The notes beneath the pieces were generated by a model that worked only from the letters and a program-made list of their open reading frames with translations, was not told where the DNA came from and searched no databases. From NCBI GenBank assembly GCA_045605805.1, contig JAZUQR010000003.1, positions 1 through 22,850 of the forward strand: 22,850 nucleotides of DNA, read 5' to 3'. Below are positions 1 through 22,850 of the stretch, one piece after another (position 1 is the first letter of the stretch; the number at the start of each line of letters is the position of its first letter). This DNA comes from Alphaproteobacteria bacterium (GTDB taxonomy: Bacteria > Pseudomonadota > Alphaproteobacteria > CAAHEQ01 > UBA3637). Made by a program: the position numbers and the translations under genes.

Positions 1-42
1 CTGATTAAGAGTCAGTTGCTCTACCAACTGAGCTAATCGCCC
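1..42 (-). tRNA. tRNA-Lys(CTT), 5' half (truncated by window edge)
   Basis: Reverse complement GGGCGATTAGCTCAGTTGGTAGAGCAACTGACTCTTAATCAG: D-arm AGCTCAGTTGGTAGAGC, anticodon arm CTGA-CT-CTT-AA-TCAG. Confidence 0.95.
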
Positions 43-58
43 CACCTGAACGGGGACA

Positions 59-87
59 ATTATACTCTATTCAAACTTAAATTGCAA
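59..87 (-). promoter_or_regulatory. sigma70-like promoter for tRNA-Lys
   Basis: TTGCAA (87-82), 17 nt spacer, TATAAT (64-59) on the minus strand. Confidence 0.75.
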
Positions 88-124
88 TCTTTTTTTTGAG
101 AATTGTTTATTTTTTATAATTTTC

Positions 125-153
125 TTGCATTTATAAAATTGTATGTTTATACT
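125..153 (+). promoter_or_regulatory. sigma70-like promoter for OM protein-mscL operon
   Basis: TTGCAT (125-130), 17 nt, TATACT (148-153). Confidence 0.65.
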
Positions 154-192
154 ATGCTTTGTTCAATGTTTATTTCTTTTTAAGGAGATTTA

Positions 193-1044
193 ATGAAAAA
201 ATTATTATGTTTATTGCTTTGTTCGGCTGTTCTTCCTGTTGCCGCAGAAGATGCCGATGGCAATCAATGGTTATTGAACTTGCGTGAGATTTCTTTAAGT
301 TATTCCAACACTTCGGTTGGAAACGCAGAAGAATATCAAGACTCACCTATTTCTCAATACAGTATGGACAGCCAATATAACATTATCGGAAAGATGGATG
401 TTTTATTGGATTACACCAATGATGTGGGCTTATGGCGCACCAATTTATTGACCAGCTATGGCAAACTTAAAATCAAACCGGTGGATGGTCCAAACGAAAC
501 AACGGAAAGTGCCGACAAGATATGGCTTTCCACAGAATATGCTTTCAAAACATGGCAGGTTCATGACTTTGATATTGGTCCTTTTGGTCAGGCAGCTTTT
601 CAAACCGAATTTACCGCCAACCAAGATTCCCCAAGATACAAAGCCTTTTCGGCTCGGGAAGGTATCAAGTTTTTTGAAGGCGAACATTTGAAAGAACTGT
701 ATGGGGCTTTTGTGCAGGAATATGATTTCACCTATTCCGACAACAGAAGTACTAAGTTGGCTTGGGAAGTGGGCGGACGCTTTGAATATCCCCTTCGTGA
801 GGGCGTAAAGTTCACTACAACCGCACGCTATACAGATTATTTTCACTATTCCAAATATGTGGGAACAGATTTAACTTATGATTTAGATTTAACCGCAAAG
901 ATGGAAGTTTCTTTGACAGATACTTTGGCTTTGGCACCTTATGTCAGCTATCGCAGAGGAAAAGCTCGGGCGGCCAGCGGTGCCGGTGACAATTTCATGC
1001 TTGGTTTGTCTTTGAAATACACTGATTTATTCCATTTGAATTAA
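193..1044 (+). CDS. Exported outer-membrane beta-barrel protein (DUF3078/DUF481-like)
   Basis: AAGGAG RBS; signal peptide MKKLLCLLLCSAVLPVAA; alternating aromatic/hydrophobic beta-strand pattern; family assignment tentative. Confidence 0.6.
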   Translation: MKKLLCLLLCSAVLPVAAEDADGNQWLLNLREISLSYSNTSVGNAEEYQDSPISQYSMDSQYNIIGKMDVLLDYTNDVGLWRTNLLTSYGKLKIKPVDGPNETTESADKIWLSTEYAFKTWQVHDFDIGPFGQAAFQTEFTANQDSPRYKAFSAREGIKFFEGEHLKELYGAFVQEYDFTYSDNRSTKLAWEVGGRFEYPLREGVKFTTTARYTDYFHYSKYVGTDLTYDLDLTAKMEVSLTDTLALAPYVSYRRGKARAASGAGDNFMLGLSLKYTDLFHLN

Positions 1045-1059
1045 GAAAGGAGAAAAAAA

Positions 1060-1545
1060 ATGATGAAAGGAATTATAAAAGAATTTAAGACTTTTGCTTT
1101 GAAGGGCAATGTGCTTGATATGGCTGTTGGTATTATCATTGGTGCCAGTTTTGGAAAAATTGTTGACAGCTTGGTGAAAGATGTTTTAATGCCTCCGTTG
1201 GGATGGGCTTTGGGAAAAGTGGACTTTTCCAACTTATACCTTAAATTATTAGACGGTTCTGTTCCTGGCCCTTATGCCAGCTTGGATGCTGCCCAAAAGG
1301 CAGGTGCTGTGACCATCAACTATGGGCTTTTCTTAAACAATGTTATCAGCTTTTTGATTGTTGCTTTTGCTGTGTTCTTGCTTGTGAAGGGTATCAACAC
1401 TTTGCGTGCAAAAATGGAAAAAGCGGACGAAGCAGCCGAGGCCAAGACCCCCACAGAAAAAGTGTGTCCTTTCTGTTGCACAAAGATTCCTGTGGCAGCC
1501 ACACGTTGTCCTCATTGTACAAGCGAATTGAAAGGAAAAAAATAA
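1060..1545 (+). CDS. mscL: Large-conductance mechanosensitive channel MscL with C-terminal zinc-ribbon extension
   Basis: [24 protein letters not shown] and [18 protein letters not shown] motifs; C-terminal CPFC...CPHC. Confidence 0.96.
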
Positions 1546-1565
1546 CACTTTTTGATTTGACTTTC

Positions 1566-1596
1566 ATACCCTCTGATTTTTATCGGAGGGTATTTT
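1566..1596 (+). terminator. Intrinsic terminator after mscL
   Basis: ATACCCTCTGAT / ATCGGAGGGTAT stem followed by a T-run. Confidence 0.75.
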
Positions 1597-1617
1597 GTTT
1601 CTTATTTGGATTATTCC

Positions 1618-1646
1618 TTGCATATTCGGCTTTTTTTTGATACACT
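1618..1646 (+). promoter_or_regulatory. Promoter for lnt (probably leaderless transcript)
   Basis: TTGCAT-17-TACACT, with ATG 1654 seven nt after the -10 and no SD. Confidence 0.55.
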
Positions 1647-1653
1647 TGTTTTT

Positions 1654-3135
1654 ATGAAAAAAATTCAACACTTTTTAACTTCCCGCTTTGCGTTGTTTGG
1701 CTATGGTATGCTGAGCTTTTTGGCATTTGCTCCTTATTTTTATTTTCCGTTTTTATGGCTTGCCTTGGCAATCTTAGCCGCCAAAAATCGTGAAGCCAAC
1801 CACAAAGATTCTTTTTATAATGCCTTTTGTGTGGGGGCTGGTTTAGGCGTCACAGGAATGCATTGGTTGGCCCATACCATGTTGCTTGGTGATGCCTATT
1901 ATGCTTGGCTGGTTCCCTTTGTTTGGATTGGCTTTGGGCTGTTTTTTGGCCTTTATTACGGATTGGGAGGCTTTTTGGCCAGTTTCAGCCCGTCCGGTTG
2001 GCGCAGATGGCTTGCCTTTGCGGGGTGGTTCGGTCTTTTAGAATGGGTGCGAGGCATTGCTTTTTCAGGTTTCCCTTGGAATGTTGTCGGCAACATTTGG
2101 AACGGATATTTACCCATTTTACAAACCGCCTCTGTTGTGGGCGTTTATGGACTTGGCTTATTGACTGTTTTGATTTTCACAACACCTTTTTTTCAACATT
2201 GGGTTAGGCCCACACTTTTTGCTCTTTTGGGGTTGGGCTTCCTTTATGCCTTTGGGGCTTGGCGACTTTATGACGGACAAACTCAATCAGTTTGGGGTGT
2301 GAAGTTGCGTCTTGTTCAACCGGATATTCCCTGCACCTTAAAGTGGAATCCGGAACAGGCACACAACAACATCAACAAACTTATTCGGCTGTCCCGAGAA
2401 AATAATGAACAGGTGACGCATATTATTTGGCCCGAATCTGCCGTGACCTTTTTATTAAACTATCACCATGACGAAAGGCTTCAATTGATGAGTGCCATGC
2501 GTCAAGGCTCTGTTTTGATTACAGGGGCGATGCGGTCGGTTGATGAACAAAAACGCACTGCTGCCAACAGCTTGTTTGTTTTAGATGATTTAACCGATAT
2601 TCATGCTTTTTATGACAAATCACACCTTGTTCCTTTTGGAGAATACACACCTCTGCGTGGGATTTTGCCTTTGGACAAGTTTGTGCCTTTTGAATCTGAC
2701 ATTGTGGCAGGCTCTGGGCCAAAGACTTTGCCTATTTTGAATGCTCCTGCGGCCGCCCCTTTGGTTTGTTATGAAGCGATTTTTTCCGGTGAAGTTGTGG
2801 ATAAAACCAAACGGCCGGCTTGGCTTATCAATGTGACGAATGACGGTTGGTATGGTTTTTCGGCCGGTCCGCATCATCATTTTGCCATGGCACAAACTCG
2901 GGCTGTGGAGGAAGGTTTGCCTTTGGCACGGGCGGCTAACACCGGTATCAGCGCTGTGATTGACCCTTATGGTCGCATTGTTAAAAAACTTGATTTTGGG
3001 GAAGAAGGGGTGGTGGATGCCGATTTACCACAGCCCCTTGCGCCAACGCCTTTTGCCCAATATAAACATTGGCCTTTATGGCTTCTCTCTGGTTTTTTTA
3101 TTCTCATTTCATTTTTTAAGCAAAAAAGTGCTTGA
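1654..3135 (+). CDS. lnt: Apolipoprotein N-acyltransferase
   Basis: N-terminal TM helices, GFPW, WPESA, YDKSHLVPFGEY, VCYEAIF, NVTNDGW, RAANTGIS nitrilase-fold motifs; ATG 1654 preferred over TTG 1606. Confidence 0.96.
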   Translation: MKKIQHFLTSRFALFGYGMLSFLAFAPYFYFPFLWLALAILAAKNREANHKDSFYNAFCVGAGLGVTGMHWLAHTMLLGDAYYAWLVPFVWIGFGLFFGLYYGLGGFLASFSPSGWRRWLAFAGWFGLLEWVRGIAFSGFPWNVVGNIWNGYLPILQTASVVGVYGLGLLTVLIFTTPFFQHWVRPTLFALLGLGFLYAFGAWRLYDGQTQSVWGVKLRLVQPDIPCTLKWNPEQAHNNINKLIRLSRENNEQVTHIIWPESAVTFLLNYHHDERLQLMSAMRQGSVLITGAMRSVDEQKRTAANSLFVLDDLTDIHAFYDKSHLVPFGEYTPLRGILPLDKFVPFESDIVAGSGPKTLPILNAPAAAPLVCYEAIFSGEVVDKTKRPAWLINVTNDGWYGFSAGPHHHFAMAQTRAVEEGLPLARAANTGISAVIDPYGRIVKKLDFGEEGVVDADLPQPLAPTPFAQYKHWPLWLLSGFFILISFFKQKSA

Positions 3136-3160
3136 CAACACTATGAAAAAAAGTTATAAT
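3132..3160 (+). promoter_or_regulatory. Consensus sigma70 promoter for rpmJ
   Basis: TTGACA (3132-3137), 17 nt, TATAAT (3155-3160). Confidence 0.85.
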
Positions 3161-3193
3161 GTGTCACAAGTTTAATAAAGAAAGGAAAAACCC

Positions 3194-3334
3194 ATGAAAG
3201 TTCGTTGCTCATTAAAGTCTGCCAGAGCTCGTGATAAAGATTGCAAAATCGTGAAACGCAAAAACAGCAAAGGCAAAACACGCATTTATGTTATCAACAA
3301 GAAAAAACCTAAGATGAAAGCTCGTCAAGGTTAG
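3194..3334 (+). CDS. rpmJ: 50S ribosomal protein L36, non-zinc (type B) form, 46 aa; missing from ORF track
   Basis: Hand translation [46 protein letters not shown]; AAAGGA RBS; YVINK...KARQG signature. Confidence 0.95.
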
Positions 3335-3371
3335 TTCTGAAGTCTTCAACTCTTAACTCCTTTAAGGTTGG

Positions 3372-3398
3372 CTCCTCGTTTTTCGGGGAGTTTTTTTT
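3372..3398 (+). terminator. Intrinsic terminator after rpmJ
   Basis: CTCCTCG / CGGGGAG stem plus T8. Confidence 0.75.
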
Positions 3399-3408
3399 CA
3401 CATTTTCA

Positions 3409-3437
3409 TTGACTATTTTCTCAAAAAGGCTTATGCT
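3409..3437 (+). promoter_or_regulatory. Promoter for small ORF-murA operon (probably leaderless)
   Basis: TTGACT-17-TATGCT, with ATG 3445 seven nt downstream. Confidence 0.6.
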
Positions 3438-3444
3438 TGTTTTC

Positions 3445-3603
3445 ATGGAAGAAAATATTGAAAAAATTGTTGAAAAAGAACTTCATTTAACAGGTGCAAA
3501 AAAAGAACGGTTTGTGCGTGAAGCAAAGGCTTTGCGTGCGAATTTGGCTTTGCGTCAAAAACAAAAAAAGGAACGGGAAGAAAAATGTACGCATTCAAAA
3601 TAA
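3445..3603 (+). CDS. Small basic helical protein overlapping the murA start (52 aa)
   Basis: MEENIEKIVEKELHLTGAKKERFVREAKALRANLALRQKQKKEREEKCTHSK; ALRANL..R..Q resembles small ORFs seen upstream of murA in alphaproteobacteria. Confidence 0.65.
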   Translation: MEENIEKIVEKELHLTGAKKERFVREAKALRANLALRQKQKKEREEKCTHSK

Positions 3604-4850
3604 ACGGTGGCAAATCTTTACAAGGAACAACCCAAATCAAGGGGGCAAAAAACGCCACTCTTCCTTTGTTGATTTGCGCCCTTTTAACGCAGGAAACTTT
3701 GACCGTTCACAATGTTTCACAATTGAGTGATATTAAAGTTTTGTTGGAATTATTGTCCGGAATAGGGGCGCAGATTCAGGTTGAGGGAGATACTGTTCAC
3801 CTGACCACCCCAGAAATTATCAGCACAGAGGCTCCTTATGAATTACTAAGCAAGATGCGGGCCGGCTTTTGGGTTTTAGGACCGTTATTGGCTCGCAAGG
3901 GTAAAGCTCATGTTTCCCTACCGGGGGGCTGTGCTTTAGGGGCAAGAAAATTGGACATTTACTTTTCGGCTTTGGAGGCGATGGGAGCTGCCATTAAAAT
4001 TGACGGAGGTTATGTATCGGCCAGCGGTACTTTACATGGGGCAGAAATCTTTCCACACCGCATCACCGTGGGTGGCACCATTACAACCTTGATGACGGCT
4101 GTTTTAACAAACGGTACAACCATTATTCACAATGCCGCCATGGAACCAGAGGTCGTAGATGTGGCCCAAATGCTTGTGCAGATGGGGGCAAAGATTCACG
4201 GTATTGGCACAAACACTTTAACAATTGAAGGGGTAGCCTCTTTACATGGTACAGAATGGTATCCGATTCCGGACAGAATTGAAACAGCCACTTTTGCCAT
4301 TGCGACCGCTTTAACAAAGGGGCATATCTTTTTGAAAGGGGCTCGTTTGGATTTGATGGGTAATACGGCCAACATCTTACGCAACAATGGTGTTCTTTTT
4401 GCACAACAACCAGACGGTTTGGATGTGGATGCCACCAATGCCTGCCTAAAAGGACAATCCATTCAAACGGCAGAATACCCTGGTTTAGCCACCGATGACC
4501 AACCTTGTTTGACCGCTATGTCCTGTTTGGCCGAAGGCAACAGTTTGATTACGGATGCTATTTTTGACAACCGCTTTATGCATGTGCCTGAACTGCAACG
4601 CATGGGGGCTCAAATTGATGTTATCAACAATCAATCCATTTTAATTCATGGTATTCCTTCTTTAACTGGGGCAACGGTGACGGCTTCTGATTTGCGGGGT
4701 GGCGCTGCCTTGATTTTGGCCGGCCTTGTGGCCAATGGACAAACTTTGGTACAACGCATTTACCATGTGGATCGGGGCTATTATAAAATGGAAGAAAAGC
4801 TGAAAGAATTGGGGGCAGATATTCAACGCATTTGGCAAGAATATCCGTAA
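3585..4850 (+). CDS. murA: UDP-N-acetylglucosamine 1-carboxyvinyltransferase
   Basis: GAKNATLP, LPGGCALGAR (catalytic Cys), PDRIE, ASDLRGGA, HVDRGY motifs. Confidence 0.97.
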   Translation: MYAFKINGGKSLQGTTQIKGAKNATLPLLICALLTQETLTVHNVSQLSDIKVLLELLSGIGAQIQVEGDTVHLTTPEIISTEAPYELLSKMRAGFWVLGPLLARKGKAHVSLPGGCALGARKLDIYFSALEAMGAAIKIDGGYVSASGTLHGAEIFPHRITVGGTITTLMTAVLTNGTTIIHNAAMEPEVVDVAQMLVQMGAKIHGIGTNTLTIEGVASLHGTEWYPIPDRIETATFAIATALTKGHIFLKGARLDLMGNTANILRNNGVLFAQQPDGLDVDATNACLKGQSIQTAEYPGLATDDQPCLTAMSCLAEGNSLITDAIFDNRFMHVPELQRMGAQIDVINNQSILIHGIPSLTGATVTASDLRGGAALILAGLVANGQTLVQRIYHVDRGYYKMEEKLKELGADIQRIWQEYP

Positions 4851-4867
4851 GTTAGCGTCTTTTCATC

Positions 4868-4896
4868 TTGACTTTTTTGTCAAAGTATGATATATC
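4868..4896 (+). promoter_or_regulatory. Promoter upstream of trpS leader
   Basis: TTGACT-17-TATATC with a TGn extension; -35 overlaps the inverted repeat TTGAC-N6-GTCAA. Confidence 0.55.
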
Positions 4897-4925
4897 TTTT
4901 CTTATTCTTTTACAGGGAATTGACT

Positions 4926-4991
4926 ATGATTGATACAAACCATTTTTTTGCCATTCGTGTTTTCATTGCCCGTTTTGGGGTGCGATGGTGA
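4926..4991 (+). CDS. Putative leader peptide of trpS (21 aa, ends in Trp)
   Basis: AGGGA RBS; MIDTNHFFAIRVFIARFGVRW*; TGG immediately before TGA. Confidence 0.4.
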   Translation: MIDTNHFFAIRVFIARFGVRW

Positions 4992-5054
4992 TTCTTCATG
5001 ATTGTATTTTTGAATTATTTTACTTTATATTTTTTATCATAGGAGAATTACAAA

Positions 5055-6077
5055 ATGGATTTACAAAATAAAATTGTTTTAACAGGCGTTAAACCAACAG
5101 GCACATTGCATGTCGGCAACTATGTTGGGGCCATTAAACCTGCCATTCAATTAGGGCACGAAGTGTTGGCACAAGGGGGCAAACACCTTATGTTTATTGC
5201 CGATTATCATGCTTTGAATTATTTGAAGAACCCCGAACTGATGCACCTTTATACACAACAGATTTCATGTGCTTATTTGGCCTGTGGTGTCAATCCGGAA
5301 CAAACCGTTTTTTATCGCCAATCTGATGTGCCACAGATTTTTGAATTGACAACACTTTTAACCAACTTTACTCCAAAGGGTTTTATGAACAAGGCTCATG
5401 CTTATAAAGCTGCTGTGGACAAAAACACCGAAAAAGGTGAACCGCAGGATGCCGGCATCAATATGGGGCTTTATAATTATCCGGTTTTAATGGCCGCCGA
5501 TATTTTGGCCTATGGTTCAGACTATGTGCCTGTGGGCAAAGACCAAGTGCAGCATGTAGAAATTACGGCCGATATTGCCGGTGCTGTGAATGCTTGTTAT
5601 AACCAACCTGTGCTTAAAATCCCCACTGCGATTACCCAAGAACACGGGGCTGTTTTACCGGGGACAGATGGGCGAAAGATGAGCAAAAGTTATAATAATG
5701 TGATTCCTTTATTTGGAACGCCTGACGAATTGAAAAAGGTGATTATGTCCATCAAGACAGATTCGCAAGATATCAATGCCCCCAAAAATCCGGATGATAT
5801 TTTGTTATATCAGGTGGCTCGTGGTTTTTGTAAGCCCGACTTGGTGGCCGAAATTGAAGCAGGTTTAAGACAAGGCGGTATGGGATATGGAACCATCAAG
5901 AAAATGCTTGTGGAAGCCTTTATAACAGACTTGGCCCCCATTCGTGAAGCCTATCAGTATCACATGGCTCATTATGACAAGGTAGAGGAAATGTTGCAAC
6001 AAGGGGCCGAAAAGGCCAGACAATTGGCGGCTCCTGTGCTTGCTCGCTTTAAGGCGATTGCGTTAAACAAAAAATAA
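5055..6077 (+). CDS. trpS: Tryptophan--tRNA ligase
   Basis: TGVKPTGTLHVGNY (HIGH), YPVLMAADIL, VPVGKDQVQH, KMSKS. Confidence 0.97.
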   Translation: MDLQNKIVLTGVKPTGTLHVGNYVGAIKPAIQLGHEVLAQGGKHLMFIADYHALNYLKNPELMHLYTQQISCAYLACGVNPEQTVFYRQSDVPQIFELTTLLTNFTPKGFMNKAHAYKAAVDKNTEKGEPQDAGINMGLYNYPVLMAADILAYGSDYVPVGKDQVQHVEITADIAGAVNACYNQPVLKIPTAITQEHGAVLPGTDGRKMSKSYNNVIPLFGTPDELKKVIMSIKTDSQDINAPKNPDDILLYQVARGFCKPDLVAEIEAGLRQGGMGYGTIKKMLVEAFITDLAPIREAYQYHMAHYDKVEEMLQQGAEKARQLAAPVLARFKAIALNKK

Positions 6078-6091
6078 CAAAAGGATTGTTC

Positions 6092-6364
6092 ATGAAAAAA
6101 ATTTTATCTGTGTGTGCTTTGTCCGTTTGCCTAACGGCATGTGTTTATTCTCACGATACAAATTATTGTCCATGTAATACACTGTGCTCCTGTGGCAGTC
6201 ACCTCAGACAGAGGATTGAAGAACCTTGTTATCACAGACCTATATATATACAACCTCGTAAGATTATTGTGGTATTGCCAGCAAAGACTGTGTCTCAACC
6301 AAAATCAGTTCAGCGACAGGAAATTATCTATCCTTTGCCGGAACCTTGTCCTTGTCAAAAATAA
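6092..6364 (+). CDS. Small Cys-rich lipoprotein, unknown function
   Basis: AAGGA RBS; MKKILSVCALSVCLTAC lipobox; CPC..CSC and CPC clusters. Confidence 0.6.
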   Translation: MKKILSVCALSVCLTACVYSHDTNYCPCNTLCSCGSHLRQRIEEPCYHRPIYIQPRKIIVVLPAKTVSQPKSVQRQEIIYPLPEPCPCQK

Positions 6365-6370
6365 GGTATG

Positions 6371-7423
6371 CTATTTGATAATCCCGCCCCCAAGCACGAT
6401 ATCGTTTTGATACAAAACGATGGATTGGCCGGGGGTAAGTGATTTTTGGGGTGTTTCAAATTGGATTTCGGCTTCAGTGTTTGCCACACTAACAGACACA
6501 GGGACAACCTGCCCCATAGACCGATATTTCGCTTCACATGAAAATTGTGTTTGATCCTTTATCAAAGGCGACCAAACACAATCGGTTATTTTACAACTTG
6601 TGCGTTTGGTGTCTGCTTCCACACCCACGATAACTTGATTTTTTTCGGCATCTAAATCCAGCACATACAATGGTTCGGGATAGGCCACGCCCAATCCTTT
6701 TCTTTGCCCAACTGTATAGTGCCAAAAACCTTGATGTTTGCCAACAACTTTCCCATTTGAAAGCACGATATTGCCTTGTTTGTTTTCAACTTGCAACAAG
6801 TCGGCATAATCGCCCGAATAAAAGTCCTGACTATCGGCTTTTTCGGCCACATACAGGCCTTTTTCCTTGGCCATTTCACGCACCTGTTGTTTGGTCAAAT
6901 CTCCCAATGGAAACAAGGTTTGTGATAATTGCGTTTGTGTTAAACGGTAAAGAAAATAGCTTTGGTCCTTTTTGTCATCTGCCCCTTTTTTTAAGAAAAA
7001 TCCATCAGCTGTTTTTTCAATGCGGGCATAATGCCCCGTGGCAAACGCCTCAAAATCAGCGTGTTGTTTGGCTTCTTCCACCAACAGCCCAAACTTCATT
7101 GTGGCATTACACAAAATACAGGGATTGGGGGTTTTGCCCGACAGATAGCTTTCCTTAAAATACTTTAAGACCGTTTTTTGATAGATTTCCGACAGATTTA
7201 AGACATGATGTTCAATGCCTTGGCTTTGACACCATTTTTGCACCTCTTGAATCTCGGCCTTTTCATTTGACCCATAGCACGCATTGCCAGACAGTTGAAG
7301 GTTTGGAATATCCTTATTGAACAGCGACATGGTGATGCCAATCACCTCATGTCCTTGCTCTTTCAACAACAGAGCCACCAAAGTGGAATCCACGCCCCCC
7401 GACAGTCCGACTGCTATTTTCAT
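6371..7423 (-). CDS. mnmA: tRNA 2-thiouridine(34) synthase
   Basis: SGGVDS PP-loop, TPNPCILCN, ATGHYA, KDQSYFL, YTVGQRKGLG, PGQSIVLY. Confidence 0.97.
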   Translation of the reverse strand: MKIAVGLSGGVDSTLVALLLKEQGHEVIGITMSLFNKDIPNLQLSGNACYGSNEKAEIQEVQKWCQSQGIEHHVLNLSEIYQKTVLKYFKESYLSGKTPNPCILCNATMKFGLLVEEAKQHADFEAFATGHYARIEKTADGFFLKKGADDKKDQSYFLYRLTQTQLSQTLFPLGDLTKQQVREMAKEKGLYVAEKADSQDFYSGDYADLLQVENKQGNIVLSNGKVVGKHQGFWHYTVGQRKGLGVAYPEPLYVLDLDAEKNQVIVGVEADTKRTSCKITDCVWSPLIKDQTQFSCEAKYRSMGQVVPVSVSVANTEAEIQFETPQKSLTPGQSIVLYQNDIVLGGGIIK

Positions 7424-7438
7424 CTTAGTCCTTTGTGT

Positions 7439-8386
7439 TTAGGTATTCCCTATCAGGTAAGAAATATACACCACATACAGCCCCAAAAACAGGAAACCGA
7501 CTGGGCGTTTCATTTTATGGCCATGCCCACACACCAACAGTAATGCCGTGACGGCCGCCATAATGCCCACATCCAATGTTATATCTTTTGGTACTTTAAT
7601 GGGGGTTATCAAGGCCGTAAAGCCCAATATAAACAGCGCATTATATATATTAGAGCCAATGACATTTCCCAATGCCAAAGCCCCTTGCTTTTTAAGGGCA
7701 GCCACCACAGAGGTCACCAATTCCGGCAAACTTGTTCCAACGGCAACAATTGTTAAACCAATGATGGATTCAGAAATCCCCCACTTATTTGCCAAAAGAA
7801 CAGAGTTCGTCACCAACACCTTTGCCCCAACAATTGTTAAAACGATACCGATGATTGCTTTTGCAATTGAAATACCCAATTCCCGTTGATGCGTTCTTTG
7901 TGATTTTTTCACAACAGGCACTTCGTTTTCTTCTTCATGTTGATGTTGTTTATCTGTTTTATACGAGTAATAAATGTAATAAATCAGTGTGGCACACATC
8001 AAAACTCCCATGATAAAATTGATTTTCCCAATCAGCAGAGCCACGCATAATACACCCGTTGAGATGGACAAAAACATACCATCCCTCTTAAAAGCGGCCC
8101 GATGAATCGGAATGGCATGAATCGCCAAAGCCATCCCCAATATCAACAAGATATTTGCAATGTTTGAACCCACTACATTACCAACAGCAATCCCTTCCGA
8201 GTTTTGAAAACTGGCCAACAAACTTGTCATCAATTCAGGTGTTGAAGTGCCAAAACCCACCAATGTTAAACCAATCAACAAGGAGGATACATGCATGCGT
8301 TTCGCCACCGCCACAGAACCATCCACCAAAAGGTTTCCCCCATAAATGAGCAAACAAAAACCGATTAAAATTAGCAAATATATCAT
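7439..8386 (-). CDS. Calcium/sodium antiporter (YrbG/CaCA family)
   Basis: Two alpha repeats GTSTPEL...GNVVGSNIAN and GTSLPEL...GNVIGSNIYN. Confidence 0.93.
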   Translation of the reverse strand: MIYLLILIGFCLLIYGGNLLVDGSVAVAKRMHVSSLLIGLTLVGFGTSTPELMTSLLASFQNSEGIAVGNVVGSNIANILLILGMALAIHAIPIHRAAFKRDGMFLSISTGVLCVALLIGKINFIMGVLMCATLIYYIYYSYKTDKQHQHEEENEVPVVKKSQRTHQRELGISIAKAIIGIVLTIVGAKVLVTNSVLLANKWGISESIIGLTIVAVGTSLPELVTSVVAALKKQGALALGNVIGSNIYNALFILGFTALITPIKVPKDITLDVGIMAAVTALLLVCGHGHKMKRPVGFLFLGLYVVYISYLIGNT

Positions 8387-8547
8387 TTTTCACTCCTTAT
8401 TTATATTCAGTAGAGTGATTATATCTTTTTTTTTATGCTCTGGCAAGTTTATTTTTGTGATATTTTTTTACATTTTTTGATTTTCTTCTTGCTTTTTTGA
8501 AAAATCTGTTTTATAACCAAGGATGTTTTTTGATAAGGAGAATTAAA

Positions 8548-9426
8548 ATGACAAAAAATACACATAAAAAACATACTCTTGCTCACCCCCCCAAGCATCA
8601 TGAAGCCCATGCTAAATGTGATTGTGGTTGTGAATGCAAGGAAGAACACAAGTGCGGATGTGGATGCGGTTGCTGCAAATGTGGCCCGATTCATCTGATC
8701 AGTCTTAGCTTGATTGGATTGGCTTTAATCTTGTCCGCTTGGGCTTTGGTGAAAAAACCTTGTTCTGAGTTTATGGATAAGTATTTGAACAACTACATCA
8801 ACAAAAATCCAAAGGTGATTGCTGATTCCGTTGAAAGATACTATCGTGATTTAGACGAAAAACGCCGTGCCGAAGAAAGAGCAAAACCAAAAATTGCTCC
8901 GGCAGAAATCGTGGCCAAAATTGTCAATGACAAAACAAACTATTCTTTGGGTAATCCAAATGGCAAGTTTGTTATTATTGAATTCTTTGATCACAATTGC
9001 GGTTGGTGCAAACGCACAAATGCTGCCATGGCAGAAGCCTTGAAAAAACCAGAAGCCAAAAACATTCGCTGGATTCCAATTGATACACCTATCTTCGGTG
9101 AAGGTTCTGAATTGATTGCCCGCTATGTGTTGGCTGCCGGTAAACATGGTAAATATGCTCAAATGCATGAAGCTGTGGGTGCCAACAAAGGTAAATTAGA
9201 CGAAGCCGCTTTGAAAGCATTGGCCACAAAAATTGGTTTGGATGCCGAAAAAGTTCAAAAAACAGCGAACAGCGATGAAATCAAAAACAAATTGGTTGCC
9301 AATCGTGACTTCACTCGTGCTTTGAACATTGGTGGTGTGCCGATGTTGATTGTGAACGGTAAAGTTCACCCAGGCGCTTTGTTTGGTGAAGATTTGGATG
9401 CTGTTGTGGCCGAATCTGCCAAATAA
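8548..9426 (+). CDS. DsbA/Com1-like thioredoxin-fold protein with N-terminal His/Cys-rich segment and TM anchor
   Basis: AAGGAG RBS before ATG 8548; EFFDHNCGWCK CxxC; IGGVP cis-Pro loop; LGNPNG motif. Confidence 0.85.
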   Translation: MTKNTHKKHTLAHPPKHHEAHAKCDCGCECKEEHKCGCGCGCCKCGPIHLISLSLIGLALILSAWALVKKPCSEFMDKYLNNYINKNPKVIADSVERYYRDLDEKRRAEERAKPKIAPAEIVAKIVNDKTNYSLGNPNGKFVIIEFFDHNCGWCKRTNAAMAEALKKPEAKNIRWIPIDTPIFGEGSELIARYVLAAGKHGKYAQMHEAVGANKGKLDEAALKALATKIGLDAEKVQKTANSDEIKNKLVANRDFTRALNIGGVPMLIVNGKVHPGALFGEDLDAVVAESAK

Positions 9427-9444
9427 GAAAATCGGTTGATTTTG

Positions 9445-9480
9445 AACAGGGGCTTTTGAACAAAAGGCTCCTGTTTTTTT
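9445..9480 (+). terminator. Intrinsic terminator after DsbA-like gene
   Basis: AACAGGGGCTTTTG / CAAAAGGCTCCTGTT stem plus T-run. Confidence 0.75.
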
Positions 9481-9519
9481 ATGCTTGCTTTTTTTTTGAA
9501 AAAGTGTCATTTTACTTTT

Positions 9520-10350
9520 ATGCGGTTATCAAGTCCATCTTTTTTATTATTATCTGTGTGCTGTTTTTGTTTAAGTGCCTGTAATGTTGTGCGTGTCAAC
9601 AAAGGCGACACACTGTACAGCATTGCCAGACGAGAAAATGTTTCGGTGCGTTCTTTGATTGAAAGAAACGACATTAAAGCTCCCTATCGCATTTTTGTTG
9701 GCCAGCGATTATTTATTCCTCGCCAAAGATATTACACTGTGCGCAAAAAGGACACTTTATACAGTATTGCCAAAAAACACGATATGACGGTGTCGCAACT
9801 TTCCCGTTTGAACAACATTCAAGCGCCCTATACCCTTTCTATCGGTCAAAAATTAAAGCTGACAGAGTGGGATAATCCCCCCCCATCAACTTCGGCAAAG
9901 GCGGGGGTAAAAACACAAAAGAAAACCGCCAAAGCCACCAAAATATCCAAGCCTGTTTCCATTCCCAAAGCTGCACAAGCCAAGCGTTTTGACAAGCCTG
10001 CGGCTGGCAAAATCATTCAAGGATTCAGCTCAACGGAAAATGCGCACAACGAAGGTATCAACATTGCCGGCAAACTTGGTGATCCGATTAAGGCGGCAGA
10101 TGCCGGTCAAGTTGTCTATGCCGGCAACGAATTAAAAGGATATGGTAATTTGGTTTTAGTTAAACACAAGGATGGCTGGATTACGGCCTATGCCCATAAT
10201 GATAAATTGCTGGTGAAAAAAGGGGCGCAAGTGGCTCGTGGTCAAAAGATTGCCACAATGGGCCAAACAGGCAGTGTGAAGTCGCCTCAATTACATTTTG
10301 AAGTAAGATATAAAACCAAGGTTGTTGATCCGGCAAAGTATTTGCGATAA
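9520..10350 (+). CDS. LysM-LysM-M23 lipoprotein (NlpD-like amidase activator)
   Basis: Lipobox LSAC; two GDTLYSIA/KDTLYSIA LysM domains; M23 motifs NEGINI, YGNLVLVKH, AYAHN, PQLHFE. Confidence 0.9.
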   Translation: MRLSSPSFLLLSVCCFCLSACNVVRVNKGDTLYSIARRENVSVRSLIERNDIKAPYRIFVGQRLFIPRQRYYTVRKKDTLYSIAKKHDMTVSQLSRLNNIQAPYTLSIGQKLKLTEWDNPPPSTSAKAGVKTQKKTAKATKISKPVSIPKAAQAKRFDKPAAGKIIQGFSSTENAHNEGINIAGKLGDPIKAADAGQVVYAGNELKGYGNLVLVKHKDGWITAYAHNDKLLVKKGAQVARGQKIATMGQTGSVKSPQLHFEVRYKTKVVDPAKYLR

Positions 10351-10420
10351 AGTATGGATGAACTATCCCCGCCTTGACTTCACTCAACATCAAGCTATTT
10401 TTTGTTTTTTCTTTACCAAA

Positions 10421-10456
10421 AATCCCCCGATTTTTATGTCGGGGGAAGTTTTTTTG
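10421..10456. terminator. Hairpin terminator between convergent genes; repeat copy 1
   Basis: TCCCCCGA / TCGGGGGA stem plus T-run; near-identical to 22710-22744. Confidence 0.75.
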
Positions 10457-10470
10457 AGAGGGATAAGTTA

Positions 10471-11275
10471 TTACTTGCATTTGTCACTGTCTGTGGAATA
10501 CTTGCCCCCAGTGCGTCCATAGTCTTCATTATAATATGTTGTATACTCTTTACCATTTGAGCAACATACGCCATTTTTAAATTCAACATTTTCAAATTTT
10601 TCACCGCTGTACATATCTGCCAAAGGACATCCACAATTTGTAATATCAACTTGACTGTACATCATCGAACTCTCTTCCCCTAGCTCAGATAGTGCCAAGC
10701 CATAACGGCTGCAACAAGTTCCATTTTGCAGGGATACAAGATTTGGGTCAGATATATTTTCACCCACTTCATTCCAAAGTTCTCCCCATTCAACTATACC
10801 TCCCACAGGACATCCACAATTTGGAATATCAACTTTAGTGTAGACATGTTGAGAAGATTGGATCCGTTGATATGCTAAGTTATATTCACTGCAACAAACA
10901 TTCCCCTTCTGATAAACTACATCTTGGTCTGCGCCCCACATATCCGCCACATCTCCTTTGGGACAACCACACTCTGAGATATCTACCTCATAGTACCCTA
11001 AGTACCCTAACTCAGAGGATTGGCTTAATTTTCCACCATTAGAAGTACAACAAACATTATTTTTTGTTTGATAAACATTCTCTCCCAAAGCATCAGCTGT
11101 TTCGTTTGATGGACAACCACAGACAGCCGGATTGAGCACGCTATAAGAAGTACCAGAATATTCAAAACCATCATAACAACAGGTCTGTCCATCACTTCCT
11201 AATTCACCTATAACAGTTCTGCTGTCGTTTGTACCATTTGTCCATTCTATAGAGGCCTCTGGACATCCACACTGG
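10471..11275 (-). repeat. Five degenerate ~50-60 aa Cys-rich protein repeats (CGCP-x(18-30)-CC-x(n))
   Basis: CGCPEAS, CGCPSNE, CGCPKGD, CGCPVGG and CGCPLAD units, each with a downstream CC; Y-x-x-VDI in three linkers. Confidence 0.85.
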
Positions 11276-11898
11276 TCGTTTTGACAAACCTGTGTACCCG
11301 GACACTCAGTCTCTGCATCACAGGAACAAACTGGTTGTGTACAATTATTCCCATTATCGGGACAACATGCCGTTGTTTCTTTCGTATCACAGTTATAGAC
11401 CTGCACAACAGTGCCTGTGCAGGTGGGTTCTTGTGGGGTATCCGTGCCTTCGCCGCCTGTGCTACCGCTGCCGGTGACAGGGCTGAGGTCATTATTATAG
11501 GTGAAGGTCATATCGCCTCCATCACACCCTTCTGCTGTGTCAGGGCTAATGGTGGCATTATCCCAATCCAATGCCAAAATCTTTTTACACACTTCTTCTG
11601 GCACAGCTTGAACCGTCATTGAAAACTTACCCTCAGTAGCAGTACCTACTTGATTATCTGTTGTATAATCCCCTACTTGATTGTTAAAACCATTCAGACT
11701 TGCGGTTTGCCCTAATTGGCGTTGCGCAGACACAACAACTGCTCGTTTCATTAAGTCGGCTGCCACGCTATTGGCCCGATGCTTGTTCATGGCCAGCGTA
11801 TAGCCCGAAATACCGCCCACAGACAGCACGCCTATCACAGCCAAAACGCCCAGCATTTCAACCATAGAACGGCCAGATTCTTGTTTGATTTGTTTCAT
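10471..11898 (-). CDS. Type IV pilin-like protein (class III signal) with C-terminal Cys-rich repeats
   Basis: AAGGAG RBS; QESG|RSMVEMLGVLAVIGVLSVGG prepilin-like N-terminus with E+5; five CGCP...CC repeats. Confidence 0.85.
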   Translation of the reverse strand: MKQIKQESGRSMVEMLGVLAVIGVLSVGGISGYTLAMNKHRANSVAADLMKRAVVVSAQRQLGQTASLNGFNNQVGDYTTDNQVGTATEGKFSMTVQAVPEEVCKKILALDWDNATISPDTAEGCDGGDMTFTYNNDLSPVTGSGSTGGEGTDTPQEPTCTGTVVQVYNCDTKETTACCPDNGNNCTQPVCSCDAETECPGTQVCQNDQCGCPEASIEWTNGTNDSRTVIGELGSDGQTCCYDGFEYSGTSYSVLNPAVCGCPSNETADALGENVYQTKNNVCCTSNGGKLSQSSELGYLGYYEVDISECGCPKGDVADMWGADQDVVYQKGNVCCSEYNLAYQRIQSSQHVYTKVDIPNCGCPVGGIVEWGELWNEVGENISDPNLVSLQNGTCCSRYGLALSELGEESSMMYSQVDITNCGCPLADMYSGEKFENVEFKNGVCCSNGKEYTTYYNEDYGRTGGKYSTDSDKCK

Positions 11899-11920
11899 TT
11901 TATTCTCCTTTTTTTGTTAT

Positions 11921-11962
11921 AAAAAAACACCGGCCGATGGCTTGTGGCCATCCGGTCGGTGC
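11921..11962 (-). terminator. Intrinsic terminator/attenuator in the pilin 5' leader
   Basis: Minus strand GCACCGACCG-GATGGC-CACAA-GCCATC-GGCCGGTG then T7, ending just upstream of the pilin RBS. Confidence 0.85.
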
Positions 11963-11998
11963 GGTTAAAGTTTATCAAACAGCGGGCGTTGCCCCCTG

Positions 11999-12091
11999 TT
12001 ATGAAGAATTGGCAATACCCCCCCCCCGGACAATTTTTTCGTTATTTTTCAAGGGGTTAGTGACTCTTTCTTGAATCTTTACTTGAAGCAT
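11999..12091 (-). CDS. Leader peptide (30 aa) with poly-G tract, upstream of attenuator; missing from ORF track
   Basis: GGGAGG RBS at 12101-12096; MLQVKIQERVTNPLKNNEKIVRGGGIANSS*. Confidence 0.7.
   Translation of the reverse strand: MLQVKIQERVTNPLKNNEKIVRGGGIANSS
12018..12027 (-). repeat. G10 homopolymer (C10 on + strand), simple-sequence contingency repeat
   Basis: ggcaata-CCCCCCCCCC-gga; longest G/C run noticed in this AT-rich window. Confidence 0.9.
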
Positions 12092-12112
12092 TGTGCCTCC
12101 CTTCACATATCC

Positions 12113-12141
12113 TTTCTACACGATATATTATAGAATGTCAA
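12113..12141 (-). promoter_or_regulatory. Putative promoter for leader-pilin transcript
   Basis: TTGACA (12141-12136), 17 nt, TAGAAA; a TATAAT also lies at 12132-12127. Confidence 0.5.
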
Positions 12142-12153
12142 GAAAAAAAACAC

Positions 12154-12182
12154 TTGCATTTTGTTTTTGCTTTTTGTATAAT
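12154..12182 (+). promoter_or_regulatory. Promoter for tRNA-Pro
   Basis: TTGCAT-17-TATAAT. Confidence 0.75.
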
Positions 12183-12192
12183 GATTTTCAAT

Positions 12193-12269
12193 CGGAGGGT
12201 GGCTCAGCCTGGTAGAGCACTACGTTCGGGACGTAGGGGTCGTGAGTTCGAATCTCATCCCTCCGACCA
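12193..12269 (+). tRNA. tRNA-Pro(CGG)
   Basis: CGGAGGG acceptor stem, GCTCAGCCTGGTAGAGC D-arm, CTACG-TT-CGG-GA-CGTAG anticodon arm, GTTCGAATC T-loop, CCA end. Confidence 0.97.
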
Positions 12270-12274
12270 ATTAC

Positions 12275-12307
12275 AAAAAGCGAAAGGGTATCCTTCCGCT
12301 TTTTTTT
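12275..12307 (+). terminator. Terminator after tRNA-Pro (repeat copy)
   Basis: AAAAAGCGAAAGG / CCTTCCGCTTTTT stem plus T8. Confidence 0.75.
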
Positions 12308-12464
12308 GTTTTGTTTCCAAGAACTTATAAATTCGCATGTCCAACTGTCAAAAATGCTCATTTTCAGCCATCTACGAACTCTTGACTCAAAAAATCCTTA
12401 TTTTTCAATACCCGCCCTCTGGGAACCTAAAACACAAATGCCAGAAAATAGACCTGAAAATTTA

Positions 12465-12494
12465 AAAAACGAGATAGTTTCCTATCTCGTTTTT
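12465..12494 (-). terminator. Terminator ending the methyltransferase-rSAM-peptide operon
   Basis: Perfect 13-bp stem AAAAACGAGATAG / CTATCTCGTTTTT just past the peptide stop. Confidence 0.85.
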
Positions 12495-12500
12495 CTTGAT

Positions 12501-12602
12501 TTAGTTAGAATGTTTACCTTGGCAATTTGGATGATGATTGCTTGATCCACAACCCATTGCTAAAACTCTTGCCGTATTTACTGCTTTTTTAACAATCTTC
12601 AT
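12501..12602 (-). CDS. Putative RiPP precursor peptide (33 aa); missing from ORF track
   Basis: GAAAGGAG RBS; MKIVKKAVNTARVLAMGCGSSNHHPNCQGKHSN*; overlaps the rSAM end and is followed by a terminator. Confidence 0.8.
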   Translation of the reverse strand: MKIVKKAVNTARVLAMGCGSSNHHPNCQGKHSN

Positions 12603-13881
12603 TGTTTTCTCCTTTCATAAGATTAGACACACTAGAGAACAAAGACTCTTTCTCTGTTCCAACGTAAGTATAATACTTTTTCAAAAACTCGTCAATATCA
12701 TATTGTAAAAAAATGCATGGATTCCCAATTTTACAAAATTGTTTACCTCCACATAAGAATATGCTGGGACACTTTAAGCATTCCTCATCAAAGGGAGAGA
12801 TTCGTTTCGTTTCAAAAAGTTCTTTTAATTTATCTACATCCGAGGCGACCTCCTTTATTTTAGAAATTCTATCCTTGTATTTTTGACCACTACAAACGGT
12901 GAGAGAACCATCGGGCATCACTTTTAAATTATATGGCGCATATGCTCTGCAATAAGAATAAATCGGTCTGGGAAAATCGACATGTATGTTGTTTTTTAAC
13001 AAAATATCAATTGCCGTGTGGATATACCACTTGGAAAATTCCTGGAATGCAACTTGTGCCTTATATTCATTATAAGAAAAATCAACGATTGGAGCAATTT
13101 CCATATATTCAACCCAAGGCAAATTTTCTTTAATAAAGCTGATAAAGTCTTGAAAGGTTTTCATTGTCTCAGGACTAACATTACTACGAATCCGAAGTTG
13201 TCGTTTTTCATTAAATAAATCTGCGCATTCTCTTAGATTCTTTATAATAATATCAAAAGACCCCTTTCCGTCTGGAAAAATACGTTTTGTATCATGATCT
13301 CGTTTGTCTGACAATGTCAAATTAATATACAGTTGTTCAAACTTCTCATAAAAAGCCCGTGTTAACAACACGCCATTTGTATCAATTGCATAAGAAATTT
13401 GTTGTGGAGAAATATATTTTTCTAATTGTTTTTTAAAATATAAAATTCGAGATTGCCCTAGAAGAGGTTCTCCCCCAAAAAAATCCACCGCTATTGTTTT
13501 AAAATGATATTTTTTTTGACATTCTACGATATACTTTACTGTCTCATCTAAATTTTCTTCTGAAATAACGCCAGAATCTTTAGAATCATTTTGGGAACAA
13601 TAAACACACCTCAAATTGCAGGCCTGAGTCATACTGATTGTTATAATCAGAGTATCTTGAACTTTTTTACGCTGATTTAAAAGATACTCTAAAGACTTCT
13701 TTTCAGAATCAAAAAAGCCCAAATCTTTCATTTGGGTGTATTCTTCACCTTCAAGAATCACTTTCTTTCCATTTACTTTACTTTTTTGTAAAGCAACAAT
13801 TGCTTCATTGATGGTATTATACAATAAAAATTCATCATTACAGGGTGTAATATGAACATATTTACTTAAACTTTTTTCCAT
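12589..13881 (-). CDS. Radical SAM/SPASM-domain peptide maturase with probable N-terminal RRE
   Basis: CNLRCVYC, FFGGEPLL, DTNG, DGKGSF, SPASM-like C...PDGSLTVC...CLKCPSIFLCGG...C...C; GAAAGGA RBS favours ATG 13881 over 13905. Confidence 0.9.
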   Translation of the reverse strand: MEKSLSKYVHITPCNDEFLLYNTINEAIVALQKSKVNGKKVILEGEEYTQMKDLGFFDSEKKSLEYLLNQRKKVQDTLIITISMTQACNLRCVYCSQNDSKDSGVISEENLDETVKYIVECQKKYHFKTIAVDFFGGEPLLGQSRILYFKKQLEKYISPQQISYAIDTNGVLLTRAFYEKFEQLYINLTLSDKRDHDTKRIFPDGKGSFDIIIKNLRECADLFNEKRQLRIRSNVSPETMKTFQDFISFIKENLPWVEYMEIAPIVDFSYNEYKAQVAFQEFSKWYIHTAIDILLKNNIHVDFPRPIYSYCRAYAPYNLKVMPDGSLTVCSGQKYKDRISKIKEVASDVDKLKELFETKRISPFDEECLKCPSIFLCGGKQFCKIGNPCIFLQYDIDEFLKKYYTYVGTEKESLFSSVSNLMKGENNEDC

Positions 13882-14602
13882 TAAAATCCTTTCGTGTAAA
13901 TTCATAACACGCCAACGAAGCAGCGGTTTGAAGATTCAAACTATCTATATCATGCGTGTGTGAAATCAAAAGGGGTTCGCCAACTTTTAAAAAATCATCA
14001 GGCAAACCCGCTCCCTCGTTTCCAAAAATCAGCGCATAAGGTTTTTGGATTCTTTGTAAATTTTGTAGAGTGTTTTTCGCTTTTAACATAAAGGGATGAA
14101 AATGATAATTTTGAAAATGCTCTTGGTACAATTCAAACGAAGCAAAGTATTGAATATTTACTTGAAAAAAAGCCCCCATGGATGCACGAATACATTTAGG
14201 ATCAAAAGCATCTACGGCTGGTCGAATAATCGCTATGTCTTTGATTCCAAATCCTAAACAACTGCGGATAATCGTTCCCATATTTCCCGTATTAGAAGGA
14301 TTTACCAAAACAACATGATTGTTTGAAGAAGAAAGGATCTGTTCACTTTTCTTAAACACACCAATAGCAAAGCAATTTTCTTTTGGCGATAAAATACCAA
14401 AAGGTTTTGTGCCTTGTAATATAGGTATGTTTTTTGCTTTAGCTAAATCTTTTATTTTCCATTCCAATTCTGATGAAAGGTCAGAATGAAGATAAATTGT
14501 AACTATGCTTTCTGAACGATACTTCAACAAATCCAAAACAGGAGCTACACCTAAAGCATAGCTTTCCGAATTTTCCTTTTTATAACGAATAAAATGTGGC
14601 AT
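13862..14602 (-). CDS. SpoU/TrmH-family RNA 2'-O-methyltransferase
   Basis: NPSNTGNMGTIIRS, RASMGA, IFGNEGAGL, IDSLNL SPOUT motifs; GGAG RBS before ATG 14602. Confidence 0.92.
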   Translation of the reverse strand: MPHFIRYKKENSESYALGVAPVLDLLKYRSESIVTIYLHSDLSSELEWKIKDLAKAKNIPILQGTKPFGILSPKENCFAIGVFKKSEQILSSSNNHVVLVNPSNTGNMGTIIRSCLGFGIKDIAIIRPAVDAFDPKCIRASMGAFFQVNIQYFASFELYQEHFQNYHFHPFMLKAKNTLQNLQRIQKPYALIFGNEGAGLPDDFLKVGEPLLISHTHDIDSLNLQTAASLACYEFTRKDFNGKKFK

Positions 14603-14627
14603 AAAAACTCCATCAGTTGATTTTGTC

Positions 14628-14656
14628 ATTATACAAAAAGGGAAAAAGAATGTCAA
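14628..14656 (-). promoter_or_regulatory. Consensus sigma70 promoter driving the islet operon
   Basis: TTGACA (14656-14651), 17 nt, TATAAT (14633-14628). Confidence 0.85.
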
Positions 14657-14716
14657 TACAAGAATTTTTTAACAAAAAAGAATTCATGAATTGCGCATTC
14701 ATTCCGACCAATAACT

Positions 14717-14748
14717 AAAAGCGGAAGAATATCCTTCCGCTTTTTTTT
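14717..14748. terminator. Terminator at right islet boundary (repeat copy); may also end aaxC
   Basis: AAAAGCGGAAG / CTTCCGCTTTT stem plus T8. Confidence 0.75.
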
Positions 14749-14770
14749 GATAAAGGGCTGGGATGTGGTA

Positions 14771-16216
14771 TCACAGTTTGATAATACCTCGGGCAAATGC
14801 ATATACGGCAAATACAGAAACACAAATCAACGCAATCGCCAACACTTTTTCGGCAAAAGTCATTTTGTTTGATTTATCTTTTGCCCACAAATAAACCGGC
14901 AAACCCATAGCAATAAAAATAACTGCCATCAACAAATAATCCAAGCCAGCCGCATAAATCAACCATGTGGCATACCCTGCCCCCAGAACACCTGTCATCC
15001 GAGCGCCCCAACGGGACACACCACTCACCTCCTCGTCTTCACAAATCTTCCACAGGTATAAACAGCTGAACAAATAAGCAGGCAACACCATCACCCCTGT
15101 AATAGACAACATGGTATTCCATGCGTTATTGGAAAAATACACCAACAACATGGCCAACTGCATCAAAGCGGAAGTAATCCAAAGCGAAACACTTGGCGCA
15201 CCAGCTTTATTTTCTGTAGCAAAAGCCTTAGGAAAAGTGCCATTTTGAGCCATAGATTCGGGCATTTGTGCTGTAATCATAGTCCAACTGAGCCAACTGG
15301 CCAACACAGCAATAATCAAACCGATATTCATCATCCATGCGCCCCATTTGCCGACGACTAATTCCAAGACACCAGCCGTAGATGGGTTCGCAATACCAGC
15401 CAACTTTGCCTGTGACAGATAGCCAAACGGCAATACTGACAATAAAACATAGATAGCCAAACACCCCAAAAATCCCAAAATTGTTGCTTTTCCAACATCC
15501 TGTTGGCTTTTGGCACGACCAGACAAAACAACTGCCCCTTCAATGCCGATAAACGACCACAATGTCACTAACATACAATTTTTAACCTGTTCACCAACAT
15601 CACCTAATTTTGTTTTATGCAAAGCACCCCAAAAGTCAAAATCAAAGCGATCTATATGAAACACAAAAATCATAATTATACAGAACAAAATCAATGGCAC
15701 AATTTTTGCTATTGTTGCAATTAAATTGATTAAAGTTGCTTGTTGCACACCACGCAACACAAGGCAATTAAATCCCCAAATCAACAACGATCCGCCAACA
15801 ATACTGGCAAAATTATTGCCGCCCGCAAAAACACCAGGAAAAAAATAGTTCAGCGCATCCATTGTAATCACTGCATAGCCGACATTGCCACAGATTTGAC
15901 ACAGCCAATAGCTCCACCCGATATTAAAGCCCATATACGGGCCAAAACCAGACTCGGCATACATATAAATACCTGATGTTAAATTGGGCCGCAAGCCTGC
16001 CAACAACCGAAAAGTATTGGCAATAAACCAAATCCCTAAACCGGTAATCAACCATGCAATCAATACACCGCCAACACTGGCTGAAACAGCCATATTTTGT
16101 GGCAGAGAAAAAATGCCACCGCCTATCATAGAACTAACAACAATACCAGCCAAACCAAACAATCCCAATTTGCCTGAGGCAGAGACTTGTTGCGTTTTTT
16201 TTGTCTTTTTTACCAT
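14771..16216 (-). CDS. aaxC: Arginine/agmatine antiporter (APC family, AaxC/ArcD-like)
   Basis: [27 protein letters not shown] motifs; about 12 TM segments; AAGGAG RBS before ATG 16216; adjacent to aaxB. Confidence 0.85.
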
Positions 16217-16273
16217 AGAAAACTCCTTGACGAAAATACCCCCTCTTTTGAAAGGAAAGAGGGGCAAAAACCT

Positions 16274-16876
16274 TTAACGCTTGCGTCTGCCTGCCGATAC
16301 ATCAACAGGTGGTGCAAATTCAAAATTCAAAAAGCCCAAAGCTGTTAAACAATAACCAAAGTTTTGGGTAATGTTCACATAATTGTGGAAAAATTGAAAT
16401 TCACTGTGTTGTTGACAACCACGCAGCTGCAATTCGTGATTCATAGATTTTGTTAACCACATTTCACAATGAGCCTTGGCAATATCATCATCAATAAATG
16501 TATCAAAGTATTCCACATATTCGGCAGCCCAGCCACCCAAAAACTTACCTCGTTTATCTTTGCCCCAAACAATACCAATGCCAGTTGCAATGGCCTTGTG
16601 TTCATCGGCTTTGGCACCATTGCCGGCCATAATCACTTCAAGAACCGCCCCATGCTTAAAGCTGTGTGCCACCTGATCCACCGGCACAATGTTGCCATAC
16701 AGCTCTGGCGGCAACACAGAAGTATAAGGCACCACATTAAAGTCTTGAATCTTAGCCGCCATTAAAGCGGAATCATAACAGAATGTTTCAAAGGGTTGCG
16801 GTGGAATACCATCTTCGGCCAAACCAGCCCCTCCCGTATAAAATCCCAATGTGGGATAACGTGTTCCTAATTGCAT
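16274..16876 (-). CDS. aaxB: Pyruvoyl-dependent arginine decarboxylase (Chlamydia AaxB-like)
   Basis: GTRYPTL...[14 protein letters not shown]...FNVVPYT|SVLP with the Thr52-Ser53 self-cleavage site; [11 protein letters not shown]; GGWAAEYVE. Confidence 0.92.
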
Positions 16877-17042
16877 ATTCTCTCCTTTTTTTTTAAGTAT
16901 TTACAGTGGCATGATTGCCTAACATTTTTTCAATTAGAAAACGAAATCCCAATTCACAAGCTGCCCAAAAGTCTGGATTGAAAGAATAAAAAACACTGGC
17001 CATTTAAGAAATGTTGTTTAACATCAAAAAAAGGAGAAACAA

Positions 17043-17384
17043 ATGAACAAATTAAAATATCTTGGGCTGGCCATTTTAAGCATGGCAACCCTGCCCGCAC
17101 TTGCAGAAACAACTTCTGGAGAAGTGGTGGAAATTGATGGAAGTTTAATCACCATTGAAACCCCATCCGAAGAAAGAATGACTTTCCAAACCACCGATAA
17201 TACAAACTATCGTAAAAAGAAATTAAAATCTCAACACAAGAAAAAGCGTGGGATGCGTTCGCCTGAAAATTGGCACTTCACCCCTATCGCAGAAGAAAAT
17301 GATTGGGTGGAAGTTGTCTATAATCCCAAATCAGGCACAGCCACTGTTTACGAAGTGGATACCATCACAGTGTTTGACGATTAA
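17043..17384 (+). CDS. Small exported protein (possible OB-fold/DUF5666-like)
   Basis: AAGGAG RBS; signal peptide ending ALA; GEVVEIDGSLITIET beta-strand pattern. Confidence 0.65.
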   Translation: MNKLKYLGLAILSMATLPALAETTSGEVVEIDGSLITIETPSEERMTFQTTDNTNYRKKKLKSQHKKKRGMRSPENWHFTPIAEENDWVEVVYNPKSGTATVYEVDTITVFDD

Positions 17385-17402
17385 AGATAAAATCAACCAA
17401 AA

Positions 17403-17431
17403 AAAACACTCCTTTTTTCAAGGAGTGTTTT
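17403..17431. terminator. Bidirectional terminator between convergent genes
   Basis: AAAACACTCCTT / AAGGAGTGTTTT perfect stem with A/T flanks. Confidence 0.85.
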
Positions 17432-17455
17432 GTTTTAATATCACACTTGCCATAC

Positions 17456-18595
17456 CTAGAACATAAAGGTTGCCCGCAAGCTAAGAACCGTTGCTGTATT
17501 CTGTTCTTTGTTCGCCCCCGGATTGATATACAATTGCACATCCGGTGTTAAAGTCATAAAAGAGGAAATCCCAAAGGCCATATAGCCTTCCAAAACGCTT
17601 TCCCAAGAACGAGTTCCAGCACCATTTACCTCTTTGTTTAGCTTGTTCATCGCCACCGCTAAACCCAATTGGTCTAAACTGTTTCTGTTAAAAGGATTGT
17701 TGACAACACCCCCAAAAACATACGATTGTTTAATGCTGTTTTGTGATTTATTTACCCCATTGATGCGTGCAAATAAAGCCACCTTTTTGCTGAGATACTG
17801 TTGCGCATTCAAACTCCACCCATACGATTCTTCGGGTTGAGCCGAAACATCCGGTTGATAATAAAGCAACAAGCCGTATTCACCAGCCAACCCATCAAAC
17901 GAAGGAGTCCACATCATTGACACAAAGGAAGTCCAATCCCCTTTTTCAAGTTTGTTCCAACTGATTGTTTCCCCAGTAATGTTATTCGCATTTTGCGCCC
18001 CAACACTGAACGACCAAGTATTGGTTGGATTCACGGTGACAAATCCACCTAAACTGGCAGTTGGATACACTTCCGAAGCATTTTGAGACAAGGCATAATT
18101 CAAAAAATTGACTTGTTGATTGCTGTTATAATCTGTCCCATCAAAATTATACAAGGGGAATTGTCCCAATGTCAGTGAAACATTTTTAAGCGCTCCCGGC
18201 AAGGTATGCGTATAACTTAGCTCGTCAAAACTGTTAGAATTGGAAGGATAATCATTGATGCTTGAAATAACGCCAATCCTGTTTCCAATCACATTTGCAT
18301 TTGTTCCCCAATATCGCACCATGGTATAAGCCGCATTAAACGCCCCAGATCCCCATGTATCGGAATCAAATGCATTCCACCCGATTGTCCCATAGTATTG
18401 TGATTGCCATGCTGTTCCTTTGCCGGAAGGCGCCCCTCGTTGAGGCAAAAAGGATGCATCAAAAGAATAAGTTATACCTGTTTCTTTGGACAAATTATTT
18501 TTGAAATCTTGATAATCTTGAACCAATGAGCCTTGCGCAGATGCCACACTACACCAACAACAAACACTAAGTAATAAAAGTTTTTTCATAATCAC
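17456..18595 (-). CDS. OprB-family carbohydrate-selective porin (possible AaxA counterpart)
   Basis: Signal peptide; LTLGQF, NQQVNFLNYAL, LFARING, DQLGLA, LTPDVQLYINPG, C-terminal Phe. Confidence 0.8.
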   Translation of the reverse strand: MIMKKLLLLSVCCWCSVASAQGSLVQDYQDFKNNLSKETGITYSFDASFLPQRGAPSGKGTAWQSQYYGTIGWNAFDSDTWGSGAFNAAYTMVRYWGTNANVIGNRIGVISSINDYPSNSNSFDELSYTHTLPGALKNVSLTLGQFPLYNFDGTDYNSNQQVNFLNYALSQNASEVYPTASLGGFVTVNPTNTWSFSVGAQNANNITGETISWNKLEKGDWTSFVSMMWTPSFDGLAGEYGLLLYYQPDVSAQPEESYGWSLNAQQYLSKKVALFARINGVNKSQNSIKQSYVFGGVVNNPFNRNSLDQLGLAVAMNKLNKEVNGAGTRSWESVLEGYMAFGISSFMTLTPDVQLYINPGANKEQNTATVLSLRATFMF

Positions 18596-18654
18596 TCCTT
18601 TCTATACGAAAGGAATATAATTGTCATAAAATTAAAAAAATAGACATACTTTCG

Positions 18655-20229
18655 TTAAGGGTGGCATCCGTCAAAGATATCCAGATTTTTATCATACACA
18701 TCTGTACGCACACCATAGAGACCCAACAAGGAATGGAAAATATCATCATGCGAACGGCGCACTTGTGTTTTGCGATCCAAACATTTTTTATCCATCTTCA
18801 ATGCTTCCCGAGTTGACTGTGGCATCCAAACAAAGAATGGCACTTCTCGTTGATAAACAGGGGCATCTTTGAACTCTCCGCCATGACCATATACCCCCTC
18901 TTCTCCCAAAGATTGACCATGATCCGAAACAAACACAACCACTGGATTAAACTTGTCTGTCACATTTTTATCCGATAACATCTTCATCAAATCAGCAATC
19001 ACAAAAAAAGTATAATACACCGAATTATCATAAGCATTTTTCAACTCTTGATATGAACAGTTTTGATGGTTGGCATCTTGACACACCGGCTTCCATTGAT
19101 GATATTCTTCTGGGGCTCTTAAATCATATCTTGGACCATGAGACCCCCGCTGATGCAACACCACCAATGTATCCTCATCAAACCCACCTATTTTGGCTTT
19201 GAAGCGTTCATTCAATGTCATATCCACACAATTGCGAGAATTACACACAAACTCGGTTGGAATGTTGCGACACATTTTATTACATCCCATTTCGTTTTCA
19301 AGCCATAGCAGATTCATACCTGCTGTCTGTAAAATATCCAACACATTGGCTGTATAGCTAATTCCTCTTTCATCATAATTATCCCGATTATATGCCGTCA
19401 TCATACAGGGCAAAGAAACTCGTGTTAAAACAGCACAAGATTCGGTTTTTGAAAAAACAGTCATATCCTTTACATACGGCTTCAAAGGTTCGGCCGTATC
19501 TCGTTCATATCCGGACAATGAAAAACTGGCATCTCGCATAGATTCACCCACCACAAAAACAACCAAGTTTTTCTTATCTGAACGCCAATACTTTGTGTGT
19601 TGCAACCCTTTCAAAGAATCAATAGAATCCACCTTTTTCATCTTAAACTTTGCCAAAGACACAGCCGAAGATAAATACCCGCTGGGACACAGTTGATAAC
19701 GCAAATTAAAGTTTTCCTTCAAATATATGGCAACCTCTGTTTTATAAAACGAAAAAGGCAATGCAAGCAAAACAATTCCCAAAAGAAGGCTTCCAAAATA
19801 CAACAATCTGTTTTTCAAATTCGGCCATACAATGTTCCCTTTTATCACAATCAGAGCTGGCAGAACAAAGGTCAAAAGCAAATAAACCCAAAAAGAGATG
19901 CCCATCCATTCGGTGGCTTCAATCATATTACTTTCCAAAACATTGGACAGTACCATCTTATTGATAGGCAAATGAAAGTTCAAAACAAAATAACTTGCCA
20001 GTGCATTCCCCAGCATCAATAATACAGACAAAATCTTCACCGTTTTGGGCCAAAAGATAAGCCCTTGAATCGCCATCAATATCATCAATAAAACAAAGAA
20101 AACAGGTAAAAATACAAAAAATTTCACACTGGTCCAAATCTGTGTTAAAGGGTAAAAATTAAAAACACATAAAGTAAAAACAGCATACAACAAATTAAAC
20201 AACAAAAACGAAATGGAAAATCTTTTCAT
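18655..20229 (-). CDS. eptA: Phosphoethanolamine transferase (EptA family)
   Basis: N-terminal TM domain; VVGESMR, CAVLTRVSLPCM (catalytic Thr), HQRGSHGP, NAYDNSV, SDHGQSLGE. Confidence 0.88.
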   Translation of the reverse strand: MKRFSISFLLFNLLYAVFTLCVFNFYPLTQIWTSVKFFVFLPVFFVLLMILMAIQGLIFWPKTVKILSVLLMLGNALASYFVLNFHLPINKMVLSNVLESNMIEATEWMGISFWVYLLLTFVLPALIVIKGNIVWPNLKNRLLYFGSLLLGIVLLALPFSFYKTEVAIYLKENFNLRYQLCPSGYLSSAVSLAKFKMKKVDSIDSLKGLQHTKYWRSDKKNLVVFVVGESMRDASFSLSGYERDTAEPLKPYVKDMTVFSKTESCAVLTRVSLPCMMTAYNRDNYDERGISYTANVLDILQTAGMNLLWLENEMGCNKMCRNIPTEFVCNSRNCVDMTLNERFKAKIGGFDEDTLVVLHQRGSHGPRYDLRAPEEYHQWKPVCQDANHQNCSYQELKNAYDNSVYYTFFVIADLMKMLSDKNVTDKFNPVVVFVSDHGQSLGEEGVYGHGGEFKDAPVYQREVPFFVWMPQSTREALKMDKKCLDRKTQVRRSHDDIFHSLLGLYGVRTDVYDKNLDIFDGCHP

Positions 20230-20242
20230 GCTTCTCTCCTCA

Positions 20243-20842
20243 TCAAAACAAAAAAGGCAATGCTGTCAAAAGGGGAATGGATAAATTATCATCCATATGC
20301 AATTTTTTATTAAACAAATCGCCCATGCACCCACAACACACACCTATACAAGCCGTCCATAAATTAAAATCCAAATGGTAAGCAAACAAAAAGGCAATGA
20401 CAAAACCGCTGATTAAAAAAGCCAATGTCCCTTCATAGGTCTTTTTTCCAAACAACCGATGTTTGCCAAACCGCCGGCCAATTAAAGCCGCCATCGCATC
20501 ACAAATCAATAACACACTCAAAGCAAACATCGCCACAGACTTTGGAACTAACACCAATAAAATCAAAGCCGAAATCAGCACATAAGGTGCACCAGACAAA
20601 CGAAATTGGCCGTCTTGTTCTTCGTCTCGCAACACAGACATAAATAATCGCCGATAGATTTTGGCACAACAAGAATCTTGTTTTCTGAAAGTTTCATATT
20701 CTGCCACCAAAACAAATGCCGATAAAAGCGACAGCAAAATAATCCCCCAAGTTGGGGAAAAATACCAAATAAAAGCCACAATCCAAAAGGAACTGAGATG
20801 AATCAGTTTCCGTAAAATTTCTTGTCTAAAACTAAAAGCCAT
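20243..20842 (-). CDS. Diacylglycerol/polyprenol (dolichol/phytol-type) kinase family membrane protein
   Basis: EILRKLIHL, CDAMAALIGRRFG, KKTYEGT, DDNLSIP motifs; AAGGAG RBS before ATG 20842. Confidence 0.85.
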   Translation of the reverse strand: MAFSFRQEILRKLIHLSSFWIVAFIWYFSPTWGIILLSLLSAFVLVAEYETFRKQDSCCAKIYRRLFMSVLRDEEQDGQFRLSGAPYVLISALILLVLVPKSVAMFALSVLLICDAMAALIGRRFGKHRLFGKKTYEGTLAFLISGFVIAFLFAYHLDFNLWTACIGVCCGCMGDLFNKKLHMDDNLSIPLLTALPFLF

Positions 20843-20863
20843 AATACAACTCCTTTTGACAAA

Positions 20864-20937
20864 AGCATACCTTGATAAACAAAACTTGTCAAGAAGATAT
20901 TTTTTTACTTGTATCTTTACATAAAAAATGCTATGCT
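20864..20937. promoter_or_regulatory. Divergent sigma70 promoters (kinase-eptA on -, pfp on +)
   Basis: Minus: TTGACA (20892-20887)-17-TATGCT (20869-20864). Plus: TTGTAT (20909-20914)-17-TATGCT (20932-20937) with TGn. Confidence 0.7.
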
Positions 20938-20965
20938 CAAACCCACACAAAAGAAAGGATAAAAA

Positions 20966-22684
20966 ATGACTGAAATTTCCACATTACAAACTTTTAGAAC
21001 AAAATATAAACCCGAACTGCCTCGTTCCTTGAAGAAAGGTATTAAACGGGTTTCTGTATCGGAAGGTGACAAAACAGATTCCATCACCCACCAAGAAGAA
21101 TTAAAAGCCCTGTTTCCAGAAACTTATGGACAAAGTGTCATTACCTTCAAAGCGGGAAAAAAGCCCAAAAAAATGGCTTCCAAAAACATTGGAGTTATTC
21201 TTTCTGGTGGTCAAGCCCCAGGAGGTCATAATGTCATCACCGGCTTGTATGACGGCTTAAAACGCATCAACAAAAGCAACAAACTGTTTGGCTTTTTGGG
21301 TGGCCCAAGTGGCATTGTTGATGGTAAATACATTGAATTAGACGATACTTTAATTGACAGCTATCGCAACACCGGCGGTTTTGATATGATTGGGTCTGGG
21401 CGCACAAAGTTAGAAACGGAAGAACAATTTATGAAGGTGTGGCAAGTATGCCAAAACTTAAACATTTCTGGCATTGTGATTATCGGAGGTGATGATTCCA
21501 ACACCAACGCAGCCTTGCTGGCCGAATGGTTAAAAGCAAAAAATGCGGGCATCTGTGTTGTCGGTTGCCCCAAAACAATTGATGGCGACTTGAAAAACGC
21601 CCAAATTGAAACCTCTTTTGGTTTTGATACTGCCTGTAAAACCTATGCCGGTTTGGTTGGCAACATTGAACGGGATGCCTTATCCGCCAAAAAGTATTGG
21701 CACTTTGTGAAGCTGATGGGGCGCAGTGCCACGCATGTTGGCTTGGAGGTTGCCCTTCAAACCCACCCGAATATCACCTTGATTTCCGAAGAAGTGGAAG
21801 CCTCAGAAATGTCATTAGACACATTGGTTCAAGGCATGGTTGATGTGATTGTGGCTCGTGCCGAACAAGGCAAAAACTATGGTGTGGCCGTCATTCCGGA
21901 AGGGATCATTGAGTTCATTCCCGAAATGAAACAGTTGATTACCCATCTGAATGATTCTATGTCATTGGTAGAAAGCTCTGAATCCTATAAAAATGCAAAA
22001 TCGGATGCTGAACGATTCCAATCCGTTATTACCCACTTGAACACCACTGCACCCGAAAGTGCCAAAGTGTTTGACTCACTGCCAGCTTTGATTAAAGCGC
22101 AACTGTTATTAGACCGTGACCCACATGGCAACATTCAAGTATCCAAAATTGAAACGGAACAATTGCTGATCAATATGATTAAAGCAAAATTGGAAAAGTT
22201 GCGTGCCGAAGACAAATATCACGGCAAGTTCTCTGGGCAAGCCCACTTCTTTGGCTATGAAGGCAGATGTGCGTTCCCATCCAACTTTGATGCAAACTAT
22301 TGCTATGCGCTGGGATATAACGCCTGTGCCTTGTTGCAAACCGGAAAAACGGGCTATATTTCAAGCATTAAAAACCTAACGGCCCCCACCAACAAATGGA
22401 TTGCCGGCGGCACACCGTTGACAATGATGATGACAATGGAAAAACGCCATGGTCAATTCAAACCGGTTATTCAAAAGGCTTTGGTCAAATTGGATGGGCC
22501 AGTATTCAAAAAATTGGTTGAAAACCGTTCAAAATGGGCCTTAACAGATGATTATCAATTCCCAGGAGCGATTCAATACTATGGACCGGACGAAGTGGTG
22601 AACAGCACCACCAAAACATTGGAATTGGAAAAAGGTAAAATGAAGCAACGCCGTTGGTTCAAACGCCTGCGCCTGTTTGGCTAA
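20966..22684 (+). CDS. pfp: Pyrophosphate-dependent 6-phosphofructokinase (long clade)
   Basis: SGGQAPGGHNV, GGDDSNT (PPi-type Asp), PKTIDGDL, MGRSA, RDPHGN, GYEGR. Confidence 0.95.
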   Translation: MTEISTLQTFRTKYKPELPRSLKKGIKRVSVSEGDKTDSITHQEELKALFPETYGQSVITFKAGKKPKKMASKNIGVILSGGQAPGGHNVITGLYDGLKRINKSNKLFGFLGGPSGIVDGKYIELDDTLIDSYRNTGGFDMIGSGRTKLETEEQFMKVWQVCQNLNISGIVIIGGDDSNTNAALLAEWLKAKNAGICVVGCPKTIDGDLKNAQIETSFGFDTACKTYAGLVGNIERDALSAKKYWHFVKLMGRSATHVGLEVALQTHPNITLISEEVEASEMSLDTLVQGMVDVIVARAEQGKNYGVAVIPEGIIEFIPEMKQLITHLNDSMSLVESSESYKNAKSDAERFQSVITHLNTTAPESAKVFDSLPALIKAQLLLDRDPHGNIQVSKIETEQLLINMIKAKLEKLRAEDKYHGKFSGQAHFFGYEGRCAFPSNFDANYCYALGYNACALLQTGKTGYISSIKNLTAPTNKWIAGGTPLTMMMTMEKRHGQFKPVIQKALVKLDGPVFKKLVENRSKWALTDDYQFPGAIQYYGPDEVVNSTTKTLELEKGKMKQRRWFKRLRLFG

Positions 22685-22709
22685 AATAAACACCAAATCA
22701 AGCAAAAAC

Positions 22710-22744
22710 AATCCCCCGATTTTGGGTCGGGGGAAGTTTTTTTG
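22710..22744. terminator. Hairpin terminator between convergent genes; repeat copy 2
   Basis: TCCCCCGA / TCGGGGGA stem plus T7; near-identical to 10421-10456. Confidence 0.75.
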
Positions 22745-22762
22745 GCGCAAGACCAACAGGGG

Positions 22763-22850
22763 TTAGGCATTTTGGCCTTTGCCTTTGGCACGAGCCACCA
22801 TCGCCACACGTTCTTCGGCTTGTTGTTTGGCTTGCAACTTATCATCCAAA
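22763..22850 (-). CDS. 3' end of a gene entering from the right edge
   Basis: Open frame ...LDDKLQAKQQAEERVAMVARAKGKGQNA* converging on the hairpin. Confidence 0.55.
   Translation of the reverse strand, partial: LDDKLQAKQQAEERVAMVARAKGKGQNA

Follow-up and report, generated by a model that had tools for sequence, protein, structure and literature searches.

A multi-copy poly-G leader cassette as a probable phase-variable attenuator upstream of a type IVb pilin-like gene in an alphaproteobacterial genome

The window, a 22,850-nt stretch of alphaproteobacterial DNA, carries on its minus strand a leader cassette in front of a pilin-like gene. Copies of this cassette, about 260 nt long, occur at at least 13 loci in the 1.21-Mb genome, and it is also found in at least nine other species of the genus with tracts of G8 to G13 and species-specific terminators. 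Comparison of the copies establishes the architecture, copy number and cross-species conservation of the cassette. We consider it likely that the cassette works as a heritable slipped-strand switch through leader-peptide length and ribosome-mediated antitermination, i.e., as a homopolymer, multi-copy version of pil1/pil3 of Streptococcus gallolyticus.

Architecture of the cassette and the gene behind it

The elements of the copy in the window are as follows, all on the minus strand:

12141-11899, minus: whole cassette copy, in the order promoter, translated leader ORF with poly-G tract, intrinsic terminator, RBS of the controlled gene
12136..12141, minus: -35 box TTGACA, first conserved element of the repeated cassette
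12132-12127, minus: alternative TATAAT, without a good -35
12113..12118, minus: candidate -10 box TAGAAA, 17 nt after TTGACA, final T absent; read from the sequence
12096..12101, minus: Shine-Dalgarno GGGAGG of the leader ORF, from the sequence
11999..12091, minus: leader ORF (uORF), ATG at 12091, 30 codons plus TAA (12001-11999) in the assembled G10 state
12018..12027, minus: G10 homopolymer in the sequence, proposed slipped-strand switch
11979..11999, minus: first small hairpin (ACAGGGGGCAACGCCCGCUGU), in MFE and centroid structures
11965..11967, minus: TAA, leader stop in the G9 frame, +50 from the tract and 3 nt before the stem
11921..11961, minus: intrinsic terminator, stem-loop 11961-11928 (-19.0 kcal/mol), then T7 at 11927-11921
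11905..11910, minus: RBS AAGGAG of the pilin-like gene, from the sequence
11895..11897, minus: TGA, leader stop in the G11 frame, overlapping the pilin-like ATG
10471..11898, minus: 475-aa pilin-like gene, ATG at 11898; ORF and fold evidence

An earlier note on this DNA had listed the TTGACA, the GGGAGG, the uORF at 12091 with its G10 and the RBS and ATG (11898) of the pilin-like gene, and all of these are present in the sequence. The hairpin with T7 was found as well, although its stem starts at 11961 in our analysis and was placed at 11962 in the note. Only 22 nt, A-rich and including the RBS, separate T7 from the pilin-like ATG, which leaves no room for a separate promoter. On the other side, the flank upstream of the cassette (12150-12300, towards a tRNA-Pro) is unique to this copy, as is the body of the gene. 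The G10 tract is separated from the pilin-like ATG by 119 nt and, on its upstream side, from the -35 box by 109 nt, so it is outside both the regulated coding region and the -35/-10 spacer and sits in a separate uORF. When the minus strand was scanned with simple consensus sequences, neither the promoter nor the terminator was flagged. The terminator stem has internal mismatches, and the -10 box is without its final T.

Frame arithmetic shows how the leader depends on the tract. With G10, the product is a 30-aa peptide, MLQVKIQERVTNPLKNNEKIVRGGGIANSS, and its stop lies 37 nt upstream of the hairpin. With G9, the leader is 41 aa and stops 3 nt upstream of the hairpin, while with G11 it is 65 aa and stays open through the hairpin to the TGA that overlaps the pilin-like ATG (ATGA). 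These lengths and the ATGA overlap are those previously proposed, whereas the distances for G10 and G9 had been given as 36 and 2 nt; the difference of 1 nt arises because the first stem pair is placed differently. A natural G11 copy exists on another contig of the same genome (C9). It is 98% identical to the window copy (C3) and encodes the 65-aa leader with the ATGA overlap, so C3 and C9 are in different predicted states.

The fold of the 236-nt leader exceeds chance, with z = -3.6 against 200 shuffles. The terminator stem-loop at 11961-11928 reads CACCGACCGGATGGCC-ACAA-GCCATCGGCCGGTG. A hairpin followed by T6-7 was present in 25 of the 25 cassettes analysed, with inner stems that are unrelated in sequence, and its distance to the gene ATG was 15-48 nt in all 25 (17-27 nt in 18 of these). 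Double-sided compensatory changes were seen in 4/11, 2/10 and 2/9 pairs. These data show structural conservation across cassettes, and that the terminator is selected as a structure. The first small hairpin is found only in leaders of the type of this genome and of one relative (G020). An RNA antiterminator, or base pairing between the G-run and a C-rich stretch, was considered and rejected: it appears in the fold from this genome only and is not conserved in relatives.

The earlier note had called the controlled gene type IV pilin-like, and this description is supported. The 475-aa protein begins like a prepilin (MKQIKQESG|RSMVEMLGVLAVIGVLS, Glu at +5), continues into a head resembling that of type IVb pilins and ends in a C-terminal extension rich in Cys. 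The prepilin motif G9|RSMVE14MLGVLAVIGVLS is visible, and 52 relatives all keep E14, M15, L16 and L19. Pfam gave N_methyl at E = 0.14 and PilS at E = 0.026 for this protein, both below the cut-off; among the 52 relatives, three matched PilS with E no higher than 0.01 (best 2.9e-5). By sequence, the PDB returned weak pilin N-terminal matches only (E 0.08-0.3). An AF2 model of residues 1-140 built on the 52-sequence alignment (pLDDT 90.3, pTM 0.74) predicts a helix at 10-61 and four strands. Its best Foldseek match is the TcpA pilus 8uhf (E 1.3e-3, probability 0.99-1.0); 9iuf, a type IVb pilus of ETEC (TMq 0.57), 3fhu and 3s0t are also among the best. The E-values are marginal, and no Foldseek match reached E <= 1e-3. 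The model thus supports a type IVb pilin-like fold of the head domain, for which there are 5054 representative relatives. The genome also encodes a prepilin peptidase (Peptidase_A24, 68.9 bits, C7) and three T2SSE ATPases on C27. Like the type IVb pilins TcpA, CofA/longus-type and PilS, the protein has a G|xxxxE N-terminus and a long alpha-1 on a beta-sheet, but it has Arg at +1 instead of Phe/Met, and its Cys-rich C-terminal extension adds some 300 aa or more.

Copies in the genome and in related species

The earlier note had suggested looking for the same cassette upstream of paralogs and in related genomes, and it was found in both. In this genome, parts of the cassette lie on 15 contigs, of which five carry a complete copy (C1, C3, C9, C11 and C14), eight the left half only and two the right half only. 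Contig ends fall inside the cassette at 11 of 62 ends. Pilin-like genes with the GRSMVEMLGVL motif also stand downstream of the cassette at C9 and C20 in this genome, and at three loci in relatives (L002, L014 and L053). The RBS and ATG of the leader are kept in all copies of this genome despite diverged flanks. TTGACA is kept in 10 of the 13 copies that include that region; in the exceptions it lies further upstream (C21), is replaced by TTTATA (C24) or has its own spacing (C1). Most of the relatives' cassettes have TTGACA too. In several relatives the leader ATG follows the -10 by 6-7 nt and looks leaderless, while others use a Shine-Dalgarno sequence.

The G10 run at the locus exceeds chance. 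Runs of G/C of length 7 occur 40 times in this genome of 40.7% GC and runs of length 8 nine times, but there are none of length 9, seven of length 10 and one of length 11, and all eight runs of at least 10 sit in the conserved cassette. Tract length clearly differs between copies: the 42 unique instances comprise four G8, 13 G9, nine G10, nine G11, four G12 and three G13. MutS and MutL are both encoded in the genome, and loss of mismatch repair was therefore rejected as a cause of tract instability. That the repair system is intact also counts against the slippage reading. In Logan contigs from animal gut and faeces runs (share at most 0.27), the sequences were short, fragmented around the tract and uninformative there, and no indel was listed at 12018-12027.

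Searches in wider genome sets gave a narrow distribution. The pattern G8+TATTGC had 41 matches in 13 of the 80 family genomes, the order-level set consisting of the same 80 genomes, and the reversed control had 0. Among 185,579 species representatives there were 61 exact matches to a 17-mer, 14 of them also with the left core and T-run, and all 14 of these fuller matches are MAGs of Alphaproteobacteria bacterium. A metagenome scan with the 23-mer TTGAAAAATAAYGAAAAAATTGT returned 41 loci, all of an unrelated gene without a G-run. G runs of at least 9 were also tried as a marker within the genus, where 20 of 21 genomes have them, and were rejected for use on their own. Most of those in one genome (G011) are Gly-Gly-Gly codons of ordinary proteins, often of housekeeping type, and a few lie outside clear genes.

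An ORF of at least 60 nt beginning with ATG enters the tract in 24 of the 24 cassettes tested, which represent seven sequence clusters, against a mean dinucleotide-shuffle probability of 0.12 per locus. This strongly supports the view that the part of the leader ORF before the tract is under selection. The frames downstream of the tract give modest support for a switch. A single frame that crosses the hairpin, with both others closed ahead of it, was found in 20 of 25 cassettes (null 0.30) and in five of the seven sequence clusters, for which the binomial p is roughly 0.03; a frame open through the hairpin is in itself expected in 68% of shuffles. In three further cassettes, the long-frame stop lies inside the hairpin loop. 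A state could be assigned to 28 cassettes (L024 by hand and C20 by inference), of which 21 are in the short frame, one in the middle frame and six in the long frame. In this genome, C3, C11 and C24/25 are short-frame loci, and C1, C9, C14, C20 and C21 are long-frame loci.

The genes downstream of the cassettes are diverse and include pilin-like, secreted Cys-rich, autotransporter, LRR and orphan genes. No signal peptide was seen by eye in 11 of 25, no Pfam family was assigned to 15 of 16, and NCBIfam gave nothing useful for the downstream proteins. Many controlled genes are thus not recognisable surface proteins. The uORF and terminator use of the core was found in this genome (G000), G019, G004, G018 and others, before any kind of gene, whereas in G014 and in another genus (G022) the core is reverse-complemented within the 5' coding region of pilin-like genes. 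An invertible element was considered for this occurrence in both orientations and rejected, as there are no flanking inverted repeats beyond A/T runs.

Proposed switch and competing explanations

In the reading we favour, replication slippage would add or remove one G, so that the leader ORF leaves the tract in another frame. In the short frame (G10), the ribosome would stop 37 nt before the terminator and the hairpin could form; most transcripts would then end at 11921-11927, and the pilin-like gene would be OFF or low. In the long frame (G11), the ribosome would translate across the hairpin and block its folding, RNA polymerase would read on and the gene would be ON, and the leader stop overlapping the pilin-like ATG would add translational coupling. 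In the middle frame (G9), the terminating ribosome should cover the 5' arm of the stem, and the gene is probably also ON. With at least 13 cassettes before different genes, each switching independently, the result would be a repertoire of surface proteins and uncharacterised proteins whose combinations are inherited yet reversible. Slippage within populations, antitermination by the ribosome at the hairpin and the assignment of the ON frame are our inferences.

There is, in our view, a small chance that the tract and its conserved flanks are a dedicated, portable module for hypermutation and timing, selected at the nucleic-acid level. The flanks (left ..AAYAAG...TTGAWAAATAAnGA.., right TATTGCC(A/T)AG, of which TATTGC was part of the search pattern) are left unexplained by the switch model. 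The core of such a module would be ..TTGAWAAATAAnGA..(10-17 nt)..G(n)..TATTGCC(A/T)AG. It is used in both orientations and in different frames, and its conservation is therefore not due to one encoded peptide. The flanks might tune the slippage rate or bind a factor. Alternatively, in the G orientation, they might create an RNA-polymerase pause right after the tract, giving the ribosome time to close the gap to the polymerase ahead of terminator synthesis. The sequence G(n)TATTG would fit the elemental pause consensus G-10/Y-1/G+1.

Of the explanations that compete with ribosome-mediated antitermination, the strongest, though unlikely, is that the tract sets the frame while output is decided by Rho-dependent termination or mRNA decay in the short frame and by termination-reinitiation coupling in the long frame, with the hairpin mainly a stabiliser or pause site. 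Rho is encoded in the genome, and uORF-dependent Rho attenuation is well known (PMC12360218). The long-frame stop overlaps the ATG or lies within 2 nt of it in C3/C9, C1, L022/L024 and L053. However, the ATGA geometry is peculiar to the C3/C9 type, and in many relatives the long frame ends directly after the T-run; because the long frame ends there in about half of the cassettes, leaving 15-25 nt to the ATG, what is conserved is not tight coupling. Two further points argue against this explanation. A canonical GC-rich hairpin with T6-7, the signature of intrinsic termination, is present in every cassette, and the stretch left untranslated covers only about 100 nt, is A/T-rich and offers few C-rich candidates for rut sites.

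We regard as still less probable a conventional attenuator in which a conserved leader peptide or RNA core senses a signal, be it by stalling of the ribosome or with the help of a small RNA or a binding protein, and the differences in G-length are incidental. Its core would be ..LKNNEKIV-GGG.. or UUGAAAAAUAA..G(n)..UAUUGCC, with the G-run coding or structural. The tract flanks are indeed conserved across species far beyond the rest of the leader, and the skew to the short frame, which 21 of 28 copies share, could equally mean that the short peptide is the conserved product. In addition, two copy pairs offset tract length by adjacent indels and keep the frame, i.e., L022 (83 nt + G11) against L023 (82 nt + G9), and L025 (86 nt + G8). 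On the other side, natural copies occupy all three frames, and the opposite-orientation core lies within coding regions, where only length can matter. Runs of at least eight G are established mutational hot spots in bacteria with mismatch repair. No Rfam 15 family matches the leader, as only tRNAs were found in the window and nothing near threshold in 11800-12300, and no conserved helix for an alternative antiterminator pairing was seen in the fold or in the relatives' leaders.

It is very improbable that the G-run has no regulatory role and that we are dealing with an artefact of assembly or with a repeated promoter-terminator element, possibly a mobile one. Sequencing can produce false poly-G at the ends of reads, and the cassette is multi-copy and breaks the assembly at 11/62 contig ends. 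However, conserved sequence surrounds the tracts in 13 genomes that were assembled independently, orientation and distance to the downstream ATG are always the same, flanking inverted repeats were not found and the downstream genes have no other promoter space.

Known systems and significance

To our knowledge, leader-peptide phase variation combined with attenuation has been demonstrated once, in two pilus loci of one streptococcus. The same logic appears here as a compact, homologous and portable homopolymer cassette across a genus of uncultured animal-gut Alphaproteobacteria. If our reading is true, phase variation could in general be conferred on any gene with its coding sequence untouched, and a gut symbiont with a reduced genome would gain a combinatorial surface repertoire, as at least 8 independent switches give at least 256 states. 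Annotators could also use the cassette as a signature by which to recognise contingency genes in metagenomic sequence, in which poly-G also breaks assemblies. Should the module reading hold, evolution would have produced in the core a 'plug-in' switch able to turn any gene into a contingency gene. The genus offers natural G8-G13 alleles and two modes (uORF and in-CDS) for studying switch evolution.

The earlier note knew of no homopolymer version of such a switch, and we found no published case of a homopolymer uORF and terminator switch in the literature searched, in which subscription journals are thinly covered. Contingency loci of Campylobacter, Neisseria, Haemophilus and Bordetella also use G/C runs of about 8-13 as reversible switches of surface structures at many loci per genome, but their poly-G/C tracts are in coding regions or promoter spacers (PMC11955535). 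The tract described here is in a separate uORF, while the relatives G014 and G022 use the classical in-CDS mode. As in the trp and his attenuators, where the ribosome stands on a leader ORF would decide whether a downstream intrinsic terminator forms (PMC3894217 and PMC12360218). In trp and his, that position is set by the supply of charged tRNA and by alternative antiterminator pairing; here it would be set by a heritable frame change.

The closest system is that of S. gallolyticus, which the earlier note had named as precedent. As described by Danne et al. (2014; PMC3894217), pil1 and pil3 have a promoter-proximal leader ORF with a repeat, and an intrinsic terminator stands between this ORF and the pilus gene; the leader becomes longer or shorter as the repeat changes, and more than one locus per genome is controlled. 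Expression is low when the stop precedes the terminator by 28 nt or more, and it is high, by ribosome occlusion, when the stop is just before, within or beyond the terminator (PMC3894217). The geometry of the window copy fits these experimental rules. Sequence homology between the two systems is not expected. The S. gallolyticus repeat is a pentanucleotide, GCAGA (13-23 units), and not a homopolymer of G8-G13. S. gallolyticus is Gram-positive and the controlled genes are sortase pili, whereas the cassette described here belongs to a small-genome Gram-negative alphaproteobacterial MAG and stands before type IVb pilin-like, autotransporter, LRR and orphan genes. Finally, S. gallolyticus has two loci, while at least 13 copies of one homologous portable cassette are present here, and conserved tract flanks are a feature of this cassette, unlike S. 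gallolyticus.

A probably translated leader and a terminator ahead of the pilin-like gene

The region preceding a 475-aa ORF on the minus strand consists of the following parts.

12193-12269, divergent and upstream of the cassette: tRNA-Pro(CGG)
12141-12136, minus strand: -35 TTGACA
12118-12113, minus strand: candidate -10 TAGAAA, spacer 17 nt
12101-12096, minus strand: GGGAGG
12091 (ATG) to 12001-11999 (TAA), minus strand: leader ORF of 30 codons
12027-12018, minus strand: G10 tract
11999-11979, minus strand: small hairpin
11961-11928, minus strand: strong stem-loop (-19.0 kcal/mol), then T7 at 11927-11921
11910-11905, minus strand: AAGGAG
11898, minus strand: ATG of the 475-aa ORF

The 236-nt leader folds more stably than all 200 shuffles (z = -3.6), and the terminator hairpin is common to the MFE and centroid structures. 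No Rfam family matched the cassette region of the window, and a simple consensus scan of the minus strand flagged neither promoter nor terminator of the cassette; in this copy the final T is missing from the -10, and mismatches interrupt the terminator stem. Within 11500-12600 the scan reported sigma-70-like matches on the plus strand only, at 12102-12131 (TTCACA, 16-18 nt, TATATT or TATTAT; 10/12), antisense to the 5' part of the cassette. They are aimed at the tRNA-Pro gene and may be its promoter or chance matches.

Recomputed frame arithmetic reproduced the three leader lengths proposed in the earlier note. With G10 the leader has 30 aa and stops 37 nt before the stem, with G9 it has 41 aa and stops 3 nt before the stem, and with G11 it runs for 65 aa through the hairpin to a TGA overlapping the pilin ATG. 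As there is no space for a promoter of its own before the pilin-like gene, its transcription must cross the terminator. The leader is probably translated, and the tract length would decide the frame in which ribosomes leave the tract. By the rules of Streptococcus gallolyticus, G10 would place the stop far before the stem and turn the gene OFF; G11 and G9, with the leader running through the stem or its stop abutting it, would turn the gene ON. The same design was shown by experiment for pil1, named earlier as precedent, and pil3 (PMC3894217). There, expression is low when the leader stops 28 nt or more ahead of the terminator, and high when it stops immediately before, within or after it, through occlusion of the stem-loop by ribosomes.

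Copies in the source genome and its relatives

The source genome (1.21 Mb, 31 contigs, 40.7% GC, 98.85% complete), in which the window contig is C3, has a bimodal length distribution of G/C homopolymers: 40 have 7 bases, nine have 8, seven have 10 and one has 11, with none of 9. All eight runs of at least 10 are within one conserved sequence of ~260 nt. With the window copy as blastn query, parts of the cassette were found on 15 contigs, namely five complete copies (C1, C3, C9, C11, C14), eight left halves that break off at the tract or close to it (C5, C6, C13, C18, C21, C24, C30, C31) and two right halves (C20, C25). The genome thus holds at least 13 cassette loci, and 11 of its 62 contig ends fall inside a cassette. 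Conservation extends from a T-rich stretch before TTGACA to the RBS of the downstream gene, while outer flanks and downstream genes vary among copies.

The core around the tract is also present in other species of the genus. A G8+TATTGC pattern gave 41 matches in 13 of the family's 80 genomes (the order contains the identical 80) and none for the reversed control. An exact 17-mer had 61 loci among 185,579 species representatives, which by a rough estimate is about the number expected by chance in this amount of DNA; only 14 of them also carry the left core and T-run, all in MAGs titled 'Alphaproteobacteria bacterium'. Among 42 unique tract instances, G8 occurs four times, G9 13, G10 nine, G11 nine, G12 four and G13 three times. 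Collection demanded at least eight G followed by TATTGC, so the conservation of TATTGC is partly circular, and cassettes with a different right flank exist (e.g., locus L134 in the relative G001).

For 26 of the 42 instances a terminator could be detected and a gene lies no more than 70 nt away. L017 was dropped as an antisense arrangement of another kind, leaving 25 cassettes in seven sequence clusters. Set aside were the other 16 instances: loci truncated by contig ends (C21, C24, C9/L056, L058, L067, L068, L070), loci in other contexts (L033, L034, L035, L041, L046, L047, L054, L071), L049, which the hairpin filter missed, and C25, which has no downstream gene.

Other poly-G tracts were seen as well. 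The relative G018 carries a second family (L058, L067, L068, L070, L071), in which G9-G13 is followed by TATTGCCAAAGCCCTAAAG after a different left flank. A contig end lies 40-180 nt from every copy; in four of them the sequence breaks off 44-46 nt past the tract, and L071 has 171 nt. In a MAG titled Candidatus Phascolarctobacterium caballi, two short contigs (L146, L157) share an almost identical context, caaataatata(a/g)t-G(n)-TATTGCCAATACTGCTCC, with tracts of G8 versus G10 and a downstream T-run in both; they may be a further variable poly-G element or mis-binned contigs. In G011 (L118-L130), a species of the genus, G9 runs are mostly GGG-GGG-GGG glycine codons in ordinary genes, several of housekeeping type by eye (DnaJ-like, UvrA-like and Cys-tRNA-ligase-like motifs), and a few are outside clear coding regions. 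A long G-run by itself was therefore rejected as a sign of phase variation in the genus.

Conserved architecture and frame states

All 24 cassettes that have 120 nt or more of upstream sequence carry an ATG-initiated ORF, 60 nt or longer, that enters the tract, against a mean probability of 0.12 per locus in dinucleotide shuffles. Across the seven clusters this result strongly supports translation of the leader. The leader ATG is 3' of GGGAGG in the source genome; in five relatives (G019, G004, G020, G008, G005) it is 6-7 nt past the -10 (TATACT or TAGGTT), which points to a leaderless start; often there is also a second in-frame ATG preceded by a Shine-Dalgarno site.

In every one of the 25 cassettes a hairpin closed by CAC...GTG leads into T6-7, and the gene ATG follows the terminator end after 15-48 nt (17-27 nt in 18). 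Inner stems are unrelated among groups, and double-sided compensatory changes occur within groups in 4/11, 2/10 and 2/9 pairs. In 22 of the 25, some frame remains open beyond the hairpin's 3' end, a count that alone means little given 68% in shuffles. Exactly one frame crosses the hairpin, with the other two ending before the stem, in 20 of 25 (null 0.30); this pattern is found in five of the seven clusters, roughly p = 0.03 by our own binomial. In three exceptions (L007, L014, C11) the long-frame stop is inside the hairpin loop, a position at which S. gallolyticus expression is still high (PMC3894217). The long frame ends at the gene ATG in C3/C9, C1, L022, L024 and L053, and elsewhere at the TAA of TTTTTTTATAA directly 3' of the T-run.

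The state could be assigned from assembled tract lengths for 28 cassettes; that of L024 was corrected by hand, its hairpin limits having been set wrongly, C20 was assigned through its identity with C1, and C21 by frame only. The short frame (that of G10 in the window copy) is found in 21, including C3, C11 and C24/25, the middle frame (that of G9) in one (L027), and the long frame (that of G11) in six (C1, C9, C14, C20, C21 and L048 of G019). The leader predicted for G11 is realised in the C9 paralog, 98% identical to the window copy, which has G11 and is in the long frame; the window copy, with G10, is in the short frame. The skew towards the short frame fits a repertoire with most members silent, and fits equally a short peptide that is the normal product.

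G/C runs of at least 8 are generally prone to slippage. Together with the G8-G13 spread among copies and the G10/G11 pair of C3 and C9, this behaviour argues for slippage at the tract. MutS and MutL are encoded in the source genome, so that instability would not depend on loss of repair; Rho is encoded too and may contribute to the switch. Logan contigs of public runs, which are fragmented around the tract, listed no indel at 12018-12027, and a leader 23-mer matched only an unrelated gene in metagenomes.

The tract flanks (left ..AAYAAG..TTGAWAAATAAnGA.., and CAAG after TATTGC) are far more conserved than other leader parts, which the switch model does not account for. In G014, of the same genus, and G022, of another genus of the family, the core is reverse-complemented in the 5' coding region of pilin-like genes (L072 on G014:C73, L041 on G014:C34, and L033, L046 and L054 in G022). 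The layout is RBS, ATG, 7-10 codons, GCAATA and C10-13, and one post-tract frame reads ..VNN(S/L)(C/Y)FS(S/T)GY...ESGRSMVEMLG, a long prepilin leader with the motif GRS(M/F/L)VE(M/V)LG. In the assemblies none of these five genes is in frame. As read from sequence, this is a classical in-CDS switch made from the same module. The frame of GCAATA differs among genes, which places the flank conservation at the DNA/RNA and not the peptide level. An invertible element was rejected, as no inverted repeats suggest one.

Downstream genes and comparison with known systems

The window protein (10471-11898) begins MKQIKQESG|RSMVEMLGVLAVIGVLS, with Glu at +5, and Pfam gave only below-threshold matches (N_methyl, E = 0.14; PilS, E = 0.026). 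Residues 1-140 have 5054 representative relatives at E <= 1e-3 (108-928 aa long among the best 150); by sequence, this head domain falls in a very large family that lacks annotation. Many relatives have 25-60 additional N-terminal residues ahead of the GRSMVEML motif, and Pfam recognises hardly any of them, with PilS in 3/52 and N_methyl in 2/52. An AF2 model built with 52 relatives (pLDDT 90.3) has an N-terminal helix of 52 residues that packs against four strands. Foldseek with this model gave no match at E <= 1e-3; the best matches are type IVb pilins, namely the TcpA filament 8uhf (E 1.3e-3, probability 0.99-1.0) and the ETEC type IVb pilus 9iuf (TMq 0.57), and also C. difficile PilA1, S. 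Typhi PilS and CofA. The source genome encodes a prepilin peptidase and three T2SSE ATPases. The modelled fold, its type IVb matches and this machinery support the earlier description of the gene as type IV pilin-like. The protein continues C-terminally in a Cys-rich extension of ~330 residues, for which Atlas gave only an EGF-like lead.

The cassette also precedes other pilin-like genes of the source genome, on C9 and C20 besides C3. Elsewhere it precedes an 857-aa autotransporter (C1; PF03797, 1.3e-28), a leucine-rich-repeat protein (C11; LRR_6, 8e-20) and a Cys-rich protein with a signal peptide (C14); on C25 only a 15-codon remnant follows. The 25 controlled genes comprise five pilin-like genes, one autotransporter, one LRR protein, seven with a signal peptide and Cys-rich mature part (judged by eye only) and 11 orphans without a recognisable signal peptide. 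No Pfam family was found in 15 of the 16 controlled proteins scanned.

On C10, at ~7650-7930, a fourth pilin-like paralog of full length (475 aa, MKQTTQESGRSMVEML) has a different leader of ~190 nt with promoter-like TTGATA/TATACT, a terminator-like hairpin and T8 just 5' of the RBS, and no G-run; this leader may be an attenuator of a different kind. The window also encodes a DsbA-like thioredoxin protein (8497-9426, plus strand; PF01323, 5e-19) with an unusual His/Cys-rich N-terminal extension, HKKHTLAHPPKHHEAHAKCDCGCECKEEHKCGCGCGCCKCG; the Cys-rich proteins nearby, both pilin-like and secreted, would require disulfides. A 438-aa radical SAM protein (12589-13905, minus strand; PF04055, 1.9e-13) with a Cys-rich C-terminal part adjoins tRNA-Pro.

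In full-text literature, with most subscription journals outside its scope, we found no homopolymer leader-length switch with attenuation, and the system of Danne et al. was the only one found that joins repeat-driven leader length to attenuation. While S. gallolyticus uses a pentanucleotide repeat, the tract here is a homopolymer. Unlike in S. gallolyticus, it is part of a homologous, portable cassette with at least 13 copies, in a Gram-negative host with a small genome, and the genes controlled are type IVb pilin-like together with many other classes.
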